64,000 nt of DNA from Mobula birostris (GCF_030028105.1 NC_092393.1:29985248-30049247); one strand, 5' to 3'. Numbered from the stretch's first letter, positions 1 through 64,000 are shown. Translations and numbers: made by a program. The notes: a model not told the origin generated them from the sequence alone.

Positions 1-409
1 ATCTTGTTGCAAAAAAGTTATAAACTTCCAGGCCTAAGCAAGACCCCACAAGTGAGACCTCAGCAGTTTGTTGCTCCTTTTCTGTACCTCAGAGAGACAT
101 AAATTTCCTCTATTAAAATGTCCTTCGAATATAGGTTCCAGCTGTAACTTTTGTTGCTAGTTTAAAATGTGTTTACGGTGTAAATCGCATAGTTACATGA
201 GGCGCACAAGGAATATCCTGGGAAATCCCATTCATGCAAAGCGAACAAAAACTGAAAAAAAATCTGGTAGTTTGTGGCTCCATATGACCAAACGGCAACG
301 ACACTAACAATAGGTGCATCTTAAGAACAAAATTCTGGCCCAGTTTTACAGCAATTTACAGAAAGCATGAATTTAATGGCCTTTGTCTTCCCCATACAGT
401 GTATTTTAC

Positions 410-550
410 CTGATTGAGGTCAAGCACAGTTAAAAACTCCTGGTATTGCTGGGCAATCCGCGAACCTTCCGTGGGCGTCACGCAATTTTCACAAGCCAGG
501 CAGTCAGTAAGGAATATTTTTGCATTCGCCAACTTATGAAATTCGCTTTC
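410..550 (-). CDS. NARF: NARF coding exon 3
   Basis: 141 nt, DCLACENC motif, acceptor TTCAAAG|GAA, donor CAG|GTAAAA. Confidence 0.93.
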
Positions 551-892
551 CTTTGAAAGAATAAAAACAAACATTTAGTAAGCACGAATCAAACATTTAC
601 CATTGAAGTATTTTTCTCCCCCACCCCCCCGCTCGGTGTGTTACCTCGTCTATATCACTGGTGCTTGAGCTTTTCCTGTCGATGACCAGACGTTCGTTTT
701 CGTCATTTATCCGTTTTTTACTACATTCCTGGATTAAAACATCAGCCGTTGTCAATAACAACACTCAGCTTGCTAGAAACCACATGCCTACGCATTGTTA
801 CAATGCACATATAGGGAAGGAATAACATTTTAAAAACTAACCAAGGACAAAGGATTTTTATTTACCTTCTTAGTGCATTTGTCACACTTCAT
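410..892 (-). CDS. NARF: Nuclear prelamin A recognition factor (iron-only hydrogenase-like protein 2), 5' part; join complement(866..892,645..728,410..550); continues beyond left edge
   Basis: Spliced translation MKCDKCTKK|ECSKKRINDENERLVIDRKSSSTSDIDE|ESEFHKLANAKIFLTDCLACENCVTPTEGSRIAQQYQEFLTVLDLNQ matches the vertebrate NARF N-terminus (MKCxxCTxKEC; KLAxAKIFLxDCLAC Fe-S motif). All introns GT-AG, phase 0; synteny with CYBC1. Confidence 0.93.
645..728 (-). CDS. NARF: NARF coding exon 2
   Basis: 84 nt open frame, acceptor ATCCAG|GAA, donor GAG|GTAACA. Confidence 0.88.
866..892 (-). CDS. NARF: NARF coding exon 1 (MKCDKCTKK)
   Basis: ATG at 892, donor AAG|GTAAAT after 866. Confidence 0.9.
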
Positions 893-1244
893 GTCGAGGG
901 AATGACGTTCGCCTTCCTCTCCCCCTTTCTACTAGAATGCGTACAGTTACGGTTCTACCACCCTGGCGACACAAAGAGACTGTTTTGAAGTTGAGAAGAA
1001 CGCAATCGGGAGTTCGCTCCCGAGGCTCGACGCTGTCTGCGGGATGTTTCAGGACGAGCCTCTCGCTTACACACACACACACCGGGCCAGCGGCTACAGT
1101 CTCGCCGATAACCCCCAGGGATAATCAAGGCCATTTTCAAAATGAAACCACAGCTAACTACATTCAAGCAGTCCATACCAATGACACTCCCGTCCGTGGT
1201 AACAACCATTCTTCGGGCACTTACGAACTATTCCAATAGACAGC

Positions 1245-1356
1245 CTAACACACACACACACACACAAAATCCTGGAGCACCACAGCAGGTCAGGCAGCAT
1301 GCATGAGGAGGAATAAAGAGCGGACTTTTTCGGGCCGAGACCCCTCATCAGGACTC
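1245..1356 (-). mobile_element. Penelope-derived terminal fragment with degenerate hammerhead motif
   Basis: Minus strand GAGTC-CTGATGA-GGGGTCTCGGCCC-GAAA...ATGCTGCCTGACCTGCTG, the same 3' end as the Penelope copy at 3247-5165. Confidence 0.7.
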
Positions 1357-1859
1357 GGCCGTCGCCTCAGACAGCCTACGCCGTTTATTACCAGACAACA
1401 ACCAGCAGACAAACGCCAAGGATTAAGGACTTCTCCCGCATATCAAGCAGGGTTCGCTTCCAGTCTCATGCTCCTCTCGTGGACGGGACCCCCCCTTCCC
1501 CGAGAGCGGTGTCACTCCGCCCGGCACAGGATCACCCTGAGCCAGTCTGCCGCAGGAACGCCCCGCAGACACACTAGAACCGCCTCCTCGCTCAACGACA
1601 TTACGAACCTGACACACCGCACGTATCTGGGAACAGTACACATGTGGGGGCTCATCTGCTCCAACATCCTCCACTACTGACTTCACCCCTTCTGCACCCG
1701 AAAAACAATAATTTTTTTTTAAAAAACAGTTTGAATTTAGAGCTTTGTTTCACTTTCATTCAGTTCGTAGAAACAAACGAGTTCAAACTAAAGCGCCCGA
1801 ACTATTTACTATTTATTTTAAAGCCCAATTTCCTACAAAAGTAACACTTCCAATCCCAA

Positions 1860-2160
1860 CTCTGACCTCCGGTTGGCTATCATGAGAGATACTAACCGTA
1901 AGTTGACACAACTGCGGAACCGGCCCAGCTACCTGCGAATACTGCGCTCTGTTATTCATTTCTCTGTTGATTGCAGTGGGTGGAGGGAGGGAAACGAAGT
2001 TAATGCGTCCTTCTCATTGGGTAGCAGGCTTCCGGAGGCGGGTCCTAACCCAAACCAATGAGAGAGCGGAGATCTTCAAGCGAGAAGAGGAAGAAATCAT
2101 TCTGAAACTTGCTCGCCTTCCTGGTGAGGCTCACGAGGAAGAGCTGCAGATCTGATGGTA
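1860..2160. promoter_or_regulatory. Probable bidirectional NARF/CYBC1 promoter with flanking non-coding first exons
   Basis: CpG-enriched; CCAAT boxes (ATTGG ~2016, CCAAT ~2055) and ETS-like CTTCCGG ~2029. Candidate minus-strand donor GAG|GTCAGA at 1867; candidate plus-strand donors CTG|GTGAGG (2123) and ATG|GTATGA (2157). Confidence 0.55.
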
Positions 2161-3204
2161 TGACTTTATTCCTCTAAAACCAGAAATATTTTCAAAGGCA
2201 AGGATACAATTTCATAGTTATAATGCCGGTCGTTGTTGCTTTAGATGTGTTTTCTAACTAGAAGTTTCTGAAACTGATAACATGCCATTTAATAGATGCG
2301 CTACAAAGCAAATTTCAATTAAGATATTTGTTACTTTCTTATTCTAAAATGTGTTTTTAAACTGTACTGATTTTTCTTCAACGCTTGCATGTTTAAGATA
2401 TCTAATTAAGTGCTTTGCTATTAAGTGTTGCGTCTAAATCTCAAGTAGTTCTGATTTTAGACTTTTTCCCCCAACAGTAAGTTATACCGCAAAAACGCCC
2501 CTTTTGGAATCCCTTGCCCAACACCCTTCCGTCTCAACAAACCAGGAAAGAAGAATTATAATTGCGAATGTTCTAAGCGTGTTATCTTTAACAGCAGAAT
2601 TGTCATGATGGGGTCAGATTAGGCATAAAAAAAAACAGAAAAACTGGAAGCACTCAGAAGATCAGGCAGTTTCTGTGGAATGAGATTGAGTGAACGTTTC
2701 AGTTGGAACACCTGTTATCAGAACCTGACTCCTAGAGGGTACGTTTATTAAACTCTGAAGACGTTCCGTGCCGTGGGGGAGCAGCGAACGCTTAGATTTT
2801 ACTGATTTAATTGTTCACCGATATTGCTGCCCCACCCCATATCTCATCCTTTGTGTTTCCCTCATACACTCATTAAAGGACCATCAGCGGCAGATTACTG
2901 GAAGTTACCAACACTCTTTGGGGCCACAATACAAGGAGGATGGCCACAAAGCATTAAAAATTGATGTATAATATACACCAAACAAGAATTAGGAATTAAG
3001 TTGAAACGACTGCATGAAATTCAGCATAAAATATTAAATTTCATTAGATGTAAATACAACGCGATTGGAAGTGACTTCTAAGATTGAAATACTCAGATGA
3101 AAGACTGGAGATACAAAGTGGTGGAAGAGGTGGACCATGAGGTGCTTTGATGCATTAAAGGATAGACTAATGGTCCATGGGGAATTTATAGGCGCATTGA
3201 TCTC

Positions 3205-5995
3205 TCTCTGTCTGGCTATCCATCCCATAGGATGATGATGGTTCCTCAGCAGGTTGGGCAGCATCGGTGGAAACTATCAGTCAACATTTTGGGCTGGAAC
3301 CCTTCGTTGGGACTGAAGAGGGAGGGGGCGGAGGCCCTGTAAAGAAGGTGGAGGGGGGAAGGAGAAGGCTGGTAGGTTCCAGGTGAAAAACCAGTAAGGG
3401 GAAAGAAAAGGGGGTGGGGGAGGGTAAGCAGGGAGGGGATAGGCAGGAAAGGTGAAGAAGGAATAGGGGAAAACACAATGAGTAGTAGAAGGAGGTGGAA
3501 CCATGAGGGAGGTGATAGGCAGCTGGGGGAGGGGGCAGAGTGACATAGGGATAGGGGAGGGGAGGGGGAGGGAATTACTGGAATTTGGAGAATTCAATGT
3601 TCATACCAAGGGGTTGGAGACTACCCAGATGGTATATGAGGTGTTGCTCCTCCAACCTGAGTTTAGCCTCATTATGGCAGTAGAGGAGGCCATGTATGAA
3701 CATATCCGAATGGGAATGTGAAGCAGAGTTGAAGTGGGTGGCAACCGGGAGATCCTGTCTGTTTTGGCGGATGGAGCGGAGGTGCTCGACGAAGCTGTCC
3801 CCCAATCTGCGTCGGGTTTCACCGATGTAGAGGAGGCCGCACCGGATGCAATAGAAGACCCCAACAGACTCACAAGTGAAGTGTTGCCTCACCTGGAAAG
3901 ACTGTTTGGGGCCCTGAATGGTGGCAAGAGAGGAGGTGTAGGGACAGGTGTAGCACTTACGCTTACAGGTATAAGTGCCAGGTGGGAGATCCGTGGGGAG
4001 GGACGTGTGGATCAGGGAGTCGCGGAGGGATCAATCCCTGCGGAAAGTGGAGGGGGTGGAGAGGGAAAGATGTGCTTAGTGGTGGGGTCCTGTTGAAGGT
4101 GGCGGAAGTTGCAGAAGATAATGTGCTGGATCTGAAGGCTGGTGGGGTGGTAGGTGAGGACCAGGGGAACTCTGTCCCTGTTATGGTGGTGGGAGGATGG
4201 GGTGAGGGCTGAAGTGCAGGAACTGGAGGAGATGCGGGTGAGGGCATCATTGATGATGGCAGAAGGGAAAACATGATCCTTAAGGAAAGAGGACATTTGA
4301 GATGTCCTGGAACTGAAAGCCTCATCCTGGGAGCAGATGTGGTGGCGATGGAGGAACGGGAATAGGGAATGGCATTTTTGCGTGTGGCGGCGTGGGAAAA
4401 GGTAGAGTTGAGGTAGTTATGAGAGTCAGTGGGCTTGTAGAAGATGTCAGTGGACAGTCTGGAGACCGAGAGATCGAGAAAGGGGAGAGAAGTGTCCGAG
4501 ATAGACCAAGTGAATTTGAGGGCTGGGTGGAAGTTTGGAGTAAAGGCGATGAAATTGACGAGCTCAGCATGGGTGCAGGAAGCAGCACCAATGTAGTCGT
4601 CAATGTAGGGAAGGAAAAATTGGGGAGTAGTACCAGAATAGGTTTGCAGCACAGACTGTTCCACATAACCAATGAAGAGGCAGGCATAGCTGGGGCCCAT
4701 GCGAGTGCCCATAGCTACACCCTTGGTCTGAAGAAAGTGGGAAGAGCCAAAAGAGAAGTTATTAAGTGTGAGTTCCAGTTCCGCCAACTGGAGGAGGTTA
4801 GTGGTGGTGGGAAACCGGTGAGGTCTATTGTCCAGAAAGTAGCGGAGGGCTTTGAGGCCTTCTACCCATTGTGTTTTCCCCTATTCTTTCTTCACCTTTC
4901 CTGCCTATCACCTCCTTGCTTCCCCTCCCCCCACCCCTTTATCTTTCCCCATACTGGTTTTTCACCTGAAACCCACCAGCCTTCTCCTTCCCACCCTCCC
5001 CCACCTTCTTTATAGGGCCTCTGCCCCTTCCCTTTTCAGTCCTGACGAAGGGTTCCGGCCCGAAACATTGACTGATCGTTTCCACAGATGCTGCCCGACC
5101 TGCTGAGTTCCTCCAGCTTGTTGTGAGTGTTGGTTTGACCCCAGCATCTGCAGAGTATTTTGTGTTGATGGTTCCTTTCAGTCAGTTAGTGCGGTGGTAC
5201 CCCACTCCTCAGAAAGGAACAGCGTGTGCGAGAGTGGATTTTAGCTGAGTAGGGGGTTGCACAGGTCCAGACCCACCCTCTCAACATCCCCTCCTGGATC
5301 CAGTGGCATGGTGGGGTCCAAGACAGCTGGGGGAAGCTCTGTTGCAGTGAATGGGCAGACCAAGCTTCGATGCAAGGGATGCCCTTTCCGCGCTTCACGG
5401 CACATGTTTGCTAGATGGCGGTAGACCCTATAAGAGGGTTCATCCACCCTTTGATAGGTCTTGTTTTTTGTCCTGCAGGGTGTCTAGCCACCCTCCTCAC
5501 CAGGCAAGCCTGGTGGGGGAGCTGGTTTCGTCTCCGACCACCTGACTATGCGACAGGTAGTACTGGGTCACATGGTACCAGTAGCACTCAGATGAGTGAC
5601 CTGACCAGATGTATTGATCTAGAATAAGGGCGGCATGGTGGCGATGCGTCCCCACCAAAGGAGGTGTAAGATGCTTCTTCCCTCTGCTAGCCTGCAGGTC
5701 ACCCTTGTGCAAGGTGTAGCACCTGCTTAGCCCTCCCGATCAAGGTCACATGAAGCCAGGGGAGCAGGTGGTGGGTGGTCCTATCCACTGGTGTATATCA
5801 CGGGTCCTGGCTGTGCAACGACTGACGCGGGGCAGACAACCTCTGAAGCATATTGATAGTCACTCGTCTTGTAAAGACACTGTCCAAAAGAAGGCAATGG
5901 CAAACCACTTCTGCAGAAAATATTGCTAGGAACACTTGTGGCCACGGATCGACCATGACTGCCTACGCCATACGACATGGCACATAATGACGATA
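3205..5995 (+). mobile_element. Non-autonomous RTE-type retroposon split by the Penelope insertion (3205-3246 + 5166-5995)
   Basis: Sequence rejoins across the TSD; ends in CATACGACATGGCACATAATGACGATAA short-repeat tail typical of RTE-clade 3' ends. Family assignment is recall only. Confidence 0.45.
3247..5165 (-). mobile_element. Penelope-like retroelement (5'-truncated RT + GIY-YIG endonuclease) with inverted terminal repeat copy
   Basis: RT motifs QTKGVAMGTRMGPSYA and YIDD (ORF 3963..4787); GIY-YIG VFYCIRCGLLYIGETRRRL...EH (ORF 3575..3892); frameshifted. 4861-5165 is an inverted copy of the 3' end. 11-bp TSD TGATGGTTCCT at 3236-3246 and 5166-5176. Confidence 0.9.
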
Positions 5996-6464
5996 ACGTT
6001 CTGGAATAATTTCCTTTAAAGAGTACTACAGTGAAATACCACAGCTTTGTCCATGAGTAGCACTTGTACAGTAACATTATAAATGATCTGGATGCACTTT
6101 ACATGTGAGTAAATGGAAGGAACAGCAGGCCTATGGAAATATTGTTGAAAAGATACTTGTTTAAGAGGCCGTCAAAGGAAAGACTGATGGCTTAGATAAT
6201 AAATTGTAAAGCCTAGTTACCTAAAAAATGGAAAACAGTGAGGACTGTTGGAAAAGGAAGAATTGCATGAGATTAAAGTCGGAGAGAAATACAGCATTGA
6301 AACTGGCCCTTCAGCCCACTGAGTCTATGCCAGCCACTTACACTAATCCCATTTTATTTTCCCTGTATTCCGATCCATAAGATATAGGAGCAGAAGTAGG
6401 CCATTCGGCCCATCGAGTCTGCTCCACCCTTCAATCATCTGCTGCCATATTCCACCACTCACTT

Positions 6465-6635
6465 ATACACTAAGTTACAGTGGCCAATTAACTGCACATC
6501 TTTGTGATGTGCACAGAGACTGGAGTAACCAGGTGGCATTTGCATAGGGAGGGTGTGCAAACTCCACATAGACAGCACCAAGAGTCAGGATTGAACCTGG
6601 GTCAGTGGAACTAAAATACTGCAGCTGTACTGCCT
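6465..6635 (-). mobile_element. tRNA-derived SINE
   Basis: Minus strand GACCCAGGTTCAATCCTG B-box head followed by the body shared with other SINE copies in the window. Confidence 0.6.
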
Positions 6636-7419
6636 GCTTACAACTACAGGACCATAAGGAATGATGGTCATCATTGCATAATCCTATGAATACATGTTTG
6701 TAAATGAGCACTTAATGAGGAAAATGCAGTGGCTAGCTACAGTAATGCTCCAGCAATCTGGCACTCTGGTAATGACGGATAAGCAGATTTTCCTGATTAT
6801 AGATGTAACATCTATTAGCAACCCAAATTATTTTAATTTCACTAAGTTTATTGGTTACACAGTAATATATGAAATTTTACAGTAAAGCTTTAGGTGTCAT
6901 TAGTCTAAGTAGTTCAGCGCAATTTTGTGGGCCAAAGGGCCTTTTCTGTGCTGTGTTGTTTGGTGTATTATGTATGTTCTAAGCCAGTAAATTCAAAAGT
7001 AACAGGCAAGCACTTATGAGGAAAGCACTTTGGTCTTTAGCTTCGGAAACTGACCCATGTTTCTTACCCCTGGTATCCTGGGTTCCAACCCCAGGGCTCA
7101 GTGCACACCCCGCCCAAAGTACGGACCCTGCCCTACCCGCGATCTGCATGGCTGGCTCCGACTGCACATCCTGCTTGCATTCTGAACCTCACTCTCATGA
7201 TCTGGACTAGAAACTGAACCCAAAGCTGGACCAGCTGGATTTCCAAACAATTGGATGCTGAATTATTGGAGTTTTATTTGGTGCAGGGTTCCAAAAGGTT
7301 TTTTAGCAAGTGTCATGCAATAGGCTTTTCAACAAGATTGAGGTCCATGGAATAAAATGGGCAATAGCAGTGTGAGTAGAAGTTTGCTTAATGGTTAGGA
7401 ATTAAATTAGAAAGCACAA

Positions 7420-7776
7420 TTAGAAAGGACAGGATGCACCCAGCCAACACACTTTTCGTCCCTCTTCCCTCCGGGAGAAGGCTCAGGAGCTTGAAGACTC
7501 ATATGGCCAGATTTGGGAACAGCTTCTTTCCAACTGTGATAAGACTGCTGAACGGATCCTGACCCGGATCTGGGCCGTACCCTCCAAATATCCGGAGCTG
7601 CATCTTGGTTTTTTTGCACTACCTTACTTTCCCTTTTCTATTTTCTATTTATGATTTATAATTTAAATTTTTAATATTTACTATCGATTTGTACTCCAGG
7701 GAGCGCAAAGCACAGAATCAAATATCGCTGTGATGATTGTAAGCTCTCGTATCAATTGTTTGGCGACAATAAAGTA
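7420..7776 (+). mobile_element. Rex1/Babar-like LINE 3' fragment
   Basis: [15 protein letters not shown]...RFGNSFFPTVIRLLN-type C-terminal coding remnant plus AATAAAG tail. Confidence 0.55.
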
Positions 7777-7869
7777 ATATTGAAGTAATTAAGATATATA
7801 TGAGAAGTTTGGAGATGTAGGTGATAGTTTGTTTAAGAAGTGGTGAGGTAGAATAAGAAAAAAATGAAG

Positions 7870-9420
7870 TATACAGGCCCCATGGATGGAGTACAAGATA
7901 AAGGAAGTCATAATGATCTTTACAACTCTGGTTTGGCCACAACTGGAATATTGTATCCAGTCTCGGGTGTCACACTTCAGAAAAGATCCAAAGGCTTTAG
8001 AAAGGGTGCAGAAGAGATTTTCTGAAATGATTCTAGAAATAAATGAGTTTAATGTTATAGGTAGACTGAAGGAACTATTGTAGTTCTAAGTGAAACAGCT
8101 GTGACTCCAAGAGGATCTGTAGCAGTATTTATAATCATGAAGTGTTTTAGAGAGTATGAAGAGTAGAAAGAGTTCACAGAGTGCCCATGAACCTGGGAAT
8201 GGAGAATGGAAGTGATTGACAAAATAACAGCAGAGGTCTGAGTATGGGTCCTGGTGGAACACCACTAGTCGCAAACCTCCAGCTGAAAGAAAGTCCCATT
8301 GAGTACTGCCCTCTGTTTTCTATGGGCAACCAATTCTGAATCCAAACAGCCAATTCACCATGGATCCAATACACTTAATCTAGTAGATAATTCAATGCCT
8401 TACTAAAATCTGCACAAAGTCAAGTTCCTAATTAGACTATCATTTGCCTAGCGCTCATAAATCTTATTTCTAAGAATCCTCTCTAGTAACTGACATGAGA
8501 CTTAGCAGTCTATAGTTTCCAGAATTATCTCTTCATGAATAATGGAATACCATTAACTAATTGCTTGTCCTCCAGGACTCACCTGTGGCTAGAGGGGACA
8601 CAAAGATCTTGTTGAGGCCCCAGCAATCTCATCTGTTGCCACTCTCAATAACCTTGGGTATAGCCCATCAGGCCTTGGGGCTTAGCCACTTTAGTATTCC
8701 TCTAGAGGCTCAAAACTATCTTTTTTATCTTGAAATGCCCCAGCAAAGTAGCATTTTCCACACTGATCTCCTGATACTTAATGTCCTTTCCCTTGGTAAA
8801 TCCTGATGCAAAGCACTCAATTAGAACTTCACCCACATCCTCCACCTCCGAGCACACATTCCCTCCTTCATTCATGAGTTGTCTTTATGCTCCCTAATTA
8901 TCTTCTTGCTCTTGATATATGTATAGAATTCCTTGGGATTCTCTTTGATCCTACTTGTCAAGGACATTTCATGGGTCCTCCTGACTTTCCTAATTCCCTA
9001 ATATGAGTTCTTTAATGGCTTCTTTACAATCCTCGAGTTCAGTTTGATTACAGCTTCCTGAACTTTATATGCATTTCCTCTTTCTCCTTATCTAAATTCA
9101 CCACCTCTCTCAATGTCCAAGGTTCTCTTACCTTGCTATCCTTCTTGTTGGAATATACTTGTTCCATACTTGGTGCAGTTTGGCTTTAAATGTCCTCCAC
9201 TTGTTAGATGTGGACTTGCATGACACAGCTGTCCCCAATTGACTCTCCCTAGTTCCAGGGCCATGGTTCCTGAGTGTGTGTGTTAGGGTGGGGGGTGGAA
9301 AGTTGGTAGTATAATACCATCAGATTGGTAGTACCTTTCTTATTTTTGCATTTTCACCCACATAGACTCACAGATGAGCCTTCCGTTATGTCCCCACTGA
9401 GTGCATCTGTGATAATGCCT
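7870..9420. mobile_element. Degenerate CR1 LINE fragments (plus 7870-8170; minus 8170-9420)
   Basis: TLVWPQLEYCIQ...LERVQKRF; on the minus strand IHGELAVWIQNWL and SGVPPG RT remnants. Confidence 0.65.
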
Positions 9421-10279
9421 TTCTGGTTTCACTTCTGTGAAGAGCTATAGAAATAGTTTTTCAAATTGAATGTAAGATGACTTGATAGTTACATTAACTG
9501 TTGGTTATACAGCTTTTGAACCTGTGAATCTGTTCTAATATTTAGAGGAGTAACTTATGACAGCAAAATCTGAATTGTGTTTTTTGGTATAAATCTCTCA
9601 AGTTATCAATGCAATTTTTTAGATTAGATTATGAAGACATGCAGTCCTCTTTTATTGTCATTTAGTAATGCATGCATTAAGAAATGATACAATATTTCCT
9701 CCGGTGTGATATCACAAAACACAGGACAGACCAAGACTGAAAAAAAACTAACAAAACCACATAATTATAACATATAGTTACAACAGTGCAACAATATCAT
9801 AACTTGATTTCTTGATAAATGCAGCCTACCTTATTTATCTTGCATAATAGCATGTTCAATTAGCATTCAAAAGAAGGTGAATCACTCCCCTTTGCAATAT
9901 CAATGATATCCATAACATAATGTATTAAAATGTTGTGGGCAAAGAGTTAAAAGCATTGAGTAATGTTGGTTAAACCTGTACTTATTAACAAGGACATCTT
10001 CCTCAACAGCAAAATAGTCTCAGATACATTAGCTGTATCATCAACACTGGTTTACTGGAAACACATACCACTTCTCCAAATCCAGTACATATTGGATTAC
10101 CTTATAATAGCTACAAAAGAGACATTTGCTATCAGTGGAGCATTTAACATCTTTGGCAATGCTCTTTGCTGCATCTTATTTTCAAGTGTGTATTACACTG
10201 TCATTTTGTGGTTCATTACAGGTCCGTTGAAAGCATTGCCAATTTATATTCCACACACTGAGTATTGTTGCTTATTAAG

Positions 10280-10367
10280 ATGGCATACATGACTGTGGAG
10301 AAGAAAACAGATTCAATCCTGCACCTTACGAGGTCTCCTGGTATTAGATCATGGTCTGTGTTAGTTG
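10280..10367 (+). CDS. CYBC1: CYBC1 coding exon 1
   Basis: TAAG|ATG start, SPGIRSWS motif, donor G|GTAAGT. Confidence 0.94.
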
Positions 10368-13300
10368 GTAAGTGCGTGGTAATTAAATCACTTTCTAATG
10401 GTAGCAGTCTCACTTCTAAATAATTAGGATGTAGGTTCAAATTCCACAAAAGTAGGCCAGTGTTATACAACAGCAGTGCCATCTTACTGAATACTATCTT
10501 TTGAATGATGCTTTCAGACTAGAATCTAATGTGCCTCATCTGTAATTTTAGATGAATACTAAGGATTCCATGAGATTAATTTTTAAAAGAAGATTTAAAA
10601 AATAGTTTCATATAGTTTTGTTGCTTCCACAGAATAAGTGCAGCAGAGCAAGTCCTACACATGAAAAATTAATAGAATGGGGTGTTTGAGAACTTTATTC
10701 AACAATTAATTACTTTGGTCTTCAGCAATAGAAGTTTGTGGATCAGTTAGTATCAGCAGGAAAAAGATTTCACCAGAAATTTTATGATTAAGAGAATAGT
10801 TATCAGTGAAATGTTTTTTCTGTCTTCTGCAGGAATTGGTTCTATTGGTTTAGCTGCTGCCTGCTACAGTACAGGTGAGAAAAATCATGATCTAATCTTA
10901 TATCTGTAACATATTTACAGTTCTTTACAGATTTGAAAACAAGTAGGCATTTGCAATCATACCGAATTAAAGGGAACCTGGAACATAATAGAAACTGCAG
11001 TTAACAGAAATAATTGACAAACATTATGCTTGGAAAGATGAAGCAGGAATGGATTACATGATAACACAATCAATATTATTTTCTGTAGAGGCCTTTTGGA
11101 TGATGATAAAACTGCAGATTAAATGAATGAAGTAAAATGTGAAAATGAATATTGTAGGATTTTATGATGTTATTGGACGTAAATCCACTAATTCAAATAG
11201 AAGCAGCTCCCTTTATGCATGTAGTCCGACCTGTCTAATTTTCTGATGTTTATTGTGCCCAAGTGGTCAATTGCGGCTAGATAGTTAGTTGCCATCAGTC
11301 TGTCTCGAAGGACAATGAGTGATGATCATCAGCATCACAAGCCTGGGTGGGAAATATGGAGATCCTGAGATGCCCAGTCATCAAGATCCCCTTCATGTCC
11401 TCGTGAGTGTAGTCAAAAGGAATGCTCATGAAGCAATACGTTTGGCACCAGCTTGTCTGCAGGAGCTGCCGGAAGGGTGTTCAATTGCATCCAGCCACCT
11501 TAGGGGCTCCACTCCAGATTTCCTGTCTGGGTTTATTCCTGTGGCCTTGGTCTCTCCCGAGGCTGCCCACAAGGCAGTGGAGCTACTTGCCCATAGCTGG
11601 GGATCTGGTTCACGAGCACCAGGACGTGTCCACACACTGGAGGGCCTGCGTGCTACATGTGTAGGGGCCAGACCTCCTCCCCGTCCTCTGTAGTTCAGCC
11701 TGAGTCCGAAAGGTGTTCAGTTTCAATGTGTCTAAGGAGGAGGCAAGACATGAGGCTTTCTGTTGGAGATGGTATGTACTGACAGGGGGAGACTTGCACA
11801 TTCAGCTCTCCTTTTCGCAAGACTGTTAGCCAGTGGTGGAAGTTGAAAATGAGAGTGACAAGCACTACCCACTACACTTCGATTGTCCATCGAAATCCGA
11901 TGACAACGTCCACTCCTTTAACGGTGAGTTCTTTGATGTCAATACAGTCCTATCCTGGACCCATAAGCTCTATTGCAGGTGGGACATGTATATGGTGGCA
12001 ACCATGGCTGCATTTCTCTTGTCTTCTGGTTGTTCTTTCCATCTCCAGAATACGAACTCCGCCCCTACACGGCTGTTGCCAACTGGCACGGCCAGCAGCA
12101 ACATCCTCCAGGTCCTCGGGTCTGATCTTGCACTTCTTTAAAGCATTCTTCATCTGATCCTTAAAGCGCTTCTTCGGCCTTCCAGCTGAGCATCGACCAT
12201 GATGTAGCTGGTCGTATAACACTCTGCAGGGTAGCTGATATGGGGGCATCCTCATCACGTGCCCCAGCCACTGCAGCTAACGCTGGGTGATCATGGCTTC
12301 AATACTCTTGTAGTTGGTCTTTACAAGTATTTCAGTGTGAGGCACCCGCTCACGCCAGGTAATTCCCAGGATGCGCTGGAGGCAGCTTATGTGGAAGTGC
12401 TCCAAGGACTTGATGTGACGGCTGTAGGTTACCCAAGCTTCACAGTTATAAAGGAGGGTGGTGACACAGACCGCTTGGTATACAGTGACCTTTGTGGAGG
12501 GACGAAGGCTCCTGTTCTGAAAGGCTCTACGCCAAAGTCTCCCAAAGGCAGCTGATGCCTGTTTAATGTGGCTCTGGATGTCATTGTCAATGCTGCTATC
12601 CTCAGAGAGAATGCTCCCCAGGTATTTGAAAGATGACACTACTGACTACCACACTAGACGCATCATAACAAACCATTTTGACACCTATGGCTAGATATTA
12701 ACCAAGGAAAAACACAACTTACCTCTATTCTGAAATTGTCAGATTGTTGTGATGGCAAAAGCAGGCGATAAGGTGTTTGTGAAGAGTGTGACATCAAAAT
12801 TTTGTCTGTTGATAAATAAATTGACTACTACTGGGAAAGTGCAGATTTGAACCTTGTTCTTCCCTTACCTTAGTAATCACTGGCAGGATTGAGTTATCTA
12901 ATTATTAACAAGAAATGGGTGGATAACCTAGACTTAGGATAAACTTAGTTACTATGCATTCGTTTCTGTTCCAGACAAACATGCTGAATACAAAATGTAG
13001 CACTGTAAAATATTATTGAATGGAAATCATCTGAACTTAAATGTAAATTACTAAACAAATGCAGTTTTTTTTCATTTTCACTGCCAAATCTTTTGGAGTA
13101 AGTTGCTTATGTTTTGTAGAACTGATTTTTATTCTCTTTTAAACTTGACATTGAAGATGGCACTTTCTGCTGCTGTACTCGGATACCTTTGTATCACACA
13201 GTAAATCAAATAGCTTAACATTCAGTACTTAATGTTTGCACTCCAGCTTCAGTTTAGAAAGGTTTCATTATGTTCTAAAAACTTCTAAGAACGTATGATG

Positions 13301-16300
13301 CTGTTGGGTCACTTGATAGCAAATAATACAAGTTTGTAGCTGCACAGAAGGCAACTGAAAGTATATGCACTTAAAGTTTATGATCTTGGATCAGTTTTCA
13401 ACTCTTGTTTTGCCACTGTGAGTGCAGGAAAAAGGATTGGATGGACAAATGTTTGGACTGGATTTAAGACTGTTAATAGAAAGTTACAAATTAAACCTGC
13501 CCAGTTAAAATATTCAAAAAATTGTTTTGAAGTGAACTGCATTGTGTTTTCACCTGACATTTCATGAACCTTTCACCTTATGGTACACCTTCACTGCACT
13601 TTCTCTGTAACTGTAACATTCTATTCTGCATTCTGTTATTGCTTTCCCTTCTAATAGAAAGATAGATCCCAAAGAAAATTACAGTGTCATGGTAGCATTA
13701 CAAGTGCACAGATATACAAATATTAGAGAAGTAAGATAGAAAATAATTTATTTCAAACAGACTTAACAGGAGGGGGTCATCACTTCCCTGGCTATAGACT
13801 GATTCATTATAGAGCAAATGACATTACATAGAGCTCTTTGGAGCAGCACGATTGTCTTAGTCTATTATTAAAAGTGTTTCTCTGTTCAGCCAAGGTGGCA
13901 TAAAGAGGGTGAGAAACATTTTCCATAATTGCCAGGATTTTCTCCAGGTCCTTTGTTCTACCACAGCCCCCAATGTATCCAGTTTGACTCCTATAACACA
14001 GCCAGTCTTTCTAATCAGTTTATTGAGCCTGTTGGCATCACTTGTGTGATGCTGTGTTAATACGTCCATATACTGATCTTGTGAAATGGTCTGTGCAGAT
14101 GACATGCAAAAGGAAGTTTTTCACTGTAAATGTGACTATAATCCAATTACCAATTAAGAAAATATCTTAAACTTGAAAAAATCTGCAGATACTGGAAATC
14201 GAAAGCAACACACACAAAGTGCTGGAGGAACTGAGCAGGTCAGGCAGCATCTATGGAAGAAGATTTAAACTTCTTCAGGCTAGGCATCCCTTAAGGAGAA
14301 TTCGCAGATGCTGCCTGACCTGCTGAGTTCCTCCAGAATATTGTGCGTGTTGCTTAAGAAAATATCTTGCAATTTGTGTTCTGCTGGACTCCAAGGTAAT
14401 TTGAAATTGCATTAAATGATGCTGTGTTCTGGCTATGTATTTACTACTGTGAAGACAAGATCAAATAAATGTATTTATTTCTTTTTGCAGATAATTGGGC
14501 ATGGAAGTTATTCTACGTCGCAGGGTGCATTTTTGTAGCCATACAAAACTTGGAAGACTGGGAGGTAGGAAAGTACTTGTCTATGTAAGGTTTGTCTTCA
14601 GTATTTATGGTGTTTCTGTAAAGATAATTCATGGTTATGCATTACTTTAATACTACTTGTGAAATGAAGCAATTAATGTGACTGAGTATTTGGTGTTTAT
14701 CAGGGTGTTCGTTGCACTTGGATCTTTCTCTCTAAGTTTTAGATTGCTCCCTCAGAAACCACCGCATTGGCGGGTTCAATTGAACCTTGGCCACAGTTAA
14801 TAGCAGTAAAATGGAAGAATAAATTTCACCAATTTCACTCCACATGTCATTCGTGCTTGTGGTTTCTGTTCTTTAGATATCTTTGAATTCACATCCCTAT
14901 GCAAATACTTGCCAACTAATCTCAAGTTATAATCAGAAAAGTTGAGTTTATTGTACATGGACACACAGATGCAATGAAAAACTGATTTGCAGCAACATCA
15001 CAGGGAAATTGCATCATATAAATAGCGTTCACAGGTAAAACATAAGTTATACAAATTTTTTACAAGAAACACTGTCAAAATAAAAAAGTAAATTTTAGTG
15101 TAGAATGGCCAAGGTGTTCATAGTTCAACACACGCAAGTTAGGTAACAAATATAGAGGGGAATAACCGTCGATGTTTCAGGACAAGGCTTTCACAGGGAT
15201 TGGAAAAGAAGGAGGTAGAAGCCAGACTATTAAGGTGGTAGGGGGAAGAAGTTGCTGGAAATTAAAGAAATTAATGTTCGTCCCATCAAGTTGAAGGCTG
15301 CCCAGACAGAGTACGAGTTGTTGCTCCCCCAGGCTGAGTTTGGCCTCATCATGGCAGTAAAGGAGGTCATGAACAGACATGTCAGAATGGGAAGTTGAAT
15401 TGAAACGGGTAACCATGAGAAAATCCTGCTTCTTACAGCGGACAGAGTGAAAGTTCTTGGCAAAATGGTCACCCAGTCTGTAATGGGTCTCACTGATGTA
15501 AAGCAGGCTGCACTGGATACAATAGATGACACCAATGGACTCACAAGTGAACTGTTGCCTCACTTGGAAGGGCTGTTTAAGGTCCTGAATAGTGGTGAGA
15601 GAGGGGTTTAGGGGCATTTATAGCACTTGTCATGCTTGTAGGGCTAAATGCTAGGAGGGAGATCAATGCGGTGCTAACCTGCAGTAATTAGTGTTTTGCT
15701 GGTTGATTCAAGAACCAAAAGGATGAAGGGGAGTAGCTGTTGTTGAACCAGGTGATATAAGACTTCTGTACTTTCTGTCTGATGGTAGCTGTGAAAAGAT
15801 GGCGGCCCAGATTGTGTGCCAAGTTCATATTCAACAATTGAATTGAGAACTTTTGAATTATTATCTGAGTTTTGGCAAGTGACAAAAATTTAAATGGGGA
15901 AAGCTCTACATTTGCAGTTGTGAATGCGTGCACCATCTGCTGTCTGCTGAGCATCACCTTTTATACTTGATGAATAAAAACTTTGTATGTAGTTTGAATA
16001 TAATGATAACTGGCAAGAAGTAAGAATGCAGGACTTTTGTGTTTTTCTATTTGTTTAATGCTGATACCTCTTCTGCTTTTCAGGAAGTTCTGTTTGACAA
16101 GATTAAAGGAACTGCAATTCTTAAGAACTTTAACCTTTATACGAGGATACTGACCATGTGGTCTAACAGCCAGGAACAAGGTGAGGTGCTAATTATTATC
16201 TCTTCCATCAAATAGCTTTTTGGCCTCAATGAAAAATTCTTTGAACGTGATGACAGAAATCTTAAAGTATATTGAAGTGGTGGAGAAATAACTACTCATT

Positions 16301-17916
16301 TCGTACAGAACAGGAATGATTTATTTTTAGTTCATGTAGGTTGCCAGAGGGCAGCATGGTAGCGCAGTTAGTGCATCGCTTTACCCTATCAGTGACGCAG
16401 GTTCAGTTCCCGCTGTGGTCTCTAAGGATTTTGTGTGAGGATACTGTTAAATTGGGTGTTGATGGGCGGCGTAGCTGAAAGGACTGGAAAGGCCCACCCT
16501 GCCCTGTATCTCAATTAATTAATTAATATTTTAAAATCTGTCTAAAATATTGAGCCAGGGAAAAGGCTAAAACAAAGCTTGGGCCCTTCATGGAAAGACC
16601 AGCATCTTAATGTCAGCCTTTGCAACAGGGCAGAAACAATGCATGTGGCTTCTTCTGTAGATTTCACCTTAATGCAATAACGTGGGCCAGTTTCTCTTTA
16701 CCATGTTCAAGGAGCATTGAGTGGCATCACCGTGTGCTATAATTTTTATGCTAGTTTTGCTTATGCTACTGACTCACAGCAGTCTGTTTATAGTTGTGAC
16801 GCAGATTCAGCATATTCATGATGTGACTGTGGAGGAGGAGAGAATACGCTATTTGGGCAAAGGTTATGTTGTTGTACTGAGATTTTCAGCTGGGTTTTCA
16901 CATCCACTTACCCAAAGTGCAGTGCTGGGTAATCAAAGGTAAACTCTTTGTTTATTGAATCAATTGGATTGTGAAATATATTAATCTAAGTTATATTAAC
17001 TTTATGTTGGAGAACTAGAAAAAGTGTTTATATTGAGGTTTCACACATTTGTGCTGAATTATTACTTAACTTGTATAAGTTCCTGCTAATTAAATTATTT
17101 TTCATATTTTCTATATCAGCATCTCCTGAAGTGCAACTGATGGCCTTACACCAAACGGATAGTCTGGATTCATGATTATCCACACAATTGTGCAGCTGTT
17201 GAAATACCAGCTGAGAAACAGATGAGAGGGAAAATTTAGGAGAGAAGGTAGTTTTAGAAAGTTGTTGTTTTGAATCTTCAAACTGAACATAGGATCCCAG
17301 ATGTCTAGGAGGAAATCATGCTTGTTCTCAGATCAAATAGTGAGCAAAGCACAAGAATGTAATACAGAAAAAAAATATTATTTTTACATTTACCATGAAG
17401 GACAAAACAAGTAGGAACCAGCAAATTAACATATGATAACTTAGCAATGTTATGAAGCGCCTTCTACAGCCACTGTTGATAAGCGAAAGTAAATTAGAAT
17501 CCATAAATTGTGTTTTCTTGTGAGATGAATGCAGAAACCACTGTAAAGTACAGCCTTGAAGACAAATAAAATCTGTACCAGTGATTTTGAAGGACAATCC
17601 ACTTAGTCCCAATTATTTCCTGTCAGTCTGTATTCCAGACAATTTCCCATCATATGCTTACCCAGTTCAGTTTTAAAGGATAGTATTGACTTTATACCTT
17701 CCACGTAAACATCCTATCCACTTGTTGCACCAAAATGCTTTTCCCGAAGTTTGCATTTCTAATTTGTCGTCTTTCTCCTCTTTCCACAGTGATGTGAGGG
17801 CCATAGCGGAACTTATAATCAACTTTCTGAATCTTAACAAACCTGCCTTTGATGAGAAAGCAGAATTGTCTGCAGACAGCAGTGAAAGTACTGGCAGTGA
17901 CAATGAAACAAACTGA
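10280..17916 (+). CDS. CYBC1: Cytochrome b-245 chaperone 1 (EROS, C17orf62), complete, 190 aa; join(10280..10367,10833..10874,14491..14564,16084..16180,16794..16938,17790..17916)
   Basis: Translation MAYMTVEKKTDSILHLTRSPGIRSWSVLVGIGSIGLAAACYSTDNWAWKLFYVAGCIFVAIQNLEDWEEVLFDK...VEEERIRYLGKGYVVVLRFSAGFSHPLTQSAVLGNQSDVRAIAELI is collinear with human CYBC1; 573 nt, phases consistent. Confidence 0.96.
10833..10874 (+). CDS. CYBC1: CYBC1 coding exon 2
   Basis: 42 nt, IGSIGLAAACYST, CAG|GA...G|GTGAGA. Confidence 0.93.
11284..12688 (-). mobile_element. RTE-clade LINE, 5'-truncated (RT C-terminus + 3' region)
   Basis: FKYLGS...IKQASAAFGRL...LLYNCEAW...CLQRILGITW (ORF 12277..12639); TSD GGCTAGATA at 11275-11283 and 12689-12697. 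Confidence 0.85.
13650..14060 (-). mobile_element. Rex1/Babar-like LINE 3' fragment
   Basis: DANRLNKLIRKTG.VIGVKLD.L remnant (ORF 13857..14105). Confidence 0.55.
14169..14353. mobile_element. Penelope-derived mini hairpin insertion
   Basis: Two inverted Penelope ends (AGCAGGTCAGGCAGCATCT / AGATGCTGCCTGACCTGCT); 15-bp TSD TTAAGAAAATATCTT at 14154-14168 and 14354-14368. Confidence 0.8.
14491..14564 (+). CDS. CYBC1: CYBC1 coding exon 3
   Basis: WKLFYVAGCIFVAIQNLEDWE, GT-AG. Confidence 0.95.
15130..15670 (-). mobile_element. Penelope-like 3' fragment (GIY-YIG)
   Basis: FTCESIGVIYCIQCSLLYISET...LGSLQ (ORF 15177..15617). Confidence 0.85.
16084..16180 (+). CDS. CYBC1: CYBC1 coding exon 4
   Basis: EVLFDKIKGTAILKNFNLYTRILT, GT-AG. 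Confidence 0.93.
16348..16520 (+). mobile_element. tRNA-derived SINE
   Basis: GGGCAGCATGGTAGCG A-box-like head, GGTTCAGTTCC B-box, A/T-rich tail. Confidence 0.65.
16794..16938 (+). CDS. CYBC1: CYBC1 coding exon 5
   Basis: DVTVEEERIRYLGKGY...GFSHPLTQSA, GT-AG. Confidence 0.95.
17790..17916 (+). CDS. CYBC1: CYBC1 coding exon 6 (stop)
   Basis: SDVRAIAELIINFL...ETN*; AATAAA at ~18098 and ~19012 downstream. Confidence 0.93.
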
Positions 17917-18274
17917 TGATTAATGGCAGAAAGCGGTTCACGGACATTTCGAACACAACTAAAGTAAACCAAAGGCTTTTAGCGTCTGACAATGTTGTGG
18001 AACATTAAAAGATCATCTATAAATACACCACTTATGAAAGTATTGTGATCAATCAGTGCTCAACACTTAACAATGAGGCAAACTTCTTCCCCAGTGCAAT
18101 AAACTATACTTTTCACATTCCATCATTGAATGCTTGCTAAGACAGTGGGTTGCTTTAAATGTGTACAATAGATTGTGCAAACTGCCAAAAATAATATCCA
18201 TCTAGGAAAATTGGAATGGAGAAATTAATTTTGTATTTATTTTGACTATTCCAGTTCAAAAGAAGTGGTACATT

Positions 18275-18605
18275 GTGAAAATACTGCTCTTGCCTCATAG
18301 CTCCAGAAACCCATGTTCAATCCTGAACTTTGGTGCTGTCCATGTGAATGCTGCTTGTTCTCCCTGTGGTAACTTGGGTTGCCCATGGGTGCTCCAGTTT
18401 CCTTACACATGCTAAAAATGTGCTTATTGGGTCATTAACTAGTTATTGTAAATTACCCTCAGTTTAGGTAGATGGGAAGAGAATGGAGCTGATGGGCATG
18501 AGAGAGAGAGAAAATAGTTTGCTGTGAAATAAGTGGTAGATTGGATTTGATGGGATTATTGAAATTGTCAGCATAGCCCTGATAGGCTGAATGGTCTCCT
18601 GCATC
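18275..18605 (+). mobile_element. Degenerate tRNA-derived SINE in CYBC1 3' region
   Basis: GCCTCATAGCTCCAG...TGTTCAATCCTG head and GGGTGCTCCAGTTTCC body. Confidence 0.55.
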
Positions 18606-19288
18606 AAAAGGAGAGATAATATGTAAATATTCTGCCTACAGCCACTTAAAACTTTTTTCTGGGGTTTCTTATGAAAGATTGTTTATACAATGTGTTGCAA
18701 AAGCATCAATTTTGGATATAGCAACATAATGAGGAATTAGAATAGTTTAGACACCGAGTAGTTTGTGTTGTAAATTGAAATTATTTAGAATGGCTAAATA
18801 GATTTTGCATGAACTCCCTGTTCTGACAGCCCCATTTTATTTTGAGTTTACATTTTTGTCCAGCTATTATTGGAGCTACTACTTAATACTAAACATAGGT
18901 CAAGTTATCATCTATGAAAAGAATATTTCAGCTTAATAATGGTATTTCGGATTTCCTGCATCTGCAGTAATTGCTTGTACAATTCTGAATAATTTGTGTT
19001 CACTATTTTTAAATAAAAATCATTGTGAAAGGATAAATGTTTAGAAATATTTATTGAATATTTAAAGAAATGGATTGCAAAATCTTGGATTAAGTAAAAG
19101 GGAAGGTGAGTGCGGGAGAGGTTGCTGAAGTTCCCAAAATAAAGAATAAGACAAAAAGTTTAGAAAGGGTTCAGAATTTAACTTCAGACAACACGGAGCG
19201 GAAATTGAAGGGAAGGGTGGTGAATTCAGGACTCAGTGTGTTAACTTGAATAAACAAGAGATACAAAATAGGGTAGATGATCTAGTAG

Positions 19289-22200
19289 ATCAAAATAAGG
19301 TAGTTGATTAGATTGGAAGAAGTGTACAGACGCAGTAGCTCGTCATTGTGCAAGGCAGCTGAGATTTAAAACGCGAGGAGTTTCTTTCAGTGGGAGATTT
19401 GATTAGGAGAAGTGCGCAGACGCAGTAGTTCGTCAATGCGCAAGGCTGCTAAGAAGATTCCCGGAAAAAAGGGAGACGCTGCCCAGCAGAGCGGTGTTCG
19501 AGGAAGTGATCATCGGAGCAGCACGAGTCAGAGTTGTTGGGCTTTGACTCATCTGGACTTCGGCAAGGACTGGCCTAGGTGAGGTAAGTTATTTTCATTT
19601 CTCTTTTTTTCTCTAACTTAAGATTAGTGGGTACGACTATAAGGCCAGTTTTCTGCTCTGGGGATCAGATGTGGGATATCCGTGAGACTTCCAGCCTCCC
19701 TGATGGGCCACATCAGTGCCAGGTGTATCGAGCTGCAGCTCCTTAGAGACTGGTGAGGGAACTGGAGCTGCAGCTTGATGACCTTCAACTTATCAGGGAA
19801 AGTGTGGAGGTGATCAATAGGAGCTACAAGCAGGTAGTCGCACTGATAAGTAGGTCACTATCAGGAGAAGGAAGGGAGAGTGTCAGGTAGAAGAGAGCAC
19901 CCCGTGACCGTCCCGCTTAATAATAAGTACTCTATCTTGAGTACTGTGGGGGGGGGGGGGGCGGGGGGGAAATTACTTGAGGGAAGCAACAGTGGCCGTG
20001 CCTTTGGCACTGAGTCTGGCCTCTGTGACTCAAAAGGGTAGGGAACCAAAGAAGGTGGCAGCAGTAACAGGGGATTCTATAGTTAGGGGGACAGATAGGT
20101 GAACAAGGAACACGGATGGTAACTTGCCTCCCAGGTGCCAGGGATCATGATGTTTCTGAGCGTGTTCACAATATCCTGAAATGGGAGGGTGAGCAGCCAG
20201 AGATCGTGGTACATACTGGTACAAATGACGTAGATAGAAAAAGAGAGGAGGTCCTGAAAGTAGAATGCAGGGAGTTTAGAAGTGAGTTGAGAAGCAGGAC
20301 CTCGAGGGTAGTAATCTCGTGATTGCTGCTTCTGCCACACGACAGTGAGTATAGGAATAGTATGAGGTGGCGGATAAACGCGTGACTGCAGGATTGGAGC
20401 AGGGGGCAAGAATTCAGATTTTTGGATCATTGGAACCTCTTTTGGGACAGGTGTGACCCCTATACAGAAAGGGTGGGTTGCATTTGAATCCAACGGGGAC
20501 CAATATCCTGGTGGGGAGGTTTGCTAATGCTATTGGGGAGGGTTTAAACTAGATTGACAGGGAACCAAAGTAAAGAGGCAGAGGAAGGGGCCGTTGGCGC
20601 ACAAGTAGAGACAGCTTGTAGGGAGTTTGTGAGGAACGACAGGCAGATGATGGAGCAAAGATGCACTCAGCCTGATGGTTTGAGATGTGTCTATTTTAAT
20701 GCAAGGAGTATCATCAACAAGGCGGATGAATTTAGATCGTGGATCAATACGTGGAATGTGATATTCTGGTCATTACAGAGACTTGGATGCCTCAGGGGCA
20801 GGAATGGCTGCTGAGTGTGCCAGGCTTTAGATGTTTCAAAAAGGACAAGGAGGGAGGCAAGAGATGGGTGCGTGGCATTGCTAACCAAGGATAGTGTCAC
20901 GGCTGCAGAAAGGGAGGTAGTCATGGAGGGATTATTTACTGTCAGTGTGGGTAGAAGTCTGGAACAGGAAGGGGACAATAACTCTTACTGGGTGTTTTTT
21001 TTTATAGACCCTCCCCAATAGTAACAGGGACATTGAGGAGCAGAAAGGAGGGCAGAGGGCAGGAATAGTGCAATAACAATAGGGTTGTTGTGGTGGGAGA
21101 TTTTAACTTGCCTAATACTGACTGGCATCTCCTTAGAGCAAGGGGTATAGATGAAGTGGAGTTTGTTATGAGTATTCAGGAAAGTTTCCTGATGCAATAT
21201 GTAGAGAAGCCAACTAAAGGAGAGGCTGTACTTGTTCTGGTATTGGGAAATGAACCTGGTCAGGTGTCAGATCTCTCAGTGGGAGAGCGTTTTGGAGGTA
21301 GTGATCATAACTCTATCTCCTTTACCATAGTGCTGAAGAAGGATAGGAGCAGATTTGGGAAAACATTTAATTGGGGTAGGGGGAAATATAATGCTATTAG
21401 GTAGGAACTTGGGAGCAGATATTCTCAGGGAAATTCAGGGAACATTTGTATGGTGTACTGCATAGGTATGTTCCATTGAGGCAGGGAAAGGATGGTAGGG
21501 TAAAAGAACCATGGTGCACAAACAGTGTGGAAAATCTAAGAAGAAAAGCAAGTTTACAAAAGATTCAAGAAACTAGTGTAATGCCCTGGTTCATACTTTT
21601 ACTGTTAGGCTGTATGCATTTCATTTGTGCTGTATGTATTTGGCAGTTCTGTAAGAGAAGCTTGTTTTTAGATTGCTCGGGTTATAGTTGAAGATGAGAG
21701 ATGAAGAGAAATGTGTGTGTTCCAATTAGGATGGTGAAATTAAGGGGAGATTTCTCTGGTGAGGGACACTAAGGTTGGTCTTGGGCTTTTGTTCGTCGGG
21801 AGACCCGTTCATCCGAGATGGATTGTGAGTGATGTATGGAAAGTGCTGTGGGCGATCATGTTGACCGAGGACCCAGTGCGTGAGTGATATGGAAGTTCAA
21901 GATGAGCTTCCAACTTGTGCACATCTGACTGTTTTAATTAGAATGGGCTCTTTCTTTTTGTTATTCTTTACTAACCCTTCAGTTAAGATTCATAAATATA
22001 ATTCCTTTAATCGTATGCAGTGTATTCTCTGTTATTTTATGGCACTAATTTGTAACAGGGGAGCGAATTACACAACATCCACACAAACCGGGGCTTGGGG
22101 AGGCAGCGTGCCTCAATCTTACAAGTTTGGCGGGATTGGAGGTTGTCTTCCCTAGACCTACGCAGCCGAGGAAACCAGGGTGTTTTCACTAGGTACTGAT

Positions 22201-23317
22201 AGAGTTCTAGAAAATTACAAGGTTGCCAGGAAGGACCTTAAGAATGAAATTAGGAGAGCTAGAAGGGGCCATGAGAAGACCTTGACAAGCAGGATCAAGG
22301 AAAACCCCAAGACTTTCTACAAGTATGTGAAGAGCAAAAGGATGAGCTGTGTGAGTATAGGACCAATCAGGTGCGATAGTGGAAATGACCTGGATAAGGA
22401 AGTAGAAGGTTGAGTTAGTAAGTTTGCTGATGACACAGAAGTTGGGAGCTGTTGTGAATAGTCTGGAGGGTAGTCAGAGGTTACAGCAGGACATTGATGG
22501 GATGCAGAGCTGGGCTGAGAAGTGGCATATGGAGTTCAACCCAGATAAGTGTGAAGTGGTTCATTTTGATAGGTCAAACTTTGAGAGAATATTAATGATA
22601 AGAATCTTGGCAAGGTGGAGGATGAGAGAAATCTTAGGGTCTATGTCCATAGGACATTCAAAACTGCTGCACAGGTTGACAGTGTTGTCAAGAAGGCATA
22701 TGGTGTGTTGACCTTCTTCAACCATGAGATTGAGTTCAAGAGCCATGAGGTAATGCGACAGCTATACAAGACCTTGGTTAGAACTCACTTGGAGTACTGT
22801 GTTCAGTTCTGATCACCTCACTACAGGAAGGATGTGGATACTATAGAGAGAGTGCAGAGGAAACTTACAAGGATGATGCTTGGACTGCAGAGCATGTCTT
22901 TTGAGAATAGGTTGATTGAACTTGACCTTTTCTCCTTGGAGCAATGGAGGATGAGAGGTGACTTGATAAGAGGTGTATAAGATGATGAGAAGTATTTATT
23001 GTGTGGATAGGCAGAGGCTTTTTCCCTGGTCTGAAATGGTTAACATGAAGGGGCCTAGTTTTGAGGTACTTGGAAGTAGGTATAGGGGGGATGTCAGGGC
23101 TAAGATTTTCCACAGTGTGGTGGGTGTGTGGAATGCACTGCTGGCAATGGTTGTGGAGGCAGATACAATAGGATCTTTTAAGAGACTCTTAGATAGGTAC
23201 ATGGAGCTTAGTAAAAGAGGGCTATGCGGTTTCTACTGGGCAATATCTAGAGTAGGTTACATGGTCGGTACAACATTGTGGGCCAAAAGGCCTGTAATGT
23301 GCTGTAGATTTCTATGT
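19289..23317 (+). mobile_element. CR1 LINE retaining 5'UTR, ORF1 (zinc finger + SGNH esterase) and ORF2 endonuclease, with an internal RT deletion
   Basis: ORF1 CLPGAR..DVSERV...VVHTGTND; APE CVYFNARSIINKADE and GDFN; jump from GPIRCDSG to NDLDKEVEG...KFADDT at ~22385; CR1 TTCTATGTTCT tail; TSD TCTAGTAG at 19281-19288 and 23318-23325. Confidence 0.88.
21577..22188 (+). mobile_element. Solo LTR (Gypsy-type) inserted in CR1
   Basis: TG...CA ends with short inverted termini (TGTAATGCCCTGGTT / AACCAGGGTGTTTTCA) and perfect 4-bp TSD CTAG; orientation uncertain. Confidence 0.8.
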
Positions 23318-23325
23318 TCTAGTAG

Positions 23326-26290
23326 CAGAGTTAGAAAATTGTAGTTATGATGTGGGCATCAATGAGCTAGGAGCTTAACATCCAGAAAAAACATAGCATA
23401 TCAAAAGAATAGGCATCAGTGTAGAGCGTGTGAGGTGGCTTTGTTGGTTCAGAAAAAATGAAATCAAATCCTTAGAAAGAACTGACATAGGAGCTGAAGA
23501 TGTAGAATTCTTGTAGGTTAAACTGCAAGGGTAAAAATACCTTAAAGGGAATCATATAGAGGCCTTTTAATAGTAGACAGGATATGGGATACAAATAACA
23601 AGAGGATATAGAAAAGGAATGTTGCTATGGTCATGGGGGATTTCAATATGCAGGTAGATTGGGAAAATCAAATTGGTGCTGGATCCTAAGGGAAGTAATT
23701 TGTAGAATGCTTAAGAGATGGCTTTTTAGAGCAGTTTGTATTTAGACTAACCAGGGATAAGGAAATTCTAGATTGGGTTTTGTGTAATGTATGAGATTTG
23801 ATTGGGATCTTAAGATAAAAGAACCCTTAGGAGACAGTGATCATAATATGTTAGAAGCTGGTCAAAGCTGTTGGAAAGGGACATTAGCAAGTTTAGTGGT
23901 AGAACAGCAATTGCTGGAGGTTCTGGGAGTAATTTGGAACACACAGGATCAAAGAGGCAGCAGTATTCAAAAGGGAAGGAGGTAACTGTGGCTGACAACT
24001 GAACTCAAGACAGCACAAAAGCAAAAGGGAAGGCATACAATATAGTGAAAAGTGGAAAGCTTTTAAGAACCAGCAAAACGCAACTAATAAAGCAAAAGGA
24101 GAGGAAAGCTGAAATATGAACATAAGCTAGCCAATAATATAAGAAGATACCAAAAGATTTTTTAAAAGCAAGAGTGGACAATGGACAGCTGGAAAATGAT
24201 GGTGGATAGGTAGTTGTGGGAAAACAATGAAATAGCGGATGAACAGAATAAGTATTTTGCGTCAGTCTTCATTATGGAAGACACCAGCAGCATGTCAGAA
24301 ATTCAAGTCAGGGGCATAAGTGAGTGTAGTTGCTATTACTAAGGAGAAGGTGCTTTGAAAGCTGAAACGCTTTAAGTTGAAAAGTCACCTGGACCGAATG
24401 GGTTTTGACAGAGGTAGTTGAAGAGATTATAGAGAGGTATTAGTAAGTGATCTTCCATGGAACTCTAGATTCTGAAATGGAGCCAGAGGACTGGAAAAAT
24501 CACAAATGTCAATCCACTCTTTAAAAATAGAGGACTGCAAGAGACAGTAAATTATATGCCAGTTAGCCTGGCTTCCGTAGTTGGTAAGTTGTTAAGAGTC
24601 CATTATTAAGGATGAGGTTTTGGAGTACTTGGAGGCACTCTAAGTCAATTATGGTTTCCTTAAGAGGAAATCTTGCCTGACAAATCTGTTGGAATTCTTT
24701 GAGGAAGTAACAGACAGGACAGACAGAGAGTCAGTGTAAGTTGATTACTTGGCTTTTCTGAAGGCACGACATGTTACGTAGCACTATCCCAGTGCAAGTA
24801 ACCTGGGTTCAATTCCTTCACCGTCTGTCAATAGTCTGTATGTTCTTCCTGTGACTGCATGCGTTTCCTCTGGGTGCTCCATTTTCCTTCCATATTCCAA
24901 GAATGGGCAGGCTAGTAGGTTAATTGGTCAAATGGGTGTAATTGGGTGGCGGGGACTTGTTGGCTAGAAATGGCCTACTACTGTACTAATTCTCCAAAAA
25001 TAAAAAGACCTTCAACAAGGTGCTGCACACAAGTCTTCTAAACAAGTCTATGGTATTACAGCAAATATATTAGCTAGACAGAATAACATACAAAATGCTG
25101 CTGGAGCTCAGCAGGTCAGGAATAAATAATTGACTTTTTTGGCTGAGACCCTTCATGAGCATGGACAGAAAATTAGTTGATTGGCAGAAGCCCAAGAGAA
25201 TGGGCAAAGAAGCAGCAGATTAAATACAGGGAAGTGTATAGTCAACATGTGGACTATTTTTTTTTCCCCAACGGAGTAAATTCAAAAACTGGAAGTGCAA
25301 AAGAACTCGACAGTCCTAGTGCAAGATTCCCTATAGCTAACTTGCAGGTTGAGTTGGTAGTGAGGAAAGCAAATGCAATGTTAGCATTCATTCCAAGAGG
25401 ACTGTAACATAAACGATATAATGCTGAGACTTTGTAATACATTGGTCAGACCACCTTGGAGTACTATGATCAGTATAGGACTCCATATCTAAGAAAGGGT
25501 GTTCTAACCTGCTGAGCTCCAGCAGCATTTTGTATGTTATTCTGTCTAGCTAATACGTTTGCTGTAATACCATAGACTTACCTTGTTTAGAAGACTTATG
25601 TGCAGCACCTCGTTGAAGGTTTTATTTTATTATTTGGAGAATCAGTACAGTAGTAGGCCATTCCTAGCCAACAAGTCCCCATCACCCAATTACATCCATT
25701 TGACCAATTAACCTACTAGCCTGCACATTCTTGGAATACGGAAGGAAAATGGAGCATCCAGAGGAAACCCATGCAGTCACAGGAAGAACCTACAAACTAT
25801 TGACAGACAGTGAAGGAATTGATCCCAGGAATGACAGAGGTAACATATGTATGAGGAGCGTTAGATGGCTCTAGGCTTGTACTCGCTGGAGTTTTGAAGA
25901 ATGAGGGAGGGAAATTGCATCGAAACCTGTCCAATATTTAAAGGCCTAAATAGAATGTACGTGGAGAGGCTACTTCCCATAGTGGGCGAGTTTATGAACA
26001 GAGGGCACAACATCAGAATAGCAGGATGTCCTTTTAGAACAGATATGAGGAGGAATTTCTTTAGCCAGAGGGTGGTGAATCTGTGGATTTCATTGCCGCA
26101 GACAGCTATGGAGGACAAGTTGCTGGGTATATTTACTGCAGAGGTTGATATGTTCTTGATTAGTAAGGGCATCAGAGATTAACGGGAGAAGGAAGTAGAA
26201 CGAGTTTGAGAGAGAAAATAAATTAAACATGACTGAATGACGGAGCACACAATGGGCCAAATGGCTGACTTCTGCTCCTATAATCTTAAT
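23326..26290 (+). mobile_element. Older, heavily decayed CR1 LINE (its 5' part lies at ~19050-19288), interrupted by a SINE and an inverted duplication
   Basis: [38 protein letters not shown] remnants. Confidence 0.8.
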
Positions 26291-27231
26291 GTAAAATAAT
26301 TATGAGTCCATTCCATGCAAGACGACGATAAACCCATGGAAGTGCAGCTCCTCACATACTCAGTACTCATCTTCTTGTTGGATTCAGCATTTGTTTGACA
26401 GATAGACTGATAGATAACAAATGTCTTTGTAATTAAAAGTTTGAATAAAACTTACTTTTCAGCATTTGCCAGTTGTGTGCCTTGTGTAAATTTATCATAA
26501 CAATAACCTTTCAGATTGCAGTTATGACTTAGTTACATGAACTTGAACTTCAATAACCAATGGATTGTGGTGAAGATAAAGGAAAACAATTTAGAATTAA
26601 AGCTATTTATTAACAGTTAATTGTTCACATCAAGAAATTTTAACATTTGTTTTAATTATCAAAGTCGAAATTTATTAAGACAAAGATTTGTCAACATACC
26701 ACAGATTTAATTAATATATATTAAAAAAAAAGGCATGTCCACAGTATAACAAAACAATTGATTCTGACTTTGAGAATTGTTTTTAAACAGACATAGTCCA
26801 GCCTGGTCCCTGTTACAGCATTTCACAGTTTTTAAATCTTTGAGAAATTAATTCAATTTGCCAACATCCCATTGTAAGTAAATCTGCTTGGCTCAGAAAC
26901 ATTTAGAATAAACTGTTTGACTTTGGTTGTTATTCAAAACGGAGAAGGATAATAGGACTGAGACATACTATAGGTACGTCTCTATTGAAACAATATACAC
27001 AGAAACAGTTTACTGTAAATTGAGGCTACTTTCTCAGAAATTGAACAGTGAACTGTTCACCATTGTACATAACTGATACTTTTATATTTCATGCATTACT
27101 CCTCCTCAACATTTGATGGGTATTGTCCATGCCTGGATACCTCAGAAGATGAAACAGGTAGTGTGCACACAGGCAATGACGGTGTGTATTCTATTATATG
27201 CGACTGTCTTTGAAGACAGGCATAATTTTTT

Positions 27232-27406
27232 TTATTTGATGTCAATTGATGCTAAAGCTTCATCCATATCGTGCACGAGGCACTGTAACCTTGTCAAAGC
27301 TGGGTTAACGTGTTCTTCTATCCACTCTTCCACAGTATCTGGATAATAAATTCTTTCCATTGCTGTACGCAGTTTACTTATGGCTGCCTCCCAAAGTGCA
27401 TAGACA
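27232..27406 (-). CDS. HEXD: HEXD coding exon 12 (stop)
   Basis: [18 protein letters not shown]...IK*; minus-strand AATAAA candidates at ~26606 and ~26671. Confidence 0.94.
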
Positions 27407-30400
27407 CTAGAAAACATTTAGTATCTATTATTATTTAGAATAATGTTTCTATTTTATTAGATAGCTGGTTAATTTTAGATCAGTAATTGTTTCTATAGTT
27501 TCTTTCCAGATGCATTATTACATTGTACAAAGAAAAACATAAGCAAAATAAAATTATACCTTCTAACTTCTCCTTCAAAATTCTGAATGATACCAGGGTG
27601 GACATACTTTCTCTTTCTGTGGTAGTTACTGAACCATCCTCTTATATATCTAATAAAAAATGGAAAATTGCTAAATATCTAAAACAAGACCAGTTTGTCT
27701 TAAAACGTATAAAATGCCTGCAATATCTGCATGAGTTTTCGGGGTGGAGCTTAGGAGGGATGATGGCACCTAACAGCAACTCCTTTGCTTACATCTTTGG
27801 AAACAGCTCTATTTCTACCTTTAATACCTTTATTTTTCCCTTTTCAGGGTTCTTTTGAAGACCCTGACCTGGAGTTACATGCAGGCTTCGGTTCTTTGTG
27901 GGAATGGGACCCGTTCCTGGGGTTCCACGACTGGCCACTTTTCAATATGCCAAGGGTTCGGCCTGAGAATCTCAATTATGTTCGGAAGCCTAAAATCTCA
28001 GGGCTCTGGAGACGGATGGATCGAGGGTTGCTGTCACAGCAAGAGACTCGTGTGTCGTCGGGGAGGCCAGAAAATCTTTTGCCGTGGGCCTAAAGACCCA
28101 GAGTCTTTGATCTTTGGATACAGAGCTCAAAAAAAGTGACGTAAAGGACTTTTAAGATCATAAACCAGCGGGTTGCTGTTATGTCTCCTGCTCGCTGTGA
28201 AAATGGGGGCCACCTCTCTCTCCCTTGCCAGGGAGAGAGAGAAAACCTGTGGTTTGTCACATTTCGGATGAATTGCAAAGCTTTTGGGGTAACTTTGGTC
28301 TATGTCTTTGCTACTGCTTAGCACAGGCTTGGGCTTGGTGATGGTACCGATGCATGTTTTTTTTTTGCTGGTGGTGGGGGGGAGGGGGGACTGTTGCTTG
28401 CTGCCACTTATGCACTGGAGGGGGGAGCTGGGGGGGGACTTTGGGGTTCTCATGTTTAACTGTCATTCATTCTTTGGGGCACTTCCCTGCTTTTGTGGAT
28501 GTTTGTGAAGAAAAAGCATTTCAGGTTGTATATATTTCTCTGACATTAGATTTGACCTTTGAACCTTTGAATTTTAGGAGCTAACATTTACCAGAAGTAT
28601 AGTTAATAACCTGCATAATTTTGTATATCAAACAGCAATTCATTTATTTTGGGGAAAAATCCAGTTGAAGCCAAATGTGTTTTGACTTAAAAAAAGTATC
28701 AAAAATGCATTCAGTAATTCATTTTTAGGGTATAATGACTGCAGTAACCATCATTTGATGATAGTCCAAGTTTTTAAGAAAAAGTCACTACCAAGCAATG
28801 CTGTGAATAACTGTAGAAATATTAGTTTGTTTTCTAAACTTAATTAACATCCATAAAATGATTTAACACCTCTAGTGCAATAATGCCAATCAGCAAATAC
28901 ATAAAAACTATATACAAAGCTATTGTTTCATTGTTGAGAAAACACAATCTAGTATTTTAAACAGCTTAATGCTTACATCCAACTAGTGGAAAGGGGAATT
29001 TCAAAAAAGACAGCTCAGTTGCTAAGGCAGGGGTTCCCACCCAGGAGTCCACAGATCCCTTGGTTAATGGTAGGGGTTCATGGCATAAAAAAGGCTGGGA
29101 ACCCTTATGCTAATATCTCAATAACCTACATCTAAGTGCAAATATATCCCACTTGGATGAGTACAAAAATGACGTCAAAATAAAATGCCTGGAGGTTTTC
29201 ATCACATGAATAGATGGATATAATATCACCAATTAAAATTACAGTACCATATTTTTACAAGATTTCTGGACATTTAGCATTTGGGTTACAATTCAGAACC
29301 CTGTTTTTAATTCCAGTATGTTTTTGCACAAACACGAGCGATCACCTGCAATTCTTAAAAAATAAACAATTTTCCCCCAAAAAGATTTCTGCTGGCCTTT
29401 TCTGGACGTCTTTCAGAGCAGGTCTTTATTTGCAGTCAGTTGCAAAGCTTTGTCAGAAAACATACCCCTAAGCTTTTGTACTTCGATGATCACAAGATCA
29501 GAAAGAACAAAGGCCATTCGCCAAGTGAACATAAGCACACTCATCTCCAGAGATGCCTACAACCCCAAACCCCAGACCTTAAACTTGACAGTGAAATAGA
29601 ATTCAGATTTAATAATTACGTTTTTTCCAAATATTTATATTTTGGTAATTGAGTTCTTACATGTTTTCATGAAGTTTATCAACAGATTGCTGTAGGTAAG
29701 TAATAATGTGAGTGACGTGGTCAAGTACTTCACTGCCTGGAAAACTGCCAGCATCTTCAATGCTGTAAAACAAGTACATCAGAATGTCTTCAGACTAACA
29801 TTTCACTCGTCAATTATTGCTTATTTGTTTTGGAATTGCTGTGACTTCTCAATTACCATCTTCACTAGAATAAATCATAAATCTTTCATTCAATGCAAAT
29901 TGAATTTCATTCAAATCTTTTACGCCTTCATAAATCAAACCATTAAGTACAGGCACTGGGGTGTTACGTTGAAGTTGTGTAAGTTGTTGATGAGGACTAA
30001 TCTGGAGCATTGTATGCAGTTCTGGTCACCTACCTACAAGAAAGCCATCAATAAGATTGAAAGAGTGCAGAGAAAATTTATAAGGATGCTGCCAGGAGTT
30101 GAGGACCTGAGTTAAAGGGAAAGGTTGAATAGGTTAGAACGTTATTCCATACAACGTAGGAGAATAAGGATTTGATAGAGGTATTCAAAATCATGAGGGG
30201 TATAGATAAGGTAAATGCAAGCAGGTTTTTTCCACTGAGGTTGGGTGAGATTAGGTCATGGGTTGAGGGTGAAAGGTGAAATATTTCAGGAGCGAATCAG
30301 GGGAAACTTCTTCACTCGGGGATGTTGAGAGTGTGGAATGAGCTGCCAGCAGAAGTGGGGGATGTGGGTTCAATTTCAACATCTGAGAAATTTGGATTGG

Positions 30401-33400
30401 TACATGGATAGGAGAGGTATGGAGGGCTAAAGTCTGGGTGCAAATCGATGGGACTAGGCAGATTAATAATTCAATATGAACTAGATGGGCCAAAGGGGCT
30501 GTTTCTATGCTATAATACTCTATGACCCTAATAAAATCAGTTGTTTTTTTTGGTTACTGGCAAATCACACCAGGCAATAAAGATGTTCAATAGCTTTTCC
30601 ACCTGTTCTTTAATTCCTTATGATTAACTTAAATTTGTATCCAATTGCCTACATTTTACTGACCAGTTTAAAAGATCTTGAGGCATTTCTCTGGCTACAA
30701 TCATTCATAAAAATAAAATCATTTATTGGGCTATCCCTTAAAAGGTTTTACTACAGGGAGAAAAGGCCTGTAGTAAAAACTTTAAGTTTATTCTTTTACT
30801 TCAGTAACACCACAAATATTCACCATCCACTTTTGTATTTATTTTCTAAATAAGAACTGAAGAGAGATAAATTTTAAAATCACTATTTTCTGGAAGAGTC
30901 TAAATCCTGCATATTTGATAGTGCCCTTGAAATACACAATGACAAAGTTGTTACCTTGGAAAATCAATTCTTAAACTTTTGCATCCAAGAGACCGTTTCA
31001 CATATTCCTCTTCCTTTAGAGAGAACACACCTATTTTAGAACACAATAGATTTTCAGAATTAGGGGAAAATAAAGTTTTATTCCCAATGTAGAGTATAAA
31101 GGCATCATTCCAGTTAAAACAACTTTAAAATTTTGTGACTGGCTTTATTGATTTTAGTAGAACAGTAATCTCCACTGTGAATCTACTCAAAAGTGGAGAT
31201 GAATTTTGGTTGTCAGTAAATCTGTTTCTCAATGAAGGTAATTTTGAGATAAAGAAAATTATACTGCATTTCTTCCAGACTTTGTACAATGGAGCTTGTT
31301 ACTATTTAAACTGATAAACCAAAAATGTTATGGCAAAAGCATTTATTTGCATTATAATAAGGATTAAGCGCAGTATCAGAGTATTGATGCAGCAAGTTAG
31401 GTACATTTCACCACCTGCATGTGATTTCACTTGAGTTTTCAGTCTCATTGGACTTATGGAAAGAATATTGAGAATAACAATGGCACATACATTCATTGGG
31501 ACTATACTCAAAGGACAACCACACTGTTTATTCATAGAAACAGCACTGACCAAACAAAAAGATTTAGGTTGTGTTTGTGGTTTTGAGTAATTATGTGCTT
31601 TTGTTTGAATGCCAACAGAGAGAAAATAAACACATTCAGTTAAAAAACACTTTAGAAACCATTTATCCAAGTGAAAAATATCTTTACTGATCACAATGGA
31701 AAGACAACCTAAACTTTGATGGGGAGGCTGTTCAGTATAAACCTTAGTGAGAAGTAGTATTAACCTTAAAAGTAAATGTTGTTTGTGATATTTATTTTGC
31801 TGCTGTAGCCCATCCACTTCAAGGTTTGACATGTGTTATGCATTCTTTAGCACACCAGAGTTATAACACGTCATTATTTGAGCTACTATTGCCTCTCAGT
31901 CAGCTTGAACTAGTCTGACCATTCTCTCATTAACAAGGATTTTTGCCCACAGAATTGCTGCTCCTGATGTTTTTATTTGTGCTTTTTTTTTAGTGTTCTG
32001 TGTGAAAATCCCAGAAGATAAGCAGTTTGAGATTCTCAAACCACCCTGTCTAGCAGCAACAATCATTCCATGGTCAGTCACTTTAATTGCATTTCTTCCC
32101 CATTCTGAAGTTTGATCTAAGCAACTGAACCTCTTAACTGTGTCTGCTGTTTTTTTATTGCACTGAGCTGCTGCCACAAGATTGGCCGTTTACATGTTTG
32201 CATTAGTGAGCTGGTATACAGGTGTACCCAATAAAGTCACCACTGAGTGCTTTTTTAAGCAATGCTCCTACCCTCTGGTTGCTTTATGTCTGTTGAAGAA
32301 GTGATCATCTTACCAGTTCTAGGTTGTAAATATCCAACAAACATTACTATAGAAATTGCTATTCCCTTATCTCAGTTCCACTGGCTCCACTGCATCTGTT
32401 TCCAGGATGAGGGTTTCCTTTCCAGAACATCAGAGGTGTCCTCCTCCTTCAAAGAAAGGGATTTTCCTTCTCTAATAATTCTTTGCAACTTTCGCCATCT
32501 TCAACGGGATCCTACCACCAAACACATCTTTACCTCTCCCCCCCCCCACCCCCCTCCATCCCAACACTCTGCAGGGATTGTGCTCTCCATAATTCCCTCC
32601 ACTTGTCCTTCCTCACTCACCACTCTCCTGGTGTTTACCCCTGCCACTCTCAGGCTGGAAGAGAAATACGTCATATTCTGTCTGGGTGGCCTCCAACCTG
32701 ACAGCCTAAACGTAGATTTCTTTAACTTCCAGTAATTTCTTCCCCTTCGCTCTTTTTCCATTCCCTATTCTGGCTCCCCTCTTACACCTTTTCATCTCCT
32801 CATCTGCCTATCATCTCCCACTAGTGATGCTCCTCCTTCCCTTTGTCCCATGGTTAACTCTCCTTTCTTAATCAGATTCCTCCTTCTTCCGCTCTTTACC
32901 TTTTCCACCAATCACCTCCCAGCTTCTCACTTCACTCCCCCACTCACCTACTTTTCCCCTCAGCTGGCTTCACTTATCACCTACCAGTTCGTACTTCTTC
33001 CCTTCCACCCCCACTTTCTAATTTTGACTTCTTCCTCTTCCTTTCCAGTCCTAATGAAGGGTCTTGGCCCAAAACGCTGACTTTCCTATTCCTTTCCATA
33101 GATGCTGCCTGACCTGTGTTCCTCCAGCATTTTGTGTGTGTTACTCTGAATTTCCAGCACCTGTAGAATCTCCTGTGTTTATAAATTTACTAATACTTTA
33201 GAAATTACTCATATAATGTGTAAAACTCTCCAAGGCAATGGATCAGACAGTGATGTCTTCATAATACAAAATCATTAGGTATTTAAACACTAATACATAT
33301 TTTTAGGGCTTACCATGTCTCAAGGTCTGCAGACAGACTGCCAAGGACGGAATCCCCACAGGAAGTAATTCACACAAAACAGAGAAATGATCATATCTTG

Positions 33401-36400
33401 CAAAACAAGATAAAAGACAAACAGAAAAATCATTAATGTTTACACTATTTGACTTTATCCAGTTTGTATGAATATTGTTTTGAGATATATTGCAACACAT
33501 TTGGATGCTATTAAGAATCTCCAACTGGAAATGGGTTAAGTTGTCATTAAACTGAATAAGTAAATAGATTGAAGAAAAACTATGGTTTATACAATAATGT
33601 TTTTCAATTCAGAGGAAACTTAACAACTTTCACAGATTTGTTATTAAGGATGAGGAAAATGAAGCAAGGCAATAATAGTCAATTTAAACACAAAATAATA
33701 TATATAAATATATCTCAATAAATAATATATAAATAATATATCTCAATAGTTGATTTAAAAAAGGCTGTTAGACAAATGAAACTGACAATAAAACAGCCAG
33801 AAAGATTTCAACACATTTGATAATGGTACAAACACTGCAAAAATCAGAGTCCTTGTATACCTCTGCCAACCAGTGAGTGCTATCCCCTGTAAATGAATGG
33901 AGTTCCTTGGCAGAGTCTCAGCTACATTCAGCCACTGCAGGTGGTTAGCTAAGTGATAGCTAATTGACGTTAGACATTGAGCTGCACCTGTAGCTCCTTT
34001 AAAAGCACTTGCAAACCATATCTGAGAGAATCCCATTCCCTGATACTTTTGTATTTGAAGTACTGTGAAATAAAACAATATCACATTATGAAACATAATC
34101 TGGCCTATTCTGCTTAATACAAACACTTACATTTCAGATTACCACAAATGCAAAATAAAGTATGTTTTCGGCCTTGTTGTGGGCAGCAAAACAGATTTAC
34201 TTTTAGTGACATATTGATTAACATTATTGTACATTTTTTGAAGTTATACATTGGCTGAACTTTTCACAACAAAAACTTACAATTTCCAATATGAGAATAA
34301 GTTTTAAAATGCACCAAAGAATGCATGTGTTGTTAATTAAATCAAATTAGCAACTGCAATCTGCAATCATGGAACTGCAGAAATTTCTCCATCTTACTGG
34401 TAGAGAAAATTTGATTAGCTTTGCAGTACTCTTCATGAAGGCCTTTTAATAATGAACACAGTAGCATGTGAAATAAACACCATCATTCTGATAAAGGATG
34501 ATGCCATTCCTTGTACAAAAGAGATTTAAAGGGACATTTTATTTTAATTTCCTTGCTATAATATTTCTCTTTTTGGGCTGCAACACGGAATGAATTTACA
34601 CCTTTTCAGAGTACATGGTTTCAAATCTGAACCACTTCTGCCACTCAATTCATCTTACATCTTTCACAAAATTATGAATATTGAAAATTTTCTAAATAAC
34701 TTACACATTTTATTCACATCAAGGTCAGCATTATATACCCAGATCATTGGTTCAACCAGCTGATCTAACATAGATTCTAATAGGAGATAAAAGAAAAGCA
34801 GATTATTTAATACATACATCAAATGGCAAAGACAAAATAACTTTCAAAAAATCTAAATAAAGAATACAAACTTTCCTTAATTTATTATAAAAGGCCAAAA
34901 TAAATATAAACTTCTAGTTTAATTCTCAATTCATTTGTATTTTAATTCTTTATAGATGCTAATTAAAAACTTGCTGACGTGATCATCCTTTTATAAATAT
35001 TATTGTTCAATTTGAGCATAAATTCTCAAGGAAAATGTTAGGGTCAATGAAAATGAACAGGTTAATATTAGTTCTCTGAAAAACTATCCACTAATTATGG
35101 CAATAAATAGCAAATATGTTTAATAACATTCACCTCATGATTATTTAGGGGATAACATTAAGTATTGAAATATGGATAATTCAAATTATAAAAATATTCT
35201 TTTTTAGAATAACCTAAAGATTACCGCTGGCAACAAACTTTTTCCAGGTCCAAGACAAATAATTAGCATATTAATTTAACTTTTATTTCAATGTTAATTT
35301 CAAGTATGAATAAACCAAATGAACACAACCATGAGACCGAAAATATCTTCTGATTTATGCTTATTTATGTATTAAAAATGACTGTACTCTTTGATAATTC
35401 TGTTACAATAACCTGCCACTGGATAATCCAATTAAATACCACAAAATGTAAAAGCAAAAGAAAACTCATAAAATAATAAAACATAAAATAAGGACACATA
35501 AGTATTATGCACTACTGGTACTACATTAGGCCAAAATCCATATTTACCTTCGGAATTTATATACAGTCGAAATACTGAGTTATACAATTAATGCAGAAGC
35601 CTGTTTATCAAATCAGCAATACTCAGGTGCTCCTTAGCATTAACAACAAACAAGGGGTTATGGGATGAAAGTACAAAAATGATTAAAAATCAAAAGCAGT
35701 AAAGAAAACATTGGATGATGATCAAACAGTATGCGGATGAGCAAAAGCACTATGCTAAAAGAGAGACCTGCTGAACAAGCCAATAAAACTAAATGTGTAT
35801 TTTTTATACATTTACCTCCAAACAACCAGTGACAAAACCAGCAATACCTTTAAGTTTATCAGCACTGATATTTCGGAGCATATCGTCCCAAATTATAGGT
35901 TTCACATTTGAGTGAGTAGCAATAATGTAGCTTGCAACTGCTTTCACATGAGACGTGAACAGACTATTTTTATTTGTTTGGCCTTGCTCAATCAGTTGCT
36001 TGGATTCTTCACCTTCACCAAGGTAATAAACCTAAAGGTAATATTGCAAATTATTAATTTTCGTTGCAAAACTGGCTGAACAGCTTCTAAAGAGGAAGAG
36101 TCAGAACTTGTCAATGTGTTGCTGATGTAAGCTCATCTTTTCTACGTCTATATACTTGAATTTTGATCACACCAGAGAAAAAAGTAATTTATCCCACTGA
36201 GTTTACTTCAGAGTAATTCCATCAGTCCCATCCCTCTACTTGTTTCTTTGTCATCTACCAACCTGCATTCCTCTACCAGCCACCCAGGAGTGGTAATTTA
36301 CTGTAACTAAGTACTCTACCAACAAGCACATCTTTGGGACTATGTAGGAAACAAGACGACTCACAGTTCCACACAGACAATGCATGTGTCAGGGTCACAC

Positions 36401-39400
36401 CCACGATATTTGAGTTGGGCAGCAGCAGCACTAACTGCTGTGTCGCTTCGTTGCCTGAAATCCAGTGCCGTTGGCATTCAAAGCAATATATCAAACATCA
36501 ATGAAACTTAAAAAACAGAATGAGGATTACGAAAGACTTTATTTAAACCTTTCAAGAGTCAAAATCCATTTAATCAAGTTCAATTAATTAAATAAAATAC
36601 CCTATACTCATGTAACATGCTGTAAAATTTCACTGCTAATGTAATGATTTCCTTGCAGCAGCAATGTTTGGGTTATGACTAGACATAATGGGGGCTTGGG
36701 AATGTGTGCCATCCAATTAGAGGCATGTTGTTGTTTCTTGTGGGTTTGAGAGGAGGGATTTCGCGGTCTTTTGTCGGGGAGAGATGGAGGGAGAAGACAC
36801 AAGTGGAGAGAGTTGGTAGACCACCGGATAGAGTAGACTTGGAGCGAGGGTCCGTGACGCTTGGAGGAGGTTGATGGGGAACGAACGGACGGAAACATGA
36901 GCTTCAACGTGCACATTAGACTTTTTCATGTGAATGGGCCCTTTTCTTTTTTTTTGTTTCTTTACTAACCTATAGTTAAATTAAGAATTCTAAAGCGCAA
37001 TCGTTTAATTACACATTGTATACTGTTTGTTATTTCGTGGTACTGATTTGTAACAGGGGAACACATCATGCAGCATCCACCCAAACAAGATTTCTCAAGT
37101 TTGGCTGGGCTGGAGGTTGCCTTCCCCTAGGTTAAGCCGCTAGCCGAACCTGAAGGTTACACTTAATTCTGGTCTTTTGCAGCTAGTCAGTGAACAGTTA
37201 CCCTATTGTAAGTGTTGGTGAACTAAATCAAGTTAATGTTAAGCCTGTTGGATTCACTATGGAGTCCCAAGATCACTGTGCAGGCAGAAAATGTTTGGCA
37301 TTGAGTGGTCTGTAGTTTGGGAACTTCTAGGTTCATATAATAATCCCAAATTTAGTAAAAAATATGTGGAGAAATGCAGACAGCTGCTAGGAAGTTCCAG
37401 TCGGCCAGGTTTACAAATTAAACGTTAAGCATTGTACATAATCTGTACATCACGAAACGGAGTACAGGATGGAGGGCCCGATGGCAAGACAACAAATTTT
37501 TTGCTTAACATCAACAAAATGAAGGAGCTGGCCAGAAAATGCAGTAGAGTACACAGCCTTGTCTGTATTAATGGTGCAGAGGTGGAGACGGTTGAGGGGT
37601 TTCAAGTACGTAGACACAAATATTCTCCAAAATTTCCCCTGGACAAGCCACGTGGATGCTACAGCCAAGACAGCACACCAGCACCTTTACTGAAGGATAA
37701 GAGGTGACTTAGTAGAGGTGTACAAGCTGATAAGAGTGAAGAGTCAATGCCTTTTTCCCTGGGTGGCAATGGCTAATAGGTGAGGATATTCTTTTAAGGC
37801 AAGTGGAAGAAAGTTTAGGGGAAATATTAGTGGTGTTTTTATTTAACACAGGAAAGTAAGTGCCTGAAATGCACTGTACTGGGGGTAGTGAGCCCCACCT
37901 CTGTTGATCCTGTCTAAACATCCTGACGCTCTGGGCAAACAACAATTAACATAATCAGGGGATCTTCTCACCTTTCTCATCAGGCAGAAGATACAAAAGC
38001 TTGAAAGCATATACGATTAGAGACTCAGGGTATGTCCACACTACGCCGGATAATTTTGAAAACAAAGCTTTTTCTCTGTCCACACTGAAACGGCGTTTTC
38101 ATCCCCCGAAAACAGAGATTTTCAGAAACGATCTCCAGAGTGAATAAATCTGAAAATACCTAATATCCGTTGTAGTGTAACGGGGTAACTGGAGAGATTT
38201 AAAAACGCTGTCATGACAACACCACAACAACAATACTTTTTCTGCTTCTGCTTGGTACTGTGCAAGCTGTTATAACGTGCAGTCGGTGTGAACGGCGTGA
38301 GAGTTAAATTGTGAGGTGAGCTTTTTTGACTATTTAAAAACGCTGTCACGACGTGCCGAAACAGATGGCCGCAGCGCAGCATTTCGTTGTTTTCTTGAAC
38401 GCAACCACCTAACAATTTCAGAACAGACGGCAACGAGACTGAAGCCAGAAGAGTTAGAAGTGTACTCACCAAATACTTTGACCTATAGCTTACTGAATAA
38501 GTAAGTATACTCACTTTGCCCTGTTTTCTGTCCTTGCTTGTATGAAGGTGGTTCACCTATTTATACAAGTACTTCTCTGACAATAGACCTGTAACAGCCT
38601 AATGTAACATTGTATGGAAATACAAGATAACACTGATGCAGACGTTTTATACATTTAACAAGGTACTTTATTAATGCAACAGAGTTAGTCAGTTTTTCAG
38701 TGTTCGTCATCAGCTGGGTCATACTGTCTGTGAACTCCCTGTCGGTTGCCTCCATACGCTCCAGTATTTGTCTTTTTTTAGTTTTAAGTCCTCCTGCGTG
38801 AGAACCAAGAGCAAGTACTTTTAAGTTTTTCTACTCTGTAACTGGACGAACGAACACCAAGTATACCGTTTCCTCTTCGCTTGTTTTCTGTGTGTCCTGC
38901 GCATGCCCAGTAGGAGGAGATTCGCCCAAATATCCGTCTAATGTGGACGGAGATATTTTGAAAAACGCTTAGTGTGTACGCCTGTCGTTTTTACTCGAAA
39001 CTGGCGTTTTCAAAATTATCCGGCGTAGTGTGGACGTAGCCCAAGTCAATATTTACCCCACTGTTAGCAGAGCCTTACAGTGTTCCAATTTACTTTGTTG
39101 TCGCCCTTACAGTCATAGAAAACTTCAACACAGAAACAAGCCCTTTGGCCCATCTACATTATGCCAAACCATTTAAACTGCCAACTCCCATCACCCTCCA
39201 TACCCCTCCCACCCATATACCTATCCAAGCTTCTCTAAAGAGCGAAATTAATGTAACATCCAACTTCCTGTACTCAATATTGTACTTTGATTTATGGAGG
39301 CCAATGTGCCATAAGCTTTCTTTATGACTCTATCTACCTGCGATGCCACTTCCGAGGAATTATGAACCTGTATTCCCAGATCCCTTTGTTCTACCGCATT

Positions 39401-42400
39401 CCTCAGTACCCTACGGCTTACTGTGTTAGACCTATTCTGGTTGGCCCTCCCAAAGTGCAATATCTCACATTTATCTGCATTAAATTCCACCTGCCATTTT
39501 TCAGCCCATTTTTCCAGCTGATCCAGATCCTTCTGCAAGCTTTGAAAATCTTCCTTGCTGTCCACTACACCCCCATTCTTGATGCAATCCATATATTTGC
39601 AGATCTAGTTAACCATATTATTATCCAGATCGTTGCTATAGAAGACAAACAACAGACCGAGCACTGATCCCTGCGGCACTCCCCTAGTCACAGGCCTCCA
39701 GTCAGAGAGGCAACCATCTACTACCACTCTCTGGCTTCTCCCAAAAAGCCAATGTCTAATTCAATTTACTACTGCATCTTGAACACCATGTGACTGAACC
39801 TTCTTGTCAAATGCCTTGCTGAAGTCCACGGACACCACATCCACTGCCTTGCCTTCATCAGCTTTGCATTTTATTTGTTAATATGCACTGCATTTTTTCT
39901 GCAAAGTACAATACTATATTCTGCATTTTTTACTTTTTTCTTCAATATAATTAAGTATGGCATGATTCATCAGGGTGGCAAAAACAAACCTTTTGCAGTA
40001 TCTGGTGTATATGACAATAATAAGCTAAGACCATTATCATTACCTCATCTGATCCAATGTGTATCCATTTTATATTGTTATGTATTGCCATTATCTGGTC
40101 AATCATGGATTTTACTAATTCCATAGACTCTTCTTTGTGTGGATTGAGAGTGTTAGGGAATGCTTTCACTTCGCGAAGGTGAGCAAAAGCTTCATGTTTA
40201 AGTACAAACTGTAGGAACAAGTTCAAAAAAGAGAAGAATATCAATGCCAGTAAAACAATAAAGAAGTCATTTTAATTACTTTTTTCTCTCACAATTTATT
40301 GTATTTTTCAATGAGCAAGATCAAGCTGAAGTGACTGTCCCCACCTTGAAATTCTATTGTGAATGCTTGATAGTTTAAACTTATTTAAGCTGGATTTGGA
40401 GATTCATCCTGCTGGCCCTTGAATCCAGTGACTGAACAGCAACTGGGCTGCAGACAGGGAAGATTGGCAAGACCTGGCTTGCTTTAAAGTTCTGATGTAT
40501 TTTCAGAGATGTTGAATTTAGATTATTACCAAGAGTTGAGGTAAATAATTTTCTAATATTTAAAAATTCTAAATAAAATTAAAAACATAAAAAATTATAA
40601 TTAAACATGATACAATTAAACTAAAGCAAAATAATGAAACGGAAATTACATAGCTTCCTATGTCCCCTATCCGCAGGCTCAGCATCCCAAATGAATGCAG
40701 GTCTGACCAGTGCACTCCCTGAAAAGTAATTCTCTGGAGTTCAGCAAAAGTGCAAAGTGTCAGATACAGAGTTATGTCATTTGATAAATTTAGACTTCCT
40801 GCACTTGGAAGTATGAACCGAAATTCAAAACTTATAGACAATGAAATAATAAATTATCACCTTTTCACATGACCAGAAGTCCAACTACTGAATATATTAA
40901 AGATAATTCAGTATTTGAAAGTGTTTCCACAATCTCTACTTAGATGCTTTGACCAATATTATTCTTAAATACCATTTTAAAAATACTACCATGATAAAAT
41001 TAGGTGTCATTTTATAAATATTTCCTCATTTTCTTCAGGAATTTAATTCTAAATAAACACAAGACTGATTTAAGATATATGTGTTACTATTTTCTTAAAC
41101 ACTTTTGTCAGTAAATTTTTCCATGAATATTTTGCAAATTTTATTAAGTTTCAAAGTACATTATTATCAAAGTATGTATAAATTATACAAACTTGAGAGT
41201 TTTCTGCTTACAGGCAGCCACAAAGTAAGAAACCCAAATTAACCCAATTAAAAAAAAAAGACCCACACACAGAGACAGAGAGGAAAAAAACACAAATCAT
41301 GCAAACAACTGTACAGGTGTCCCCCGCTTTTCGAATGTTTGCTTTACAAAACCTCACTGTTACGAAAGACCTACATTAGTACCCTGTTTTCGCTAACAGA
41401 AGGTGCTTGCACTGTTACGAAAAAAAATCATCGCGCGCCCCGAGCAGCTGCTCTCCCCTGGATTCGGAACTGCATTCTTGCTGGTATTGCTTAAACACGT
41501 TGCATTGAGCAGCCATTAGCAAGATGCGTTCTAAGGTGTCGGAAAAGCCTGAAAGAGCTCGTAAAGGTGTTACACTTCGCGTAAAACTAGACATAATTAA
41601 GCGTTTTGATCGTGGTGAACGAAGTAAGGACTAAGTGAGTTTGGCTTGTGGAAGCTGACGAACATGATGTTGAAGAGATTTTGGCATCCCATGACCAAGA
41701 ACTGATAGATGAAAAGCTGATGCAATTGGAAGAGGAAAGGATAACAATCGAAACCCAATTCATTAGCGAAATGAACGTGAAGCAACTGCGTGAGATTTTC
41801 GCTGCAATGGTAAAGTACGACTTTAACCTTGAAAGGGTACGTAGGTTTAGGGGATATTTGCAGGATGGTTTGAGTGCTTACAAAGAACTGTATGATAGAA
41901 AAATGCGCGAGGCTCAGCAGTCAAGCAAGCCTTCCACATCAGCCCCAACAGACAACGAGCCTCGACCTTCGACGTTTAGGCGGGCATTCATAGGAGAAGA
42001 TGAGCTGCCTGCCCTAATGGAAACAGACGATGAGATGACACCCCAGTGTCCCACCACCCCCACACCCAGGCCGTGGACAGATATCGATTCGCGGAGAATG
42101 CAGCGGTAGCCGGGAGGGACACAGCACATCTTTAAGAGAAAAAGCAGAAATAAACATGCTGATTAATTAGGTGCTGCCCGACACGTAATTGTCCGCCCAG
42201 ATCAGAGGCGATGTAATCGACAATCGCCTCTGATCCGGGCCGACATTTATGTGCCGGGCAGCACCTAATTAATTAGCATGTTTATTTCAGCTTTTTTCTT
42301 AAAGATGTGCTGGATGCGTCCCGGCTACCGCTGTATCCCTGCATGCTTCGTGGATCGGTATCGGTCGGTGGCCCAGAGGGTGGGGGCCACTGCACCACCC

Positions 42401-45400
42401 CAACCTGCGACGACTCAGCTTAACACCATCATCAGTGTGCTCAGCGCTGTCCCGATTCCGGTAAGTGATACTACACTGTACATACATTATTTCTACTTTA
42501 TATCGGCTGTGTATTTTTATGTGTTATTTGGTATGATTTGGCAGCTTCATAGCTTAAAGGTTACTGGACAGAGTGTTTTTGACAACAGTGCTTGCGTGAG
42601 ATTTTCCGCCGAGAGCACTTGCATGAGATTTTCGCTACGGAGAACAGTAACGGCAATGATTGTGGAAAAGTATTTCTACTTTATATAGGCTGTGTATTTA
42701 TCATATCATTCCTGCTTTTACTATATGTTACTGTTATTTTAGGTTTTATGTGTTATTTGGCATGATTTGGTAGGTTATTTTTGGGTCTGCGAACGCTCAC
42801 AAAATTTTCCCATATAAATAAATGGTAATTGCTGCTTCGCTTTACGACCTCTCGGCTTACGAACCGTTTCATAGGAACGCTCTACCTTCGGATAGCAGGG
42901 GAAACCGTATTCAGAACCAAACTGAGTCCAGAGTAGGCACATAACCTCAGTTTCAGTTCATCACAGTGGGGCAAATTGCTGTGAAGCTTGCAGACACAAA
43001 GCACAGAGGAGCCAGAGCAGTCTCACAGCCTCAGTGCCTTGGAGTGGAGTACACTTCACTACAGAGTGAGCGGAATCAGCCCAACCCTCACTTCTGGTCC
43101 TGACACTTTGCCTTTTCAGTCTATCTCAGTTGGTGTTTAAAATCACCCAAACACCAGGTCATACCCTACACTAGGACCTGGGCCCTGCTGCAGCAATACA
43201 CTCTGGGCCTGTGGCCACAAATACCTTTACATTTCCTTTTGTCTCTAAACTCACCTCCATGTGGCCGAAGGTTTGCACTAATGGAATTATTTCAAACTTC
43301 AGTGTCTTGGCCAGAACCATAAGATCTTTGATGTCTGAAGGACTGCAATGTAGAATGCATTTCTTTATTGAAAATTCTCACACAACATAGTTCAACATAA
43401 CTTCTCAGTTCTCATCTCCAACAGAGCTGGTTGAACTTAATCAAATTGTTAAATAACCTGCAACAGAATAATGAGACAATCTACTTCACAGAAGAAACAT
43501 GCAAGACCTCTATAGGTATTTCACACAATCACTGACAATTGACTTTACTGCATGCCTGCTCCAGAATAGAACACGGCTTTCTGCTGTATGCATGTTTGAC
43601 CTTTTGTACTAACCATCTAATCTGCTACTTTTCGTTTTGGAAGGTGCAATTTATCCATGCACACGAATGGCAGAGCAAGTTGAGTATATAATTCTTAACT
43701 AAAAGGAAAGGATTTATTAAATTCTGCAGTAAATTTACTTTACACTACTTAACTCTCAATAGTTACCATACACTCAATTTCATATTAAGCACCACAGCTT
43801 GGGTATTATTGTTTGTACATCTCAAAGAAACTGGACAAAATATAAAATGGGAGACACAGATTTGAGAGCATGTGCTTTGAGGTTTTTTATGTGCCTTTGA
43901 ACATATTCATATTATAACACATAGTCACATCAGGAAATTAATTAGTCCATCTGCTTCATGAGCATTTAAATAATTTATTTTAGGAAAGGCAACAACACAG
44001 AAGAATGAAATAGTAACTTACTTATTATTTGCAATAAAGAAAGAAGGGCTGCTAACACAGTATAACTGAGTTTATCTTATGAAATCCACAATGTATAAAG
44101 TGCAAGGAAGTGCAGGTCATAGAATACTGAGAAAACAGACATTGCTTTCACCTGGCAGATCACATAATTGCTGGTATGCAACTTCCGGGACATATGAGTT
44201 ATGCATACTGTGCTACTTCTAAGGTGACGTGGTGATGTGAACTGCGTGCACAGTTGTGAATACAATCAAATGACAACAAACACTTTAGCAAGGCCTTTGA
44301 CAAGACCCTGAATGGGAGGTTGGTCAAGAACGTTCAGTCGCTTGGCAGTCAGGATGAGGGAGTAAATTGGCTTTGCGTGAGAAACCAGAGGGTGGTAGTA
44401 GATGGTTGCTTCTCTAACTGGAGGTCTATGACTAGTAGCGTGCCGCAAGGAAGGTGCTTGGTGCATTGATATTTGTCATTTATATTAATGACCTGGATGA
44501 TGATGTAGTAAACTAGATCAGCAAATTTGTGGATGGGGCATAGCGGACAGCGAGGAAGGCTATCAAGGGTTGCAGTGGGATCTGGACCAGCTTGGAAACT
44601 GGGCTGAAAGATGGAAAGTGGAATTTAATGCAGACAAATGCGAGATGTTGCACTTTGGGAGATCAAACCAGGGTAGATAGAACTTACACTGCAAGCGGTA
44701 GGGCACTGAGGAATACAGAAAAACAATGAGATCGGGCAATAAAAATCCAGAATTCCTTGAAAGTGGCATCACAGTTAGATAGGGTTAAACACATCTTTTG
44801 GCACATTGGCTTTCATAAATCAGAGTATTGAGTACAGGAGTTGGGATGGTATGTTGAAGTTGTATAAGACGTTGGTGAGACCTAATTTGGAGTATTGTGT
44901 GCAGTTCTGGTAATCTACCTACACAAAAGGCCAATAAGATTGAAAGAATGCAGAGAAAATTTACAAGAGTGTTGCCAATACTTGAGAAACTAAGTTATAG
45001 GGAAAGGTTGAATAGGTTAGGACTTTATTCTCTAGAGAGCATAAGAGCATAGGAGAATGAGGGGAGATATGGTAGAGGTATGCAAAATGATGGGGGGTAT
45101 AGGCTTTTTCCACTGAGGCTGGATGAGATTAGCACTAGAGGTCATGGGGGGGGGAGTAGGCTTTTTCCACTGAGGCTGGATGAGATTAGCCCTAGAGGTC
45201 ATGGTTTCAGGGTGGAAGGTGAAATGTTTAAGGGGCACATGAGGAGGAACATCTTCACTCAGAGGCTGGTGAGAGTGTGGAATGAGCTGCCAGTGGAAGT
45301 GGAGAATGTGGACTCCATTTCAACACTTATGAGAAATTTGGATAGGTACATGATGGAAATACGCAGAAGAACAGTTTGGCACAAACAAACAGGCCGAACA

Positions 45401-48400
45401 TCCTCTTTCTGTGCTGTAGAGTTCCATGTCTCTATAACTCAAATGCATTGCAAAGAGGATTGTGACCTTGTTTTATAAAGGAATGTAATAAATTAAACAA
45501 TTAGAATTAGTTTTGCGTTAAATTAATTTCACATCTTAAAACACTTTTTATTTGTAATCTCTTTTTAGTTACAAGATACTGCTTCAGTTTACTACACTAT
45601 TTTATGGTAAAGCAGAAAAAATTATTTCTACTAACAAAACATTATTGTACTTGTATAACAGTCACCTGTAAGCATTTGGAGACTTTAAAACTTGTAGCTT
45701 TCCCTCATATGGAAACATATCTTCATATTCCAGGAGAATACCATCTGCACCAAGGTCTGCAAACAGAGGAAAGATCTACAAAAAGAAAGTCTGCAATGGA
45801 CCTGCTTCATTCTATATCTGAAAGCCTTAATCAAAAATGTTTGGACTATGACATGTTAAAATTCTGTTCAACAATTCCTTCCTGTAATGTTTTGATATCT
45901 TAAATAATAGAGAAAAGTGGGATAAGTCATTTACAAGTGGGGTAAGTTACAAGTGCATTTAAGGAAACAAGATTTTAAACTCCTAATACCGACTATCTTG
46001 CTGGCAAATGTGCAGTCTCTGGTGAATAAAATCGATGATCTCAGAGCTAGGGTACTGAATCAGAAGGACATTAGGACCGCGTGTGTCCTTTGCTTCACAG
46101 AATCCTAGTTAACCCCTTCTGTACTGGATGCAGCGATTCAGTTTGATGGGTTCACTATACACTATCAGGATTGATCTATAGAGTCTCCCAAAAGCAGAGG
46201 TGGAAGAGTATGCCTCATGATCAACTCTTCTTGGTGCACAAATATACCAGTACTGTCCCAATTCTGCTCACCAGACCTGGAATATCTAGCATTTAAGTGC
46301 CGTCCTTTTTACCTACCACAGGAGTTCTCTAGGGTCATTTTGGTAGCATTATACATTCAACCTGAGGCCAATGTCAATCAGGCTTTAGATGATCTGAGCA
46401 ATGGGATCAACATGTATGAAACAGCGCATCCTAACGTCTTCACCATTGTTCTGAGAGATCTTAACCAGTCCAGTCTGGAAAAAAGAAATCACTAGAGCAA
46501 TTGCCATCAACAGATCACTTACAATACCAGAGGAAACAGCACATTGGACCATTGCTACACCACCATCAAGAATGCCTACTGTGCTATTCCATGCCCTCAC
46601 TTTGGGAAGTCTGATCACCTGGCTGTACTTCTACTCCCCGAGTATAGGCAGAGACTGAAGACTGAAGACTGCAGCACCAGTAGTGAGGACCAAGAAGGTA
46701 TGGACAAGGGAAGCACAGGAGCGCCTACAAGACTGCTTTGAGTCGGTGGACTGGACTGTACTCAGGGATTCACCTTTGAATCTGCAGTTGTTACCGACTT
46801 CATTAAAACCTGTGTGGATGAGTGTGTGCCTATAAAGACTTACTGCACATTCCTAAACCAAAAGCCGTGGATGAACCAGGAGGTACATTGTCTGCTGAAG
46901 GCTAGATCTATGGCATTCAAGTCTGGCGATCCAGGCCTGTACCAGAAAACCAGGTATGATCTGTGTTAGGGGTATTTCAAGGGCGAAGAGACAATTTCGA
47001 ATGAGGTTGGAGGCAACATCGGATGCACGACAACTCTGGCAGGGCTTGCAAGACATTACTTCCTACAAGGTGAAACTCAATAGCATAAATGGCAACGATG
47101 CTTCAGTACCAGATGAACTCAATGCCTTCTATGCCCGCTTTGAAAGGGAGAATACAACTACAGCTGTGAAGATCCTTGCTGCACCTGATGACCCTGTGAT
47201 CTCTGTCTCAGAGACCGATGTTAGGCTGTCTTTAAAGGAGAGTGAACCCTCGCAGAGTGGAAGGTCCTGATGGAGTACCAAGCAAAGCTCTAAAAACCTG
47301 TGCCACCCAACTGGCAGGAGTATTCAAGGCCATTTTCAACCTCTCACTGCTATGGGCGGAAGTTCTCACTCGCTTCAAAAAGGCAACAATTATACCAGTG
47401 CTTAAGAAGAATAACATAAGCTGCCTTAATGACTTATCGCCCAGTAGCATCCACATCTACAGTGATGAAATGCTTTGAGAGGTTGGTCATAACTAGACTG
47501 AACCCCTGCCTCAGCAAGGACCTGGACCTGTTGCAACTTGCCTATCGCCACAATAAATCAATGGCAGATGCAATCTCAATGTCTCTTCACACGGCTTTAG
47601 ATCACCTGGACAACACAAACACCTATGTCAGGATGCTGTTCATAGACTATAGCTCAGCATTTAAAACCATCATTCTCACAATCCTGATTGAGAAGTTGCA
47701 GAACCTGGGGCTCTGTACCACCCTCTGCAATTGGATCCTTGACTTCCTAATCGGAAGACAACAATCTGTGCAGATTGGTGATAACATCTCCTCCTCGCTG
47801 ACGATTAACACTGGTTCACCTCAGGAATGTGAGCTTAGCCCACTGCTCTACTCTCTATATACCCATGACGGTGTGAGGCATAGCTCAAATACCATCTATA
47901 AATTTGAAGACGTTACAACCATTGTTGGTAGAATCTCAGGTGGTGACGAGAGGGTGTACAGGACTGAGATATGCCAACTAGTGGAGTGGCGTCACAGCAA
48001 CAACCTGGCACTCAACATCAGTAAGACGAAAGAGCTGATTGTGGACGTTAGGAAGGGTAAGATGAAGGAACACATACCAATCCTCATAGAGGGATCAGAA
48101 ATGGAGACAGTGAGCAGTTTCAAGTTCCTGGTTGTCGAACTAACCTGGTCCCAACATACTGATGCAGTTATAAAGGTGGCAAGACAGCAGCTATACTTTA
48201 TTAACAGTTTGAAGAGATTTGGTTATGTCAACAAATACACTCAAAAACTTCTATAAATGTACCATGGAGAGCATTCTGACAGGTTACATCACTGTCTGGT
48301 ATGGGGGGGTGGGGAGCTACTGCACAGGACTAAAAGAAACTGCAGAGGGTTGTAAATTTAGTCAGCTGCATTTTGGGTACTAGCCTCCAAAGTACGCATG

Positions 48401-50215
48401 ACCTCTTCAAGGAGCGGTGTCTCAGAAAGGCAGCGTCCATTATTAAGGGCCTCCAGAACCCAGGCATGCCCTTTTCTCACTATTACCATCTGGTAGGAGG
48501 TACAGAAGCCTGAAGGTACACACTCAGTGATTCAGGAACAGCTTCTTCCCCTCTATACCTGATTCCTAAATGGACATTGAACCTTGGACACTACCTCACT
48601 TTAAAAAAAATATCTTTTTTTTGCACAATTTAAAATCTATTCAATGTAAGTATACTGTACTCTATAAAGTATATGGAATAAGATTTATTATTTTCTATTA
48701 TTAGTTTATTTTATTTTTATTCTTCTATATTATGTATTTCATTGAACTGCTGCTACTAAGTTAACAAATTTCAACTCATGCTGGTGATAATAAAAACCTG
48801 ATTCTGACTTAATTTGACCATCATTTAAAAAAAAGGCAGAAATTTTAGCACATTGATGAAAGAAAAATGAAGGTTATGGGTGATGTTGGAGGGAAGGGTT
48901 AGTGATCTTGGAGTAGGGTTAAAAGGACAGTACAACTTAGTGGGCTGAAGACTCTGTACTGTGCTGAACTGTTCTACTATATTCTAAATTTAAAGTACCT
49001 TTTAACATTAGAAAGAGAACATTTTTAAGATTCAGATCTTATAACAATAAAATTCAGATTATTGTAGTTTTATTGCAGATAAAATGCATTTACTTCAGCC
49101 TGTTTTATCTAATGCAGTGAGGATTAAATTATGCTAGTTGGAATTTAGCAATAAGAGCAGAACATTAACCAATGTGCCCAATTTACTGTCTTTCCTATCT
49201 TTTCTAAGACAGGACATCTGCCTTTACATACTTTCAATGGTGACTTGACTTGCAGTTTTATCTACAGTCTAATCACAGCTGACAAGTAGTTGCCCATGAC
49301 AACACTTTCCTAAACACTCAAATATTACTCAGTTATACTTTATTTTACTGTGTCAAATTAATTACAGTACTAGAATCTTAGAACTTTGCAGCATTAAAGG
49401 ATTCTACCAAGTACTTTGTTCCACATCCTTCTAGCAGTTTAAATATTTAAATAACTCATTTTAAAACTGTAAGCACTAAAGATAATCAACATTTGAGCAT
49501 CTACAAGCCTCTGAAATCTCAAAAATCCAAAGATTTACTTCGTTTTGTGCGAAGGTTTGTTACCTGCTCTCAGTTTGCATATCAATACTCCTTATATTGA
49601 GACTATACTCCATTGTTATAGATACTCCAGCCAGCTTCAACAGCTTCTTGTGATCTATTTACCAATCCCCTTCAAATTATTACGTCTCATTACAATTTCT
49701 CATTCTTATAAACTTGAATGAGTATTGGCCAAACATACTGAATGTTTCCACATAGGATATCTCCCTTACATCAGTAATTAAATGAACCATCACTTTACCA
49801 ACATCAAAATGGTGATCTTGATTTCAAAAGAAAAGAGCCCCAATTCCTGTAATCTATCCTACATAAAACTGTTAAAATAAGTAACCTTCTCATCCAATCC
49901 TCTCTAGGACTTAATACATCCAAAACTTGATACCACATTTTAAATACTGTTTCATCAATTAGACAACATCTTTCACTGCCCAAACATAAACAATAACTAA
50001 CTTCTTGGAAGTTTAGAGTGACCTTTTGTTATACTACTAAGTCATTATTAAATACAAGAAATCCATCATTCTGTTTATTAAAGTACCTCGCGTAAGTAGG
50101 AGATCTTAGGTGGCGCGCCTTTCAAATCCAGATGAACTAATTTTAAACCTAGCTGTGGAGGCTTATGCATTTTAACATCCGCTTCCATTGGTTTATCCCC
50201 TTGACCATCTGCCAT
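27232..50215 (-). CDS. HEXD: Hexosaminidase D (GH20), complete, 491 aa; join complement(50087..50215,45666..45775,43255..43342,40044..40208,35848..36031,34705..34776,33861..34062,33314..33396,30955..31030,29661..29762,27560..27649,27232..27406)
   Basis: [38 protein letters not shown], catalytic [31 protein letters not shown], GWFSx[11 protein letters not shown] are all collinear with human HEXD; 1476 nt, all GT-AG, phases consistent. Confidence 0.96.
27560..27649 (-). CDS. HEXD: HEXD coding exon 11
   Basis: [18 protein letters not shown]. Confidence 0.93.
27740..28570 (+). mobile_element. Non-autonomous retroposon with LINE-type tail
   Basis: GC-richer block in an AT-rich intron, GATGGC start region and TTTGACCTTTGAACCTTTGA 3' repeat tail; family not identified. 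Confidence 0.4.
29661..29762 (-). CDS. HEXD: HEXD coding exon 10
   Basis: [16 protein letters not shown]...SVDKL. Confidence 0.92.
29925..30525 (+). mobile_element. CR1 LINE 3' fragment
   Basis: [10 protein letters not shown]...IERVQRKF and CR1 3' tail. Confidence 0.8.
30955..31030 (-). CDS. HEXD: HEXD coding exon 9
   Basis: [25 protein letters not shown]; weaker similarity but correct phases and splice sites. Confidence 0.82.
31790..32249 (-). mobile_element. Tc1-derived MITE (partial)
   Basis: Ends CAGGTGTACCCAATAAAGTCACCACTGAGTG, the same family as 50723-51246. Confidence 0.7.
32350..33180 (+). mobile_element. Penelope-like internally deleted fragment
   Basis: [33 protein letters not shown], terminal repeat with mutated hammerhead at ~33045-33083. 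Confidence 0.8.
33314..33396 (-). CDS. HEXD: HEXD coding exon 8
   Basis: [23 protein letters not shown]. Confidence 0.95.
33861..34062 (-). CDS. HEXD: HEXD coding exon 7
   Basis: [12 protein letters not shown]...GIALTGWQR. Confidence 0.95.
34705..34776 (-). CDS. HEXD: HEXD coding exon 6
   Basis: [16 protein letters not shown]. Confidence 0.93.
35848..36031 (-). CDS. HEXD: HEXD coding exon 5
   Basis: [11 protein letters not shown]...PIIWDDMLR. Confidence 0.94.
36611..37161 (+). mobile_element. Solo LTR related to 21577-22188
   Basis: TGTAAC...GTTACA termini, TSD CTCA/CTTA, second half shares blocks (TTTACTAACC, TTTGTAACAGGGGA, AAGTTTGGC, CTTCCC(C)TAG) with the other LTR. Confidence 0.75.
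38028..39041. mobile_element. Non-autonomous PIF/Harbinger-like DNA transposon
   Basis: ~36-bp TIRs GG(G/C)TA(T/C)GTCCACACTACGCCGGATAATTTTGAAAAC, further subterminal inverted motifs, imperfect 3-bp TSD (TCA on the left); splits a LINE 3' remnant. Confidence 0.8.
39110..39860 (-). mobile_element. CR1 LINE fragment
   Basis: [25 protein letters not shown] (ORF 39248..39592). Confidence 0.85.
40044..40208 (-). CDS. HEXD: HEXD coding exon 4 (catalytic DE)
   Basis: [14 protein letters not shown]...IHIGSDE. Confidence 0.95.
41314..42907 (+). mobile_element. Tigger/pogo-type non-autonomous DNA transposon (internal deletion derivative)
   Basis: TA TSDs; TIRs CAGGTGTCCCCCGCTTTTCGAA / TTCGGATAGCAGGGGAAACCG; N-terminal HTH remnant [33 protein letters not shown] at 41524 joined to a C-terminal remnant (ORF 41648..42109). 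Confidence 0.85.
43255..43342 (-). CDS. HEXD: HEXD coding exon 3
   Basis: PSDIKDL...[12 protein letters not shown]. Confidence 0.95.
44275..45435 (+). mobile_element. CR1 LINE 3' fragment
   Basis: [33 protein letters not shown]; 57-bp tandem duplication at 45100-45204. Confidence 0.85.
45666..45775 (-). CDS. HEXD: HEXD coding exon 2
   Basis: [27 protein letters not shown]. Confidence 0.95.
45960..48807 (+). mobile_element. Rex1/Babar-type LINE, near-complete ORF2 (APE + RT), pseudogenised
   Basis: [23 protein letters not shown] endonuclease motifs; [35 protein letters not shown] (catalytic FADD decayed); AATAAAAACCTGATTCTGA tail; several frameshifts. Confidence 0.9.
50087..50215 (-). CDS. 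HEXD: HEXD coding exon 1 (exon acceptor at 50244)
   Basis: [43 protein letters not shown]; first of three in-frame ATGs chosen. Confidence 0.88.
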
Positions 50216-50722
50216 TTTTCAACCAATTTAGGGCAATATACCACCTGAAGGAAATAAAATAAAATTATTTTCATGCACTCGCTTACTTTCATCCAAACTG
50301 TACAAAACATGGCGTTGTGCACAATTCATGGCTGCAGCAACTCCTTCAAAAATGTTGTTAGTCTTTTAAATATTCAAGGATTTATACAATATTGAAATTT
50401 GCACCATTATAGCAATTAGCTAGTTGATAGTTCCACATTCAATTAAATATTACAGACTTTGAAACAATTCTATCAGATGATAAAATGGAGCACAAATACA
50501 TTATGACCAATTTTCTGATCCAAAATATTATAAGAACGTAATCTTCAATTGAAGACTAGGTTTTATACATAATAGGGAAAGTGTCCATGTTTCAAGCTGA
50601 CAAACTAAAATTCAAATTAAAATGGTTGTGGGGACTTGCACATGAATCAGTGCATACAGATGCACTTCAAGACAAGAGTAATAATTCAATGTAAGATAAC
50701 AGGCAAGATAAATACGGTATCG

Positions 50723-51246
50723 TCAGTGGCCACTTTATTAGCTACACCTGCTCATTAATGCAAATATTTAATTAGACAATCATGTGACAGCAAGTCAATG
50801 TATAAAAGCATGCAGACATGATCAAGAGGTTCAGTTATTGTTCAGACCAAATATCAGAATGGAGAAGAAATGTGATCTAAGTGACTGACTGTGGGATGAA
50901 CGTTGGTGCCAGATAGGGTGATTTGGGTATCTCTGAAACAGAGGATCTCCAGGGATTTTCACATACAAGTCTCTAGTTTACAGATTGGTGTGAGAAACAA
51001 AAGCATTGATTGAGAGGCAATTCCGTGGGCAAAAATGTCTTGTTAATGAGACACATTAGAGAAGAACGGCCAGACAGGTTCAAGAAAACAGGATGGCAAC
51101 AGTAACTAAAATAACCACCTGTTAGAACAGTGGTGTACAGAAGAGCATCTCTGAATGCACATGTCAAACCTTGAAGTGGATGGACTACAGCAGCAGAAGA
51201 TCACACCAGGTTTCACTCCTACTTCTAATAAAGTGGCCATTGAGTG
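50723..51246 (+). mobile_element. Tc1-derived MITE
   Basis: Inverted termini TCAGTGGCCACTTTATTAG / CTAATAAAGTGGCCATTGAGTG-TA. Confidence 0.8.
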
Positions 51247-51409
51247 TATGCTTTAATTATAAGTGAGCTGGAATATGGATTTTGGAATTTCAGATAAAGG
51301 GTGTTCAACCTGCACTACCTCAATACACAAACGAATTGATCTGTATTAACATTATGCAATGCAAGCTTTTCACTGTACAGTACTATGCAATAGGTACATA
51401 TACATAGCC

Positions 51410-52240
51410 AAGCAACACACACAAAAAGAGCTCAGCAGGCCAGGCAGCATCTTCGGAAAAACAGTACAATCCACATTTTGGGCTGAGACCCTTCTGCAGG
51501 ACTGTAGAAAAAAAAAAGGTGAAGAGTAGGTTTAAAAGGTGTGGGGAGGGGAGAAAAAACACAAGTGATGCCTGAAAAGGGAGGGATGAAATAAAGAGCT
51601 GAGAAATTGATTGGTAAAAGAGATACAGGGCTGGAGAAGGGAAAGTGTGATAGAGAACCAAAGGCCAAGGAAGAAAGAATCCCTTTTCTCTCTCTCACCT
51701 TATCTCCTTACCCACCCATCACCTCCCTCTGGCACTCCCCCCCAACTTTTCTTTCTTCCATGACCTTCTGTCCTCTTCTATCACTCCTTCTCCGGCCCCC
51801 TATCACCTTCACCAATCAACTTCTCAGCTCTTTACTTCATCCCTCCCCCTTCATGGAAATCCAAGCAACACACACAAAATGCTGGAGGAACTCAGCAGGC
51901 CAAGCAGCATCTATGGCAATGAGTACTGTTGACATTTCAGGCCGAAACCTGGACTGTTTTGGCCCGAACGTCAACTATACTTTTTTTCCCATAGATGCTG
52001 CCTGGCCTGCTGAGTTCCTCCAGCATTTTGTGTGTGTTACTCACCTATCACCTTGTGTTTCTCTCTCCCCTCCCCCATCTTTAAAATCTACTCCTCAGCT
52101 TTTCTTCTCCAGTCTGGCCGAAGGGTCTTGGCCCGAAACATCGACTGTATTCTTTTCCATAGATGCTGCCTGATCTGCTGAGTTCCTCCAGCATTGTGCG
52201 TGTGGCTTGGATTTCCAGCATCTGCATATTTTCTCTTGTT
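51410..52240. mobile_element. Cluster of nested, inverted Penelope terminal repeats
   Basis: Four copies of the GATGCTGCCTG(G/A)CCTGCTGAG end in mixed orientation; hairpin insert at ~51855-52040. Confidence 0.8.
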
Positions 52241-53127
52241 TGTGAATATGTATCGCCAAGGTGTGTAAGATTTTTGCAGTACTGTAAAAACCTTATATTG
52301 CATGGTACCTCTACTGCAAAAAAAATTGATGCGAGTGATGATAAACCTAATTCTGATATGAGACTCTACTGTGTGTGGATTGAGAGGGAGAAGGGGCTCA
52401 GGGAGAGGGGAGTCATGGTTGGGAAAAGGAGAAGAGAGGAGTGGGAATGGGAAGCACCAGAGACACATTCTGTAATGTTCAATAAACTAATTATTTGGAA
52501 TCAAATGACCTAGCCTGTGCCTCAGGGCTGGGAGTCTGCACCCGCACCACCCCCCTTTGGCACTCCTTCACTGCCACCTGTCTCACATACCTCTGACAGT
52601 GCTCCATCATTACCATTCCCATCGTAGTTTACTCCTGGCAGATTTGCATACTCACTCTCTGCTCTACGTTGACAAATCAGTGCAACAATCTCTAGTTATA
52701 TAGGTGCCTAAGACTTTTGCGTGTACTGTATCTCGATACATGTGACAACAAAAGGAATTCCAATTTGTTTTCCTTTCGAGAATATGCCAGTCAATCCCCT
52801 GAATGCCAGATATACACCAATAGTCCAGATACGCCCTTTAAACACTAGCCATACAATTTAAAGCCTCCCAAAAGGTCCACGAACACAAGTAAATAGGAGA
52901 AAACATACCTTCTCAGGGTAAGCAGGGCAGGGCAGAGGAAATAATAAATACCCCCCCCCCCCCCCCAATCGATTAGAACGGACCACTAGACTGATGGTTC
53001 AGACTTCCCAGTGATGACCGGGCTGGCCCCGAGCGTGGGGTTTCTGAAGGGAGAAACCCCGCCCTCAGGCTGCAGCACAGTATTGCGCCTCGGCCTGGTG
53101 CCGGAGCTCGGCCGCTCGTATCCCAGG

Positions 53128-53246
53128 CCGGTGTTGGGACGTTCCCCCTCCCACTTCGGCCGCCTATGTCCCTGCCCGGATTTGGGACGTTCCCCCTCCC
53201 ACTTCGGCCGCCTGTGTCCCTGCCCGGTGTTGGGACGTTCCCCCTG
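53128..53246 (+). repeat. 48-bp tandem repeat, ~2.5 copies
   Basis: TTGGGACGTTCCCCCT recurs at 53134, 53182 and 53230. Confidence 0.9.
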
Positions 53247-53263
53247 CCCCCCCCCACCTCGCC

Positions 53264-53346
53264 ATGTCGGCGCTTCGCAGGGCAAGTTCGAGAAGGGCAG
53301 AGGAAAGGGGAGGCCGCTGTCCGCACGTTGACCAGGCCCGGCCCAG
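53264..53346 (+). CDS. OGFOD3: OGFOD3 coding exon 1 ([27 protein letters not shown])
   Basis: Kozak-like GCCATG in the CpG island, donor CAG|GTAGGC, phase 2 matches exon 2. Confidence 0.8.
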
Positions 53347-56300
53347 GTAGGCGGAGCGGCGTTGAGAAAGCTGGGGAGAGGGCAGGGTGAGCGTGGAAGT
53401 CGGGGGGGGGTTTGCTGCAGTCGCGGTGCCGCCTACGCACCGGGTCACCGTCGGCTCCTGATCGACGCGCCGTGTCCCGGGCCGGGCTCTGCGCGCATCC
53501 AGTGCGCATGCCTGGGCCCGCTCATCCGGCCGGCCCGGTGGAGCGAGTCGCTCCCGTGACCGGCGGGAGCGGTGCTGTAACGTTCAGCTACCGCGCAGGC
53601 AGTCACCGCTCCTTTCTACAGAGAGGGTTCTTCTTCGCAGCTCAGCATTGATGTAACGTGTCAAAATTTGCATCTACCGCACGGGTCAGCAGTTTAGTCG
53701 GGGGTTGTTCCGTCTGTGCCCTTCGACAATCGTTCGCAGGTCTCCATTGCACTTACCTGACTACAAGGGTCAAAAATGAGCACTGCTTTAGTCACAACCC
53801 CTGATGCTGCACAGGTCAGATTGCTAGAGGTCATAAAAGGTCAGCGCTGTACATTGCTCCGTGTCATAAATGAACGTGCAATGGCTGCAGAATATCTTTA
53901 TATTTGTCTCTTGCAGGGTTTCTTGGTCATCATCCTTGTCAAAGGTCATCACTGCATCCATGTGCAGATTGGTTTTGCTGCATCAGCAGTAATGTGTGTA
54001 TTCATCGATCAGGGGTGCAGTGCTAATTTTTTAGGTGCCAGAGCTGACAAAATGTTTGCCATTTCCTATATCTTCTTTATATACAGTGGCATGCAAAAGT
54101 TTTGGCAAGATTTCTGTTACTGTGAATAGCTAAGCGGGTAAAAGATGAACTGATTTCCAAAAGGCGTAAAGTTAAAGATGACACATTTCCTTAATATTTT
54201 AAGCAAGAAAACTCTTTTAGTTCCATCTTTTACAGTTTCAAAATAACAAAGAAGGAAAAGGGCCCGAAGCAAAAGTTTGGGCACTCTGCATGCTCAGTAC
54301 TTAGTAACACCCCCTTTAGCAATTATCACAGCTTGTAAATGCATTTTGTAGCCAGCTAAGAGTCTTTCAATTCTTGTTTGGGGGATTTGTGCCCATTCTT
54401 CCTTGCAAAAGGCTTCTAGTTCTGTGAGATTCTTGGGCCGTTTTGCATGCACACTGCTCTTTTGAGGTCTATCCGCAGATTCTCAATGATTCTCGGTCAG
54501 GGGACTGTGAGGGCCATGGCAAAACCTTCTGCTTGCGCCTCTTGAGGTATTCCATTGTGGATTTTGAGGTGTGTTTAGGATCATTATCCTGTTGTAGAAG
54601 CCATCTTCTTTTCATCTTCGGCTTTTTTGCAGTTCTATTCAAAAGGTTCAAAGTAACATCTGAACAAGCCTGATGCATTTTGGAAATAAGTCCTGTGGAC
54701 TGATGAAATTAAAATAGAACTTTTTGGCTGCAATGAGCAACGGTATGTTTAGAGAAAAAAGGGTGCAGAATTTCATGAAAAGAACCCCTCTGTAACTGTT
54801 AAGCACGGGGGTGGATCGATCATGCTTTGGGCTCGTGTTGCAGCCAGTGGCACGGGGAACATTTACTGGTAGAGGGAAGAATGAATTCAATTAATTCTGG
54901 AAGCAAACATCACACCGTATGTAAAAAAAAAAAAGCCAAAGATGAAAAGAGGATGGCTTCTACAACAGGATAATGATCCTAAACCCACCTCAAAATCCAC
55001 AATGGACTACCTCAAGAGGCGCAAGTTGAAGGTTTTGCCATGGCCCTCACAGTCCCCTGACCGAGAATCTGTGGATAGATCTCAAAAGAGCAGTGCATAC
55101 AAGACAGCCCAAGAATATCTCAGAACTAGAAGCCTTTTGCAAGGAAGAATGGGTGAAAATCCCCCAAACAAGAATTGAAAGACTCTTAGCTGGCTGCAAA
55201 AAGCATTTACAAGCTGTGATACTTGCCAAAGGGGGTGTTACTGACCATCCAGGGTGCCCAAACTTTTGCTTCAGGCCCTTTTCCTTTTTTGTTATTTTGA
55301 AACTGTCAAAGATGGAAATAAAAATTTTTCTTGATTAAAATATTAAAGAAATGTGTCATCTTTAACTTTATACCTTTTGGAAATCAGTTCATCTTTTACT
55401 TGCTTAGCTATTCACAGTGACAGAAATTTTGACCGGGGTGCCCAAACTTTTGCATGCTACTGTATATGTCACACTCAATTTGTGTACCTGCACATTTCAT
55501 GTACTGGGCAACTTCCCTGTCCCATTCATGTAATGAGCAGGTACACAAATTGGGTGAAATATATATGACAAGGTACTGCACGGTTGCACTCACTAATTAT
55601 CATAAAATATAATTATCAAGCAAGTAAAGAAAAAGACGGTAATCATGTATTTTACCAATTTAAAAGTAATTACCTACTTAGCAAATGCCACCAATGAGAA
55701 GTTTCACAATAATTTCCACAAAGGGTCAGGTGTAATATGTGTTCGGGGGTCTGGAGCAACTCTTGTCCTGGTGTCATCTGCTGACATACGCCTCAGGATT
55801 CCACTGAACTAGAGGAGGTCCATGTAGTTTTACAAACATAAGTGCTGATACATGATTTATGAGAATTCTTGAGTGTGTTGTTGTTGCTATCAAGCTCATA
55901 TGACTGAATCCTCTCTCACACTCAGCAGTACTAATAGAATAACTTGTGAACAGCTCAGTAATGGGCGTAAATCTTGGGGGATGTGGCGTCCACAGTCCTC
56001 CGCATAATCTCTGAAGGCATTTATCACAGAGGAAGAAGAAAGCTTAAACCTCTTACAGAGACATGATATTGCAGCTTCTCCATAATTAGGCGGTATTTCA
56101 GCAGGCCAGTTATCTTTATCAAGGACACACATTTCATTTAGCAGGGATTTGTACAGACTTTGAAGTTTAGAAGTTTAAGAACCTTTCAAGGATGTTGCCG
56201 TGAACTTACGGTGCTGCAAATTGTTTATAAGACTAGTAAGACACTAGATAATTAATGGAGACAATTTTGTTGTTGCTTGTTAAGGTAATTTCTCCAAACT

Positions 56301-59300
56301 TCCTCTTTTCAACTGCCTCTTGAGCTTCTAGAGTTTTTGTACCAGGTTGCTCTTTCAGTCCATGCAGTGATCTTATGCTCCGTTGGATCAGTTTGCCTGC
56401 ATAAACGACCGTAGTAGTGCGTTTCTGTAAACACCCTGACAGTAAACCAAGTTCATGCAACGTGTCATACATTAGGGCTAAGTCCAACAGAAACTGTTCT
56501 GAAGAGAGTCTTTTTAACAGACCTTCAGGTGTTTTTCTGTCACTCCCAGATCTTGTTTCATTCTTCATTGCTTTTTTGAAATGAAAACACAGTGCTTCAT
56601 AATTTTGCCACACTGCTGAAACTGTTTGAAACAAGCTAGCTACCCACCTGGTGCCCAGAACACGGCCTATTTTGCAAATTTCTTGCTCTAGTTGAGAGGC
56701 ACATTCAGACAGTTCCTTTTGATGTAGAGGTTATCTACTGTAAACAGAGTACAATTTGTCTATAAATGATTGAAAATGATTTATTCCATGAACTCTCACC
56801 GAATCACCTACTGCAAGTTCTAATCTGTGGTTAAGACAATGCCAAATTATCACATCAAATTATCCTTGAGAATTGTAGCAACACCAGATTTGACACCAAG
56901 TATTACGCTCGCCCCATCACTAGCAAATGCTGTTAGGCTCTGTTTCAAGTAAGAGTCATCAAACCCATGGTTATTGAGACAGTTCAATAGATGCTCAGCA
57001 GTAATTGCAGCCTTCTGATCAGGCAGTTCAATTAGATCTAAAAACATAAAATGGGGATCACGTTCCTTATCACTTTCACATTTCAAATAAACTATTAGGG
57101 AAGTCTTAATGCTCAGACTTGTTGAGTCATCAATGAGAACAGAAAATTTGCCATTTATCTGCTTGATATGCTGGCAAATTTTCTTTTTCATATTAATGGT
57201 TATGTGATTAATTATCTCAGCACTAGTGTGGGAATGCTGTCCAATTCCAATGTCAATACCATTTTTTTAAACGTTCCAATAAGACAAAGTGATCAGAGTA
57301 TGGTCTGTCATTTTGAGCTAAATAATATGCAGAACGAAAAATTGACAAGTTGCCTTTCTTTAGATGTGAAGCATTCATGGTGTCACATAATTTTCCAAGA
57401 GCATCTTCACTAGCTACATTTTCAACACTTAGAGCAGCAGTGTGAGCTTTTGATAGTTCGTGATCAACAATTTTTTTTCTGAGAGACTTCAAGCGTGTAC
57501 TTCGATCGGCTCCATAATAGGATACTTGGTACATCTGCCATGCCAATTCTCCTGTGATCTTTAAGTTCTGGAGGTTGTAGTGCTTTACATAGCTAGCCAG
57601 CCATCCCTTACTAGCCTTAATCTCCTTCCTCTTGCTCTCCTCAACCCCCTCACAGTAGTGCTCATAGAGGCTAAGTGCTTTTTCACACATAATATTGTCA
57701 TCAACAGGGATATGCTTCTGTGACATGTCCTCTAGCTACACACTTAATGCTTTCTCAGTCTCTGCGAGCACTTTATCACGAACCAGAGAGACCATTTTTG
57801 CTGTTGTAGGGGTAGCACTAACACTTCCACGAACTTCAGCTTCTTTCTCCTTTATTGTGCAAATGCTCGATTCATTCCTCCTGACCTTACAGCCCACTTC
57901 GGCAAATGACACGCCACTTTTCAAAAGATCTAAGGTTTTTATTTTCTCAGCGAACAATGCTCAAACAACAAGTGCTGGAGAGAGACTGAGGATCTGTGAA
58001 ATGGCGGGAGGCTACAGCAGGGTTTGCTGGGACAACGGGTCGAGCGAGAAGGAATTTCACAAAACAGTCACAGCTCCAGGATTTCACCAAAAACGATCAA
58101 ATATCCTAATGTTATTAGTGGTATTTTCCCCACCAATTAGTGGTATTTTCCCCTCTCCCCAACACCCGCTTCCGTAAAATTCCCTCTATTTAATATGCGG
58201 CCGCTGTTAAATTCCCCGCTTGTTTATTTTGACTTTTTTTAACAGAGGTGCCAGACTGGTGCGCCAGTGAGCTCCGGCTGCACCGCACCCCTGGCTGCAC
58301 CCTACCGTTATTTGTGGAGGCTTGCATGTCAGAACAGTGATGTTCACAGGTCATTACAAGTGAGTGACTACTGTAGAGGTTTACAGTGGATTCACCAGTA
58401 TTGTTTTTTTATTAGCATATGATATAGGAGCAGAATTAAGCCACTTGGCCCATGGAGTGTGCTCAATCTGCAAATTAACCTTTAGGGAATCCTGCATGGG
58501 GACACCAATGAGTTTTGATTTTTTTCTCCATTTAGATAATAGTCTATGCTTCATTTCTTCTCCTGAAGTGCATTACTTTGCTGACACTATATTCCATCTG
58601 CTACTTCTTTACACATTCTCCTAAGCTGTCTTAGTCCTTCTGCAGCCTCTCTGGTTCCTCAACACTACCTGCCCCTCCACCTGTCTTTGTATCATCCACA
58701 AACTTGGCCACAAAGCCATCAATTCCATCATCCAAATCATCGACATGTAACATAAAAAGAAGCAGTCCCACCACAGACCCCTGTTGAACACCACTAGTCA
58801 CTGGCAGCCTAGCAGAAAAGGCTCCCTTTATTCCCACTCTTTGCCTCCTGCCAATCAGCCAATGCTCCAACCATGCTAGTATCTTTCCTGTAATACCATG
58901 TGCTCTTAACTTAAGCAGCCTCATGTGTGGCACCTTGTCAAAGGCCTTCTGAAAATCCAAGTACACAACATACACTGATTCTCCTTTGTCTATCCTGCTT
59001 GTTATTTCTTAAAAGAATTCCAACAGATTTGTCAGGCAATATTTTCCCTTAAGGAAATCATGTTGACTTTGGCCTATTTTATCATGTGCCTCCAAGTACC
59101 CTGAAACTACATCCTTATCTACATCTTTCCAGTCACTGAAGTCAGACTAACTGGCCTTTAATTGACTTTCTCCTGTCTCTCTCTCTCCTCGGAGTGACAT
59201 CTGCAATTTTCCAGTCCTCAAGAACCATGCCAGAATATTGATTCTTCAAAAATCATTACTGATGCCTCCACAATCTCTTCAGCCACCTCTTCAAGAACCT

Positions 59301-61306
59301 TGGGTTGTAGGTGTTTATCAAGATACAGCGAAAATCGTTTATCGTGAGCTGTCCAGGGCAGATCAAGCTATCTACAAGCACTTTGAAGTAGCAGAAAGAA
59401 AACAGTGCAGAATATAGTAATGCAGTTGTAGAGAAAGTGCAACGAAGGGAGACAACACAACGTGCAAGGCCAGAATGAAGTAGATTTGGCATTCCAAAGT
59501 GAGCCAGTTCAAAAGAGAGGTCCTTTAAGAAGTCTGATAATAGTGAGACAGAAGCTGCCCTTGAATCTGGTGGTATGAGCTTTTAAACTTTTGCATCTTC
59601 TGCCAGAGGGTTGGGGGGGGGGAGGGGAGTGTAGAAGAAGAGATAATGACAAGGGCGGGGGGAGTCCTTGATGATGATAATTGTTTTTTCTGAGGTAGTA
59701 GGTGGTGTAGCTGGAGTCAATGATAGGATGTCTGGTTTGCATAGTTATCAAGATAATACATAATGCAAGTACTCTAAGTCAGTTGACTCGTCTATACTTG
59801 GTATTGTGGAAGCAGAGGAGTACCAATTGCAATGGATGAGCTTGGAATAGGTGCAAGTTGATCTCTGCCTCACCCGGAAGGGCTGTTTACATTCCTGGAT
59901 GGTGGTGAGGGAGGAGGTGTAGAGACAAATGTTGCCCCTTCCACGTTTGCTGTGGTCAGTGCCGGGGATGGGGAGGGAATAAGGGATCAGGAGTCCCTTA
60001 GAGAGTAATCTCTGCAGAAAGCAAGAAATAAAGGCTTTTTGAAAGACTGGAATAAACTTGTAGAATGGGCATGCTGTCAGCAATGTGTATGATTATGGCT
60101 CAGGTGGCTTAATTTGATAAGAATTACGAGCATGCTAACCTTCAACACCGAGCCTTAACTGTCGCAGAGGAGCCAGTTATGTAACCAGTGCAATTGCTAG
60201 TGAATTCTGTTTGTCCCATTTCCAGTACATGTGTTTAAAGGAGAATGAGATAATTGTTTTGGATCCAATGCAGCACAAAAAATACCCACAATAAAATGAA
60301 TGAATAAATAAATAAATATACTGTCCACCAAGATAGATTAATTGTATCTCCATAAAGTGATGCTATGCACAGGAGTGTCTGTAGATAAGGTGACTCTTGA
60401 CAGGAAATGATGAAGTTGTGGTGGTGGGGTGGGTTAATGGGTGGAGGTGTTGATCAGTCTTACTGCTTGGGGAAAGTAACTGTTTTTCAGTCTGATGGTC
60501 CTGGTAGTGGACACTACATTGCCTCCTCCCTGATGGGAGTGGGACAAACAGTCCATGAGCAGGGCAGGTAGGATCCTTATCAAAGTCACCATATACTACT
60601 CTGAAATTCATTTTCTTGCAGGTGTTCACAGTAGAACAAAGAAATACAGTAAAATCAATAGTTCAATGCTCAAAGCTCTTTCCTGAATCTGATTCTTCTT
60701 CAGTATTCCTTCTGAGCAAAATTTTGATGTCTAGCCTTGTAAGTTCTCACATGCTCAGTGCTTGGTACTATTCCCTGAAGAATCATGGATATTCAATTAT
60801 CTTAAAAGTTTTAATGTGGGGTTGCTTGGTCAAAATACATTGTCTTGCTCCAGAAGCAATGTAATGTTTCCAAATAATGAGCATAAAATTGATATTAGGA
60901 TGTCAATTTACTTGTTTTGTAAATGCGGTAGTTGTATTCCTATTTCAGAAACTAGTGACAAGTGGAAAAACAATTTAGTATTTTGAATTGCTAATAAAAT
61001 TCATTATGTATTTGATAATTGTATAGAAACTGTTAACTCCCAAGTTATCCTACAAATTAATGATATGTTCAATTTTTTCCTTTATTTACAGTATCAAAAA
61101 GAACAAGTCCAAGCAAGCAACCTGGTGGAAGTGGTTGGCAGTTCTGATATTAGTTACTCTTTCTGTGTTTTGTATGGTTGTACTTTGGGATTATCTGGAC
61201 GAGAATGATTCTAAAGAAGTGTTTGCTCGACAGACTGATATCTTAGAAGGAAAGTTTTTTGAAGTACCATGTTCCAAAGATTATGAAAATTACCAACAGT
61301 TTGCAG
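53264..61306 (+). CDS. OGFOD3: 2-oxoglutarate and iron-dependent oxygenase domain-containing 3, 5' part; join(53264..53346,61092..61306); continues beyond right edge
   Basis: Exon 2 encodes a transmembrane segment and [31 protein letters not shown], matching human EVLARRGEVVAGRFIEVPCSEDY; head-to-head with HEXD as in mammals. Confidence 0.9.
54084..55462. mobile_element. Tc1-family fold-back derivative (two inverted right ends)
   Basis: TA TSDs; TIR CAGT(G/A)GCATGCAAAAGTTT; QQDNDPKH and WPSQSPD present on both strands; WTDE and KHGGGSIM in the spacer. Confidence 0.9.
57535..57960 (-). pseudogene. Tigger/pogo transposase N-terminal CENP-B-type HTH domains
   Basis: [19 protein letters not shown]...NESSICTIK; [18 protein letters not shown]...KASKGWL...NLKITGE. 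Confidence 0.85.
58400..59300 (-). mobile_element. CR1 LINE RT fragment
   Basis: [13 protein letters not shown]...SGVQQGSV...KFVDDTK (ORF 58631..58975). Confidence 0.88.
59780..60080 (-). mobile_element. Degenerate Penelope fragment
   Basis: [19 protein letters not shown] remnant. Confidence 0.55.
61092..61306 (+). CDS. OGFOD3: OGFOD3 coding exon 2
   Basis: Acceptor TTTACAG|T, donor G|GTCAGT, EVPCSxDY motif. Confidence 0.92.
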
Positions 61307-61699
61307 GTCAGTATTTGATTCTTTCTATAAATTAAAAAGCTGTTTCTCTTGATTCAATTTATCTGCAGAATCAATATGTATAATCTGTAACTGATGGCCA
61401 GTTTACTGAATATTTATCAACCTGGTCAATTTGCAACATAGGACTGTCTTTGTTCCAACAGCATCATGGACAGAACGAGGCAATCTTACAACCAACGTAT
61501 TAGATCGGCTTCATGATCCTGCCACATGTAATCATGAATAGTGGTGGGCAATTTAGCAGTGAAGACAAAGAGACTCCCAATAGTGACCAGCCTTTTTATG
61601 TGCATGGTAAAGTTAAGGCTGAAGCTAGACGATACTGTGGATATAATACTGATGACCTGTGTTCCATCACCAGCTGTGATTCTAACTAAGCATTACTGT

Positions 61700-62400
61700 T
61701 GAGTATAACACTGTCATACACCTGGCAGTGTGGGAAATTTACCCAAAAATTGCCATGCTTTTTGTGAACCGCTGGTCAAATCTAATGTATTAGCCTCAGC
61801 CATACTACAGTGATGGAAGCTGTTGTCAACCATAGTTTTGAGGGGCATTTACTCACCAATAAATTGCTCCCCAGTGCCTAGTTCCAGTTTTGCCTGGAGC
61901 ACTCTGCTCCATAGGTCATCATTGTTTTATTGCAAAGAGTAAAGCGATGGAATGAGTCACCTACTACGCCATCAAATGCCCCTTACTCACCAATACTCTG
62001 CTCACTGCTCAGTTTGAACTTTACCAGGATATATTGGCTATATACATCCTCCACAGCCTTGGTCCAAACATGGACTACAAAACTGAATTCCAGAGGTGAA
62101 GTGATAGAGACTGCCCTTGTCACTAAGAGCAAGATTTGACCAATTGTGGCATCAAAAAATTCTGGTCAAAGTGAAGATAGAGAGCGTCAAGGCTCAATCA
62201 TTCAAGCGGTTGGTCATTCCTCACACAGAGGAGTGTTGGAGGTCAGTCACCTCAACCCCAAGACATCACTTGCTGCAGTTCCTTGGGGCAATACCCTAGA
62301 CCCAGACATCTTCAGTGGCTTCACCAGTGATTTCCAACCCCCCACCCCTCCATCAAGAGATTAGAAGGGGAATGTTTGCCAATAATTTTGATTTCCCTAG
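61700..62400 (+). mobile_element. Ancient non-LTR RT remnant
   Basis: TALVQTW...NSRGEV..TAL, FDQLWHQ, AAVPWG remnants of RT domains. Confidence 0.5.
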
Positions 62401-62669
62401 ACATTAACATGTGCAGCTATGAGTTTTTTGTTTGAAGTGTTGGTGTTGAAACACTCCTGGTGTACTGTATTACCTCCAAGTATAAACATGACACCTTTCT
62501 ACTCTGAAATCCAAATCACAGCCATCTTGATTCTTTCTGTACTTCAAACAGCGTCCTCTTGAGAGCTTCTGTGTAGGATATGTTGAAGAACAGAAATGGT
62601 GGCAGTACGAATGGGGTGAGGTGGGATGGTATGATAATTGAGCTACAGTGTTTGTATCATCTGTGATCT

Positions 62670-63610
62670 CTGTTGTCTAGCAATTTTAATTCCACTTCCC
62701 ATTCCCACACTGACTTGTCTGTTTATGACTTCATCCACTGTGAAATTGAGATTAGATGCAAAGTAGAGGAACAGTACCTGATATTACACCTTGGTAGTCT
62801 CCAACCTGACAGCATGAACGTTGATTTCTCCACTAGTAATCACACCCCTCTGTCCTTCTGTCTATCCAATTTTTTTACCCACTGGTCCCCAACACCCTAT
62901 CATTTTCCTCCCCCAGATCACTCCATGTGCCCATCACCCACACATATGGGGCAGCACAGTAGCGTGGTCATTAGCGCAAAGCTTAACGGTACCGTCGACC
63001 TGGGTCAATTTTCACCGCAGTCTGTAAGGAGTTTGTGTGTTCTTTCTGTGACCGCATGGGTTTTCTGCGGGTGCTGCGGTTTCCTCCCACAGTCTAAAGA
63101 CATACTGGTTGGTAGGTTAATTAGTTATTGTGGATTCTCCCATGATTAAGCTAGGGTTAAATTGGGGGTTGCTAAGTGGGACAGCTCAAAGGGCTGGAAG
63201 GGCCTATTCTGTGCAATACCTCAATATATCCCCCCCCCCCCACTGGTTTCCCTCCCCATCTCTTTCCCTTTATTCCATGGTCCACGGTTTTATTAGATTC
63301 CATCCTCTTTGGCCCTTTGTTACTTCCACTTATCGCTTCCCAGCATTTAACATCATGCCCCCTGTCTTCCTTCTCTCTCCTCCCTATCAACCCCCTCACT
63401 GGGATCCACCAATCACCCGCCAGTTCTTGCTCCACCTCCTTCACCCACCTTTTTGTTCTGGCTTTCTCCTTTTTTCCTTTCCCGTCCCGATGAAGGGCCT
63501 CAACCCAGAGCCTTGGCTGCTCATTTCTCCCATAGATGCTGTCTGGCCCGCTGAGTTCTTCCAGCTCCTTTGTGTGTTGCTCCAGATTTCCAGAATCAGC
63601 AGTCTTTCCA
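62670..63610 (+). mobile_element. Penelope 3' fragment interrupted by a tRNA-SINE (~62947-63225)
   Basis: FNSTSHSHTDLSV...EEQYLILHLGSLQPD; SINE head GGGGCAGCACAGTAGCGTGG. Confidence 0.75.
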
Positions 63611-64000
63611 GAATCAGTAGATGTGTTGGGATGTACTAAAATGAGGCATGTTTATTAAATCAAAATTTTCTTTGACAGCTAGATACTCAAAAACGAAGTG
63701 TTTGCCTTTGAGTTAGAATTGTGGGTTTAAATCCCAAGGTGAGAGGATGCCTACATTGAGAGATCTGTATTTACCTGATTCCAAGCTCTTGATCATTCCT
63801 GAATTTCTCCGCTGGTGTCGACTATACAGTCAGCCGCCAGCGTCTCAAGGTGGGTGTGCAATGCACTTGGGTGTAAGAATGGAGGATTATAGGAGGTCCA
63901 TGATAGTTAAGCATCATTGAAGTAATGTCGTTAGAAAGTCCATGACAGCATTTTCAAAATCACTGCAGTCTCGTCCTGCTGAAGGGTTTCGACCCGAAAC

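What the first reader, a model, noticed from the sequence alone, without database searches (positions are those of the whole stretch)
55700..58293. Chimeric DNA transposon: Tigger CENP-B DNA-binding module fused in frame to an hAT transposase
Seen: inside one pair of hAT TIRs (54010 and 58293), the minus-strand frame 57957->57253 encodes both Tigger/pogo HTH domains. It is broken only by a single TAG where Tigger has W (ALSV*LEDMSQK). It then passes without a frameshift from ...NLKITGE into [35 protein letters not shown], which is KIAA1586-like hAT sequence, followed by the hAT DDE core. The junction bases (GGAGAATTGGCATGGCAGATG) can be read both as Tigger GE(S)A(S)AD and as hAT W-x-x-Y, which suggests microhomology. 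No Tigger TIR or TA boundary is visible. Known: Tc1/mariner-pogo and hAT are separate superfamilies with different DNA-binding domains. Inference: either a cross-superfamily domain swap that was once mobile as a family, or a one-off capture during gap repair.
Basis: partly seen in the sequence, partly recalled or inferred. Interest (0 to 1): 0.72.

Follow-up and report, generated by a model that had tools for sequence, protein, structure and literature searches.

The report
Jumping gene carrying another's DNA-binding piece
This is one of dozens of dead copies of a jumping gene in which a deletion joined a stranded piece of an unrelated jumping gene, in frame, to its own enzyme gene; the copies were likely moved by intact relatives rather than by a working hybrid enzyme.

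Summary
The junction is real and multi-copy: 36 exact junction matches in G000, roughly 80-110 copies, with distinct 8-bp TSDs. It is not a designed-looking domain swap. The intermediates are in the genome:
- a Tigger derivative nested at a TA in the 5' non-coding region of a KIAA1586-like hAT (L170, L176, L121);
- a sister type keeping its own start and zinc finger, with an intact 742-aa consensus ORF;
- about a dozen deletion types with different right breakpoints.
The window type is the commonest. Its deletion, at a 2-bp microhomology, removes the hAT start and the CxxC half of the finger; the Tigger start was already lost. An out-of-frame twin junction has 4 copies. Copy pairs with different flanks share stops and frameshifts (omega 1.04), so copies likely moved in trans. 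Still open: the family reference, with an unstable A-run set to its in-frame length, has a 748-aa fused ORF from the element's first ATG, and the in-frame join outnumbers its twin 36:2. The scan noted a similar element in another genome (e1-9399189), without copy data.

The parts
58280..58293 (-). hAT left terminal inverted repeat (14 bp); no TSD in this copy
58028..58293 (-). hAT left end, non-coding; lacks a 14-nt stretch at about 58060 that most native-start copies have
57949..58027 (-). Tigger 5' non-coding fragment (free Tigger positions 133-211); Tigger left TIR lost
57949..57953 (-). 5-bp microhomology at which the Tigger ATG and first 25 codons were deleted
57541..57953 (-). Tigger HTH-coding fragment (truncated CENP-B_N plus HTH_Tnp_Tc5); the family's first ATG maps to 57912 (GTG in this copy); TAG at 57736-57738
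57540..57541 (-). In-frame Tigger/hAT deletion junction; 2-bp exact microhomology inside an imperfect 10-11-bp one
55704..57540 (-). KIAA1586-like hAT transposase from the conserved W onward: HxxxxxH half-finger (57465), DDE motifs near 57137, 56924 and 55926, dimerisation region; decayed
57262..57272 (-). Length-unstable A-run; frameshifted here and in most copies of this type
55463..55565 (.). About 100-bp TA-flanked hairpin in the 3' non-coding part, shared by the family; probably another nested MITE (inference)
54084..55462 (.). Copy-specific nested Tc1 derivative with long inverted arms, flanked by TA
54010..54083 (-). hAT right end with TIR at 54010-54023

Best explanation
This is one of dozens of dead copies of a 3.1-kb hAT element in which an internal deletion joined a nested Tigger fragment in frame to the hAT transposase, and the copies were likely mobilised in trans by sister elements with the intact transposase. 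STEPS. (1) Shown by surviving copies: a Tigger derivative (HTH region plus 3' end, no DDE) sits at a TA in the hAT 5' non-coding region, upstream of the hAT ATG. Its left TIR and own ATG are gone, so it likely could not excise and rode along. (2) Shown: many internal deletions with different right breakpoints each gave further copies. (3) Shown: the window type joins Tigger to the hAT W codon at an AT microhomology. This removes the Tigger 3' end, about 900 bp of hAT non-coding DNA, the hAT ATG and about 118 N-terminal residues, including the CxxC. (4) Inferred: the deletions arose during repair of excision gaps, and the frame match is chance (one in three). (5) Inferred: the transposase came from the type that keeps its own ATG and has an intact 742-aa consensus ORF.
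For: Missing-link copies carry hAT end + Tigger HTH + Tigger 3' TIR + TA + hAT non-coding DNA (L170/L190, L176/L191); L121 keeps the Tigger 3' end. A free full-length Tigger of the same family exists, about 95% identical to the fragment (L141). Of 48 native-N-terminus loci examined, 42 show Tigger DNA upstream; the other 6 are deleted or truncated across that region. The 14-copy 'A314' type has an unbroken 742-aa consensus ORF with CxxC and the same age: 3.4% vs 3.3% non-CpG divergence. In 30 loci picked by the left junction alone, 13 were the window type and 17 were other structures. An out-of-frame twin junction occurs in 4 copies: L013, L148, L150, L171. Non-coding types are multi-copy with TSDs. 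Eight same-contig copy pairs share mutations along the element; L008/L011 share a stop and a 1-nt deletion, and L022/L083 share a stop. Shared changes are 91 N, 2 stop, 33 S, omega 1.04. The A-run is in frame in 18 of 52 readable window-type copies vs 10 of 11 A314 copies. No Tigger TIR is left for the HTH to bind. Hermes needs its N-terminal 78 aa in vivo (PMC10368747, passages).
Against: The window type is the largest single class: 36 exact hits vs 19 for all native-start types and 2 for the out-of-frame twin. With the A-run at its in-frame length, the reference has a 748-aa ORF from the element's first ATG, with D, D and E motifs present. Interrupted A-runs are longer on the whole than pure ones, which suggests the founder was in frame. 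Transposase acts in trans, so omega near 1 is expected even in families with a working enzyme; it shows that copies did not need their own ORF, not that the founder's protein was dead. Finger-truncated Tgf2 keeps 21-25% gene transfer vs 56% (PMC4890040, abstract). Shared changes in pairs could partly be gene conversion; L013/L098 and L093/L125 are mosaics.
Confidence: 0.8

Rival explanations
1. The deletion created a working hybrid transposase. The hAT promoter drove a 748-aa protein in which Tigger HTHs replace the lost half zinc finger, perhaps as non-specific DNA binders, and this helped the type become the commonest.
For: In-frame join; no ATG upstream of the in-frame one; catalytic motifs present; 36:2 excess over the out-of-frame twin; the long leader with 9 upstream ATGs is removed; truncated Tgf2 is partly active (PMC4890040, abstract).
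Against: Starting at Tigger residue 39 drops 22 of the 52 residues that match CENP-B_N. There is no Tigger TIR to bind. The A-run is out of frame in 34 of 52 copies. Dead copies share lesions across different flanks. There are no fixed changes suggesting adaptation against sister types or free Tigger. The abundance excess rests on one in-frame/out-of-frame comparison; of 5 Tigger-to-hAT coding joins seen, 3 are in frame, one of them uncertain.
Confidence: 0.12
2. The fused protein was made and dimerised with native transposase, acting as a modulator or dominant-negative rather than as a mobiliser.
For: The ORF keeps the hAT core and C-terminal dimerisation region but lacks the intact finger. 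Truncated repressor forms are known for other DNA transposons (recalled, e.g. P-element KP).
Against: No sign of constraint: omega about 1 and 0 of 55 copies intact. No expression data.
Confidence: 0.06
3. One-off capture during gap repair at this locus, or an assembly chimera.
For: This copy lacks a TSD.
Against: At least 55 further copies at separate loci share the junction; 29 of 34 with both ends read have TSDs with at most 2 mismatches, and all 34 left flanks differ.
Confidence: 0.01

Closest known systems
KIAA1586-like hAT transposases (database name; Latimeria P0029/P0007)
   Same: 76% identical over the 635-aa aligned stretch of the reference; CAG-starting TIRs, 8-bp TSDs, D/D/E and CxxH motifs
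   Different: The window type lacks the native start and the CxxC and carries Tigger HTH DNA there
Tigger/pogo transposase (P0004; free copy L141)
   Same: Donor of the HTH region, about 95% DNA identity
   Different: No ATG, DDE_1 domain, TIRs or TA TSD in the window type
Microhomology-mediated deletion families from one autonomous element (Ozma to Gnome, Elf, Goblin; PMC3814204, abstract); Ac/Ds derivatives (recalled)
   Same: Several non-autonomous families from one parent, with breakpoints at microhomologies
   Different: Here the parent already held a foreign element, so one deletion yields an in-frame cross-superfamily ORF and keeps the catalytic core
Composite DNA transposons with foreign cargo: MER6 with a V-SINE domain (PMC6887750, abstract); multicopy Pack-TIRs (PMC8277862, passages)
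   Same: A foreign fragment amplified as a passenger inside TIRs
   Different: The cargo is another DNA transposon's DNA-binding coding region; it entered by ordinary TA insertion and is fused in frame

Membership tests
hAT superfamily | Short TIRs | tested here: met
   14-bp TIR at both ends
hAT superfamily | 8-bp TSD | tested here: met
   29 of 34 copies with at most 2 mismatches; 4 more look offset by 1 nt; the window copy has none
hAT superfamily | DDE core with CxxH and C-terminal dimerisation region | tested here: met
   Motifs in the reference; 76% to Latimeria P0029; Dimer_Tnp_hAT only E=0.009, below cut-off, in the decayed window piece
Autonomous hAT | Intact N-terminal zinc finger and own start | tested here: not met
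   ATG and CxxC deleted in this type; present in the A314 type
Autonomous hAT | Intact ORF | tested here: inconclusive
   0 of 55 copies intact; majority consensus frameshifted; 748 aa open if the A-run has its in-frame length
Autonomous hAT | Transposase activity | not testable with these tools
   Needs a cell assay
Tigger/pogo | CENP-B-type HTH domains | tested here: inconclusive
   HTH_Tnp_Tc5 met; CENP-B_N truncated and not detected
Tigger/pogo | DDE_1 domain, own TIRs, TA TSD | tested here: not met
   Absent in this type; 3' TIR + TA survive only in sister types
Non-autonomous composite deletion derivative | Parent ends kept, internal deletion at microhomology, multi-copy, intact parent type of the same age | tested here: met
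Non-autonomous composite deletion derivative | Moves without its own enzyme | tested here: inconclusive
   Pairs share stops and frameshifts; conversion is not excluded, and the founder's activity is untested

The most novel reading that the evidence does not exclude
A natural cross-superfamily transposase: Tigger/CENP-B HTHs fused to a finger-less hAT core, translated from the element's first ATG and active enough to make this the commonest form of the family.
Probability: 0.12. Interest if true: 0.75.

Novelty: new variant of a known kind. Interest (0 to 1): 0.33.

Why it matters
As best explained, it is a well-resolved example of how nesting plus microhomology deletion can create an in-frame ORF between two transposon superfamilies and spread it passively. 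All intermediates are present in one genome, and the case warns against reading an in-frame multi-copy join as function. If the fused protein worked, it would show that a hAT catalytic core can run on a foreign DNA-binding module, which matters for how new transposase architectures arise and for engineering. I found no paper describing such a family: the KIAA1586 + transposase + hAT search gave 0 papers, and searches listed none. These searches cover only the open library; Repbase and Dfam entries could not be checked.

Tried and rejected
PDB sequence search with P0001: no hit at E<=1. Protein search for longer relatives gave 8 hits, none with this Tigger + KIAA1586-like join; the tool calls such a blank weak evidence. 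Other species: two raw-read runs laid 0 reads; contigs of organisms B and C cover all 30 bins, but no listed piece bridges the junction by 31 bases on both sides, so its presence there is not shown. Tree of 90 copies: star-like apart from small groups, so it cannot fix the founder's A-run length. Rejected: a 1-bp deletion selected to restore frame from the out-of-frame twin; the in-frame join differs from the twin at two places, both matching native hAT, so a separate crossover or conversion fits better. Rejected: that Tigger-free parents are common; none was clearly seen, and L105 and L106 look like deletions across the site. Literature search returned mostly irrelevant papers. No structure or complex prediction was run.

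Full report
OBSERVATION. The element lies on the minus strand from 58293 to 54010, between 14-bp TIRs. A Tc1 derivative is nested at 54084-55462. Frame 57957->57256 reads Tigger HTH, one TAG at 57738, then passes without a shift into KIAA1586-like sequence. Pfam finds HTH_Tnp_Tc5 (E=1.5e-5) but not CENP-B_N. The frame then shifts at an A-run near 57265 before the DDE core. This copy has no TSD, 9 listed indels and at least 3 stops.

IT IS A FAMILY. A DNA search of G000 scored 40 of 1381 candidates and returned about 30 other near-full-length copies at 87-91% identity. An exact 27-base junction pattern gave 36 hits, with 0 for the control. That pattern matches 10 of 30 copies and, by my count, 6 of 13 from an independent sample, so there are roughly 80-110 copies. 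Of 34 copies with both ends read, 29 have 8-bp TSDs with at most 2 mismatches, and all 34 left flanks differ. The junction has the in-frame length in 51 of 55 window-type copies; 1 has a 3-nt deletion and 3 were unreadable. Mean non-CpG divergence from consensus is 3.3%.

PARENTS. A search with the N-terminus of a coelacanth relative gave 62 matches; I examined 48 of these loci. They have the native start, a CxxC, and the same core at 99% consensus identity. Of the 48, 42 also show Tigger DNA upstream of their own ATG; 6 are deleted or truncated there. A free full-length Tigger with TIRs, ATG and DDE is in the genome and matches the fragment at about 95% (L141). Against it, the fragment consists of Tigger positions 133-211 and 326-740. 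The Tigger left TIR is lost, and its ATG was deleted at a 5-bp microhomology.

HISTORY. L170 and L176 read: hAT left end, Tigger 133-211, 326-790, 2005-about 2220 (3' end; TIR and TA in L170), then hAT non-coding DNA. So a DDE-less Tigger derivative was nested in the hAT 5' non-coding region. A possible intron there is read from sequence look only. No single copy was found with this long insert plus the native ATG and full core, so that master is inferred. Deletion types with native start: A314 (14 copies), C617 (9), E324 (7), B612 (4), D431 (4), G330 (2), other (8). There are further types without a coding core. The A314 consensus has an unbroken 742-aa ORF and the same divergence, 3.4%, so it is the likely transposase source. 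In 30 of 54 loci picked by the left junction alone (the pattern excludes A314), 13 were the window type.

THE JUNCTION. Tigger and native hAT share an imperfect 10-11-bp similarity. The window type crosses at an AT and is in frame; a twin crosses a few bases later and is out of frame (L013, L148, L150, L171). Exact-pattern counts are 36 in-frame, 2 twin and 19 native. Three other Tigger-to-hAT coding joins were seen: 429 nt deleted, in frame (2 copies); 311 nt, out of frame; about 489 nt, apparently in frame.

WAS A HYBRID ENZYME MADE? For: the reference has no ATG before position 376, which is in frame. With the A-run at its in-frame length, the ORF is 748 aa with D, D and E motifs. Interrupted runs tend to be longer, hinting that the founder was in frame. 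Finger-truncated Tgf2 retains 21-25% vs 56% gene transfer (PMC4890040, abstract). Against: that ATG is Tigger residue 39, so 22 of the 52 residues matching CENP-B_N are lost. The CxxC is gone, and Hermes needs its first 78 residues in vivo (PMC10368747, passages). No Tigger TIR remains to bind. The A-run is in frame in 18 of 52 readable copies vs 10 of 11 in A314, whereas a control A8 run keeps its length in 38 of 53. No copy of 55 is intact. Eight related pairs lie on the same contig, have different flanks where read, and share changes spread along the element. L008/L011 share a stop and a frameshift; L022/L083 share a stop. Shared changes are 91 N, 2 stop, 33 S: omega 1.04 (rough 95% range 0.7-1.55, my hand estimate). 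Limits: one of the eight pairs is in-frame/twin, conversion may explain some sharing, and omega near 1 is expected whenever enzyme is supplied in trans, so this does not prove the founder's protein was inactive.

MECHANISM. Shown: nesting, multiple deletions, multi-copy spread, loss of both native starts and half the finger. Inferred: deletions made in gap repair at microhomologies (as in PMC3814204, abstract; PMC8277862, passages), a chance frame match, and mobilisation by A314-type transposase. Confidence 0.8. Working hybrid 0.12; modulator 0.06.

COMPARISON AND NOVELTY. By its ends, TSD and core it is a hAT; it fails the tests for Tigger membership and for an intact hAT finger. It works like known composite non-autonomous elements such as MER6 (PMC6887750, abstract) and multicopy Pack-TIRs, but the cargo is another superfamily's DNA-binding region fused in frame. 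Searches listed no description of such a family; passages of PMC5753468 gave no direct precedent. No supplements were read. My data agree that a working enzyme is unlikely, but show that the structure was copied many times and began as a nested insertion. Its presence in other species and its expression remain unshown.

VERDICT. Real, multi-copy, mechanistically explained; a new variant of a known kind; interest 0.33.

Noticed in passing
P0002, P0003, P0011, P0024, P0026: Predicted GTF2I/GTF2IRD2-like genes of Mobula, Hemitrygon and Hypanus begin with about 180 residues of this same Tigger family (with its ATG and both HTHs), fused to GTF2I repeats and a hAT-derived domain. This is a candidate host-transposase fusion kept in three ray genera; it rests on gene predictions and selection was not tested.
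   Followed up: partly
window 54084-55462: Nested Tc1 derivative whose two arms are 91-96% complementary in blocks over about 500 bp; both carry the transposase C-terminal end.
   Followed up: partly
L101, L109, L119, L124 near the right end: An about 210-bp TA-flanked MITE (mariner-like by its ends, recalled) sits in the same TA run where the window copy has its Tc1; the master collected several TA-targeting passengers.
   Followed up: partly
Pairs L008/L011, L012/L014, L004/L010, L005/L099, L089/L090, L013/L098, L022/L083, L081/L082: All 8 related pairs lie on the same contig, 0.2-5.3 Mb apart, consistent with local hopping of already mutated copies.
   Followed up: yes
window 55704-57540 vs P0029: The transposase is 76% identical to intact coelacanth hAT proteins; high for a transposon across that distance, so horizontal transfer is possible.
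   Followed up: no
window 58294-58307: The left flank repeats 9 bases of the element's own end and there is no TSD; this copy's left end may have been rearranged.
   Followed up: no
L031-L060: Abundant short Tigger derivatives with mosaic internal deletions that keep parts of the HTH coding region; 95 exact pattern hits.
   Followed up: partly
window 58480-59000: Reverse-transcriptase-like fragment of a LINE (CR1/L2-like by recalled motifs) on the minus strand beside the element.
   Followed up: no
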